A DNA stretch of 64,000 nucleotides from Guillardia theta CCMP2712 (lineage: Eukaryota; Protista; Cryptophyta), in assembly GCF_000315625.1 (NCBI RefSeq), contig NW_005434566.1, positions 68,375 to 132,374 of the forward strand, read 5' to 3'. This document shows, in pieces, positions 1 through 64,000 of this stretch (positions are counted from its first letter, which is position 1; each line of letters opens with the position of its first letter). The notes below the pieces were generated by a model. That model saw only the letters and a list, made by a program, of their open reading frames with translations. It had not been told where the DNA came from and made no database searches. The position numbers and the translations under genes are program-made.

Positions 1-245
1 ATAAGATGATGGAAATCGACATGATAAGATGGCGAGATGAGATGAGAAGCTGAGGAGATGACATGAGAGGCGGAGTAGCAGACAAACGAGGAAAGAAGGG
101 ATCCATTGAATGAGCGGCGTGCAAGTTTATTCCCAAACTAAACTTATACGTAGTCGGCTTGTAGTTTGTAGCACTAGATCGATGAATCTATGAGCTTGTG
201 TTCTTCGTTCTCTTTGATCTGTTTGCTTGTGTGGAACCTGCTGAG

Positions 246-1598
246 ATTGATCGAAGCGAGAAGATTCTGATGCGAAGATGTCGCAAACAGGCGGACGGAT
301 CATGTGTGGAACAGAAAGTCGCGATATCACCAGGTAGAGGCAACGGGAAAAGACATGGGCATGCAATGAACCTTAAGTCAGGGTGGCAAGAGAAGCTCGT
401 AGGATATCCAACGGTCCCACTAGGAGAGGACGGGCTGATAGAGGCGCTGGACGCTCAGGTTATCTGCATCGACGAGGACAATCTGGTCTGTTGCACTCGC
501 TCTCTCGCCCCCTGCTCCTCATGTCGTCACCTCCAGGAGCCCGACCAGGCTGAGAGTCTTCCCGTGAACGCGCATGAGCTGCCGGCTCCCATGGAGGATG
601 ACGGTGAAGAAGTTGACGCTCTGCCGCACGCGTCTGACATGTCGGGCGAAGAGGCGAGGGGCGACATGATCATCTGGAGGAGAAACGACGTGGGATGCCC
701 CTCGGACATCACAATCGATGAGTGGAAAGAATATTGCCTGGTAAGCCCCGGAGAGCTCGACCCCTCTGACCCCTCTGACCCCTCTGACCCCTCTGACCCC
801 TCTGACCCCTCTGACCCCTCTGACCCCTCTGACGCCTCTGACCCCTCTGACCCCTCTGACGCCTCTGACCCCTCTGACCCCTCTGACCCCTCTGACCCCT
901 CTGACCCCTCTGACCCCTCTGACCCCTCTGACCCCTCTGACCCCTCTGACCCCTCTGACCCCTCTGACCCCTCTGACCCCTCTGACCCCTCTGACCCCTC
1001 TGACCCCTCTGACGCCTCTGACCCCTCTGACGCCTCTGACGCCTCTGACCCCTCTGACGCGCCTGTAGAACCCGAAAGCCCCCAAGTTTCTGCAGGCGAT
1101 CGACGCGCGTCGCATGAGGAAGGTGAGAGAGTCTGCGCTCGGAGAGCTTTCAGTTGAAGTGATATGTAGGAGGACAACGAGAATGAAGATGAGGACGACG
1201 ATGACGAGGTAAACATAGATGCTTGGCGCATGTCGCTGAAGTCAGTCCAGGACGACGATGTAGATGATGACAATGACAGCGAAAATGGTAGACTGAACAC
1301 TGAACAACTGGCATCCAAGACATGTAATTTTGTTCTTCTTTCTTATTCCAGGCGAAGAAGAATCTGAAGATGGAGCAAGCGACGACGACGATGACGACGA
1401 CGACGACGACGACGAAGAAGAAGAAGAAGAAGAAGAAGAGCAAGCAATTTCTGCTGACAATGTGGAAGATGGTGATACTCATGCGATGGTTCCACTGATC
1501 GATTGCGGGTCTGATTCGGTGTCATGGTTCTAGATGAATCTTCCTCGAGCTCAAGTGCGGCAGATTCTCCAGACAAAAAGAAGCAGAAGACTTCATGA
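246..1598 (+). CDS. Multi-exon hypothetical protein with a very acidic tail and a C-terminal KKKQKTS (NLS-like); core resembles the NCLDV/prasinovirus DUF5880-type family; 5' end not determined
   Basis: Hand-spliced GT-AG exons give ...VEQKVAISP...[11 protein letters not shown]...[26 protein letters not shown]...poly-D/E...DKKKQKTS*, with stop TGA at 1596-1598. Confidence 0.55.
759..1059 (+). repeat. 9-bp tandem repeat (GACCCCTCT)n, about 33 copies, probably intronic
   Basis: Directly visible; lies between a GTAAG donor at 741 and a CTGCAG acceptor at ~1095. Confidence 0.95.
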
Positions 1599-1699
1599 CT
1601 GAAGCAAAAGCCGGCGGATCAAACCCTGCTGGCTGATATCAATTGATTCAATGAATAAGCCTAGTAAGTATCATCAATCCATTTCTGGAGCATTGTCCT

Positions 1700-2000
1700 C
1701 CCCGGCGCTCAGGCGCCGCGGAGTTCAACGGGGTCATCAAGTTCAAATGGCCGGGCGTGCTGCCTCAGCCCCTCAGTGACCCGGCCCGGCGCCCGCGGCC
1801 GCCGAATCGGTCAGAGTCTCAAGCGGCCGGGCGGCGCCCGGCGCGGCCGGGCCCGGGCCGTGGACGCGGGCGGGGCCCGGCCGATCACCGCATGGTCACG
1901 GTGACGCCGGTACCGTTAACGGCAGTCTCAGGCCGCCGGGCCCGGCACCCGGCGGCGCCGCAGGGCGGCCGGCCGCACTGGCCCGGGCCATCATGATCAT
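1700..2000. promoter_or_regulatory. GC/CCGG-rich island upstream of NDUFS6
   Basis: Very GC-rich with dense CCGG, GGCC, GTGAC and GGTACC motifs; ends ~145 bp before the ATG at 2145; the regulatory role is inferred from position only. Confidence 0.45.
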
Positions 2001-2144
2001 TGACCGTTAATTGTAACGGTAATACAGAGTTGTGCCTGTCGTTCTGAACTGTTGTTCTCTAGAAATTGAAATTTTCTAGCAATTTTTCACATAATTAGTG
2101 ACACTATGACCTCATAGACGTTTGGGTCCATACCGCCGAAGAAG

Positions 2145-3913
2145 ATGCTGAGAGTTGGCTGCGCAAGGAGCTTCGCCCATGCGAAGGTGAAGAGAAGAGA
2201 GAGAAAGAGAGAGGAAGGGAATGAGAGGAGGAGGAAGGGAGAGATGAGAGCCCTTCAAGCCTCTTGATGCCAGCTTTTCTTCTCTTTGCGTCAATTTCTA
2301 TGCGCTCCCTCATCTCGCCATGTCTTTGCTTTGAGCATTGTGATATTACAACAGCTGGACTCTTTTATCCTCATCCTTCTATCTTCTCTTTTATCCTCAC
2401 CCTTGTATCTTCTCTTTTATCCTCACCCTTGTATCTTCTCTTTTATCCTCACCCTTGTATCTTCTCTTTTATCCTCACCCTTGTATCTTCTCTTTTATCC
2501 TCACCCTTGTATCTTCTCTTTTATCCTCACCCTTGTATCTTCTCTTTTATCTTCATCCTTCTATCTTCTCTTTTATCCTCACCCTTGTATCTTCTCTTTT
2601 ATTCTCACCCTTGTATCTTCTCTTTTATCCTCACCCTTGTATCTTCTCTTTTATCCTCACCCTTCTATCTTCTCTTTTATCCTCACCCTTCTATCTTCTC
2701 TTTTATCCTCACCCTTGTATCTTCTCTTTTATCCTCATCCTTGTATCTTCTCTTTTATCCTCACCCTTGTATCTTCTCTTTTATTCTCACCCTTGTATCT
2801 TCTCTTTTATCCTCACCCTTGTATCTTCTCTTTTATCCTCACCCTTGTATCTTCTCTTTTATCCTCATCCTTCTATCTTCTTTAGACCACTTCTCCTCAG
2901 TTGATGTGATTGAAACTCCTTCACCCTAAACCTTGTCCTCCTCGTCTCCGCCTCTTTCCCCATGTCGGGCTGTTGTAATCGTTTCTCGAGCACAGGTCGC
3001 CATCCCATCAACAAGAATAGCCTGCAAGAGGTTCTCAAGCTCTACTGGCAACACAATCACCCCTAAGGTTGTCTTCTTGTCCTCGCACTCCTCTTCCCGT
3101 CTCGAACGTCTTCTCGTCTCTGCTCTTCTTTGCTTGTCCTCCTTCGCTCTGTTCCTCCTCTGTTGCTTGTCCACCTCTCACATCCCTCCCTTCCCCTCCC
3201 CTGTCCATTTCTTAGCCTCTCCTGCTTCTCCTGCTCTGCTCTACACCTCAAGTTTGTTCCTGCTTTGTCCTTTCCTCTTCCCGAACGACTAACATGCTAT
3301 TCAATACAAGGATGAGTACAGTGGCCGATCAGCCTATGAGATCGGGCAAGTCGCTTTGCTTTCGTTCTCGTCTCGTGCATGACGGGCTTCACAGCAACAA
3401 GGCCAAGGAACGTGTCCATCCTAGCGCTTCGCCTCTGCATCGCGTTCACGAGCCCGTGGGCGAGGTCTGCCAGCCTCGTCTGCTGGTCTGTCAATCTCCT
3501 GACCGTCTCTTGCAGGAGGATGCGCCATGGACTCCAAAGTCCTTCATCGGTAAAACCCCGCAGGTGAGACATCGACCCCCTCCCCGGCTGCTGCTGCTGC
3601 TGCTGCTGCTGACTTGGTTTATAGCAACTTGTGCATGAAGTTCCTCCCATCCCTGTCAACGGCGCGAGGGTCTCATGCAACGGCGGTGATGTTGCTCGCC
3701 ATCAGCACATGATGCATATTGCTTGTCTCTAGCGCCTGAAAGCCTCTCAGGCCCCAACCGTGCGATGGGACATCCGGAAGTTTACCTCAACTTGGACGGA
3801 GAAAAGCCGAAGCCCTGCCCTTACTGTGAGCTCCTCCTGCTACTTAGCAGGGCAACTGACGGCTGCTGGCAGGTGGTTTGAGATATTTCAACGCCAAGAA
3901 GAGTCACCATTGA
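2145..3913 (+). CDS. NDUFS6: Mitochondrial complex I 13-kDa zinc-finger subunit (zf-CHCC), 8 exons
   Basis: Spliced product MLRVGCARSFAHAK|VAIPSTRIACKRFSS (presequence-like)...QLVHEVPPIPVNGARVSCNG|APESLSGPNRAMGHPEVYLNLDGEKPKPCPY|CGLRYFNAKKSHH*; carries the C...GHP.VY.NLD...CPYCG signature. Confidence 0.93.
2360..2880 (+). repeat. 26-bp minisatellite (TCTTCTCTTTTATCCTCACCCTTGTA), about 20 copies, in NDUFS6 intron 1
   Basis: Directly visible. Confidence 0.95.
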
Positions 3914-4180
3914 CGTCGCTCATCGAAGACGAGGCAGCCTCGTGTTCTTCGCTGACCTTGTTGTGTATCTTGTGGAAGAAACGACTAGACTACGACCTCC
4001 TCCTGTCCTCCCTCAGTGTAATCAAACGTGCTGCCGTCGTCTACAGTGAAGACCTCGAGTTGTCTCATGTGGTATATCGCAATGGGAGGCGGAGGGGAAG
4101 CGTGGCGAGCAAGAGGACGTAGTGAGTCATGTGTGCAACAAAGCAGATATCATGGACAGCAACAGACAATGCAGAGACCC

Positions 4181-5266
4181 CTAGCTCGCGATCTCCCGGG
4201 TTCGCACGTTGCTTACAAACTCGGCAAGAGCTTGAGCAGTGATGCTCGGCTGCTCGAGGTGAGGGACATGGCCGCACTTGTCGACCCACTGCAGGCTGGA
4301 GGAAGGGATGTCGGCGATGAACCTCTCGGCGTACTTGCTAGGCTCGAGGATCTTGTCGTCCCTTCCCCACAGCACGAGCGTCTCCTTGGTCACCTGCGAG
4401 ACCTTGTCGGAGAGGTGATAACCCCCCGAGTTCATGAAGCCGATCATCGCCTCCTCCCACCCTCCGGTCAGGCAGTGCAGGCGTCCGATCCTCATCGCAT
4501 CCTCTGTGCCCCATCTGTCGGGGTCGCTGTAGGCGATCTTGTTGGCGAACATGCGGAGAGGTTTGCTCTTGAGCACTTGCACTCCCAGCTGCTGCAGCAT
4601 GCGCGGCTGCCCGGTCATGGCGGCCCCGTCGATGTAGCCCTGAGCATCGACCAGGACGAGCTTGTCCACCAGGTCTGGTCGCTGCAGGGCGACGTCGATG
4701 GCGATGGAGCCCCCGAGAGACGCGCCGACGAGGGTGACAGGACGAGCGACGTGCTGCTCGATGAAGCCCACCAGGTGACTCAGTTTGGCTGCCGGGGAGA
4801 AGGAGGACACCGCCTCTCTCTCAGTGAAGCCCCAGCCCAGCACATCCACCGCCCACGACTCGACGCCCTTCTCCTCTAGCCTCGGCTGCAGCCGCCGCCA
4901 CTCGAGGCAGGAGGAGTCGAAGCCGTGCAGCAACAGGAGCGGCGATACCTCCTTGCTCGCCTCCACGTTGGTCTTGGAGTAGCTGGTGAGGACGGCACGC
5001 TCCGCGAAGGAGGGATCCATCTGCACGGGCACCCGCCGCAGGCTTCTCGCCATGTTGATGCAATCGACGTCCTCGATCTCCTCCATCTCTCGTGGCAGAA
5101 ACTCAGGGAACGAAGCGCTGCAGACAACCCGTGAGGCTCGCAGGGACGCGTGGCATGAGCTCCTCCGGATCGAAGATGCTCCTCGGATGGCAGTGCTTGA
5201 CGGCATGAAGCACTGACAGCAGGAGAAGACCTGCAAGGCAGCTAGAGGAAACAGCAAGACTTTCAT
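4181..5266 (-). CDS. Intronless alpha/beta-hydrolase, probably plastid-targeted
   Basis: LLLHGFDSS oxyanion motif, GASLGG nucleophile elbow, WGRDD acid region and CGHVPHLE histidine; N-terminal signal peptide followed by Phe (CQC-FMPSS) and an S/R-rich transit-like segment. Confidence 0.9.
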   Translation of the reverse strand: MKVLLFPLAALQVFSCCQCFMPSSTAIRGASSIRRSSCHASLRASRVVCSASFPEFLPREMEEIEDVDCINMARSLRRVPVQMDPSFAERAVLTSYSKTNVEASKEVSPLLLLHGFDSSCLEWRRLQPRLEEKGVESWAVDVLGWGFTEREAVSSFSPAAKLSHLVGFIEQHVARPVTLVGASLGGSIAIDVALQRPDLVDKLVLVDAQGYIDGAAMTGQPRMLQQLGVQVLKSKPLRMFANKIAYSDPDRWGTEDAMRIGRLHCLTGGWEEAMIGFMNSGGYHLSDKVSQVTKETLVLWGRDDKILEPSKYAERFIADIPSSSLQWVDKCGHVPHLEQPSITAQALAEFVSNVRTREIAS

Positions 5267-5365
5267 GTCCTGCAATCAACTCAATGGAATATCACAACGT
5301 GCCCTCTTTCTCACAACACTCTCATGACATTTATCACAACCATGTTACAACTATCATCGTCCTAC

Positions 5366-5447
<82 letters not shown>

Positions 5448-5631
5448 TTGCTCCTGCTCTTGCTCCTGCTTCCTGCTCCTGCTCCTGCCTTGTTCTGATG
5501 TTTGCTGCTCGTCTCCTCCCTCCCCCTTCCCTCTCCTCCCCACCTCTGCTTCAGGCCTCACTCTGAGACTCGAAGACTCGAGGCCTTATTTTAAGGCGGG
5601 GCATGTAGGGGATGCGGTCAAATCCGATCGC

Positions 5632-7292
5632 TATGGAGGATGAGGCGCAAAGAAATTGGAGGCGAAGGCGAAGCCGCGANNNNNNNNNNNNNNNNNNNNN
5701 NNNNNNNNNNNNNNNNNNNNNNNNNNNNNNNNNNNNNNNNNNNNNNNNNNNNNNNNNNNNNNNNNNNNNNNNNNNNNNNGGGGGGGGGGGGGGGCGGGGA
5801 GCATCGCAAGAATCATGAGGGCTATCAAGCATGAAGCTGAGTGACGTGGTCCTCCTCGACGTAGAGAGTACTCTTCCAGCTGGTTCGTCCTAGAGGGAGG
5901 GAGAGGGAGGGAGAGGGAGGGGGAGGAGGATCGTTGACTTCGTATTACAGTGGGGCAAGAGGCTCTGCGTGCTTCAAGGTTGAAAGTCTTTGTCGCTTGT
6001 ATCACTTCTCCTCACTCTCCCTCAGATTCTCTCAATCCTCAAGTTCGTCGCGGTTGTTTGATCGTCTTTGCTGCCGATCATGGATGCGCCCTACCGATCG
6101 AACAGGTGGAGGGGGGGGGAGAGAGAGGGGAGGAAGGAGGGAGGGGTGAGGGGGTGAGGGATGGAAAGTCAGGGAGGGTCAGGGAGGGTAAGGGAGACGA
6201 GCCCTCGTGCTGACTGCCAGCAGGGAGGAGAGGCTTGCTCTGCCTTCCCGTCTGTGGTGACCCCCTCCATCGCCAAGGTCAGACCACCTCCTGCTCCCCA
6301 TGCGCCTCCTCCTGCTCCTCACTGAGAGTGATAGGCTCTCGCTCATGGAAGCGCCGCCGGATCAGTGTTGGCTCGAACCGTAAGATAAAGGAGGAGATGG
6401 TCCCAGAAGGAGGGCAGGCGGGTGGGGAAGTGTTGTGGTTTGCCAAGAGGAGGAGTTCCCGTCTGACTCTCCGGGCTCAAGACAGGGATGGAGGTTCAGG
6501 TCGTTGACGTTGGGATCGCGTGCGGTGAGGGAGATATTTGATTCTCCTGCCCCCTGTGACATCCGTCAGATCTCGACACACCTGGACTGATCCGAGACAA
6601 GTCGATGAGGTAGCCAGTTTCCTCCTCCTCGTCCTCCTCGTCCTCCTCGTCCTCCTCGTCCTCCTCGTCCTCCTCGTCCTCCTCGTCCTCGTCCTTCTCC
6701 TCCTTCCTTCTCCCACCCCCTCTCCTTCTCCTGCTGTTTCACCAGCAATCCCCTGCATCGTCCCTCCTCGGCTCCTCAGCTGCGGACAGGGGCACAAGCA
6801 ACTTCACCGCTGGTCCCGCCATGAGCATGGAGCAGATGGACTTCGCGCTTCAAGCTGGGATGCGAGCTGTCGACCGAGCTGGAGACGTGCAGGCCATCGC
6901 AGGTGCAGCTTGAGTAAAACTGACAGTCAGCCTGCTTACACTGCTCTTCCCCTCCTCTCTTCCATCCTCCTTCTCTACCCATCAGTTGGTGAGCTCGGCA
7001 TCGGCAACACAACCACAGCAGCTGCGATTGTCTCGGCATTCTCTGGATCAGACCCACAGAAGACGTGCGGAAAAGGGACGGGGCTAGACGCAGGTGTGAT
7101 GACGATACTGTCAAAGGTGGCGGTGGTGATGATGATGATGAGTGGAATTTTGGTTCGGGTAGTGATGTAGACAACGGCGTTATGAGAGTTTCTCAGACGG
7201 AGTAGCGAGGAAGGTCACGATCGTAAGGAGAGCACTGGAAGCGAATCAGGTATGAACCTTGTCGCACGTTGATCTTCCTCATTCTCCGCACC

Positions 7293-7385
<93 letters not shown>

Positions 7386-8585
7386 ATTTTCTGCTTTTCG
7401 CCAGGTAGCTCTGGATGCATATAAGAAAATTCTCGCGCAAGCAGGACAAGACCCGCAAGAGGTGCACCAGTTCTCCTCTTATCCTCTTTCTCCTATCCTC
7501 TTTCTCCTATCCTCTTTCTCCTATCCTCTTTCTCCTATCCTCTTTCTCCTATCCTCTTTCTCCTATCCTCTTTCTCTCCCCCCCCTACGTCTCTTCTCAT
7601 CCTCCTCCAGCTCAAGCGTCAGGCTCTTCACGTCCTCGCTGCTCTCGGAGGTCTCGAGCTCGCTGCAATTGTGGGAGCAATTTTCAGGTGACCAGCCTCC
7701 TCCCCGCCCCTTTTCGACCCTCCCAGGGCTCAAGGAGGCGCAGGGCGCGCGAGAAGAAGATTGCGGTGCTCGTCGACGGCTTTATCTCCTCGGCTGCTGC
7801 CCTTGCGGCCGTGCATGCGGACCCTGACGTGTCGGAGGTACTCGATGCTGCTACTGATGCTGCTCCACCCCTCGTTTACCCTCCTGCTACTGATGCTGCT
7901 CCACCCCTCGTTTACCCTCCTGCTACTGATGCTGCTCCACCCCTCGTTTACCCTCCTGCTGCTGATGCTGCTCCACCCCTCGTTTACCCTCCTGCTGCTG
8001 ATGCTGCTCCACCCCTCCTATACCCTCCTGCTACTGATGCTGCTCCACCCCTCGTTTACTCTTCTGCTACTGATGCTGCTCCACCCCTCGTTTACCCTCC
8101 TGCTACTGATGCTGCTCCACCCCTCCTTACCTCTTCTGCTTCAGGCGATTTTCCTCGCGACTCGCTCAGCCGAGGTCGGACATGAAAGTGAGACACTCCC
8201 GTTCCTGCTCCTCCTACTCATCGCCCTCGTGCTCGTCTTCCTCTCACTCATGGCTGCTCTAGTTGCTATTGAGGCTCTCCGAGCTCGCAGCACACACACT
8301 CCTCCCCCGCCAGTCCTCGACATGCAGGTGATGATTTCCTCCTTCTGTCATCTCCTCGTCCTGTGATCTGCTCGTCCTCTCATCCACCTCCTCCTCTCGT
8401 CCGCCTTCCCTCCTTCACTTGTTCGTGCAGCTTGCTTTGGGTGAAGGCACAGGAGCCGTGCTCGCCTATCCGATCCTGCGAGGTGAGGAGAGGAGGGCGA
8501 GCGGGCAAAGAGACTGAGAGGCCATCCAGGAGCAGCAGACATTGTGCGAGAAATGATCTCGTTGGAGGACGCGATGAAGTTGTAG
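5632..8585 (+). CDS. cobT: Nicotinate-nucleotide:dimethylbenzimidazole phosphoribosyltransferase, many exons, N gap near the 5' end
   Basis: Exon motifs in canonical order: VFAADHG, VVDVGI, RGTSNFTAGPAMS, GELGIGNTT, GKGTGLD, LGGLELAAIVG, VLVDGFIS, SAEVGH, LGEGTGA; stop TAG at 8583-8585. Confidence 0.93.
7845..8128 (+). repeat. 36-bp minisatellite, about 8 copies, inside a cobT intron
   Basis: (CTGCTACTGATGCTGCTCCACCCCTCGTTTACCCTC)n between the GT at ~7838 and the AG at ~8144. Confidence 0.93.
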
Positions 8586-8770
8586 GAGGAGAAACAAGTC
8601 ACATGCATTCTTATGAAGTTGTAGGAGGAGAAACAAGTCACATGCATTCTTATGAAGTTGTAGGAGGAGAAACAAGTCACATGCATTCTTATGAAGTTGT
8701 AGGAGGAGAAACAAGTCACATGCATTCTTATGAAGTTGTAGGAGGAGAAACAAGTCACATGCATTCTTAT
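8575..8770 (+). repeat. 39-bp tandem repeat x5 overlapping the cobT stop codon
   Basis: (TGAAGTTGTAGGAGGAGAAACAAGTCACATGCATTCTTA)5. Confidence 0.95.
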
Positions 8771-8785
8771 GCCGCTGTTAAAGGA

Positions 8786-9592
8786 CTACAACAACTGGTT
8801 TACCGGACGAGCCTGATTGCTTGACGTGAGAGGCGAAGGCTAATTGAGACACAAAGTACAAGGAGAGGAGGAAAAGAGGAGGACAAGGAGGACACAAGGG
8901 ACTGGGACAGCTCACCACACGCCCTGGCTGCGGTTCAAAACTGCATCGCTCTCGGGGTCATAAGTCTTGTAGCCTCCAGCGGTCTGAATCGGCTGTTGCA
9001 TCGGCCAGCTGCCTTCAAATCACCAACCAGAAGCTTCCTCCTCCTCCTCCTCCTCCTTGCATCCCGTTGCCTTTCCCCATTCCACTTGATCCTCCCCATG
9101 ATCCTCCTTGCAGTCTCTCCTCTCCTCTCCTCCCTTACCCATCCCTCTGGCCAGATCCCATAGCGACGCAGTTGCTCCCAAGCTCAGACTGGCAGATAGG
9201 GTTCTCCGTGTAGTTCTTCACCGGCGCCTGCCTGCAATTCAACAAACCACAACCTTGCTCCTCCACGCCTTCACTACTTGTTTTTCCCTCCCTTGCCTCC
9301 TTCCCTCCCTCCCTCCCTCCCTCCCTCCCTCTCTCATTTTCACCCCCATCATCCTCCTACCATCGGTGAATAGTAGAAGAGAGCAAGGGGGCGGACGAAT
9401 TGCTGCAATCGTAAGGATCAGCGCATGAAGCAGAACGAATGAGAGCAAGGGGAAGACAATGGCATGACATGTTCTCAAACATCTGGCATGACATGTTCTC
9501 AAACATCTGGCATGACATGTTCTCGAACATCTGGCATGACATGTTTGGCTTTTCTCCTCATCGCCTCTTCTTCCTCCATGTCGCCTCACCAT
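8786..9592 (-). CDS. Possible small multi-exon hypothetical gene divergent from cpeA
   Basis: Splice-flanked segments read APVKNYTENPICQSELGSNCVAMGSGQRDG, WPMQQPIQTAGGYKTYDPESDAVLNRSQGV and NQARPVNQLL*; the frame of the first exon is ambiguous. Confidence 0.35.
9460..9545 (+). repeat. 24-bp tandem repeat, about 3.5 copies
   Basis: (TGGCATGACATGTTCTCAAACATC)n. Confidence 0.9.
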
Positions 9593-10130
9593 TCTGGGCG
9601 ACTTTTCGGGTGACGGTTACATTCGGCATAACCGAATATTACTGAGAGGCTGCCGTCAGTTTCGGTGGCCGGGCGGCCCGGAGTCCTTGAGTAACGTTTT
9701 ATAACGGAAATTATTGCTGGCATTAACCCCATACATCCCTGGACTACCCCCTCTTTTACCAACCAGTACCCCCCATTTTCACAAGTTACTACCCTCCATG
9801 CCATGTATCACCCCCACATCATCCACCACTTGACACCACTACCCCTGGCTTTGATAGTTCATTTTGAGGGTGGGGTATGCGAATCCTGGTGGGTGGAGCT
9901 GGTCATCACAGGGGTGGGTGGACCAGGGTAGAAATGGGAGCGGTCAGCAAATAAGAGAAGGGGGTGGGTAGGGTGCGTATGATGTTGGGGTACCATGTGG
10001 ATACGTATGGGGTCATACCTGACCTATATGGGGTGGAGTCATTTGGGGTAGGGTATGCAGGAACAGAATAGGGTGGGGTGGGGAACAGACCCGGGTGGGG
10101 TATTTTTGTGACACGTAAAGGGTTGGATCT
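9590..10130. promoter_or_regulatory. Composite intergenic element upstream of cpeA: CATTCTGGG start, short GC block, ACCC-rich then GGGT-rich tract
   Basis: C-run tract at 9720-9850 switches to a G-run tract at 9865-10125; ends just before the cpeA ATG. Confidence 0.4.
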
Positions 10131-10141
10131 CGTTAATCGCC

Positions 10142-11190
10142 ATGCTCAGAGCCGCCGCCACTGTCGCCTGCATTGCCAGCGCCGCCGCCTTCTCCACCCC
10201 AGCGCTGGTGAGGATGGAGGAGATGTATCGGTAGAAGAGGAAGAAGAATGAAAAGCAAGTGTTGAGCTAGAAGAGAGGAAAGTGTCGTAGAACATCGTCC
10301 GCACTGAAAAAGGGAACAATACCCAGTCAGGTAGATAGTGACGCGATGCAAAATTGAATGGAGAAGCTTGCAAATTGTTGTATCAGTGCAAAGAATCCCT
10401 TTTATCCCAAGATTATACCAGGAACTCATGGTTAGATTTCTTGTTGGCTGTGTGACTAAGATGTGGTTTGGATTCAATTTGTTCGGTCACATTGAATTCG
10501 GGTAGATTCGCATCTACTTGCGAGTGTGATATAACGTTTGTGAGTGTTTGTGTAGTTCATTTGGTCTTGTTCATTTTAGGACAGGTAGGTCTAGAAGAGT
10601 CGATCATTAGAGATGTATTGCGTGCAGCGAAGCATTTCTTTCATGCTGAATCCACGAATTGAGATTTTTTGTACTTTTGTCTGGGATAGAGTCATAGGGA
10701 CGGAGGTAGAAGGAAGAAACAAGGGGAATGCGGAGAATAACTCCGATCTCTTGCATTAACTCGTATCTCTTCAGTCTGGACTCCGCATGTCCATGGACAG
10801 GCGCGATGTGATCAAGGCTGGATCCGCCGCTGCTGCTGTCGCTCCCTTCGTTGGAGCCAAGGCTGCCGGCGCTGCCTCCAAGACCATGCCAGCTGACGGA
10901 TATGCTCCCGTGATCACCGTCTTCGATCACCGTGGCTGCACTCGTGCCCCCAAGGTTGGTCCAGATGGATCGCTGGAGATGCTCGGCTGACACGACGCAG
11001 GAATACAACGGCCCCAAGTCCAACGACATGGAGGATGGCATGTTGGTCAAGGTCGAGAGCATCAAGTGCAAGGTTACCGAGTCCTACGCTGCCTCTCTCC
11101 TCCAGGAGCAGGTGAGAATTGAGAACTGGGTAATTGCTCGAAGAATCTGATTTGCGATTTCAGCTCGGATACATCAACGACAAGGCCTAA
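10142..11190 (+). CDS. cpeA: Cryptophyte phycoerythrin alpha subunit precursor, 4 exons (10142-10207, 10775-10954, 11001-11111, 11164-11190)
   Basis: MLRAAATVACIASAAAF (signal peptide + Phe) STPAL|SGLRMSMDRRDVIKAG...AAGA (twin-arginine lumen signal) ASKTMPADGYAPVITVFDHRGCTRAPK|EYNGPKSNDMEDGMLVKVESI...|LGYINDKA*; APVIT.FD.RGC is the bilin-binding motif. Confidence 0.96.
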
Positions 11191-11379
11191 ATAGATGTCT
11201 TCCATACGAAATAAATCTCCAAAGTCAGCATGTCCTGCTCACACGTTGTTGTCCTCACCATGGTGGTACAGCGTATGCAGAGAGCGAGAGATGTTCGGAA
11301 TCATAGATTTATCTAGTGCATGAAGTTAAGGGGACAGATGTTCTCTGACGAAAAACGTTTCGGTCATAGTCCAATGGAT

Positions 11380-12993
11380 TTAGTCGTAACGAATGCGGAA
11401 GTACTGGACCTCACCGTTGTTAAGATCCCTGTACCAGCAAGTCAGCATAACAGTCCCCACAGCTTCTCAGCAGCTCTACCTGCAGGTCATAATGTCGAAC
11501 TCTCCAACAATACCACGAGGAACGTGGCCAGTCTGGACCTGAGACTTTCCAGTGTAGATCTTCTTGAATCCAGTGTAGATGGTGTTTCCAGTGAAGTCTC
11601 CAGCGAGGTTGCGGTACCTGAGACACCAACGTGACCAGGTGGCTAGACAACTGCATTTCTCACCCTCTGAGGGTGCAGCGCATGTTATGGTTCAACTTCC
11701 CGTACACCCGGAGGTAGAAAGACTCCCCAGCGCGTGACTTCCTCACAGTGAAGGAGCCGCGGGTCTGAAGAAATTCAGATCAGCCATGGCCTTGTCATCA
11801 TTAGTCTTTAGCACCTCAAATCCCTTCTCGGTGAGCATGGAAGGAGCGAATCCAATGTTTGGCAAGCGAGCGACGATGGCAGAAGCACCTTCATCGCATA
11901 TCGTTCAGCACGCTAGCGGCGCATCGCAGCAGATGCTACCGTTGAAGTCAGGGGGTCCTGGAACTGGGGCAACAACAGTGGGGGGGACGTTTTCGAGGAT
12001 TCCGCCCTCAGGGTTTCCAGCAACGTCCTCCTGGCCTCCACGAACGACGAGAGACTGTCTGCGAGCCTTCATCTCACGAGCCTCCTGATCCCACGAAGAA
12101 CTTCAGCTTTGACAGCAATCAAGTGACAAGAAGGGCCTGCCAACCTGAGCATTGAGATTCATCAGAGTGACGGAGCCATCAGGGTCTTCAAAGTCCTGAA
12201 GTATATCGTTACCCTGGACAGAACATCCCCGGCAATGTCAACCTGTCTGGCTACAAGTGCGATCACGCCAACCAAAAGGAGCGCTGACGCCGCAGCTAAT
12301 TCACAAGTCAAAGATTGAAAGACTCCAGCTGTACAGGTTACCGATTCCAATCAGGAAGCTTGAAGATCGCTTTTTCGGAGATTCCTAAAAGAAACAATTA
12401 AAACATGCGAGATGACTTGTCACCGATTCATCAACATCAAACGAGATTGCTTCCAGAGGAATACATGCTTTCAACACCCTCGTTTGCATACAACCACGAG
12501 ACATGCTTAATGTCAACGAATATATGGTAAATGAAAATCTGAAACACTTTGAGCTATTTCCTTTCATCATCATATGCTGACAGTTTCAAACAATACACCG
12601 ACATGTGTAGCGATCATTTCCAAGTCTTGACATATAATCACAAAAATCAAAGAAATGGTGCTTGATTCGACAGATCGACCCTAAAAGGATTCCTACATTG
12701 CAATACATAAAACCTCAACTTGATTTCAAAATCAAACGATGATAAAACTTATCAAGCATGTCGCAAAGCAACGACACATTGTCATGCATAATAAAGCGCT
12801 GGCGAAGCATGGAAGAGGGTTGTAAGGGACAGGTTGAAGGGAGACAAAAGAAAGGCAAGACAGGAGCAGAGAAGAAAACAGAGGGCAAGATGGAGGAGGA
12901 AGAACAGAGACGGTGACGATGACGAGGAGGAGGACGATGAGGGGGAGGAGCTACCGCAGCATGTGGGAGGGACCCATAGGAGACGATCGCCAT
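11380..12993 (-). CDS. Multi-exon type II membrane-anchored hypothetical protein (~230 aa)
   Basis: Clean GT-AG splicing gives MAIVSYGSLPHAA|ESPKKRSSSFLIGIAAASALLLVGVIALVARQ...ESFYLRVYGKLNHNMRCTLRGYRNLAGDF...GEFDIMTCRDLNNGEVQYFRIRYD*. Confidence 0.8.
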
Positions 12994-13596
12994 GGCCCCT
13001 GACTCTTCGGGAACAGGCAGACGTTACTTTCCGTTATATCCGTTTCAAGAATTTATAGGCAGCAACACCGTTATAATCCGTTGTATTATCGTTACATTTG
13101 ATCGACGACGGTTATATGAGTGCTCTTTCCTTTTCGGGAAAGTTTGGGGAGAGGGATGGCGATAAGACAAGGAGAGGAAAGGAAAGGAGACGCGAAGACA
13201 ACGAGGGGGGAGAAGAGAACTGCAGTCAGTAGAAGACCTGCTTGTTGCAAGTAGTGAACAAGTTGCTCTACTCATAGAGTGAATGACACTTATGGGGTAT
13301 TGTAGTTTTGAGTTCTAGCGAGGTCTTGACGACAAGGAATAACTTCGATCAGAGGGAAGTTGTCGTTGGTGACAAGCAGCCCCCATGGAAGAGACGATGA
13401 GTGGGAGGCGACGAGAGGATGAGAGTTTAGGGTTAAGGAATGACGTAACCCGAATGACAAGAAATGGCTAGAGGGGATGTGGGAAGAGCACGAGCACGTA
13501 AAGGAGGAGGAGGAGGGGATGTATGTGATACCTGTTTGACGTGTTGGTGTTGGGTTGGATCAGATGAAGCGATCATCCGATGAGGGTCTTTCCGGC

Positions 13597-18372
<4,776 letters not shown>

Positions 18373-18546
18373 GAGAGCTGTAGAGACTGAGAGCAGTAGA
18401 AACAGATCGTCATGATTGTATTATAGCAAATCATCCTGCCCTATCTTAATTATCTTCGTCTTCCTCCTCCTCCTCCTTTCCTCCTCCTCCTTTCCTCCTC
18501 CTCTCCTCATTCCGCTGCTTCTCTTCCCCTTTCCTTCCTCCTGTCA

Positions 18547-21500
18547 CTAACTTGCCGTTCTGTTCTTGGGCGAGTCGGTTGCCTTGGAAAAATATCTGAC
18601 GGCCTTGTTGGCGACGCTCGAGAATCCGTCCCTGAGATCAAACGTGAAAGAGGGAGGAAGGGAGGAGAGGAGAGGAGAGGAGAGGAGAGGAGAGGAGAGG
18701 AGAGGAGAGGAGAGGAGAGGAGAGGAGAGGAGAGGAGAGGAGAGGAGAGGAGAGGAGAGGAGAGGAGAGGAGAGGAGAGGAGAGGAGAGGAGAGGAGAGG
18801 AGAGGAGAGGAGAGGACCCCGCGAGGAGAGGAGAGGAGAGGAGAGGAGAGGAGAGGAGAGGAGAGGTGATTTTGAGGAGAGGAGAGGATGGGGTTTAGCG
18901 CTCTTTGTCGGGGGGGGGGGGGTGNNNNNNNNNNNNNNNNNNNNNNNNNNNNNNNNNNNNNNNNNNNNNNNNNNNNNNNNNNNNNNNNNNNNNNNNNNNN
19001 NNNNNNNNNNNNNNNNNNNNNNNNNNNNNNNNNNNNNNNNNNNNNNNNNNNNNNNNNNNNNNNNNNNNNNNNNNNNNNNNNNNNNNNNNNNNNNNNNNNN
19101 NNNNNNNNNNNNNNNNNNNNNNNNNNNNNNNNNNNNNNNNNNNNNNNNNNNNNNNNNNNNNNNNNNNNNNNNNNNNNNNNNNNNNNNNNNNNNNNNNNNN
19201 NNNNNNNNNNNNNNNNNNNNNNNNNNNNNNNNNNNNNNNNNNNNNNNNNNNNNNNNNNNNNNNNNNNNNNNNNNNNNNNNNNNNNNNNNNNNNNNNNNNN
19301 NNNNNNNNNNNNNNNNNNNNNNNNNNNNNNNNNNNNNNNNNNNNNNNNNNNNNNNNNNNNNNNNNNNNNNNNNNNNNNNNNNNNNNNNNNNNNNNNNNNN
19401 NNNNNNNNNNNNNNNNNNNNNNNNNNNNNNNNNNNNNNNNNNNNNNNNNNNNNNNNNNNNNNNNNNNNNNNNNNNNNNNNNNNNNNNNNNNNNNNNNNNN
19501 NNNNNNNNNNNNNNNNNNNNNNNNNNNNNNNNNNNNNNNNNNNNNNNNNNNNNNNNNNNNNNNNNNNNNNNNNNNNNNNNNNNNNNNNNNNNNNNNNNNN
19601 NNNNNNNNNNNNNNNNNNNNNNNNNNNNNNNNNNNNNNNNNNNNNNNNNNNNNNNNNNNNNNNNNNNNNNNNNNNNNNNNNNNNNNNNNNNNNNNNNNNN
19701 NNNNNNNNNNNNNNNNNNNNNNNNNNNNNNNNNNNNNNNNNNNNNNNNNNNNNNNNNNNNNNNNNNNNNNNNNNNNNNNNNNNNNNNNNNNNNNNNNNNN
19801 NNNNNNNNNNNNNNNNNNNNNNNNNNNNNNNNNNNNNNNNNNNNNNNNNNNNNNNNNNNNNNNNNNNNNNNNNNNNNNNNNNNNNNNNNNNNNNNNNNNN
19901 NNNNNNNNNNNNNNNNNNNNNGGGAGGGAGGGAGGGAGGGAGGGAGGGGAGGGGGTAAGGGGAGGGGTCGGGGTCTCACCGATGAACAATCTTAAGAGAG
20001 TGAATGTATTCCAGAGCCTGCATGAGTTGCGACATGATACCGAGAGCATCTCGTTCCGAGAAGTGCCCTGAAGTATCATCAGCACATCAAGTCAAGTCAG
20101 CACACGCATGATCAGCACATCAAGTCAAGTCAGCACATGTATGATCAGCACATCAAGTCAAGTCAGCACATGTATGATCAGCACATCAAGTCAAGTCAGC
20201 ACATGTATGATCAGCACATCAAGTCACTTCTTGTCATCACCAGCAGCTGCATGTATGCTCACCTTTCTGAGAGTCGATGATACAATCCAGCAGAGCCCCA
20301 CCTGGCAGGAGTTCGAGGACGATGTAGAGGCTGCAGGTGAAGTTTCAAACTTCACAGCCCCGGCAGCTCCCAAGTTTCAAAGTTTCAGAGTTGTGAAACT
20401 TACTGGCTGTGCGTCTCGACAAACTCGCGCATGAAGACGATGTTTGGATGTTCTCCAACCCTTCGCTGTATCTCGATCTCCTCCTGCTCCCCGTCACCCC
20501 CACAAGAACGCGCTCCAACAACCATTTTACCCTGATGTCCTCCTGCCCCTTGGCATTCAGCCCGTCCTTGTTGATTTCTTTGAGCTGCCATCACCTCAAC
20601 TCTCCTCCTCTTCCTCCTTCGCCCTCCTCTTCCTCCTCCTTACCGCCCATGCCTTCCCCGTGTTTCGATCGATGCCTTTCCAGACGGTGGAAAACGAACT
20701 GCGACGGCAGCATCATCGAGGAGGAGAGAGGAGAGCGGCGGGTCACCCGGATCCGAGCATAGCCCTCTGCTCGTCCCTTTCGATGATGTACCTGCGCATG
20801 CGAGTCGGCCGACTTGTTGCCCATCCTCAGCGCTCACCCGTTGTCTATGTTGCTATGCACAGCCACCCATTGCAAATCTCGTATCCAAGCTTCGCGCTCC
20901 TCATTCGACTCCGCGTAAAACACATGCTGCAGTTACCAATCACCTCCCCCCTCCCTCCTCCCCTCCTCCTCCTCCTCCCCCCCTCCTCCTTCTCCTCCTC
21001 CTCCTCCCCTCCTCCTCCTCCTCCCCCTCCTCCTCCTCCCCCTCCTCCTCCTTTCATAGTACGTACAAGTCTCAACTCTTCATCTGCTTGTAACTTGGAT
21101 CCTTCACGCACGCGGGTATCGATGCTGAGAGGCATGCAAGAAGAGGTAGCAGAATCAGTCAACATCCATGCTCTCAACCCGCAAGCTCGACTGCTCCCAC
21201 TTCTCCACCGCCTCCTCCTGCTCACCCTATGGCATACGCTGGTCCTCCTTTCGCCAAGAGATCGTCGTCGGTAAGCAGCGCGTTGATCTCAACTCTGAGC
21301 GTCAGGCACGTCAGTGTGCAGCTGCGGGTCGGCTCGTGGACCTCTCCAACGAGATAGCCGTGCTCTTTTCTGTCGTCGTGTCCTCCGTGTGATAGCAGAA
21401 GAGAATGGCCGTGTGCCCCTGGGGATCAGCATCACGACAGTCGCTACCGGAATCACCAAGGCCTCGAGCGGTCACCAGCTCATCCCATCCTATCTTGCAC

Positions 21501-21645
21501 CACCTTCGGGTCCACATCTTGAGTCGCCTTCCTTTCTTCCTCAGCCAGCCTTTCCAGAAGATTGAGAACATAACTTGATGCAATGGTGAAACAAACCTTC
21601 TCTGCTGGGAGGATCGTTCTGAATCTTGAAGTGTGGAAGAACCAT
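18547..21645 (-). CDS. PH-domain-containing Ser/Thr protein kinase with a CAMK-like catalytic domain; part of it lies in the N gap
   Basis: EGWLRKKGRRLKMWTRRWCKI (PH beta1-2); LGSGSFSTVWKG, ALKEINK, IEIQRRVGEHPNIVFMREF, LYIVLELLPGGALLD, HFSERDALGIMSQLMQALEYIHSLKIVHR. Confidence 0.88.
20078..20226 (+). repeat. 33-bp minisatellite, about 4.5 copies, in a kinase intron
   Basis: (ATCAGCACATCAAGTCAAGTCAGCACATGTATG)n. Confidence 0.92.
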
Positions 21646-21904
21646 AGCTCTTTTATCTTGAGTCGTCCTCCTCTTCTTCACTTCCTCTTCCTCTTCTTCA
21701 CTTCCTCTTCCTCTTCTTCACTTCCTCTTCCTCTTCTTCACTTCCTCCACTTCCACTTCCTCTTCCTCTACGTTCTACCCACTGATTTCTCTTCTTCCTC
21801 CTTCCTCTCTCCTATCTTCTTTCTTCTTCTCCTCTCTTGCCCTCTTCCCTTCAGCTCTTCACCATTTTCGAGTTCCTTCACTCATCCCCCTCAGCCTCAT
21901 GCTG

Positions 21905-22430
21905 TTGAATACCGGACATAATACCGGACATCTGACCGGACATCATCCCGGCTGTTCAGTGAATACCGGACTGGACTCAGCATCCCGAGTCCCCGGCACT
22001 GCGGCGGCCTGCCCGGGCCCGGCTGGCCCGGGGGGCAGGCTGCGGCCCGGCCCGGCCCGGCCCGGCCCGGCCGTCACTGTTCAAGTTGTCTGCCCGCGGG
22101 GCCGGCCGCGGGGTCCAGCCGGTCGAGCCTCCGAGCGACGGTCGGACAGCGGCGCCGCGGTCGGGGCGGGCCGGGGCCTGCCCCGGCGGGCCCCCGGCGG
22201 CGCGGCACCGTGCCGGGCACGCCGCAAGTCCCGGGAGCCTCGGCGGGCCCGGAAGGAGCGACTCAGCGGCAGGCCGGGCCGGCCGTTGTGTCACGTCAGT
22301 GATCAGACAGCGTTCGACTCGGAATGGGGCCGCATGCCAGTCGGATCCGACGGACCGGCGAATTCTTTACTCAAAGTTAAGTGAAAGATCAGTACGAGCC
22401 AATTCAGTAGCCGGTCACTGCTGAGTCACG
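21905..22430. promoter_or_regulatory. GC/CCGG-rich island upstream of the kinase gene
   Basis: Dense CCGG/GGCC motifs and ACCGGACA repeats at the left edge; ~260 bp from the ATG at 21645 on the minus strand. Confidence 0.45.
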
Positions 22431-22634
22431 GTATCTCAATCATTTTTACAGGTATGCCCTTAGGTGCATGAATCGATGCGGTTTCAAATCTCCAAGGGCC
22501 ATATTTGAGTAAAGGTTAAGGCCCTTTGCAGCCTCTGATTTGAAAAGATCTAGTTTCGAATACAAAGGTTCCAGCCTGACTCCTTCACTCCTCCATTTCA
22601 TCCCTCCTCTCCTCCTCCTCCTCTTCATCTTCTG

Positions 22635-23056
22635 CCCACCGTCCTCCTGCCACGACGCTCCCTCCTCTAGCCTCCAATGTCCTCTCTCTCCCTCCCGCTC
22701 CCCCAGTGTGCGCCCTCCCTCCTTCCCGCCTCCACCGAGTCGTCCGCCCCCTCCCCAAGCAGCCGCATGTCGACCGGTCCCTCGCGCGCCAAGCAGCTCG
22801 CGTGCCTGCAGGCCTCCATCCGCCTGATCCAGTCGGGGAGGCCGGTGGTGGGAGCGACGGGAGAGTGGGTGCAGCTCGGGGGCTCAGCTTGCAGCCCGGC
22901 CATGCTCATCGACTAAGACAGCAGCCGCACGGGCGCTGAAGCCTCAGCTTGGAAGCGAGGAGAGAGGTGGAGGGGTGTAGAGTAAGGACCTGTTGTAGAC
23001 TATGTAGAATAAAGACACGATCTCAAGCGTATCTGCGTGCTCGGGGCCTTCGGAGG
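22635..23056 (+). repeat. Direct repeat, copy 1 (422 bp)
   Basis: Near-identical to 24096-24520. Confidence 0.93.
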
Positions 23057-24095
23057 CTCTCGCAGTCCGCCTTGGGGAGCCCACGTGTCGGGCGAGTCAC
23101 AGGGGGGCGGCAGGAGAGGGGGATAGACGGGGACACAGTACAGCAGGGCAGGGACAAGGGAATATCGGGGAGAGGAGGAGGGTACGGGGATGAGGAGGGG
23201 AGGATAGTAGGGCAGTCTGAGGGACAGGGCAGCCATCACTTGGGTATGGCCTTGCGGCTGCCCGGAGGGTCGTGAGCAAGGGAGTCAGGCAGAGAAGAGG
23301 GAGGGCGTGCAGACGCGTCAGCCATGAGGGCAGGGACCAGTGAGCCGGGGGATACAGCAGCAGCGGCGAGATGTCTAGGAGGATGGGGGCGCGAGGAGTC
23401 GGAGGCGAGGCGGACCAAGGCAGGGGGGAGGGAGAGTGTGTTTATTGAAGGCGTTGAGGTTGCGGGACTCGAGCCCGTCTGCGGGAGACGTCTGCCTGGG
23501 TAGAGCAGGACGCGCTCATGGAGGCTGGACGCCTCCAGCCCGGACGGCAGTCGAGCATCTCTCGCTCTCGGTCGGTCTTGTGTCCGCGGTCTTGTGTCCG
23601 CGGTTGCCGCGGAGCTCGGGCCGTGACCTGGTCGTCGACGACGGCATGGCAGCAAGCTCAGAGCCTGAGGGTAAGCGGCAGGACGGGAGCCTCCCTCACC
23701 TCACTCAAGAGGCTCAGGTCGCTCGCCGGCCTATCCTTCTGCATCAGGTGGGGAGAGGAGGAGCGTCGGCTGGGGCCCCGACAGGCGGGGGAGGAGCGAG
23801 AGGCTGCAAGCTAGGGGCCGTGTGGTGTTTTGACCCCCAGCGTAACTGCAGAGTCTGATTACTACAGGCAGCAGCCTCCGTTCTGAAGCGGTGTACTTTT
23901 AGAGCCCCGAGGGCCATGCTTGAGTAAAAAAGCAGCCTCCGTTTCTGAAAAGCTCTTGTTTTGGGGCGCCATAGCTGCTCCCGGACTCAGCCTGTCCGCG
24001 AAAAGACGTCTATTCCAATGAACCTCACCCTTACAGGCGCATTGGTATAACCCGTCAATATCTCCACGTCCACATCGTCCCCCTCCCACTATCCT

Positions 24096-24520
24096 CCCAC
24101 CGTCCTCCTGCCACGACGCTCACTCCCCTAGCCTCCAATGTCCTCTCTCTCCCTCCCGCTCCCCCAGTGTGCGCCCTCCCTCCTTCCCGCCTCCACCGAG
24201 TCGTCCGCCCCCTCCCCAAGCAGCCGCATGTCGACCGACGGTCCCTCGCGCGCCAAGCAGCTCGCGTGCCTGCAGGCCTCCATCCGCCTGATCCAGTCGG
24301 GGAGGCCGGTGGTGGGAGCGACGGGAGAGTGGGTGCAGCTCGGGGGCTCAGCTTGCAGCCCGGCCATGCTCATCGACTAAGACAGCAGCCGCACGGGCGC
24401 TGAAGCCTCAGCTTGGAAGCGAGGAGAGAGGTGGAGGGGTGTAGAGTAAGGACCTGTTGTAGACTATGTAGAATAAAGACACGATCTCAAGCGTATCTGC
24501 GTGCTCGGGGCCTTCGGAGG
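24096..24520 (+). repeat. Direct repeat, copy 2 (425 bp)
   Basis: Near-identical to 22635-23056, with a 3-nt insertion at ~24237. Confidence 0.93.
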
Positions 24521-24559
24521 TTCTGCTTTGCCCAGCTTTTGTTGTAGGGAATATCGGGG

Positions 24560-25812
24560 AGAGGAGAGGGGACGATAAGGGACGTTCGAGCTTTGTTTGA
24601 TCACACAGATGACCGACCATGCAATGCTGTCCGGACGGGAGAACAGCTACAAATCTACACGCGCTAGTGTTTGTCTTTACAGGACCACCTGCTGTGTTAT
24701 GTGTTGAACTGGCGGATGGCCACACAGCACCGCGTTTCGAGTATTTTTCAAGTGAGTTGGAATTCACACCATTTATGCAAGATCTAAGCTTCAATGCCAC
24801 AGCCACTCTACTTCATCAGGTGTAGATGTGCACTTGACTCGCAGTTTGCGAACATAACTTGTCCATTTTAGCTGTCCACTTCGATTCGTCGAACTGCTAC
24901 TAGCAGCTCCAATGTAAGAATGCATTTCGCTCCTTTTCGCTTCACTGTCCTGTCCGCTATTGCTGATCACCTTCCTTATGAATTGATGAAAACGCCACAT
25001 GAAGAACTTCATAGTTGTCAATCGTTTATCTTGGCCCTCCTGTCTCAGATCGTTTCCTCTCATACGTTTCAGCGGTGGAATTCCTTTTAGATCGCCGTTC
25101 TAATCGCTCCAGGCTGCCTCTTTTGCTCCTGCCTCGTCCGATACTCGTGCATCTTGCGGATCAACCCTCTGACCTTGGTACTGCTCTGCCTTCAGCTGCT
25201 GCACTGAATGAACTGGCTCTTCCTGTACTGATCCTGGCCGTTGAGATGCTTCCTCCTGCGGTTGTTGTACCTGCTGCGGTTGTTGTATTGGCTGTGGCTG
25301 CTGAAGCACGTGCAGGAGCTGCAGCAGTTGTAATTGTTGCTGAATTCTCTAACATCCGTTTCTGCATGTCCCACTCTTCCTGTTGCTCGTCATAAAGCTT
25401 TGTGGCAAATTCGAGCAGCAGCAGCAGCAGCAGCTGCTTTTTGTGTCTATCATTTTGTTGGTGAGAAGCTTCAAGCTGTTGTTGCAATAGGAAGGGACTT
25501 TCCTCATCCTTTCGCTGAGTTTGTTTCTGCATCTGCTGTTGATTGCATACCTCCATTTGATTTCTCAGCTTCTCTTGCAGAAGCTTGGTCTCTCCCTCTT
25601 TGTCTGCGTCTTGATCGTTCTCCTGCCTGGCATCCGTCTTTACCTTGGCGAATGCTGCAACGTTGCAGACTCGTCTAGTCTTGGTAGGACTCTCTGCAAC
25701 ATATTCCACAATCGATCCCGCTATTTGTGTTTCAGAGAGAGAAGGAACAACATTTGGGGTTTGCTGCTGTGCTGAAGCATTTGGTCGATTTGTTCCTTTT
25801 GGCCTCAGCATG
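24560..25812 (-). pseudogene. Decayed intronless ORF (Q/E-rich coiled-coil then a globular part), possibly gag-like and transposon-derived
   Basis: Consecutive minus-strand ORFs (25161-25922, 25100-25309, 24791-25063, 24408-24806) joined by frameshifts and stops, with no clear splice pattern. Confidence 0.35.
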
Positions 25813-25900
25813 GCCGCAGCCGCTGGATCGCAAGGTAGCCGTAAGAAACGCTTGTTCGGTTCACGATGCAAGGTTAGGAACAACGAATACCAACTGCATC

Positions 25901-26319
25901 CATGTACTGTCTGCTCCAGCATGTTTCATGTACTGTCTGCTCCAGCATGTTTCATGTACTGTCTGCTCCAGCATGTTTCATGTACTGTCTGCTCGAGCAT
26001 GTTTCATGTACTGTCTGCTCCAGCATGTTTCATGTACTGTCTGCTCGAGCATGTTTCATGTACTGTCTGCTCCAGCATGTTTCATGTACTGTCTGCTCCA
26101 GCATGTTTCATGTACTGTCTGCTCCAGCATGTTTCATGTACTGTCTGCTCCAGCATGTTTCATGTACTGTCTGCTCGAGCATGTTTCATGTACTGTCTGC
26201 TCCAGCATGTTTCATGTACTGTCTGCTCCAGCATGTTTCATGTACTGTCTGCTCCAGCATGTTTCATGTACTGTCTGCTCCAGCATGTTTCATGTACTGT
26301 CTGCTCCAGCATGTTTCAT
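25901..26319 (+). repeat. 26-bp minisatellite, about 16 copies
   Basis: (CATGTACTGTCTGCTC[C/G]AGCATGTTT)n. Confidence 0.95.
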
Positions 26320-26833
26320 CGTCTGTGCTTGTGAGAGGTGTGATGGGGCCAAAAGAATCTCTCGTTGGTAGGGGGGGTGGGTCCTATAAGGTGCAACAGG
26401 GTGCAACATGCTGGTTTGTAGGGGGGGTGGGTCCTATAAGGTGCAACAGGGTGCAACATGCTGTTCCACAGCATGTTGCTGTTCACAGTGATGGTGATGC
26501 AAGGTGAGAGGAGGAGGAGGAGGAGGAGGAGGAGGAGGAGGAGGAGGAGGAGGAGGAGATAATGAGAAGAGTCTGCAACTGGTAGAGATGTGGTGGAGGC
26601 AAGAGGAGTAGGAGGAGCAGTAGGATCATTGGGAGCAGGAGGTGCAGTGGAGGGAGCGAGAGCAAGAACATCGGTCAGGGCCAGGATGATGAAAATGAGG
26701 GGATGGCCAGACAAAGACGTGAAGCAAGAGGAGCAGAGGAGATAAAGCGAGCGTTAGGGTGCAAGTGCTAGGGAATGGTTCAGGGTCGGCAGAGGATTCA
26801 TGATTGTAGACCCTGTAGCCTCTCAGTGAGATC

Positions 26834-28516
26834 ATGGTTGTTTTGATGGTTGTCGCTAAGACGATCAGTGCAGGCCTGGCATATCAGTTTGCTCCTCATC
26901 ATGCTAGCGGCTCCGGGTACCTGAGCTCGTCGCTGAAGGCTCGTCCTGCCGTCTCCTGCTCTCCTCTTGGCCCTCGAGTTCAGAGGTCACGGGCGGCTCT
27001 TATCTTGCGTTCCCTAAAGGCATCAGCGCACAACGACAGGGTGGCGAGCTGGGAATTTCTTCATAGCAAGCTTCCGCTCTGCAAGCGACGCGCCAAAAAG
27101 GAGGAGGGGGAGCTTCAGTTTCATCGGGACGCCTCATGCGCCTCCTTGCAGGCAAGAAGCGTCTGGTTGGCGCTGATGGAGAAGGGGATAGCGTATCGGG
27201 AAGTGCTTGAAGGAGCAGAGCAGCAAGTTCCTTCGCTCGTCTTGGCATCGTCAAGAGCGACGGGCATGAAGGAATGCTTCGCTCTCCTCGAAGAACAGTT
27301 TCCTGACGTTCCTCTGCTGCCTCCCTCGGACCAGCAGCGCGCTCGCGTCCTCGCAATGGTGGATGCGGCAGAGAAGGTGATGGGTGAAGCAAGCTTCGCA
27401 AGAGGCTTCTGGAGAAGCGACCAGCAGCTCAAGTCTGCCTACAGCTCAGCATGCGACGTGCTGACAACCTGCGAGGGTCTGCTGGAGCAGGAGGGAGGAG
27501 ACTTGTTCGGGGCCGATGTCTTCACTCTCGCAGACGCGGCGTTCGCCCCCGTCCTTGAGGTCAGCGTCTTTGTGGAAGACCTCGTCCTCTTCCTTGGAGG
27601 AAAGACATCGAGCACCTTTCCTCGGGTTCGCGCATGGAAGAAGGCAATGGAGGAGAGGGTGTCGAGCTACGCCAGCCGCACGGGGAGCGACCTCGTATCG
27701 TTGATACTCGAGAGCAGCGAGCACGACGACGAGGAGACGAAGGCGATGCTGCAGAAGCTGCTGCTGCGCGACAGCTGGAAGGAGGTGATGAGCAGCAGGG
27801 AGAAACCAGTGTGGGTCTCCTTCACTCGACGCTACCCTTCGTTCGCAAAGAGCCCGCAGGTCGAGGCAGCAGCGGTTCTGATCGAGCAGCGAGCAGCACT
27901 GAGGAGGAGGATACATGAGAGCGTGCCTGAGGTCGTGGGGGGCAAGACAAGGATGAGGCAGGGGGGCGAGAGCGAGGAGGGAGACATGCCGTCTCTTGTT
28001 CTTCGCCTCCTCTCTTCCAGCATCCTCGACGCTCCTGACTATCAGACTGCTCCTACCTTCGCAAACATGTACCTCAGCACAGTCATGCAAGGTCGCACCC
28101 GTCTCACTTTCCCAGCACCTGAACAACTCAACCACCACCACCACCACCACCACCAACACCTCCTCCTCCTCCTCTTCCTCCTCCTCCTCCTCCTCCTCCT
28201 CCTTCTGCCCTTGTTCTGACCATCTTTACCTAGAGTTGTCGGAGGATGAGATCACTGAGCTTATCGAGGTGTTGACGTCTCCCTCTCTTTTGCCCTGTTA
28301 TCCTCTCGTCCTCCTCCTCCTCCTTCTCCTTGCCCCCTTCCTCCTTCTCTCCTTCTTCCTTCTTCTCTCCTCGCTCCTCATTGACTTATTTCCCTTCAGA
28401 TCCTCGATTTTCTCCGTTGCTCCATCGCTGCTCCACGAGATATGGGCTTCCTCCCAGTCCGCGCTCTTCGAGGTGAGGATGATGGAGATGATGGAGATGA
28501 TGATGATGATGATGGA

Positions 28517-28553
<37 letters not shown>

Positions 28554-28770
28554 ATGATGATGGTGGTGGTGGTGGTGATGATGATGATGGAGAAGAAGAT
28601 GATGATGATGATGGAGATGGAAATGATGGAGATGATGATGATGACGACGACGATGATACTGATGAAGATGAGACTCGTTTGCTGATGCTGAGGCAGCGTA
28701 CGTGGCATGGCTGATGAGCGAGGCGAGGAAGGAGAAGCGGGGGAGGAAGGAGACGGCAGCGCTACCGTGA
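26834..28770 (+). CDS. Glutathione S-transferase-like protein of the cyanobacterial/algal type, probably plastid-targeted
   Basis: FHRDASCASLQARSVWLALMEKGIAY and QVPSL (GST-N), FTLADAAFAPVLE and FPRVRAW (GST-C), late exon LDFLRCSIAAPRDMGFLPVRALR; hydrophobic N-terminus followed by an S/R-rich segment. Confidence 0.75.
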
Positions 28771-29719
28771 GGGAATAAAAGAATATTCACTGAGCCTGCT
28801 AGTGTACATCAGCTGAGGTTGATGCGGTAGTGAGNNNNNNNNNNNNNNNNNNNNNNNNNNNNNNNNNNNNNNNNNNNNNNNNNNNNNNNNNNNNNNNNNN
28901 NNNNNNNNNNNNNNNNNNNNNNNNNNNNNNNNNNNNNNNNNNNNNNNNNNNNNNNNNNNNNNNNNNNNNNNNNNNNNNNNNNNNNNNNNNNNNNNNNNNN
29001 NNNNNNNNNNNNNNNNNNNNNNNNNNNNNNNNNNNNNNNNNNNNNNNNNNNNNNNNNNNNNNNNNNNNNNNNNNNNNNNNNNNNNNNNNNNNNNNNNNNN
29101 NNNNNNNNNNNNNNNNNNNNNNNNNNNNNNNNNNNNNNNNNNNNNNNNNNNNNNNNNNNNNNNNNNNNNNNNNNNNNNNNNNNNNNNNNNNNNNNNNNNN
29201 NNNNNNNNNNNNNNNNNNNNNNNNNNNNNNNNNNNNNNNNNNNNNNNNNNNNNNNNNNNNNNNNNNNNNNNNNNNNNNNNNNNNNNNNNNNNNNNNNNNN
29301 NNNNNNNNNNNNNNNNNNNNNNNNNNNNNNNNNNNNNNNNNNNNNNNNNNNNNNNNNNNNNNNNNNNNNNNNNNNNNNNNNNNNNNNNNNNNNNNNNNNN
29401 NNNNNNNNNNNNNNNNNNNNNNNNNNNNNNNNNNNNNNNNNNNNNNNNNNNNNNNNNNNNNNNNNNNNNNNNNNNNNNNNNNNNNNNNNNNNNNNNNNNN
29501 NNNNNNNNNNNNNNNNNNNNNNNNNNNNNNNNNNNNNNNNNNNNNNNNNNNNNNNNNNNNNNNNNNNNNNNNNNNNNNNNNNNNNNNNNNNNNNNNNNNN
29601 NNNNNNNNNNNNNNNNNNNNNNNNNNNNNNNNNNNNNNNNNNNNNNNNNNNNNNNNNNNNNNNNNNNNNNNCGTCTCCGTCCCTCCCCTCCCCTCCCCTC
29701 CCCTCCCCCTCTCTTCACC

Positions 29720-30997
29720 TTCAGTTGTCGATAGGCTTCTTTAAGGGAGAGCTAGGTAACAGTCACTGGCAGTCGGTGTAGAGCTGAGGGAAACAGTGGA
29801 GGAGAAGGGAAAGAAAAGGAGGAGGAGGAGGAGGAGGAGGAGGAGGAGGAGGAGGAGGAGGAGGAAACCTTATAGGATCGCATGAGGAAGTAGATGACAA
29901 CAGTAGAAGATCGTGAAACTCCCGCGCTGCAGTGCGTGAAGACCTTCCCGCCTCCCTGAGGTTAAGTGAGGAGAGCAGAGGAGGAGAGAAGAGGAGGAGA
30001 GAAGAGGAGGAGAGAAGAGGAGGATAGGGGGAGAGAAGACGGAGACAGGAGCGAAGAGCGTTCAGGGGAGGACTGAAGGGAAGAGGAGGAGGAAGGAGTG
30101 AACGGGAGCGGCAGGATGTGAGGAGGTGGAGAATCTTGGCTACCTGGATTGCATTGTTGATGAAAGAGTAGCACTCGTTGAAGTGTTTGTCTAACTTCGC
30201 CTGCGATATCATGAGCAACAGCTCTCTCAATCACCACAACTTCCTCCTCCTCCTCCTCCCCTTTCTTCCTTCCTGCTCCTCCTACCTCCCTCCCTCCCTC
30301 CCTCCGTGCTCCTCCTCCTCCTGCTCCTCTCCCACAAGCTTCTCTGCATTCTCCTCACGACAAGTCGATATCACCTTGCTATCGTCGTCGACAGCAATTC
30401 TCTTGTAGACGAAACGATCAGGAAAGAAATTTTTCTGAGATCAACAGACATCAAAGAAACATCTCTGTCCTCCTCCCCCTCCCCTCCTGCTCTTCCTGCT
30501 TCTCCTCTTCCTCCCTTCGTCGCTCTCCCACTCACTTCGTTGGGTGTGACGTTAAGAATGTGCGTAACTCCGGCCTACAGAGGTCATGTCAAGGCTTTTC
30601 TCCCCCCCACCCCCACCCCTCCCCTCCTTTCCTCCTCCTTGAACACGCACGCACGCACACACCCTCCTCCTCCGCTCTCACCACCACCACCACCACCTCC
30701 TCCTCCTCCTCTCTTATCACCACCACCTCCTCCTCCTCCTCCTCTCTTATCACCACCACCTCCTTCAACGCATGCATTCTCCCTCTCCCCCCCCCTTCTC
30801 ATGCCTCCTGTCTCGACTTACTTCCTCCAGCACTCCGTCCCGGCATGCGATGACAACTCCCCCGATGTAGAGACCCTCGCAAGCCTTGGAAAGCGTCAGG
30901 GCGGGAAGGAAGAGGGAGGCAGGTCAGAGGGCAAGTGGACGATGATACTGCAAGGGTGAGTAGAAGCAGGAAGAATGATGATGATGATAATGATGGA

Positions 30998-31029
<32 letters not shown>

Positions 31030-31153
31030 GGAGGAGGAGGAGGAGAAGGTGGTGGTGGAGGGCGTCGAATCAAAGAAAGGAAGAGGCTGAGCATGCCGCA
31101 TTACCAGCTGAAAACCACTCCAGACTTGTTCCTTCATCTTTCTCTGCTAGCAT
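29720..31153 (-). CDS. Dual-specificity protein phosphatase; 3' end falls in the N gap
   Basis: GLYIGE, GVTHILNVT, YKRIAVDD, LDKHFNECYSFINNA, KVFTHCSAGVSRSSTVVIYFLM (HCx5R motif), LSLKEAY. Confidence 0.92.
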
Positions 31154-31291
31154 GTCAGCACAAGACTCCTCCTCCTCCTCCTCCTCCTCCTCCTCCTCCT
31201 CCTCCTCCTCCTCCTCCTCCTCCACTACCACCACCACCACCACTTCTCTCGTTCCGGTCGTTTTTTGTGTCCATCTGATCCTCGTGGTTCA

Positions 31292-32110
31292 GGCGCGCTC
31301 ATGGGCAGGGCCGTTGGGTTCGCGCTCGAGGTCTTGAGTCAGCTGCTCCTGCTGCCTCAGCCTGACACGTCTCGCAGGCTCTTCATCGACATCTCGGCGA
31401 CGTTGGAGTCTTCCAAGACTGCTCGCATACATCAACGTGTGCTCTCCTCCCTCCCTCCCTCCCTCCCTCCCTCCCTCCCTCCCTCCCTCCCTCCCTCCCT
31501 CCCTCCCTCCCTCCCTCCCTCCCTCCCTTCCTCTTTTCCCCTCTTCTCTTCCTCGTCCCTCAATCCTTCAACTTGCCTCACTCGTTTCTATTCTTCTTCC
31601 TCATGATCTTCTCTTCAGGTGCGTCAACCCTGCCATCTACTCGATCGTTGGTGCTGCTGCTGTGCTGGCTGGAGTGACTCGCATGACGGTGAGCCCCACG
31701 ATCGCCTCCTCCTCCTCCTCCTCCTCCTCCTCCTCCTCCTCCTCCTCCTCCTCGTCCCCTCATCTCTCTTCTGTGTTCTTTCCTGGCGACTTCCTGACTT
31801 CACTTGCTCCTTGCCTGTACTCATTCCAGGTATCCCTGGTGGTCATTATGATTGAGGTATACAAGCAGCTGTTTCCTTCACCTTCAAATTCCTTCTCTTC
31901 CTCTTCCTCTTCCTCTTCCTCTTCCTCTTCCTCTTCCTCCTCCTCCTCCTCTTCTCCTTCCTCTGCCTCCCCTTCCCGTTCTTCTTGTTTCCTCTGCGCT
32001 TTCCTTTACCCTTTCTTTTTCCTGATCTTTCCTCCTTGTTGTATTTAATTTGAGCCGCAGGTCACCAACGGGATGCAATACGTGCTTCCTGTAATGATAG
32101 GAATTATTAT
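31292..32110 (+). CDS. Fragment of a CLC chloride channel/antiporter (late transmembrane helices only)
   Basis: GALMGRAVG, VNPAIYSIVGAAAVLAGVTRMT|VSLVVIMIE|VTNGMQYVLPVMIGII; no N-terminal exons are present. Confidence 0.85.
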
Positions 32111-32344
32111 NNNNNNNNNNNNNNNNNNNNNNNNNNNNNNNNNNNNNNNNNNNNNNNNNNNNNNNNNNNNNNNNNNNNNNNNNNNNNNNNNNNNNNNNNN
32201 NNNNNNNNNNCCTCCTCCTCCCTCCCTCCCTCCCTCCTCCCCCCCCCCCCCACCCCCACCCCTCCTCCTCCCTCTTCGTCCCTCCCTCACCCCATTCTCC
32301 TCCTCCCTTCCTCCCCTCTCCCTCCTCCCACGCACCCTGACGGC

Positions 32345-32960
32345 AGGTGTCGGTTGGTCAGCCCGTTGTCAAGAGAGATGGAGCCGCCATGAGCCTGCTG
32401 AGGACGTCAGGCGACAGGAGCAGCTCTCGCCCTCCCAGCACGCTCACATGCCCCGCGTTCTCCTCCTCCTCCATCCTGTGCACGTGGTTGCCCCGCGCTC
32501 CCTGTAGTGCCGGGAGCATGGCGTACGCGGTGATGTGCGTCAGCTTCGCGTCTCCCTGCTTGCCTCATCTCAGAGTCTCGAGAGCATCACAGCCAAGGCC
32601 CCACATGTCTTGTCTTGTCCGCGCTCGCTCGCACGTTCCATCGATCGCCCGCGAGGTAACGAGAGCCTTGGCAGCAGCAAGTGAGCAGCGAGGAAGGAGG
32701 GAGAGCAAGGGCACCTGCTACGGGCAGGACATCCGAGACAGACCGGGCGACGTGCCTCCCCTCGTCAAGGTTCGAGAAGAACTCATCGTACCTCGACTCT
32801 TTCGCCTGGACCAACCAACGTTCAAGGCAGTCAGCAGAACATCCGTCCTCACCTGCACTCCCTGCCCCTTGGAGCGCCAGCCCTGCTGCCTAGGATGAAA
32901 CATCCTTCTCACCTCCAGGCACACAACGCGAGCTTGAGATGCATCGGCACTGGCTGCATT
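32345..32960 (-). CDS. Multi-exon hypothetical protein fragment running into the N gap
   Basis: Short GT-AG introns separate open segments AKESRYDEFFSNLDEGRHV..., GSRYLAGDRWNV... and QGDAKLTHITAYAML... Confidence 0.45.
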
Positions 32961-33389
32961 GGTGGAGGGTCAGAGGTTTCTACACGTCATGCATGCCCTC
33001 TCTGATCACTCCCATTCTTGTTATCCTTTCCCTCCTCTCTCGTTCCCTTTTCCCCTCCGTCCCTCCTGATTGTCTCAATTTCCTGCACTTGTTCACTTGC
33101 TTTCCCTCTTCCTTTCGTCTCATCTCCTCCCTTCCCTTTTCTTTTCTCTCCCTTTTCTTCTAATCCTCTTCCCGTACACTTTCCTTATCTGCTCGTCATT
33201 TGTTCTTTTCCCGTCTTAATTATTTCCTTCCCTGCTGCTGTGCTGTTCTGTTCTGTGCTGTGCTGTTCTGTGCTGTTCTGTGCTGTGCTGTTCTGTGCTG
33301 TGCTGTGCTGTTCTGTTCTGTGCTCTCCCCTCCTCTCCCCTCCCCTTCCCTTCGCTTGGTCTCTTTCATCATTTTCGGCCAATCAGCTT

Positions 33390-33720
33390 TTACTCGTTTA
33401 CCACTACCCACCCACCATATGTCCTTATTGTACCCTACCTCATCGGTCGAATATTCAACTTGTACCCCCATTTTGATAGTATAAAGTACCCGTACTTCAT
33501 ATACCTTACCCAATGTGTGTGATTTCCCACCCCTACTTTGAACAAAAACAAACCTTGAGCCCACCCACCCTACCTAAATGAGACCTTATTGGTACCCCAC
33601 CCTACCTTTGTAACAACCTTTAATTGGATTTGAGATGTCTGGTAGGGTTCTTTTGTCACCACCCCACCCCTAGTGTGCAGAGGTCATTCTATGGCCTGAT
33701 CCGAGATGGTACCGGCCCAA
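33390..33720. other. ACCC-rich, CpG-poor intergenic tract of the same type as 9720-10130
   Basis: Repeated ACCC/TACCC runs ending near CATTCTATGG and a short CCGG block. Confidence 0.5.
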
Positions 33721-33843
33721 TGGCGAAGGTGGGGAAGGAGGAGGAGGAGGAGGAGAAGGAAGACGAGGGCGAGGAGAGGGATGAAGGCAAGGAGGAAGGC
33801 AAGACAGAAGAGCAGCTAGTCATGGAGTCATTGGCTGTTAGCT

Positions 33844-35640
33844 CTAAACAGGATCCTTGTTAGATTCTTCAGACAGGGATGGATAATAATCTGAGAGCAT
33901 GCGAGCCAGCCAACACGGCTGCACCTCATGACGTTGACATGTTTTACCAGCTTGACGAGCAGGGAGAAATTGAGGAACACGTTCCCTGTGTTGTACAGGA
34001 GTTCTGCACCGGTGAAGGTGATCGAATACAGCAATGTCGTAGATCGCAAGAAGAGAAGATACTCGAGGATTCAGGTAGACGTGTCGAAGTCTCGATGTGC
34101 CCATGACGGTCGACTGGTATCAGGTGACGGCTTTCATCATGAGCTGCCTGTCGCTGCTCGTGTATGAGACCGACGGCATGTCTGCCATGTCAGAGGTAAA
34201 AGGAGAGAAGTGATGAGGAAGGCTGTAAGGTTCGCCATGAGATCGCCTTCGAAGTCTTTCTTCTCTTGTGGAGAGGTATCAATGAGTTTTTCCATGACGA
34301 GTTCGATCTTTCCGCTGTCTGGTGATGATCGTGCAACTTGCTTGCCGTGCAAGGTTTCCTGACCGTTCAGCCAGGCACCACGGGGGTTTTCTGCTTGTTT
34401 ACATGATCTTTCAGTACAACAAGAGATGGCAGAAACAATACAGCGACCTGGCTGTCCACATGCAGGTTGAGTAGATGACGATGTTTGTATCGATTCGTTG
34501 ACGATGGCCTCCAAGATCTTGCACTTCCCGATGGTGTTGTGGTATTTAGGGGGTGAAGTCGTGAAGGGATGTGAGTGGATGTATTGAGCAAGAGGACAGG
34601 AAGGTATCACAGCATCCTCAGCAACGCTTCTCTCAGATCTCTTTGTGTGTTGCTCTTCAGACCCTCGTGGATACTTTCAGGTTCCCCCGCTGTTCCTTTC
34701 AGTGAGCTCATCCCAACATCAGTTTCCTTCCGCTTCTCCTCCATGGCGATGGCGACGGTGAACAGCCTAAGGCTGCTGGTGAGCTCCCATGGAGCCTCTT
34801 GCGCGCATGTCAAGAAGTTCATGGCATGCAGGACGGACTCATCCTTGCTGCTCTCACCTGCGTCTATTTCCTCTTGGACCTTTACTGGTGAACGAGGCGG
34901 GGGATTTCTGATGGGAACAGGAGGAGGGCTGAGCGAGAAGGAAAGCAGGGGCAGGGGCAGGGGAAGGTTGGGGGAAGGAGGGGAGGGAGGGGGAAGAGGG
35001 AGGGAGGGAGGGAGGGAGGGAGGGACGATGGTCAGTCCGTTGCAACTGCTCATAGCTAAGAAGGTCGAGCTGCTTCTTCGGGAGGGTCGGACCGAGCCAC
35101 GTGCCCCTAACTCTGATATCTTCCTCCTGCGGTATCACTTTGCCCTTTCCCGCCTCCTTTCTTTCTTATGCCCCTCCATCCCTCTTCTTATGCCCCTCCA
35201 TCCCACTCTCTAACTTTTCCCCGCCCCTTTCTGTTACCTCTCTCTCCATCTCCGTCTCCCTCTCCCTCTCCCTCTCCCTCGCTTCCCTTCGCTTTCTTCC
35301 TCCCTTAACGTCCTTGACGAGCCCTTCCCCAGGTATTATCCTTGCTATCCTAGCGAGCAAACACAAAAGGTCTCTGCAGAGAAGCTCGAGCTGAGCAGCT
35401 CCGATGGTGATCTGAACTTGTGCTCGGACTTTCCTGGCGTTGGGACGTGTCCCCTTGCCCTCCACATCCGGACTGCGGGCTCGAAGGAGTGGACAGGAGG
35501 AGGAGTGAGGGAAGAGCAGTGCAAGATGCGGGAGCAGGCGACGGGATCAGTTGAGGAGGGCACATGGCACTTCGGAGTGTCTCAGTCGGGAGGGGTGGCA
35601 GGTGCGGGCCCACTAGCAGCTGCTCGCGTTTACCTACACT
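33844..35640 (-). CDS. Hypothetical gene or pseudogene
   Basis: Series of non-repetitive minus-strand ORFs (34137-34610, 34607-35053, 35166-35465) separated by pyrimidine-rich intron-like tracts; no recognised motif. Confidence 0.35.
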
Positions 35641-35706
35641 TGCTTCCCGCTGAGAGTTGTTGCTGGCAGGGATTTAGAGAGGCTGTGGGTGCTCCTTTTA
35701 CATCTC

Positions 35707-35828
35707 GGACTATCATTGAAAGTATTCTACGATGAAGTCACAAGTAGGACTATCATTGAAAGTACTCTACGATGAAGTCACAAGTAGGACTATCATTGAA
35801 AGTATTCTACGATGAAGTCACAAGTAGG
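35707..35828 (+). repeat. 40-bp tandem repeat x3
   Basis: (GGACTATCATTGAAAGTA[T/C]TCTACGATGAAGTCACAAGTA)3. Confidence 0.93.
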
Positions 35829-35898
35829 CGAGAACTGTACGCCACGTTCCCACCGTCCCAGCTTCCTCTTCGTTCTGGGTTGTTCTCTCCTCCTCTTC

Positions 35899-37083
35899 CT
35901 CCTTCGTACGTCATGTGCTCGCAAGCCCTGTGCCCTCAGCCTCTCTCGCACCTCCAAGACAACTTCGAGCAGCTCTCCGTGTCCTCCAGCACCGACGACG
36001 ATCCCTCCGAGTCGCTCATCGACCAGCTCTCAAGCCCCCTCGCGTCCCCTCGGAGCAAGATGAGCGTAGACGACACGTCTGCACAGGACTGCGGAGCTCC
36101 TCGACGAGATCAGCAGCGGGAGGGTGGGAGAGGACCGGCCGACATGATCGGTCCATGCCGAGCGAGAGCCGAGCTTAGAGCATTGTATGAAGGTGTGATG
36201 TGGTATCGGACAAGGTCTGGTATGTCAGAGTGATCACGTTACGTGCTATGAGATCGCTGAGAAGATTTTGCGCATGCTCCTGACAAGCAGTTGGCTGCTG
36301 CCGGTCTGACAGTACTTGACGTTGTTGACAAATCAAACTTGACGCCCCGAAGGCTTCAAGATCAAAAGGATCTTAGAAGCAGAACTTGATCTCAAAATTA
36401 GACACTCACGTTGAAAGAAATTGCCGAACACACGGCAGTTTCTCACTCAGCTTTGAATTCACAGCAGCAGCGATTCAATCAATTATATCAATTCATTTAC
36501 AAACTCATAACGAAACAATCGTCACAACAATTATTGATTACATATTATATCATACCCCGTGCAATACGAAACGCACAGGCTCCACTTGGCTCCTTTGAGT
36601 TCGCCCTTTTTCTTCCCCATCACTATCACTATCACTTTCTCTATCTCTGTCTCTGTCTCTGTCTCTATCTCTGTGTCTATCTCTGTCCCTGTTCCTCCCT
36701 CCCTCCCCACACCTTCAGCACTCACAGCCTCATCCATTCTCCTGTCGAGCTTCTTATCCAAGGACGATTTTCAGCGCTCAGAAGCTTGATGCAATGCTCT
36801 AAGCTCTCAAGCTGCTTCGCTCGGCATGGACCGATCGTGCCGGCCGGTCCTCTCCCACCCTTCCGCTGCTGATCTCGTCGAGGAGCTCCGCAGTCCTGTG
36901 CAGACGTGTCGTCTACGCTCATCTTGCTCCGAGGGGACGCGAGGGGGCTTGAGAGCTGGTCGATGAGCGACTCGGAGGGATCGTCGTCGGTGCTGGAGGA
37001 CACGGAGAGCTGCTCGAAGTTGTCTTGGAGGTGCGAGAGAGGCTGAGGGCACAGGGCTTGCGAGCACATGACGTACGAAGGAG
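35899..37083. repeat. Long inverted repeat: arms 35899-~36185 and ~36792-37083, spacer ~600 bp
   Basis: The same peptide (PSYVMCSQALCPQ...GGRGPA) is encoded on + (ORF 35772) and - (ORF 36722); only a few substitutions separate the arms. Confidence 0.95.
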
Positions 37084-37699
37084 CGAGGGCGGTCAACACT
37101 ACAAGATACGCGGTGTCGGCACCTACACCGTGCTGGGGTAATTACAAGTGAGGAGCCTACTACCCTGAATTTATGGGACTTGTGGGGGTGGGTCCTCTTT
37201 ACTATGCTTTACCGCAGGATACGAGATCGCACCTCTCCAGCCCTGCTCCGGCACCGTACCCTCCTTCAGGGGGTGGGTCATACGGGGACTCTTGAGGGGT
37301 AGTCGAACCCGTCGGCCTCGATCTGTACGTACGGTCGCAGTGAGATTGAGAGGCGCGCCCGGTCGCACGCCTCAACGGTCACTCTGCTCGTACATTTTTA
37401 TAGACTTGAGTAAAAGTTTAGTACCAGTGTCATGCTGAATCATGGACCGTCAGACGCAACTTCGGCTAAGTCCGGGTCGGACCGTGACTGAGCGGCCGCC
37501 AGCACCGCGACGCCGACCGTACACTACGGTAGTACCGTCGGTACTACGGGCACGGTAGTGCAACTAACGGGTGGGCCGGCCCGATACTCCGAGTCAGGCG
37601 TGCCACCGGGTGACCCGGCGTCAGCGGCCCGCCCGGCCGGCGGCGGGCTCGGCCCGCGGACCGGCGGCCGGTCCGCCGGGTCACGGCCCGGCCGCCCGC

Positions 37700-39972
37700 C
37701 ATTCTGGGGTCTTTCGTGGAAGTCACAAATCGACGATATTTGTATTTCGTTTCTCAGGGGAGGGGTGGATACCGACCCCCCCGTTTTTGCGGGGTATTAA
37801 GCTGGTTTTCGGTCGGTGGGGGTCACCTCGAACTTGAGCTAGCACTGGGTAAGTCGAAAAGACTCCTCTTGGATTACCGTTACGATTCAATTTGAAGTAA
37901 CGAGTGGTCAAATAGTACCCCACCCCACATCTTACATTCCATGAAGGGGGTCCTGAGCCCAAATTTCGAATCATTGTTATTTGACCTGAATCACTACCCC
38001 CTACCCCCAATCCAAATGAAATCGCTGGAAAAAATAAGGTAGAGGTGGTCTTATTCCTCTACTCCACAGGGCGACACCACAGGCCAGGGCAAGAGGCGAT
38101 GGGGAAGGCACCTTACCAACGCGCTAGATACGATTATGCAAGCTTAGAGACTTCGAATCTTGATGTAGTCTAACATGATTGAAAGCAGAACTATGAAAGT
38201 GTTGCCATCTGGCATGCATGCCTCGATTTACGGACAGCCGATATCCCTCACTCTGGTGATAAAACCATTCAGCGTGTGGTTGATACAAAATTACGTTGCA
38301 AAGGCGTGCTGCAACTTGCTGCATTGCTTGATAGAACATATGCGTTCGACTCGATGACGATAGAGCGATTCAAAACCATCATGATTCTGTGGATAGTTCG
38401 ACAGATTGATCACTTCTTGGATACACAGCAGAGCTGGCTTTTCGCATCCTTGTTCAAAATCCTTGTTCAAATCAGTTTCCCACAGAGCGGCCTTTAGGTA
38501 AGATAGCCCTACAGCTTGCCTCATCGGACTATCGCTTTCTTCCGAAGTCCAGGCTCTTCATGCCCCGCATGAACTTAATGCCGACGTCGTGTTGGGCGAC
38601 ACTTCAAGTTTCACATGGATACGCCATGTTCTCGCCAAAGTGCTAATGAAGACTTGCAAATGCTTTGCGATGTTTCATCTGGTTCATTCTTACTGAAATA
38701 TACCACCTTGAAGTGTGCTTGTGCTTGTGTTGTTCTACATCTGCACCATGCGCTTGCAGCACTGGATTGAATTGAATACATCAACTGTCATTTCTCATGT
38801 CTACACCTGAGTGTATGCATGCGTGCATATCATGGAAAGAAACATGTCATCTTACGATTTCCAAATAGTGATGCATGTTAGCGTTGTAAATGCTAATGCT
38901 AAACATCACTGGTTTTGCTTGTCAATGACAACTTGAGCAAATCACAAGAGGTTTTCACAATTACAAGAAGCATGCATACATGATGCGGTTGACTTTACAA
39001 GAAATTCACACAAACATTTGTTGGTTCATTTCTGTGCATGTCTCCTTTATGTATGGAACGCATCATTAGGACTCTAAGCTTACGGTTGAACATGACTGCA
39101 ATGAAAGAAACCTTAATGAAGTGCGCATGTTAATCACGGTATGCTGAAAGGAAAAAAAATGTTTACGTGTATGAGATTGCTCTCAATCACAGCGTCAACT
39201 TTGTGAACATTCCATGGATTCATATTGCTCTTTTTATCATTATAATGTTGAATTGAATAATGCTCACTGTCATGCATAGTGAAACCCTCGACTTCAAAAT
39301 GTCACAACCATCGAAGGTGTTGGAGCTTTGAATCATCGAATATTTCCATGCTTTCTGTTCTTTGTCACTGTCCGAAAATAAGCCTGAGACTATTCATATC
39401 AGCATTTTAACCCATTGCAGCAAGAAAATTCCAAGGCTGTCGATCACTGTTGCATTCGTCGCTCCTAGTTTCCATCAAACGACGAAACAAACCTTCTCCC
39501 GGTAGATCTACTGGCAAAGTGCCATGTAGGGCTTGACAATGGTCTTGCATGGCACGGTACGAAGAGCTTCCTTGTCAAGATGCGCCATGTTGCAGTTATC
39601 TGTAACTCAACCTTGCACAGGCCGTGAGCGTGTGTAAGGCATGAAACTCAGGAGGAAATACATTTCGGAGGAGAGCAGAGAGATCCAGAAGCGTTGTGAC
39701 TGAGGGAGCTGAAGAATGGAGAGCGAAGAGTACAACTTGCAAGGGCAGGCAAGGCCCGAGGGAGGAGGGGCAGCTCAGGGGGAAGCGTGGAAAGGGGGGG
39801 AAGGCGTGTGCCCCGGCTTCAAAATTTAAAAAGCCATTAATAAACAGGATCATGGACATGAACCTGAAATATTACTAATTAGATTTCAGGTATAGCTGAA
39901 AATCGACGTATGACCCCCCTTTCCGCACCCACCACCCTCCAGACTACAACTTCCACAAAAGACCCCAGAATG
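37700..39972. mobile_element. Putative non-autonomous or decayed TIR element, 2273 bp, AT-rich interior
   Basis: CATTCTGGGGTCTTTCGTGGAAGT (37700-37723) vs ACTTCCACAAAAGACCCCAGAATG (39949-39972): 23/24 inverted match; CGC on both flanks (37697-37699, 39973-39975). Confidence 0.6.
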
Positions 39973-40580
39973 CGCCGTCACAGTGACCCGGGCCGGCCGC
40001 CCGGCCGCGGGCAGCGCCCCGCGGCCGGGGCGGCCCTGAGAACTCACAGCGGCGGTCACCGTCACAGTGAGTGTAACTTGGACCTCATTTGTCGCGACTA
40101 TCTGCATCCCCCGCCGCATTCACATTGAATCATTGAATGATTGTTCCTGCAGCGGCGCGGCGGGGCCCGGCGGGCGCCCCGGCCCCGCCGCCCGGCCTGA
40201 TCGGCCCGGCCGGGGCCGATCCGCCGCCGGTCTGGGCCGGTCCGATCACATCGCCCCGCGATCCGATGATCGCTCGGCTCAGAGTCAGCGGCCCGCCCTC
40301 GGACCCCCGGGCCGCGGCCGCGGTACCGTACAAGGCTGACTCGAAACTTGCCAAGTTGTGCTCCGTCGCGGGCCCACTTCACTATCAGTCGGACTCCCGA
40401 TGACCGTAAACTTGTGACAGCGATGAGACTAACCCCAGGCTTATACTGGCCAAGCCTCTGCGGTGTCCGACTGAGGCGAGGCCCGGGCCCGGGCCCCACT
40501 CACTGAGTCAGTGAAACTTCACGGTCCGAGTCACTGTCACACAGAGCCTCGGAGTGGCACTGTCACTGCCGTCGCCGCCG
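39973..40580. promoter_or_regulatory. GC/CCGG-rich island upstream of the gene at 40778
   Basis: Same composition and motifs as the other islands; ends ~200 bp before the ATG. Confidence 0.45.
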
Positions 40581-40777
40581 CTGCCGCAAGAGTTGTGTTT
40601 TCTCCCCCTAATTGCTGAGCTAAATGAATATTGCTGCCCTCGATCAGTGCTTGGTGACGCAATGCTATGCGCTAACTGAATCAAAGGCGGAAAATACCTG
40701 GAGAGAGCAGAGAAGAACAAGAGAACAAGAGAACAGCAGAAGAGGTATTCTGCACTAGAGAAACGAGAGCGAACGGC

Positions 40778-43171
40778 ATGGGCTTGAAAGCAACGGAGTC
40801 CTACAGGACAGCAGACGATCTTCATCGTGATGGAGACTTGCCCCGAGCATCGAGAGGATGGCTGGGAAGCGTGTCCTCCTTCATCGAGGAGATCCGAGAC
40901 AACGGATTCGATCGAGTCTCGCTCTGCTTCGTGCGCATGTCGAGGAACGGGAGGGAGATCGCGGAGGAATACCTCCAGCCGTGAGCGAATGGAGTCGAGC
41001 TAGGAGGGAGCTGACTGCCATGACCGACAGGTTCTCCCGTGGGCTTGCGAGCGGGTCGAGGAAGCACATCCTGATAGTAAGTGGTGGAAGGCGAGCGGGA
41101 GAGCTCGAGGTTGATACTGCTCCTTCCTCCAGTTGCTCCTCCTCGTCCTGCTGGGATTTGTGCTGGTGCACTGGATTGTTCTCAAGGACTCTAACCTGAA
41201 CGCGAATCTCGTTCCTGCCCCTGCGCTCTGTGCGAGTCAGGTAAGGGACGGTGAGAGCTGGTGGGAGGTTGACGGTGTTAGGATGACCTCTACGACACCG
41301 CGTCCCACCTCTGCAGAGTCGGGAACAAGTATGCGTTCTGGTTCTTGAAGAGGAAGGACTGGGTTCAGGTACCCTTCGCCGAATCTGAGGCCACTTGTGA
41401 TGGAGTGTGCAGTGTGCGCCAAACCTTCCTGGCTACAAGTTGCTGCAGAGGAACGCGGACATGAACGGGAACTTCTGGTACTCGTACAAGCAGTCTGCAC
41501 AGGTGGTGCTGTGACGGGTCTCGTGTGGTTGCTGATGGTGATGACGGCAGATCAAACAGTTCTACGACACTTGCATCCCCGAATGCGCCACGGACGAAGA
41601 CGTGTACGACTCGAAGAGAGACCTATGCAGGGTAACATGAGCACAAGTTTGGCCTCCCCCCCCCCTGATGACGTTTGGCAAGGTTACTGACGGGGTACTG
41701 GTGACCTGGTTGAACGGCGATGGGCAGAAATGTGCTACTGGCACGAAGGGGGAGCGAGCGATCAGGACGGCGACGGTGAAGAATGAATTGCTGCAATGAA
41801 TGATCCTGTTTGCACCTTGAACACGAACTTTTTGCTGTTTGCTCCTTGGTTGCATGCTCTCTGTCTCAGGCTGTGTTTATTGTTGAGAACTGGCCATGTG
41901 ACATTTCCATCCCTTCCTGCCCTTCCCTTGCTTGCCTTCTGCTCAACTTGTGCCAGGCGTCTCTCTCGCATGCCAACGGCTACTTCTATGCTCCTGATGC
42001 CTCGGGCAAAGTGAGGAGGCTGCTGGAATCTTGTCACTCGTCTTGCGCCAAGGGAGACGTTCTTTTGCATGATAAACGGCACTGTCAGGTGAGAGGAGGA
42101 GAGGAGAGCAGATAGAGAAGAAGAGAGGAGACAAGAACAGGGATAGTTGGTGGAGGGGAAGGGAAGGAAGCGAGGAGACGATGGGTGGAGGAGAGGGGGG
42201 CGAGGGACAGCGGTGAGGAGTGCAGGATAGCAGGAGAGGAAGCGGAACGGTGGAATCTGATGCTGACTTCTCACAGGTGATGAACAGCCTCGCTCTCAGG
42301 TTCATCTCCACGGGGGTTGGAACGTGCGATCGAAATTTGCAAGCGAGGAGGATGATTTCAACCATGGGCACGACAAGAGATGTGCAGGTCTTCGTCTACC
42401 TCCTTCTCGACCTCGCCCTCGTCTCAATCTCTCCTGTTCATGACCACCTCCTCCCTCTTTTCACCCCCTTCTTCTTCATTCCTTCTCCTCCCTCTTTTCA
42501 CCCCCTTCTTCTTCATTCCTTCTCCTTCCTCTTTTCACCCCCTTCTTCTTCATTCCTTCTCCTTCCTCTTTTCACCCCCTTCTTCTTCATTCCTTCTCCT
42601 CCCTCTTTTCACCCCCTTCTTCTTCATTCCTTCTCCTTCCTCTTTTCACCCCCTTCTTCTTCATTCCTTCTCTCGTTCACCTTCCAGGAACTCTCCCCAC
42701 ACTCCCCCCCGCCCTCTCTCACGCTGTTCCCCTCGCTCTGCTGCTGCGCATCCCTTCCATCGTCGCCGTTGTCCCTTTCCTCTCCTCTACTAAACTCACG
42801 TTGCGTGTAGGGAGCGTACATGTACCCCAAAGAGCTCGGCAACGCCATCGAGCAATTTTACTTGAGTTGTATGCAAGGTTGGAATCGCAAGGGACGGGCA
42901 GGTAAAGCCTTCTGCACCTCTCCTCTCTCCTTCTCCTCCCTCCCTCTCCTCCTCCTATCCTCCTCCCTTCTTCCTCCTCCTCCTCACCCAGCACCTGCTC
43001 TTCCTCCTTCGCCTGCTTGTTCACTCCTCGCATCCCCTGCTCTCTCTCGTCTCAACCGGCGCCAGGCATCCGCACTATCCCGCACAGCTCGGAGACTGTG
43101 GGAGGGAAACCTCTGCGAGACGACGCGAAGCAGCGGAGACAAGCTAGGGTAGGACGCGAGCATGGGAGGTG
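40778..43171 (+). CDS. Multi-exon type II membrane protein with a Cys-rich, internally repetitive ectodomain
   Basis: Exons give an N-terminal cytosolic segment, TM helix LLLVLLGFVLVHWIVL, then similar segments NFWYSYKQSAQIKQFYDTC, GYFYAPDASGKVRRLLESC and AYMYPKELGNAIEQFYLSC. Confidence 0.6.
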
Positions 43172-43737
43172 ATGCGCTGACAGTGTAAGCAGAACGAGAG
43201 GAGGTGGGAAGAAGCTGTTCTGCAGAGCGACTACAACTGAGAGAGGACAGGGCGGGAGCATACGAAGCAACAATCTTACAAGAAACAAACACAAGAGAAG
43301 AACTCACCATCAACTATCTTACGAGAAACAAACACAAGAGAAGAACTCACCATCACTTCTCATCCGCGTCCTGTCCTCCTTCGCTCTCGTTGGCCCTCTC
43401 CTCGTCCTCCTCCTCATGCTCAAGTCACCTCCTCCAGCTCTTCTTCTCCTCCCCTTCCTCTTCCTCCTACAGTACTCCATCCTCCTCCCCCCTCCCCCCC
43501 CTCGTGAAGTGGGTCCCTGCGCTCCCATTTTTGAGTCGCTTTTCCCTACTGCGCCCCCTACTGAATTTGCGCTTTTCCCCTCTTGCTACCCTGAGCATCC
43601 TCTTCCGCATCTCCCGGCCCCGCTGCAGATAGANNNNNNNNNNNNNNNNNNNNNNNNNNNNNNNNNNNNNNNNNNNNNNNNNNNNNNNNNNNNNNNNNNN
43701 NNNNNNNNNNNNNNNNNNNNNNNNNNNNNNNNNAGGA

Positions 43738-44150
43738 TCAGAGTAGAAACCCTGGTCGACACGGAGCTTGATCACTATCGCCTAGGCAGTAGTAGCCCGC
43801 CACGCACTCCAGGCAAGCTGTCTGTCCCTCTAGTGACGTGTACGTCCCTGCTACGCATGCCGTGCACGAGGTACCTCCACATGCCTGGGAAAACTTTCCG
43901 ACCTGACAGGCGGAGCAGCTCCGATTTCCGTCTTGTATCCAGGTGCCAGCCTTGCAGATCAAAAGCGGCATCGTGAATGGCAAAGAATGAGAGACAGGGG
44001 CGAAGTCCATGGCAACGGGGTAGTTGGTATTGACACCCGAGTCCCCTGCTACGTAAATCTGAATTGAAGCTGGCTGCTGTGCAGAGAATGAGTTCTGGAC
44101 TGGAAACGAGAAAGAGACGATCTTTGAAGATTCGGTGACAGCAATTGTGT
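43738..44150 (-). CDS. Orphan exon with GCC2/GCC3 (ephrin-receptor-like) Cys-rich repeats
   Basis: CKAGTW...CSACQVGKFS...CTACVAGTYT...CLECVAGYYC...PCRPG; runs into the N gap. Confidence 0.75.
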
Positions 44151-44216
44151 AGAGGAGAGGAGAGGCGTGGAGAGGAGAGGAGAGGAGAGGAGGGCAAGGG
44201 AGAAGATACTGCAAGG

Positions 44217-44650
44217 ATGAAGAAACTGGTCCTTCCTTTCATCCTCGCAGCCTCTATCCTCGCTCTGACTCCTCTGATTCTCCTGCACTCCATCGATGAT
44301 GTCAACCATAGCCGGAGCCCGGGAAGAGGAGTGGGGCGAGGAGGAGGAGGAGGAGGTGGTGGTGGTGGTCGAGGAGGAGTTATCAAGTCGAACAGGACGC
44401 CGTTGGCTGAGAGCAGCTTGTTGCATGGGGAGAAGGTTGCTGTTCGGGCGGAGGTCACGAACTCATCGGTCCATGCCGACGGCTCCTTCGCTTCCCTGCT
44501 GCAGCGACTAAAGACGCAGAAAGAAAGAGTCCATGAGGTAGCGGAGCCTGACAGAGCGAGCAAGGAGAGGACGAAGACGAAGCCGCAGCAGCTCAAAGAT
44601 TCCTCCTCCTCCTCCTCCTCCTCCTCCTCCTCCTCCTCCAACAGCAATAT

Positions 44651-44734
<84 letters not shown>

Positions 44735-47700
44735 TGCCGACTCACCAGCAAGTTTGTTCTCTGCTCTTGTACCGGAACGAGGGCAGAGGGTCGATGAGCA
44801 TCGGGTCATGCCGGCGCCTCCTACTCCAGTGGCGTCTCGCTCACCTCTCCGACACCCAGCTCATGCTCAGCCAGGCAACATGACGGGACGAGACTGCGAG
44901 GGAGGAGAGGAGGAGGAGGAGGAGGAGAAGTTCGTGCTGTGGGATCAAGGGAGAACGCGAGATCTGCGCTGCTCAATCTTCTCGCGCAGTTTGACGTCGA
45001 CCGTTGAAAGAAGGTTTGAGTATGGCAGGAGTCAGCTCAAGCTTGGCACCCGCTTCGACCCGCTCGTGTGCTACACGTACGTCAACGAGGAATGCTGGAC
45101 AACAGAGCAGGTGGAGGATGGCAGCGACTGCGAGGATGGGGGGACGGAGGATCAGTATGCGAGGGTGAGAAAAGAGAGCAAGATCCTGTGGAGGAGGAAG
45201 TCGGAGGACAAACGAACCTCCCTGTTCTACATCAGGAGGGCGATCTCGACGGGTAGAGTGGAGGAGGACGAGGACGACGAGCGCGGGGAAGATGATGAGG
45301 AGGAGGACGGGGAGGAGAAACGCGACTGGTTCTTCGGGGAGGTTGAGAGCGCGTCCGGGTGGGGGGAAAGGGCATTGAAGGCAGCGGCAGACGTGGCAAG
45401 CAAGAAAGGCTGGAAGGAAATCTCCCTCCTCCTCCATGGGGACTCTCTCGCCCAGCTAGCGAGGAATGTCGACGAACGGTTCTCAGCTCCCCTCTGCCTC
45501 TTCTCCGCCTCGTCGCTGGACGGGTTGCAGGAGTACAACCAGCGGGCCTCCTCCTCCTCCAGGCTCTCGTGCCTCGTCGCCTTCCATGCGCTGAAGCAGG
45601 AGAAGGTCAGGAGTCTGTTCGTCAGCGCGACTATGTTCGACGTCCTCGTGCTGGGAGAGCTCCCTTCTCTCTTTGACACCCTCCTGCCCCACGAGGTCCT
45701 CCTGCACCTCGGTCGGCTCCTCCTCCTCTCGCACGTGACCCTCCTGCCGGTGAAGCAGCTGCGCAGCTTGCTGTCCCTTGTCAGCGAGACGGAGAAGAAT
45801 CCGCAGCGGCTGATCGAGATGAGCGTGAGGAGGATCAGCCCCAAGGTCAAGGTCGAGGTCAAGCAGCTAAGGATGGACGTGCTGCTGGTGGAGGTGCTGG
45901 AGGGTGACCTGAGGAGGGTTAGAGTCGTTGACCTTGACAACCTGCTGTGTAAGGAGACCAGGAGCTGGAGGGAGCTCGGAGCCCCTGCCCTCCTCACCCC
46001 CTCCTCCTACACGCTGAGGATCAAGGACAGCAAGGCTCTTCTCACCCCCGAGGGGAGGGAGCACGAGCAGGATCGTCCTGCGCGCGAGCTCAGGAGGGGG
46101 CATGTCTCCTTGCAAGCTGTCATGATAGTCGGCCTGCAGCCTCAGGTCGTCTCCTCTCTCTTCTCGCAGCTGCTCCACCTTCCCTTCCCCCCATGGGCCC
46201 CCCTCCTCTCCTGGAGCTCGGTCGCGCAGCTCCAAGTCGCGCACAACCCAGAGACTTTGAGCTTCGACGTCTGCCTGTCGAGCCTTCCGGCGTTTGTGGA
46301 GCAGCAGCAGGCGAACAAAGACAAGGAGGAGGATGGTGCGTCTTCGCACAAGCGATCGGCAGCCAAGAAGTCGCAGAAGTCTGCGAAGGAGGAGGAAGTG
46401 AAGGAGGGGGATGGAGAGAAGGAGGAGGAGGAGGAGGAAGACACTGCGAAGAAGGATAGCGAGGGCGGGGAGGAGGCAGAGGTCAAGAAGAAGAGCAGCA
46501 AGGGGAGGGGGAACAAGACAACGAGCAAGAGGAAGCTGATGGGAGAGGAGGAGGAGGACAAGGAGGAGAAGCAAGAGGAGAAGTCAAAGGACGGCACATC
46601 GCTGCCGCCCCCACAGCCCATCGACATATTCTCTTCCTCCATGGTCCAGTCTTGCAACTCTCTCCTTTCTTCCCTCCTCCAGCACGTCAGCAGCAGCAGC
46701 AAGGTGCTCCTCTTCGGCTCTGAGCTCTCCCTCCTCGGCGTCAAGATTGCCTCTTCCCTCCCCGACGTTCTCGTCCTCGTCGTCCACCAGCACGAGCAGC
46801 ATGCGCGCATGCAGCGGCGGCTAGCAGGGGAGATGCGCCTGACCAACCTCTACTCCTCGTTCCTCGGCATGTCCGAGAGGACAGTGAAACGCCTCCTCTC
46901 CCTCCCCGAGCCCTTCGACGTCTGTATCCTCGGCCCTCACGTCTTTGCTGCTACGCTGGAAAGATCTCCCTCCTCCTTCTTCTCCTTCCTCTCCCTCCTC
47001 CTTCGCTTCGCCCCTTCCTCCTTCCTCCTCGCGCCTCCCTCCTCTTCCCTGCGCGCAGCCATGCAGGTCCTTCACCTCAACCTCTCAAGTGGATACGACA
47101 GCACGCAGGAGCTGGTGCGGCGGCTGGAGGAGGAGAGGCTGAACCCGCGGAGGATGGAAGTTGGAGGAGCAGGAGGAGGCTGCAGCTTCGAGCTGGTGCA
47201 GCTGACGGCGGAGGAGCTCGTGCGGCAGGTCAGGGTTGGGACGCGAGAGGCGGTGATGCGGATGAGGAGAGGGTCGACCCGCCTGTCGTTCATGGGGAGA
47301 GGGAGGGGGAAGGAGGGGAAAGAAGAGGAGGAGGAGCTCTACAGGAACCGGAGAGGGATGTCGATAGAGACGCTGCTGGCGTTTGGGATGCTCAACGAGA
47401 CGAAAGCTCTCTTCCTCCGCAAGTTCCTCTCGCTCAGCCTGCCGGACCAGCCCGTGCTGCCTTGCGATGTAGTGGTGCTGGAGGATGAGCTCAAGTTCGA
47501 TCCCCTCGACCACTCCCGGCACGTTTACGCGCGCGTGTACTCGGAGGGGAGGAGGAGGAGCAAGAAGAGGATGGGGAAGGTCAAGGCCTGCAGCTACCAG
47601 GAGGAGGCAGCGAGGACGGTGGACCCGGACCATGTCAACAGGAGTGTAGCGGCAGCGAGCACGATCGCAAGTCTCCTCTCCTCCCACCACAACTTCTCCT

Positions 47701-49032
47701 TCCTCGAGTACTCGCAGTCCCTCCCCGTCGTCTCTCAGCTCCTCTCCCCCCTCCATCCTCACAGCACCTTCGTCACCGTGCAGCAGGACGAGCTCGGGCA
47801 CCTCCAGCACGTCCTCTTCCTCCAGGAGTGCGGGCCAGCCAACGTCGTTGCCTGCAACGGAGCAGCTGCTGACGTCATCCCAAAACTCTACGAGTCTCCA
47901 GAGTTCCTCCGCTTCCAGTACGCGGAGCCGATGCAGCTGATGCTGGCAGCGGAGGAGGAGGAGGCTCTTCTGGGACAGCTCCTGTCCTGTGCCATGACGA
48001 CCTTTCTCCTCCTCCCCTCTCCTCGCCTCCTCTCCACCGCCTTCTCCCTCCTCTTCCCCTCCTCTCGCCCGCCGAGCTTCGACATGATCGTCGAGGACCT
48101 TGTGGAGGAGGCTTCGGTGCCACTGAGGACGGAGGTGGAGGTAGCGTTCCTGCAGGAGCTCGGAGGGCATGTCTTGCTGCGCGTGCGGCTGATCAACATG
48201 ACGCGGGTGGCGCATCATCACTTCGACTACAAGAAGGACGGGCACGCGCGCGTGTACGACATGCTCTTCAAGGAGAGGAGGAGAGTGCCGGCGCAGCGAG
48301 AGGACGCGTACCTGCCGGGGCAGCTGACGCTGACGAGGAGGGAAGACGAGCATTCGATCCCCTACAAGGAGCTCAGGGCGATCAGCCTGATCGCGCTGCT
48401 GCGCATGGGGCTCAACAACTACCAGAAGCGGAAGTTCTACGAAAGTTTCATCCGGATGCCGCTCTTCGAGGACATGGCGCCATGGAACATCGTCTTCGAG
48501 GGAGGCATCTTGTCCTACATCGACCAGGACACGCAGGACCAGAAGTTCGACCAGCTCCTCCCCCTCGCCTACCAGACCATGTCCGCGCTCATGAACTACA
48601 TCAGAACCGTCCAGGACTTCGGCAAGTGCAAGGGAAAGGCGAGGGGAGGCAACTCTTACGGGATCCCCTACATCTCCGACTGTGTTCGCTCCTCCTTCCG
48701 CGGGCCCTGCCCCTCCTCGGATCGCCCGGTGCCCTGGTACGATTGTTGTGCTCTCTTCCTCTCCCCTCCTCTCCCCTCCTCTCCCCTCCTCTCCCCTCCT
48801 CTTCCCTCACTTCTAACCCCTCCTCTCCTCCCTCCCCCGCTCTCTCCGTTCCTCCTCTCTCCTCTCTCCTCTCCTTCCCGTCTCACATCCTGGCAGCGGC
48901 GACCACACCTGTCGCAGCACTTTCGTCGAGTGCCTGCAGGCGCTGATGGAGCAGGAGAAGAGCCGGCAGACGAGAACTTCTATCCTCGCCGACGCCTCGA
49001 AGCAGCTCACCATGAAGCTCTCCAAGTCCTAG
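44217..49032 (+). CDS. ~1550-aa signal-anchored protein with three tandem methyltransferase-like/kinase-like modules; 2 exons, intron ~48737-48896
   Basis: 4.5-kb open exon; N-terminal TM helix LVLPFILAASILALTPLILL; last module has FEDMAPWNIVFEGGILSYIDQD; Cys-rich spliced tail PC|GDHTCRSTFVECLQAL...SKS*. Confidence 0.85.
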
Positions 49033-49216
49033 ACCTCCTTCCAAGTCCTCGCGCGTAGACGAGGAACTTCTGTCAGAGAAGAGAGAGAGGCGGGGACGAG
49101 AAAGACTTTGGGGCATGTCAGGATGGAGCAGCAGGAAGAGCGGGAACAGAAACAGCCGCAGCAGCAACAGCAGGCAGCGACAGCGGCAGTAGCAGAGGAG
49201 GAGGAGGAGGAGGAGG

Positions 49217-52200
49217 TTAGGGGCAGAGGTTTGTTACATGTACTGCATGAGCGATAAGTGAAGTTAAGCCTCCGAGGGAGGGATCAATAATGTACTTGTC
49301 CTTCAGCTGGAGGCCAGCTCAAGGGAGAGGTGTCGCGAGGAGGCGGGCTCGGACCTCACTGTCCGCGAGATCCTCCTGAGATCGAACCGCCTCCAGCACC
49401 TTCCCCAGCACGAGGGGCTGCTGAACGGCAGCTGGGTGCTGCAGCTCGAGCAGCTCGGCGAGGTAGGCGTGACAGGTCTTGGCGCAGTCCACGTCATCCT
49501 TGATGGGCAGCCACGAGACCCACGTGGGAAGAATCTGCAGCAAGTCAAACTCACGCTCACATGCTCACATGCTCTCATGGTCCGCAGTCCCTCCGTCGCT
49601 CCCTCCCTCTCTCCGTCTTCCCGTCGACCTCACATCCTCTCCCTCTCCTCCCGTCCGCCCTTTGCTCTCCTTGCTCTCCTTCCCCTTCCCGTCCCTCCCG
49701 GTCACGTTGGCGACACAAGGAGCGCTCTTACCTCTCCTGCGTTGGCTGTCTTGATCTGAAACTTGCAGATGCGGCCGACGGCATCGACCGCGTTGTCTGT
49801 TGCCTCGCCATTTCCCTCCTCCCTCGAGCTCGGGTGAGTAGCGACAGCATGTAGCACTTCCAGTGCCTGGAGGGGACGAGGAGACATCAGCTGGCAAGGA
49901 CGCAAGAGCCCCCGACCCACCTTGGGGATGAAAGGTGCGAACCCGTCGCCTCCCCTCTCCGCACAGACGGCAAGACCGAAGCAAGCTGATCGTCGGACTG
50001 CATCAGAACTACGTCAGAGTCCTGCCTTGGTCCGCGTTCACAGCCTCACCAGCGGCGTCGTCATGGCAGCTGAACTGCAAGCATGCAGCGGCGATGTTGT
50101 TGAGGTTGGAGCGAGCAACATCTTCGCCGTGTTCCATCACCTCGCACAGGCAGTTGAGAGCGGCACACTTGTGCATGTCCAGTGACTTGGCGTTAGAGAG
50201 AACTTGACCGTAGACGGGGAGGAGAGACGTTTGCATCTTGCGGGCAAACCTTGACTTGAACACCTTGAGAGCGCTGGAGATGACCTCGACCATGGTCATC
50301 ATCATCGTGTCCTCCTCCTCCTCCTCCTCCTCCTCCTCTTGTGAGGGAGAGGCAACAATGTCGTCCACGATCATCTTGATGGTCTCGCACAGCCGTGCGA
50401 GCTGCTGGTCATCCAAGGACGATGCCATGCAGGCGTCGAGACACTCAGCGATGTTGGTCAGGATGTTTTCTTGCTCGTCCACCTCGGTCTCCACCAGGCA
50501 TGCCTGCAGCAAGAACGGCCACATCTGTCCCATCAGCAGGACCAAGTCGCCCTCGCTCATCATCCCCTTCTCCATACCGGCACGAGCGCACACCAGCAGC
50601 TTCGGCATGGAGTCGACGGCTGCCCTGCGAACGGAGGTGGAGAGCTTGTAGGTGAGACCGGGAATGAGAATCTCAGAGGCTCTCTTGAGCTCGGGGAGGA
50701 AGTTCTCCTTGAGAGACTCGGCAAGGGCGGCCAGCACGTTGAAGCCGAGGGCCTTGTCCTCGAGCTCCTTGATGTTGATGCTGACTCGCATCTTGCCCAT
50801 CCCCTTGATGCTTACGATCGTCGCCTCCCCGTCCATCTCTCCCTCCTCCTGATCTGCTTCCTGCATGTCCAACTTGGGGTCCAGACCAGCGTATCCATAG
50901 ACCTGGGGGAGGAGATGAGGGAGGTACTGGAGGAAGGACTGGCCCATGCTCCTTGAGATGCGGCAGCACGCCTGGAGGAAGTAGGACATCTGAGCATCCC
51001 CCGTCTGGTTCCTCTCGTGGAAGGACATCAGCAGGTTCATGACGGCTGGGGCGTCCTTGGAGAAGTGCTCAGTGCCGACAGCATCCGCGATGCACGAGAT
51101 GCTCTCCATCGCTCGTCCGCAGAGGTCCCTGTAGTCTTCTCCCACGCTGTGATCGGAGGACGACAAGATGCTGAGCAGGCCAGGCATGAGGTGATTGTAG
51201 TACCGCACGAAGTTCTCGTTGAGAGCGGAAGCAAGGGAGGAGACAGCAGTGATGGCACACTTCTGCTGGGGGATGGAGCCCGATCCGAGGATGGACAGGA
51301 GGCTGGCAATGAGCTCGTCCGAGTACTTGAGGAGAATCTCCTCGTGCTCCTCCTCGCACTCTGCCGTGAAATCGACCAGGCACTGTCGCCAGCAGTCAGC
51401 CCAACATCACTCCCTCTCTCACCAGCCTCACCTTGGCGGCACGGGATCGTATCCTCTCATGGGAACTCGACATCAATCGCTGCAGCGAGGGCAGCACCAC
51501 GTGATGGTACTCCTCCTGTACAGTGGGGGCGAAGCAGGTGCATAGGGCAGCAAGGGCCCCAAGAGCAGCCCAGGTCACCATCTGCATACCGCCGGCCATG
51601 AACTTGTTGATTGTTTCCAGGACGTGAGGGATGTTGGAGGCGAGAGACTTCTCGGCACAGGAGAGGAGCAGCGCGAGGGCTCGCAGGGCAGAGTACTGGT
51701 GCTGCCACTTGTCTGAGTTGAGCTTGTTCAAGATGATGGAGACAACGGTGGATGAAATTCGATTTCCTCCCATGGCAAGGAAGAATCTCTCCATCGACTC
51801 TTCGCCGTATCTCACGAGCTCCTCGACTTCGTCCTTGTCTTCCTCGTCGCCGACATTCTTGTACCAATCCGCCTCCTCCTCGATCGCTTCCACCATCGAC
51901 ATCATCACCGGCAGGCAGTTCTCCGTCAGCTGCGGGATCTTTCTTGCCAGCGCCGGCTTGTTCTCCACGTAAGTAACAATGAGCTCCATGGCGAGGCTTC
52001 GCAAATCATCGTCAACTTCCGCATTCCCTGTAGAAGGATCAGCGTCGGGCATGAGACATGCGAGCACGTACCTGTGACGGCATGCGCAGACGCGAGAAGC
52101 TGTTCGATCGAGGGTTTCACAAAGCCGGGGTCTTGAGCGGTGAGGTCGATCAGAGCTGAGAGGCACGTCCTAGACTTGTCGCGGCTTCCCGACTGGAAGG

Positions 52201-52953
52201 CGTCTTGCAGTACAGAGATCATCTTCGGCAGCAGGGACTGCAACTTGGCCTGCATCTGCTTGCCCCTGGCATCACACAAGTGAGGAGCTATGCTGCTGAC
52301 TGTTGAAAGACAGATGCATCTGACATCCAGCGAGTTCTGCGGGGACAGGGCAGCTTCGAGCACGGGCAGAAGAGGCTGGACCGCTGGGAGGACGATGTCT
52401 TCGCCGATGTCGTCGGACAAGGACTTCAGGAGGTTTAGCCCCAACGACTTGGTCGTTTCTTTCACGTCATTGCAGCAGTTATAGACGAAAGGAAGGATCT
52501 CCGACCAGCCCTCTGACATCCCGTCAGCATCGACTCGCTCAAAAGGGCAGGTGGCAGGCACTGCTGAGGAGGCGATGGAGGCGACCCGGGAGATGGCGTC
52601 TGAGATGTTGCGCGCGACTGACATCTCGCTCTCTACCGTCAAACTCTCCAGCAGCTCCGACTTGATCTGCCCTCTCGTGTTCACGTCCAGCTTCGACCAC
52701 CTCTCGCTGGTGACACTCCGCCGGAACAGGACGATTGACATCTTGCGCATCTGGCATGCAGCTTCAGAGAGGTGCAAGGCAGACAAGCCCGACGATGTAC
52801 CTGAGGATCCGCCATGGTCTTCCCCATTCTGAACAAAGAGGGGATGAAGTTAAGGTCATGATCTCGGAGCTGAGAGAACTCCTGCTCTGCTTGTTGTCGA
52901 GTTGCGTTGTCACAGGACAGGAGCCTGGGAAACAGTTGCGAGAGGTCGGCCAT
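49217..52953 (-). CDS. IPO5: Importin-5 / karyopherin beta-3 (HEAT repeats)
   Basis: LLSCDNATRQQAE, RKMSIVLFRR, IKSELLESL, WSEILPF, LRSLAMELIVTYVE, acidic loop, WQHQYSAL, LCGRAMESISCIADAVG, SFLQYLPHLLP, LEDKA, SVRRAA, ATDNAVDAV, WVSWLPIKDD. Confidence 0.9.
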
Positions 52954-53499
52954 TTCTACAGCACCTGAGATGGTACGAGTCATGACATGGCGGACATGGC
53001 GGAAGATAGCAAGGAATTGTTCGTCAGGCAAGCTGACAGAATGAGGCAGAGAGGATAAGGCGGCAGAGGCTACAAAGAGGAATGCAAAGAGCATAGAACT
53101 AGCAAGGGGAGGAGGGGAGGGAGCTCCAGACTTGACAACGTTTCCAGGATGAAACATTGCATGCGTCAGTATGGAGATGGAAATGTGAGAAAACGGGGAG
53201 GGAGGAGGAGGCAGCACTCGAAGCGCAGAGTGATCTTTGGCGGGAGTAACAGTGGGAAACATAGGCGATCTGCGAGGAGAGGAGAAATGGGCACGAAGAA
53301 ACTTGAGGTGGAGAGAGAGAGGAAAAGGAGCAGCAGCAGGAAGCAAATAGCAGAGAGAGGAGAGTGGAACAGAAGCTGGAGCTGGAGCTGGGAGGGAGGG
53401 AGGGGGAAGGAGAGAGGGAGGGAGGGAGGGAGAGGGGGGCGCAGGAGCAGCGGCTATTTTCGCCATTGTAGAAGGGCGAGAGGGCGGGAAGGATCCTGA

Positions 53500-54370
53500 G
53501 GAATAGCTGCAAAAGGGACATGGGGTGCTTAGTACTAATGGCGGGTAGTACACCCAAGAACAATCCAGTACACTTCAATAGGGTGGGTACTTTATGTTTG
53601 TAGAAGGGGTACATAAAAATCAAAGGGGTATGAAGTGTCGGGGGTAGGGTAGTCACAGGGCCTTTTGGCGGGAAACTGGGTCAGTGACCTTCTTGTCCGA
53701 CTGCCACGACGGTCGGAGCCGGGCCGGGCCGCCGGGTGACTCGAACCGCCCGGGCTCAGCCTGAGATCCGGGACAGTGAGTCCTGCCGGCCGGTGCCCGG
53801 GCGGTACGGTAGCCTCTGAGCCGGGCGTGCCGCCAGCAATCATACCCTCAGTGAAGGCTTCGGCCAACTTGAGTCCGACAGCCAGTGACGCGTGACTGGC
53901 CGCGCGGCCCCCGTGCCCCCGGCCATTCAATGATCCCGACAGACGAGTCGCCGGGCCGGCCCAGCCGGGCTTCCGAGGCTTCGAAGCCTGCCCCCGGACT
54001 CACTGCGGTAGCATGTCATCGGACTCTCGCGCCGTGCGGTAGCATGTCATCGGACTCTCGCGCGGCACTCTGACAGTTTGACTCTGTCATGTGACACAGT
54101 TTGACACTGTCACATGACAGAGTCAAACTGTCACATGACAGAGTCAAACCACTTCCGGCCCGACCGCCGCCGCCCGGCCCGGCACAGGCTGCCACGGTGA
54201 GTGATCGGACAGCCGGGAGAGTCAGAGTCGGCTGCAGGTGTAGAGTCCGGGGCCGAGGTCCCAACGGGGGCCGAGGTCCATGCCACCGGCGTGGCGCCCA
54301 GACCGGTACACTACTACGGTACCGAGGCCCTGACCGAGGCCTCTGACCGAGGCCCAGGCGGCCCGGGGGA
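53500..54370. promoter_or_regulatory. Bidirectional promoter region between IPO5 and CNS1: GGGT tract joined to a GC island containing a 26-bp perfect inverted repeat
   Basis: Lies between divergent start codons; arms at 54071-54096 and 54108-54133. Confidence 0.55.
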
Positions 54371-54584
54371 ATGAGGGGGATGAAAAAGAACCTTCCATCA
54401 TGCACGTGAAAATTCGCATGGGAGGGAAGGGAGGCGGGGGGGGAAGGGAGGGAGGACGGCAACGAGGAAGGAGGGAGACAGATGGAGGAAGAGCAGAGTC
54501 CAAGGTCCCTACAAGGGGAAGAAAGACGTTCAATGGGAGGGAGAGGAGAAGCTGCTGATGGTCTTCCTGTCTGTCTTGCAGAGC

Positions 54585-58821
<4,237 letters not shown>

Positions 58822-58917
58822 AGACTTGTGTAATCTCCTCTTCCTCCTCCCTCCGTCTCTCCCTTCCTGCTGCTGCTGCTGCTGCTGCTCCTCCTCCTCC
58901 TCCTCCTCCTCCTCCTC

Positions 58918-59894
58918 CTATCCGGTTCCTCTTCCCTCCATCGCACCGAACAAGTTTCCGAACTGTGTCAGACAATCCCTCCTGTGCATGATCTGAACCT
59001 CACAGTCAATTCACTGCCGTTACTCCCAACTCCCTTCTCCTCTCCCTCTCCCTCCTCTTTCCCTCCCCGTCCTCCTCCCCGTCCTTTCCTTGTCATCCTC
59101 CTCCCTCCCCCCTCCTTCGTGTCTGCCATCCACTCCTCCTCCTCCTCCTCCTCCTCCTCTCCTCTCCTTTGCTCACCATCTCCACTTCTGCCTTGAGTTC
59201 CATCGATCGCTGCAGATCAGCTTCAAGTAGCTGCTGCTCTTCCAAGTTCGTATACACCGCATCCAACTCCTGCTAGCCGTCAGTTCCCCTCCCTCCCCTT
59301 CCTCACCCTCGTCCCCTTCGGCCTCCCCCAGTCTACTGCCTCCTCCTCGTCTCTTACCTTCTTGATCTGTAGCTGCTGCTCAAAGGAAGTAGCTGAAGAT
59401 CGCTTGTTAGTTCATTCCTTCTGCTCCTCCTTCCTTCTCTCACTCACTCTTTCCCCTGCCCCCTTTTCTGCTCTACTCCTCCCTCCCTCCCTCCCTCCCC
59501 TCCGTCCGTCCGTCCGTCCGTCCCTCGCTTCCTCCCCTCTCTCTCTCCGTCCGTCCGTCCGTCCGTCCGTCCCTCGCTCCCTCGCTTCCTCGCTCCCTCC
59601 TCCTCTCTCTCTACCGCTCTCACGGTTGTCAAAGGCTCGTCGGAGCATCTCAAGCTTTGCCTGGAGCTCAGCGATGCTTCTCTTCACCACCTCCACCTGC
59701 TCCTCTTTCAGCTCCTTCAGCTCCTCCGCCTCCTCCTCCCTCACGTTGTGGTGAGCCAGCAGCTGCGAGGCAAGGATGTAGTCCCGTTGGTAGAGCGTGA
59801 GGAACCTGACGAGGGTTGAGGAGGAGCAAAGCAGAAGCAGGGGGGAAGAGGGAGAAAGAGCGACGTGGAAGAGGAGGAGAGGATGGAAGGGAGG

Positions 59895-59927
<33 letters not shown>

Positions 59928-59935
59928 GGTGATGA

Positions 59936-59969
<34 letters not shown>

Positions 59970-60034
59970 GGTGATGATGATGATGATGATGATGATGGTG
60001 GTGGTGATGATGATGATGATGATGATGGTGGTGG

Positions 60035-60066
<32 letters not shown>

Positions 60067-60076
60067 GTGATGATGG

Positions 60077-60114
<38 letters not shown>

Positions 60115-63100
60115 GTGATGGTGATGATGATGATGATGATGGTGATGGTGATGATGGTGACGACGACGACAACAACAACAATGGAAAAAAGGTGGAGGAA
60201 GAGGAGGAGGAAGAGGAGGAGGAAGAGGAGGAGGAAGAGGAGGAGGAAGAGGAGGAGGAAGAGGAAGAGGAGGAGGAGGAGGAGGAGGATGACCTGTCAA
60301 TGGTCGAGCGGTAGTAAGCTTCAGCGGCATGCACAAGAGACGTGCGGGGAGAGCAACGATTGCTCCTGCAAGCCAAGTGAACGAGGAGGCGGGCGAAGGA
60401 GAAGAACCACGAGAGAGGGAGAAAGCGATGAAGCAGAGGGAGAGGAGGGCGACAAGCAAAAAAAGGAAGAGGAGGGAGGGGGGAGGGGGAGGTGGATGAA
60501 TAAAGGAGGACGAGCAGGAAGAGCAGGAAGTGGAGCAGGACGAGCATGATCCCAGGAGCAGGAGGAGGAGGAAGGAGGAGGCGGAGGAGGAGGAGGCAGG
60601 AGGAGCAGGAGGCAGGAGCAGGAGCAGGAGGAGCAGGAGGCAGGAGGAGGAGATTTACTTGCAGAGCTCGTTGGCCACTCCCTGCATGAGCGCGTTCGCT
60701 TGATTCCAGACGTTTGCGATGTTCAGCTGCCACTTATTTCACCTTCCTCAACCCTCCACTCGCTCCCCTCCCCCTGCCTCCTTCCTTCACTTGCCTTCTG
60801 CCCATACTTCCCCCTCCCTCTCCGCCCCCCCCTCTCCTCTCCTCTTCTCTCTACACTACTCTCCCCTCCTCTCGTCTTGTCTCGTCTTGTCTCATCTCGT
60901 CTCCTCCTATACTTCTCCTCTATCGGCCCCTTCTCCTCTCCTCCTCTCCTCCCCTCTCCTCTCCTCACCTCTTCCCCGTCCCTCTGTCTGCTGCTGCTCA
61001 CAACTCCGATGGGGGTCGCCACGACCGACTGAGGGCTGAGCCAGGGGTGGGTGGAGTGAGCCGCGTCGGAGAGGAGGACGGCCTGAGCCGAGACTGGCGC
61101 CATGAGAGCGAGGTCTGCAGCTTGAGTGAGGAGGGAGGAGAGCGGAGGGAGGAGGGAGAGACGGCACGCAGGCAGAAGAAGGGAGACGAAGAGAGGAGGA
61201 GAGGAGAGGGAGGACAAGGAGGTGCAAGGGAGGAGGAGCAATCAGCGACTGAGCTGATGATCGGAGGAGGAGGAGGCGCGACCTTGGGAAGAAGCTGTTG
61301 CCGTGGAATTTCGCTGTCGAGAAGGTCAGGGAAGAGAGAAGCGCATGGAAGGAGCTACCGCAGACTTTGAGGAGCGAGCATTTGATTTCTTGCCTGAGGA
61401 CAGGACAGGTAGTGACTGGCTGAGACGGGGAGAAGAAGAGGGCAGAGGAGGTGAGGAGAGGATAAGGGAGGGAAGCAGAGGAGAGGAGAGATGAAGAAGG
61501 GTCAAGGTAGAGGAGAGGAGAGGAGAGACGAGGAGAGGAGAGGAGAGATGAGGAAGGGTCAAGGAGGAGAGGAGAGGAGAGGAGAGGAGAGGAGAGGAGA
61601 GGAGAGGAGAGCGGAGGGAAGAGAGGAGGAGGAGAGGATATTGCTCACCCTTCTTGCTGGTGGAAGCAGCAGCCTGCTTCAAGGCGTCAGCTCAGCCACC
61701 AGCCTCTTTCTGCACGTGAGCTACCTGACCAGCAGGATACGCTGGCTCCTTGTTGCTACCTCCCTCCTCCTCACCCTGAGACAGAACCTTGAGGTGATGC
61801 GCGAGGAGGGAGGGAGGGGAGGGGAGGGGAGGGAAAGAGAGAGGGATGGAGAAGGAGAGAGAGGCAATAGGTAGGGCAAGGTATGTTGATAGGTGCAAGA
61901 GACTACCATATGAGAGTTGTGCTGTAGGGGGTCGAGCATGCCCTGTGGAGACGAATCGCCCTTCCTAGCCTTCTTGGAGGAGGAGGAGGAGGAGGAGAAA
62001 TCAGCAGCGTCCCTCTTATTCTCTCGCTTTCCCTGATTCTCCTTCGACTTCTGCTCCATCACAGTATTCTCCTTCTCCATCGCGTTTCTCGCCTGCTCAA
62101 CACACGTCAACCTCCTCCCCGCACATACACCCTCCTTCCTTCCAGCTCCTACCATCCTCAGGCCCTCTCCCTCTCTGTCTCCTCCCTCTTCCTCCCTCTG
62201 TGCTCACCTTGCGCCAGTCGACTGCGTTGTCATCCCAGGTCGAGAACAGCTTCTCTGCCTCTCCCCACGTCTTGACCCCCCTGCATTGCTCCGTCCACTT
62301 CTCCTTTCTCTTCCTCCAGTCTTCCTCCCTGATCTTGCTCTCGTCCTTGATCATGTCGTCGATCTGCTGACCTTCTCAGCGGGAGTCCGAGCAAGGGGAG
62401 CGGTTGCCACCTCTTTCAGGACGAGGATGAGAGCACGGGGTGTCATCGCCTCCTGCAGCTTCTTGGGCAAGTAGAACTCCCAGTACTTCTCGTTGTTCTC
62501 CTTGACCTGAAATGCACACTCATCTCAGCGTCCTCCTCTCCTCCCCCCACCACTCCTCTTCCTCTCTCCCTCTTCCAGCTGAGACTCCACACTACCTCCG
62601 AATAGGGGATCATGTCCACAGCGTCCAGCACGGCATGCATAAGCTCGTGCTTCTCCCAGTTCATTCCGTCGCTGTCGATCTCCTTCAATAGCGCCATGAA
62701 CTGCCAGCAACTTACATCGTTCCTCCCTCCTCCCTCCTCCCTCCTCCCTCCTCCCTCCTCCCTCCCCCTTCTTGCCTCCTCCTTCCCTCATCTCCCTTCC
62801 TCTCTCATCTCTACCTCCTTCTTTCCCTCCTTCCCCTCTCCCTTCTCCCTCCTCTCTGTCTGTCTCTAGGAGTCCAGAACGAGGTTCCTACCTCCTGTAT
62901 CGTCGATGCCGATTTCAACTCATCGATCCAAGCTGCTCTCCTCTTCTCGACCCATCTGCCAGTCGAGTCAAGTCCCCTCCTCTCTGCTGCCTACTCTCAC
63001 TCAGGGAAGTAGCAGTTTACACACAGCCGCTCCTCGATACTCCTCAGCCAGCTTGCTGCGGAGCCTTGTCACCTTCATGTGTGGGGATGAGGGAGTGAGG

Positions 63101-63635
63101 AGCGAGGGATGACAGGGGAGCAGGGGAGCAGGAGAGCAGGAGAGCAGGAAAGAGATGAGGAAACGAGGAGAGAAGGGATGAGAAGAGAGGACGAGAGGAC
63201 GAGAGGAACAGGCTGACCGAGCCCTTCAACGGAGTAACTTCCTTTCTTCAGCTAAATGCAATTGAGAACAGCGTAATCAAGACCCTCAATCAATGCACCT
63301 GATTCCTGAATGCTCCCCAATCCTCTCGCGCGTTCAGGAACGTCGAAGTCTTGCCTACCTGCATGGCGGCGAAGCTGCATGAACCCGATGAGGAGGGGCA
63401 GGGAGAGAGAGGAGGAGAAAGGATACCCGATCTTCTGAGCGAATTTCTTGAGCTTCTTGTTGCACTCTTCGAACCTCTTTCGTGATGGTGTACCCGGCGA
63501 CTTGAGTTTCTTTGCATCCTGGTGTGGTCGGCATGAGATGGAGCAGGAGCATGCAGTATCGGAGTAGAAATGTTCAGGATCAGTTCGTCTCACATCTTGA
63601 TGCTCGTGCTCAACCGACGATCCTTTTGTAGACAT
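58918..63635 (-). CDS. Multi-exon hypothetical protein with Trp-rich helical repeats and a C-terminal coiled coil
   Basis: Splice-flanked exons, e.g. RAAWIDELKSASTIQE|FMALLKEIDSDGMNW, RKEKWTEQCRGVKTWGEAEKLFSTWDDNAVDW, EEEAEELKELKEEQVEVVKRSIAELQAKLEML; termini uncertain. Confidence 0.6.
59896..60290 (+). repeat. Intronic (GAT/GGT)n then (GAG/GAA)n compound microsatellite
   Basis: Directly visible; source of the poly-H, poly-M and poly-D ORFs. Confidence 0.95.
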
Positions 63636-64000
63636 ACAGTCAAGCGGATGCTGTTCCAATCCTTGGAGCGAGGGGATCTTGACTTTTCATTCCATGGCCT
63701 CGCACACCCACACCACAATGCCGTTGATTCTGATCCGACCATCATGTTAGAAGTAATCCACTCGAAGTCAGAGGGCGATCCAAAGCTATCTCCTCAACTC
63801 CATTCCTCACTGTTACTCCCTTGGATCTCAACTCGCTTCTACTCAGTTTATCTCATTTCACCTGGCGTCGCCTCGCCTCGTCTCGCCTCGTCTCGCCTCG
63901 TCTCGCTTCACCTCCCTTCACTTCCCTTCACCTCATCTCGTCTCGCTTCACCTCCCTTCACTTCCCTTCACCTCATCTCGTCTCGCTTCACCTCGTCTCA

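Follow-up and report, generated by a model that had tools for sequence, protein, structure and literature searches.

A secretory-type cryptophyte protein of three tandem methyltransferase-fold and kinase-like modules, the last a candidate phosphotransferase

Described here is a two-exon cryptophyte gene, real and expressed, located on the forward strand of a 64,000-nucleotide stretch of Guillardia theta CCMP2712 DNA (contig NW_005434566.1; hereafter the window, to which all positions refer). The encoded protein of 1551 residues is, by profile comparison, the product of an ancient triplication of one unit combining a methyltransferase fold with a kinase-like half. On balance, we consider it probable rather than certain that this is a secretory or surface protein in which module 3 functions as a phosphotransferase and modules 1 and 2 are pseudo-enzymes. 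The features of the gene and protein are as follows.

44217..48736 (+): exon 1, codons 1-1506 and the first two bases of Cys1507; open frame
44229..44285 (+): N-terminal hydrophobic segment (aa 5-23), signal peptide or type II anchor, from the Kyte-Doolittle maximum
44307..44906 (+): S/G/N-rich low-complexity stem, from composition
44907..45347 (+): acidic, Cys-containing region ahead of module 1 (aa 231-377), from Hanusia phi conservation
45384..46271 (+): module 1 (aa 390-685), a degenerate copy with methyltransferase-like and kinase-like parts, from hhalign against module 3
46614..47531 (+): module 2 (aa 800-1105), degenerate copy, from hhalign against module 3
47634..48203 (+): module 3, predicted methyltransferase-fold half (aa 1140-1329)
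48204..48623 (+): module 3, putative reduced protein-kinase-like half (aa 1330-1469)
48471..48530 (+): catalytic-loop-like D-M-A-P-W-N through I-D-Q-D
48624..48736 (+): first part of the C-terminal Cys-rich tail (C1471, C1489, C1498), from invariant Cys
48737..48896 (+): intron of 160 nt, GT..AG, CT-rich, predicted from the PVPCGDHTC motif of homologues
48897..49032 (+): exon 2, end of the Cys-rich tail (C1507, C1512, C1519) and stop codon 49030-49032

Gene structure and termini

A single open reading frame extends from 44145 to 49058 (+) with a methionine at 44217, a start common to the gene and its orthologue in Hanusia phi, the nearest relative at 88% identity. Transcript-like contigs from the X1 and X2 runs span 44742-48735 unbroken, and the splice join of 48735/6 to 48896/7 is present in both assemblies at depths of 128 and 14.6, respectively. 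In a third run, X12, a contig reads through into the 48737-48896 intron. The spliced frame of exon 2, PVPCGDHTCRSTFVECLQAL, agrees with the homologues. The end at 49032 given in an earlier note on this DNA is the true stop, reached after the 160-nt intron according to the transcript-like join. A second intron at 49137-49227 was rejected; the letter count there is equal in the contigs, and thus the feature corresponds to a repeat skipped by the tool rather than a join. Three raw RNA reads of run X19 fall at the locus, too few for use.

The N-terminus carries the most hydrophobic window in the protein (aa 5-23, Kyte-Doolittle 2.52, with every other segment at or below 1.9), and hydrophobic N-termini are observed in animal homologues as well. 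It is followed by the S/G/N-rich stem, within which the tandem repeats (TCC)13 and (CAACAG)16 occupy 44601-44734, in agreement with the transmembrane anchor and low-complexity stem noted previously. The acidic region at aa 231-377 has no match in Pfam. At the opposite end of the chain, a long helix of module 3 leads into the six-Cys tail, of which C1471, C1489, and C1498 are invariant across the family. Model confidence is low where these three lie. The tail is probably of the disulfide type.

The three tandem modules

Neither the complete protein nor any single module gave a Pfam or NCBIfam match at threshold. A hidden Markov model built from module 3 of the homologues yields colinear matches at aa 830-1093 in module 2 (i-E 1e-13) and at aa 398-656 in module 1 (i-E 1e-6). 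Comparison of the family profiles by hhalign gave a probability of 100 and E 6e-40 over 260 columns for modules 2 and 3, 99.0 and 4e-18 over 257 columns for modules 1 and 3, and 98.9 and 2.5e-17 for modules 1 and 2. The triplication read by eye in the earlier note is thereby confirmed, and all four of its sequence blocks were paired identically by hhalign.

Module 1 retains none of the invariant catalytic residues of module 3. In module 2, hhalign places P-V-L-P-C-D at the position of the catalytic loop, in line with the VLPCDVVV read there in the earlier note. Across the family, the residues invariant in module 3 are lost at the same positions in modules 1 and 2, the best explanation being a catalytic-type constraint, as read from the alignments, on the C-terminal module alone.

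Fold of module 3

The structure predictions cover module 3. Its N-terminal half displays, in the predicted structure, a Rossmann-like, seven-stranded α/β class I methyltransferase fold, just as the earlier note had proposed, and matches among BFVD structures are to methyltransferases only. No Pfam methyltransferase model reaches threshold; profile and short-peptide searches gave weak, sub-threshold matches to methyltransferase motif I. Matches to S15 and pentraxin against PDB sequences were spurious.

In the C-terminal half, D-M-A-P-W-N begins at 48471 and the aspartates of I-D-Q-D lie at 48522 and 48528, precisely where they had been placed earlier. The marked residues are H1334, H1335, H1343, R1345, Y1347, R1374, R1396, D1419, W1423, N1424, D1436, D1438, and N1460. 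D1419, N1424, and D1436 do not vary among 30 homologues, and ∼28 positions of module 3 are the same in every member from cryptophytes to sea urchins, where overall identity is ∼35%. The D-to-N spacing of 5, and the Asp 12 residues past the Asn, are as in the model-aligned kinase stretches, and the segment bearing the invariant triad superposes on the αD-to-DFG stretch of PknB, PINK1, Mnk2, CaMKI, and others at 2.2-2.9 Å. The model of this half matches mostly kinases in three libraries, with the alignments centered on model residues 85-141, which comprise the D-x-x-x-W-N loop and the Asp after it. Most of the top-scoring matches to this half by itself are kinases of unrelated subfamilies, aligned over the same 56 residues. 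The kinase-like lobe previously suggested around DMAPWN is in keeping with the Asp/Asn/Asp spacing and the kinase matches, at fold scores that are only moderate; a kinase-like fold, as modeled, is moderately supported.

The small lobe contains no invariant Lys or Glu, and so the pair formed by the β3 Lys and the αC Glu is absent. What is invariant there is H, H, H, R, Y, and R. A variable, low-confidence loop occupies the place where αC would be expected, and the lobe is built in part from the last β-hairpin of the methyltransferase domain. It differs from the minimal and atypical protein-kinase-like enzymes Bud32/KEOPS, WaaP, APH/RIO, and ABC1/UbiB in this use of the hairpin and in the missing Lys/Glu pair, and there is no sequence similarity to them.

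Atypical members of the protein-kinase-like fold, such as SelO and SidJ, catalyze other reactions. A kinase-derived C-terminal half might similarly phosphorylate proteins, or carry out AMPylation or some other nucleotide-dependent transfer, instead of phosphorylating a glycan; the kinase-like core and the Asp/Asn/Asp triad are present without the ATP-anchoring Lys/Glu pair, in place of which lies an invariant H-H...H-x-R-x-Y cluster. The catalytic-loop Trp, however, resembles that of the sugar kinase WbdD, as does the short stretch leading from the DFG-position Asp to the long helix, and no particular alternative reaction is favored by the data. Other chemistry is accordingly a minority possibility.

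Less probable again, and in our judgment unlikely, is that this half is not kinase-derived, its kinase likeness being a local coincidence in a family-specific metal- or ligand-binding extension of the methyltransferase fold that uses the His cluster. The moderate fold scores, the four invariant His/Arg residues with no Lys, and the β-hairpin common to the C-terminal half and the methyltransferase sheet point in that direction, as does the top ESM Atlas match when all of module 3 is aligned, a phage protein of 312 aa whose sole annotation is methyltransferase-like. Against it stand the invariant D, N, and D at canonical spacings and the superposition, noted above, on kinases of unrelated subfamilies. 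Low-recognition matches of module 3 to glycolipid-transfer proteins in the ESM Atlas feature search (scores ≤0.87) were discarded as chance.

WbdD from E. coli O9a is a bifunctional kinase/phosphate methyltransferase with defined residue roles that trimerizes by a C-terminal coiled coil (PMC3482155). Its structures (PDB 4AZS, 4AX8, and 4UW0; residues D351, W355, N356, and D369) were compared with module 3. Among the 50 Foldseek matches listed, only those to WbdD have alignments of at least 350 columns against the module of 367 residues, reaching 352-407 columns at E ∼1e-6. The rigid-body fit holds for the methyltransferase domain only, and that domain of WbdD is not the closest methyltransferase structure to module 3; neither is WbdD among the PDB-sequence matches at E ≤ 10 in profile and single-sequence searches. 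As in WbdD, a class I methyltransferase domain precedes a kinase-type domain directly, with the same D-x-x-x-W-N spacing, a Mg-binding Asp 12-13 residues further on, and a short activation segment; W1423 occupies the position of W355. Unlike WbdD, the kinase part is ∼140 rather than 249 residues in length and lacks helix αC, a Cys-rich tail replaces the trimerizing coiled coil, and motif I is lost. Whereas WbdD is a bacterial, cytoplasmic homotrimer, the protein here is eukaryotic, of the secretory type, and contains three tandem copies in one chain. Of the WbdD-type label applied to the modules earlier, the domain order and loop spacing hold, but sequence homology and the coiled coil do not.

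The glycine-rich motif I (E/D-x-G-x-G-x-G) and the acidic residue at the end of β2, the SAM-binding features of class I SAM-dependent methyltransferases such as Trm5a (PDB 5HJI), are absent from all three modules, the former in accord with the earlier reading. The motif I position is EYSQSLP in module 3, with TVQQ at the end of β2, LLFGSELS in module 2, and LLLHGDSL in module 1; the Hanusia counterparts are EYSPSLP and TVQE. Judging from these residues, the methyltransferase-like halves in this species probably no longer bind SAM. In several protist homologues, module 3 retains E-x-G/N-S-G-x-G and an acidic β2 end, as in LEYGSGRG with SLE, and this, along with the WbdD-like domain order, would suit a true bifunctional enzyme that phosphorylates a sugar and methylates the phosphate, as WbdD does on a terminal mannose. 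The altered motif I and β2 end both here and in Hanusia, and the closer fit of other methyltransferase structures, render such an activity very improbable.

Proposed function and distribution

For the phosphotransferase that we favor, the N-terminal hydrophobic segment would retain the protein within the secretory pathway or at the cell surface, and the last β-hairpin of the methyltransferase-fold domain would continue into the reduced protein-kinase-like domain. Module 3, with its catalytic-loop Asp (D1419), putative metal-binding Asn (N1424), DFG-position Asp (D1436, with D1438), Trp, and small-lobe His/Arg/Tyr cluster, may function as a nucleotide-dependent phosphotransferase on a luminal or extracellular substrate. 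By comparison with WbdD and with sugar kinases of the secretory pathway, that substrate would most likely be a glycan. Modules 1 and 2 would be pseudo-enzyme copies that serve as scaffold, spacer, or substrate-binding parts. That the protein is simply a structural or adhesive surface molecule of dead enzyme folds, as two clearly degenerate modules of three and the long low-complexity linkers and stem might imply, is scarcely credible given the ∼28 invariant positions of module 3, among them His and charged residues located where kinases have their active site.

The animal secretory-pathway kinases Fam20B/C, POMK, and Fjx1 have a membrane anchor and a luminal kinase-like domain, act on sugar or protein substrates, and may have pseudo-kinase partners, such as Fam20A. 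The anchor, kinase-like domain, and pseudo-enzyme partner are likenesses by analogy only; these kinases have neither a methyltransferase-fold domain nor tandem modules, and none is among the fold matches of the kinase-like half.

More speculatively, and with little confidence on our part, the chain could be a pseudo-trimer recapitulating the WbdD homotrimer, in which two dead copies grip or gauge the length of a glycan growing outside the cell or in the Golgi, for one live site. It would then terminate glycan chains as a eukaryotic phosphotransferase or, in the protists that keep motif I, cap them with methylphosphate, and represent a class of secretory-pathway kinase not described before and confined to marine algae and non-model animals of the sea.

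To our knowledge, only a small number of secretory-pathway kinases exist, every one of them discovered in a model animal. An active module 3 would define a new eukaryotic phosphotransferase family on a methyltransferase-plus-kinase plan known before from a bacterial O-antigen terminator, and the protein would offer a clean natural pseudo-enzyme duplication, with two dead copies conserved beside a live one for hundreds of millions of years. The family is a testable candidate for the phosphate or methylphosphate modification of marine extracellular glycans.

The family has no Pfam model, and no paper in the literature collection searched contains "WbdD-like" or "DMAPWN". An exhaustive search gave roughly 200 representatives in the range from E 1e-10 to 1e-3. 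A pattern scan based on the kinase-like half, run on IMG/VR and the prokaryote genomes in GTDB and covering loci that keep DMAPWNI-type motifs, gave no confirmed relative, and a word search for single-module relatives returned eukaryotic fragments only. This is an undescribed family of marine algae and marine invertebrates, with named members only in cryptophytes, ochrophyte algae, sponges, echinoderms, hemichordates, molluscs, and annelids.

Gene structure and protein layout

The gene at 44217-49032 (+) is expressed, and its secretory-type product represents an undescribed family of eukaryotic proteins. This protein consists of three homologous units, each with a methyltransferase-fold half and a kinase-like half. 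The last of these, module 3, is under strong active-site-type constraint. A single long open reading frame spans the region (44145-49058, +), with its methionine at 44217. The closest database relative, the Hanusia phi orthologue P0001 (also from a cryptophyte), shares that start methionine and is 88% identical over module 3. The final ~100 codons of the frame are proline/serine-rich and resemble intron read-through. In homologues, "PVP" is followed by C-G-D-H-T-C...Y-I-x-C-L, and the same motif lies downstream in the gene in a different frame, which leads to the two-exon model below, with a spliced product of 1551 residues.

Features of the gene and its protein
Exon 1: 44217-48736 (+), by homologue comparison
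Intron: 48737-48896 (+), 160 nt, CT-rich, GT..AG, by homologue comparison and the join in the X1/X2 contigs
Exon 2: 48897-49032 (+), by homologue comparison
Residues 5-23: the only strongly hydrophobic segment
Next after it: S/G/N-rich stem, derived partly from (TCC)13 and (CAACAG)16
Residues 231-377: 44907-45347 (+), acidic, Cys-containing region, well conserved with Hanusia
Module 1: about residues 390-685, with a Glu/Lys-rich linker after it
Module 2: about residues 800-1105, with a short linker after it
Module 3: residues 1140-1506
Tail: 45 residues after module 3, beginning with Cys 1507, whose codon is split by the intron

The predicted exon join is present exactly in transcript-like contigs of two runs, X1 and X2, which are continuous from 44742 to 48735; thus the gene is expressed and spliced as modeled. 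This comparison covers the gene from 44742 on, downstream of the repeat-bearing, low-complexity 5' part (44174-44741). In a third run, X12, a contig reads on into the intron. Note that P0001 ends in ...RPVPW, the sequence that results when translation continues into the homologous intron (TG|GT giving TGG); its transcript model thus probably lacks splicing, or is cut short, at this intron position.

Within the coding stem, positions 44601-44734 hold a perfect (TCC)13 followed by (CAACAG)16, encoding poly-Ser and (Asn-Ser)n. The expansion is absent from the Hanusia orthologue; hence it is recent and probably length-variable. The region from residues 231 to 377 contains four cysteines (Cys 252, Cys 285, Cys 293, and Cys 305), has no Pfam match, and may be a small additional domain.

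Triplication and conservation of the modules

Pairwise BLASTP matches between the modules are weak and colinear. An HMM of the homologues' C-terminal modules matches module 2 with an i-E of 1e-13 (HMM positions 23-294) and module 1 with an i-E of 1e-6 (positions 17-276); module 2 of animal homologues scores 1e-47 to 1e-67. Of 44 proteins searched with jackhmmer from module 2, 22 have two upstream copies of nearly full length, the protein studied here among them. The triplication is real and old.

Comparison by hhalign of non-overlapping family alignments, one per module
Modules 2 and 3: probability 100, E 6e-40, 260 columns
Modules 1 and 3: probability 99.0, E 4e-18, 257 columns
Modules 1 and 2: probability 98.9, E 2.5e-17, 237 columns

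The aligned range of module 3, residues 16-295/303, covers both halves through the catalytic-loop hairpin, and every block is paired exactly as it had been by eye in the earlier note. Only module 3 carries a long helix after that hairpin and the Cys tail.

The module-3 alignment, 30 sequences ranging from cryptophytes to echinoderms at about 35% identity, has 28 invariant columns. Among these are Asp 1419, Asn 1424, Asp 1436, three cysteines, and the small-lobe residues of the kinase-like half, His 1334, His 1335, His 1343, Arg 1345, Tyr 1347, and Arg 1374. At the PVPC position the cysteine is almost invariant, and the tail contains two further conserved cysteines. The hhalign alignments allow module-3 positions to be traced in 22 sequences of module 2 and 22 of module 1; by that comparison, no putative catalytic residue is conserved there. 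In module 2, the equivalents of Asp 1419, Trp 1423, and Asn 1424 are kept in 11, 5, and 3 of the 22 sequences, respectively, and the DFG-position aspartates (Asp 1436, Asp 1438) lie beyond the aligned range; in module 1, none of these residues is kept. The window's own module 2 reads P-V-L-P-C-D at the catalytic-loop position. The proposal that only the last module is intact thus holds family-wide. All three modules retain Asn 1209, of the methyltransferase half, pointing to a structural role for this residue.

The methyltransferase site of module 3 is degenerate (the earlier note saw no good glycine-rich motif I in any of the three modules): this motif reads EYSQSLP (EYSPSLP in Hanusia) and the end of β2 TVQQ (TVQE in Hanusia). 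Animal sequences are mostly degenerate as well. In their module 3, several protist homologues (P0007, P0010, P0013, P0016, P0023, P0028, and P0037) retain both E-x-G/N-S-G-x-G and S-[LIV]-E, and some module 1 copies in the family keep L-E-I/L-G-x-G. Pfam methyltransferase matches on these retained regions are weak and sub-threshold. On this pattern, SAM binding has probably been lost in this protein and may persist elsewhere in the family.

The kinase-like half and comparison with WbdD

The AlphaFold2 model of module 3, built from the 30-sequence alignment, has a mean pLDDT of 84.3 and a pTM of 0.83; the second half folded alone gives a pLDDT of 79.3. Foldseek matches for this half are mostly protein kinases (CDPK, PknB, AMPK, CaMKII, CDK1, Mps1, and others; E 0.36-1.4), and 6 of 10 ESM Atlas rows are ABC1, Pkinase, or APH/RIO clusters (TM 0.25-0.37), all scores being under the tools' safe level. 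The segment common to all kinase matches, model residues 85-141, comprises two helices, the loop P-L-F-E-D-M-A-P-W-N, a β-hairpin, and I-D-Q-D. Asn 1424 follows Asp 1419 by five residues and precedes Asp 1436 by twelve, the canonical spacing of the kinase catalytic Asp, Asn, and DFG Asp. The half is small, about 140 residues. The predicted structure has no αC helix, its place being taken by a variable loop with lineage-specific insertions, and this half has no invariant lysine in the 30-sequence alignment. The reading of this half as a reduced protein-kinase-like domain is moderately supported.

In WbdD, the E. coli O9a kinase/phosphate methyltransferase, Asp 351 is essential, Trp 355 stacks on the nucleotide-loop tyrosine, and Asn 356 and Asp 369 bind Mg (PMC3482155). 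The spacing of Asp 1419, Asn 1424, and Asp 1436 matches that of Asp 351, Asn 356, and Asp 369, and WbdD is the closest known architecture. Membership in the WbdD family, however, is not supported: module 3 lacks sequence homology and a coiled coil, its kinase part is smaller (about 140 versus 249 residues), and its domains pack differently.

Module 3 would function as a phosphotransferase of the secretory pathway or the extracellular space, with a glycan as the likeliest substrate by analogy to WbdD. Modules 1 and 2 would serve as pseudo-enzyme scaffolds; more speculatively, the three covalently joined modules might mimic the WbdD trimer. A cryptophyte protein with an N-terminal signal peptide can also be routed to the outer compartments of the complex plastid. 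The ordinary secretory route is favored because of the signal-like N-termini of animal homologues and the conserved Cys tail.

Distribution and genomic surroundings

No Pfam or NCBIfam model matches the family, and neither "WbdD-like" nor "DMAPWN" was found in the literature searched. Among 1.84 billion representatives, an exhaustive profile search yielded 654 with E <= 1e-3, of which 455 reach E <= 1e-10 and 223 reach E <= 1e-30, the long matches mostly having 2-5 matched stretches.

Named members of the family
Cryptophytes: Hanusia, Baffinella
Ochrophytes: Triparma, Tetraparma, a pelagophyte, Chrysocystis, a chrysophyte
Sponges: Sycon, Corticium
Other animals: echinoderms, one hemichordate, molluscs, one annelid

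Vertebrates, arthropods, nematodes, fungi, and plants are not represented by name among the matches listed, which does not prove absence. Scans of prokaryote genomes and viral contigs by motif gave no matches. In the ESM Atlas, 54 hypothetical phage proteins (Uroviricota), 312 residues long, form a cluster that resembles the whole module 3 model in shape (TM 0.59/0.68, 267 aligned residues over 1-344), a hint that phages may hold single-module methyltransferase plus mini-kinase-like proteins.

The window contains seven N runs of 100-997 nt, and the assembly is thus a gapped scaffold; one run (43634-43733) lies just upstream of the gene. Immediately upstream, a minus-strand frame (43738-44214) encodes Cys-rich repeats of the furin/ephrin-receptor-like type, C-x2-C-x-x-G-x-F/Y...C-x2-C, and is apparently a gene of its own in divergent orientation; a far more abundant transcript-like contig covers 43800-44142. 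The convergent downstream frame, 50009-51208 (-), matches importin-beta-type repeats (PF18829 Importin_rep_6, E 4.5e-6, with weaker IPO5 and IMB1 TPR matches) and probably represents a single exon of an importin-5-like gene.
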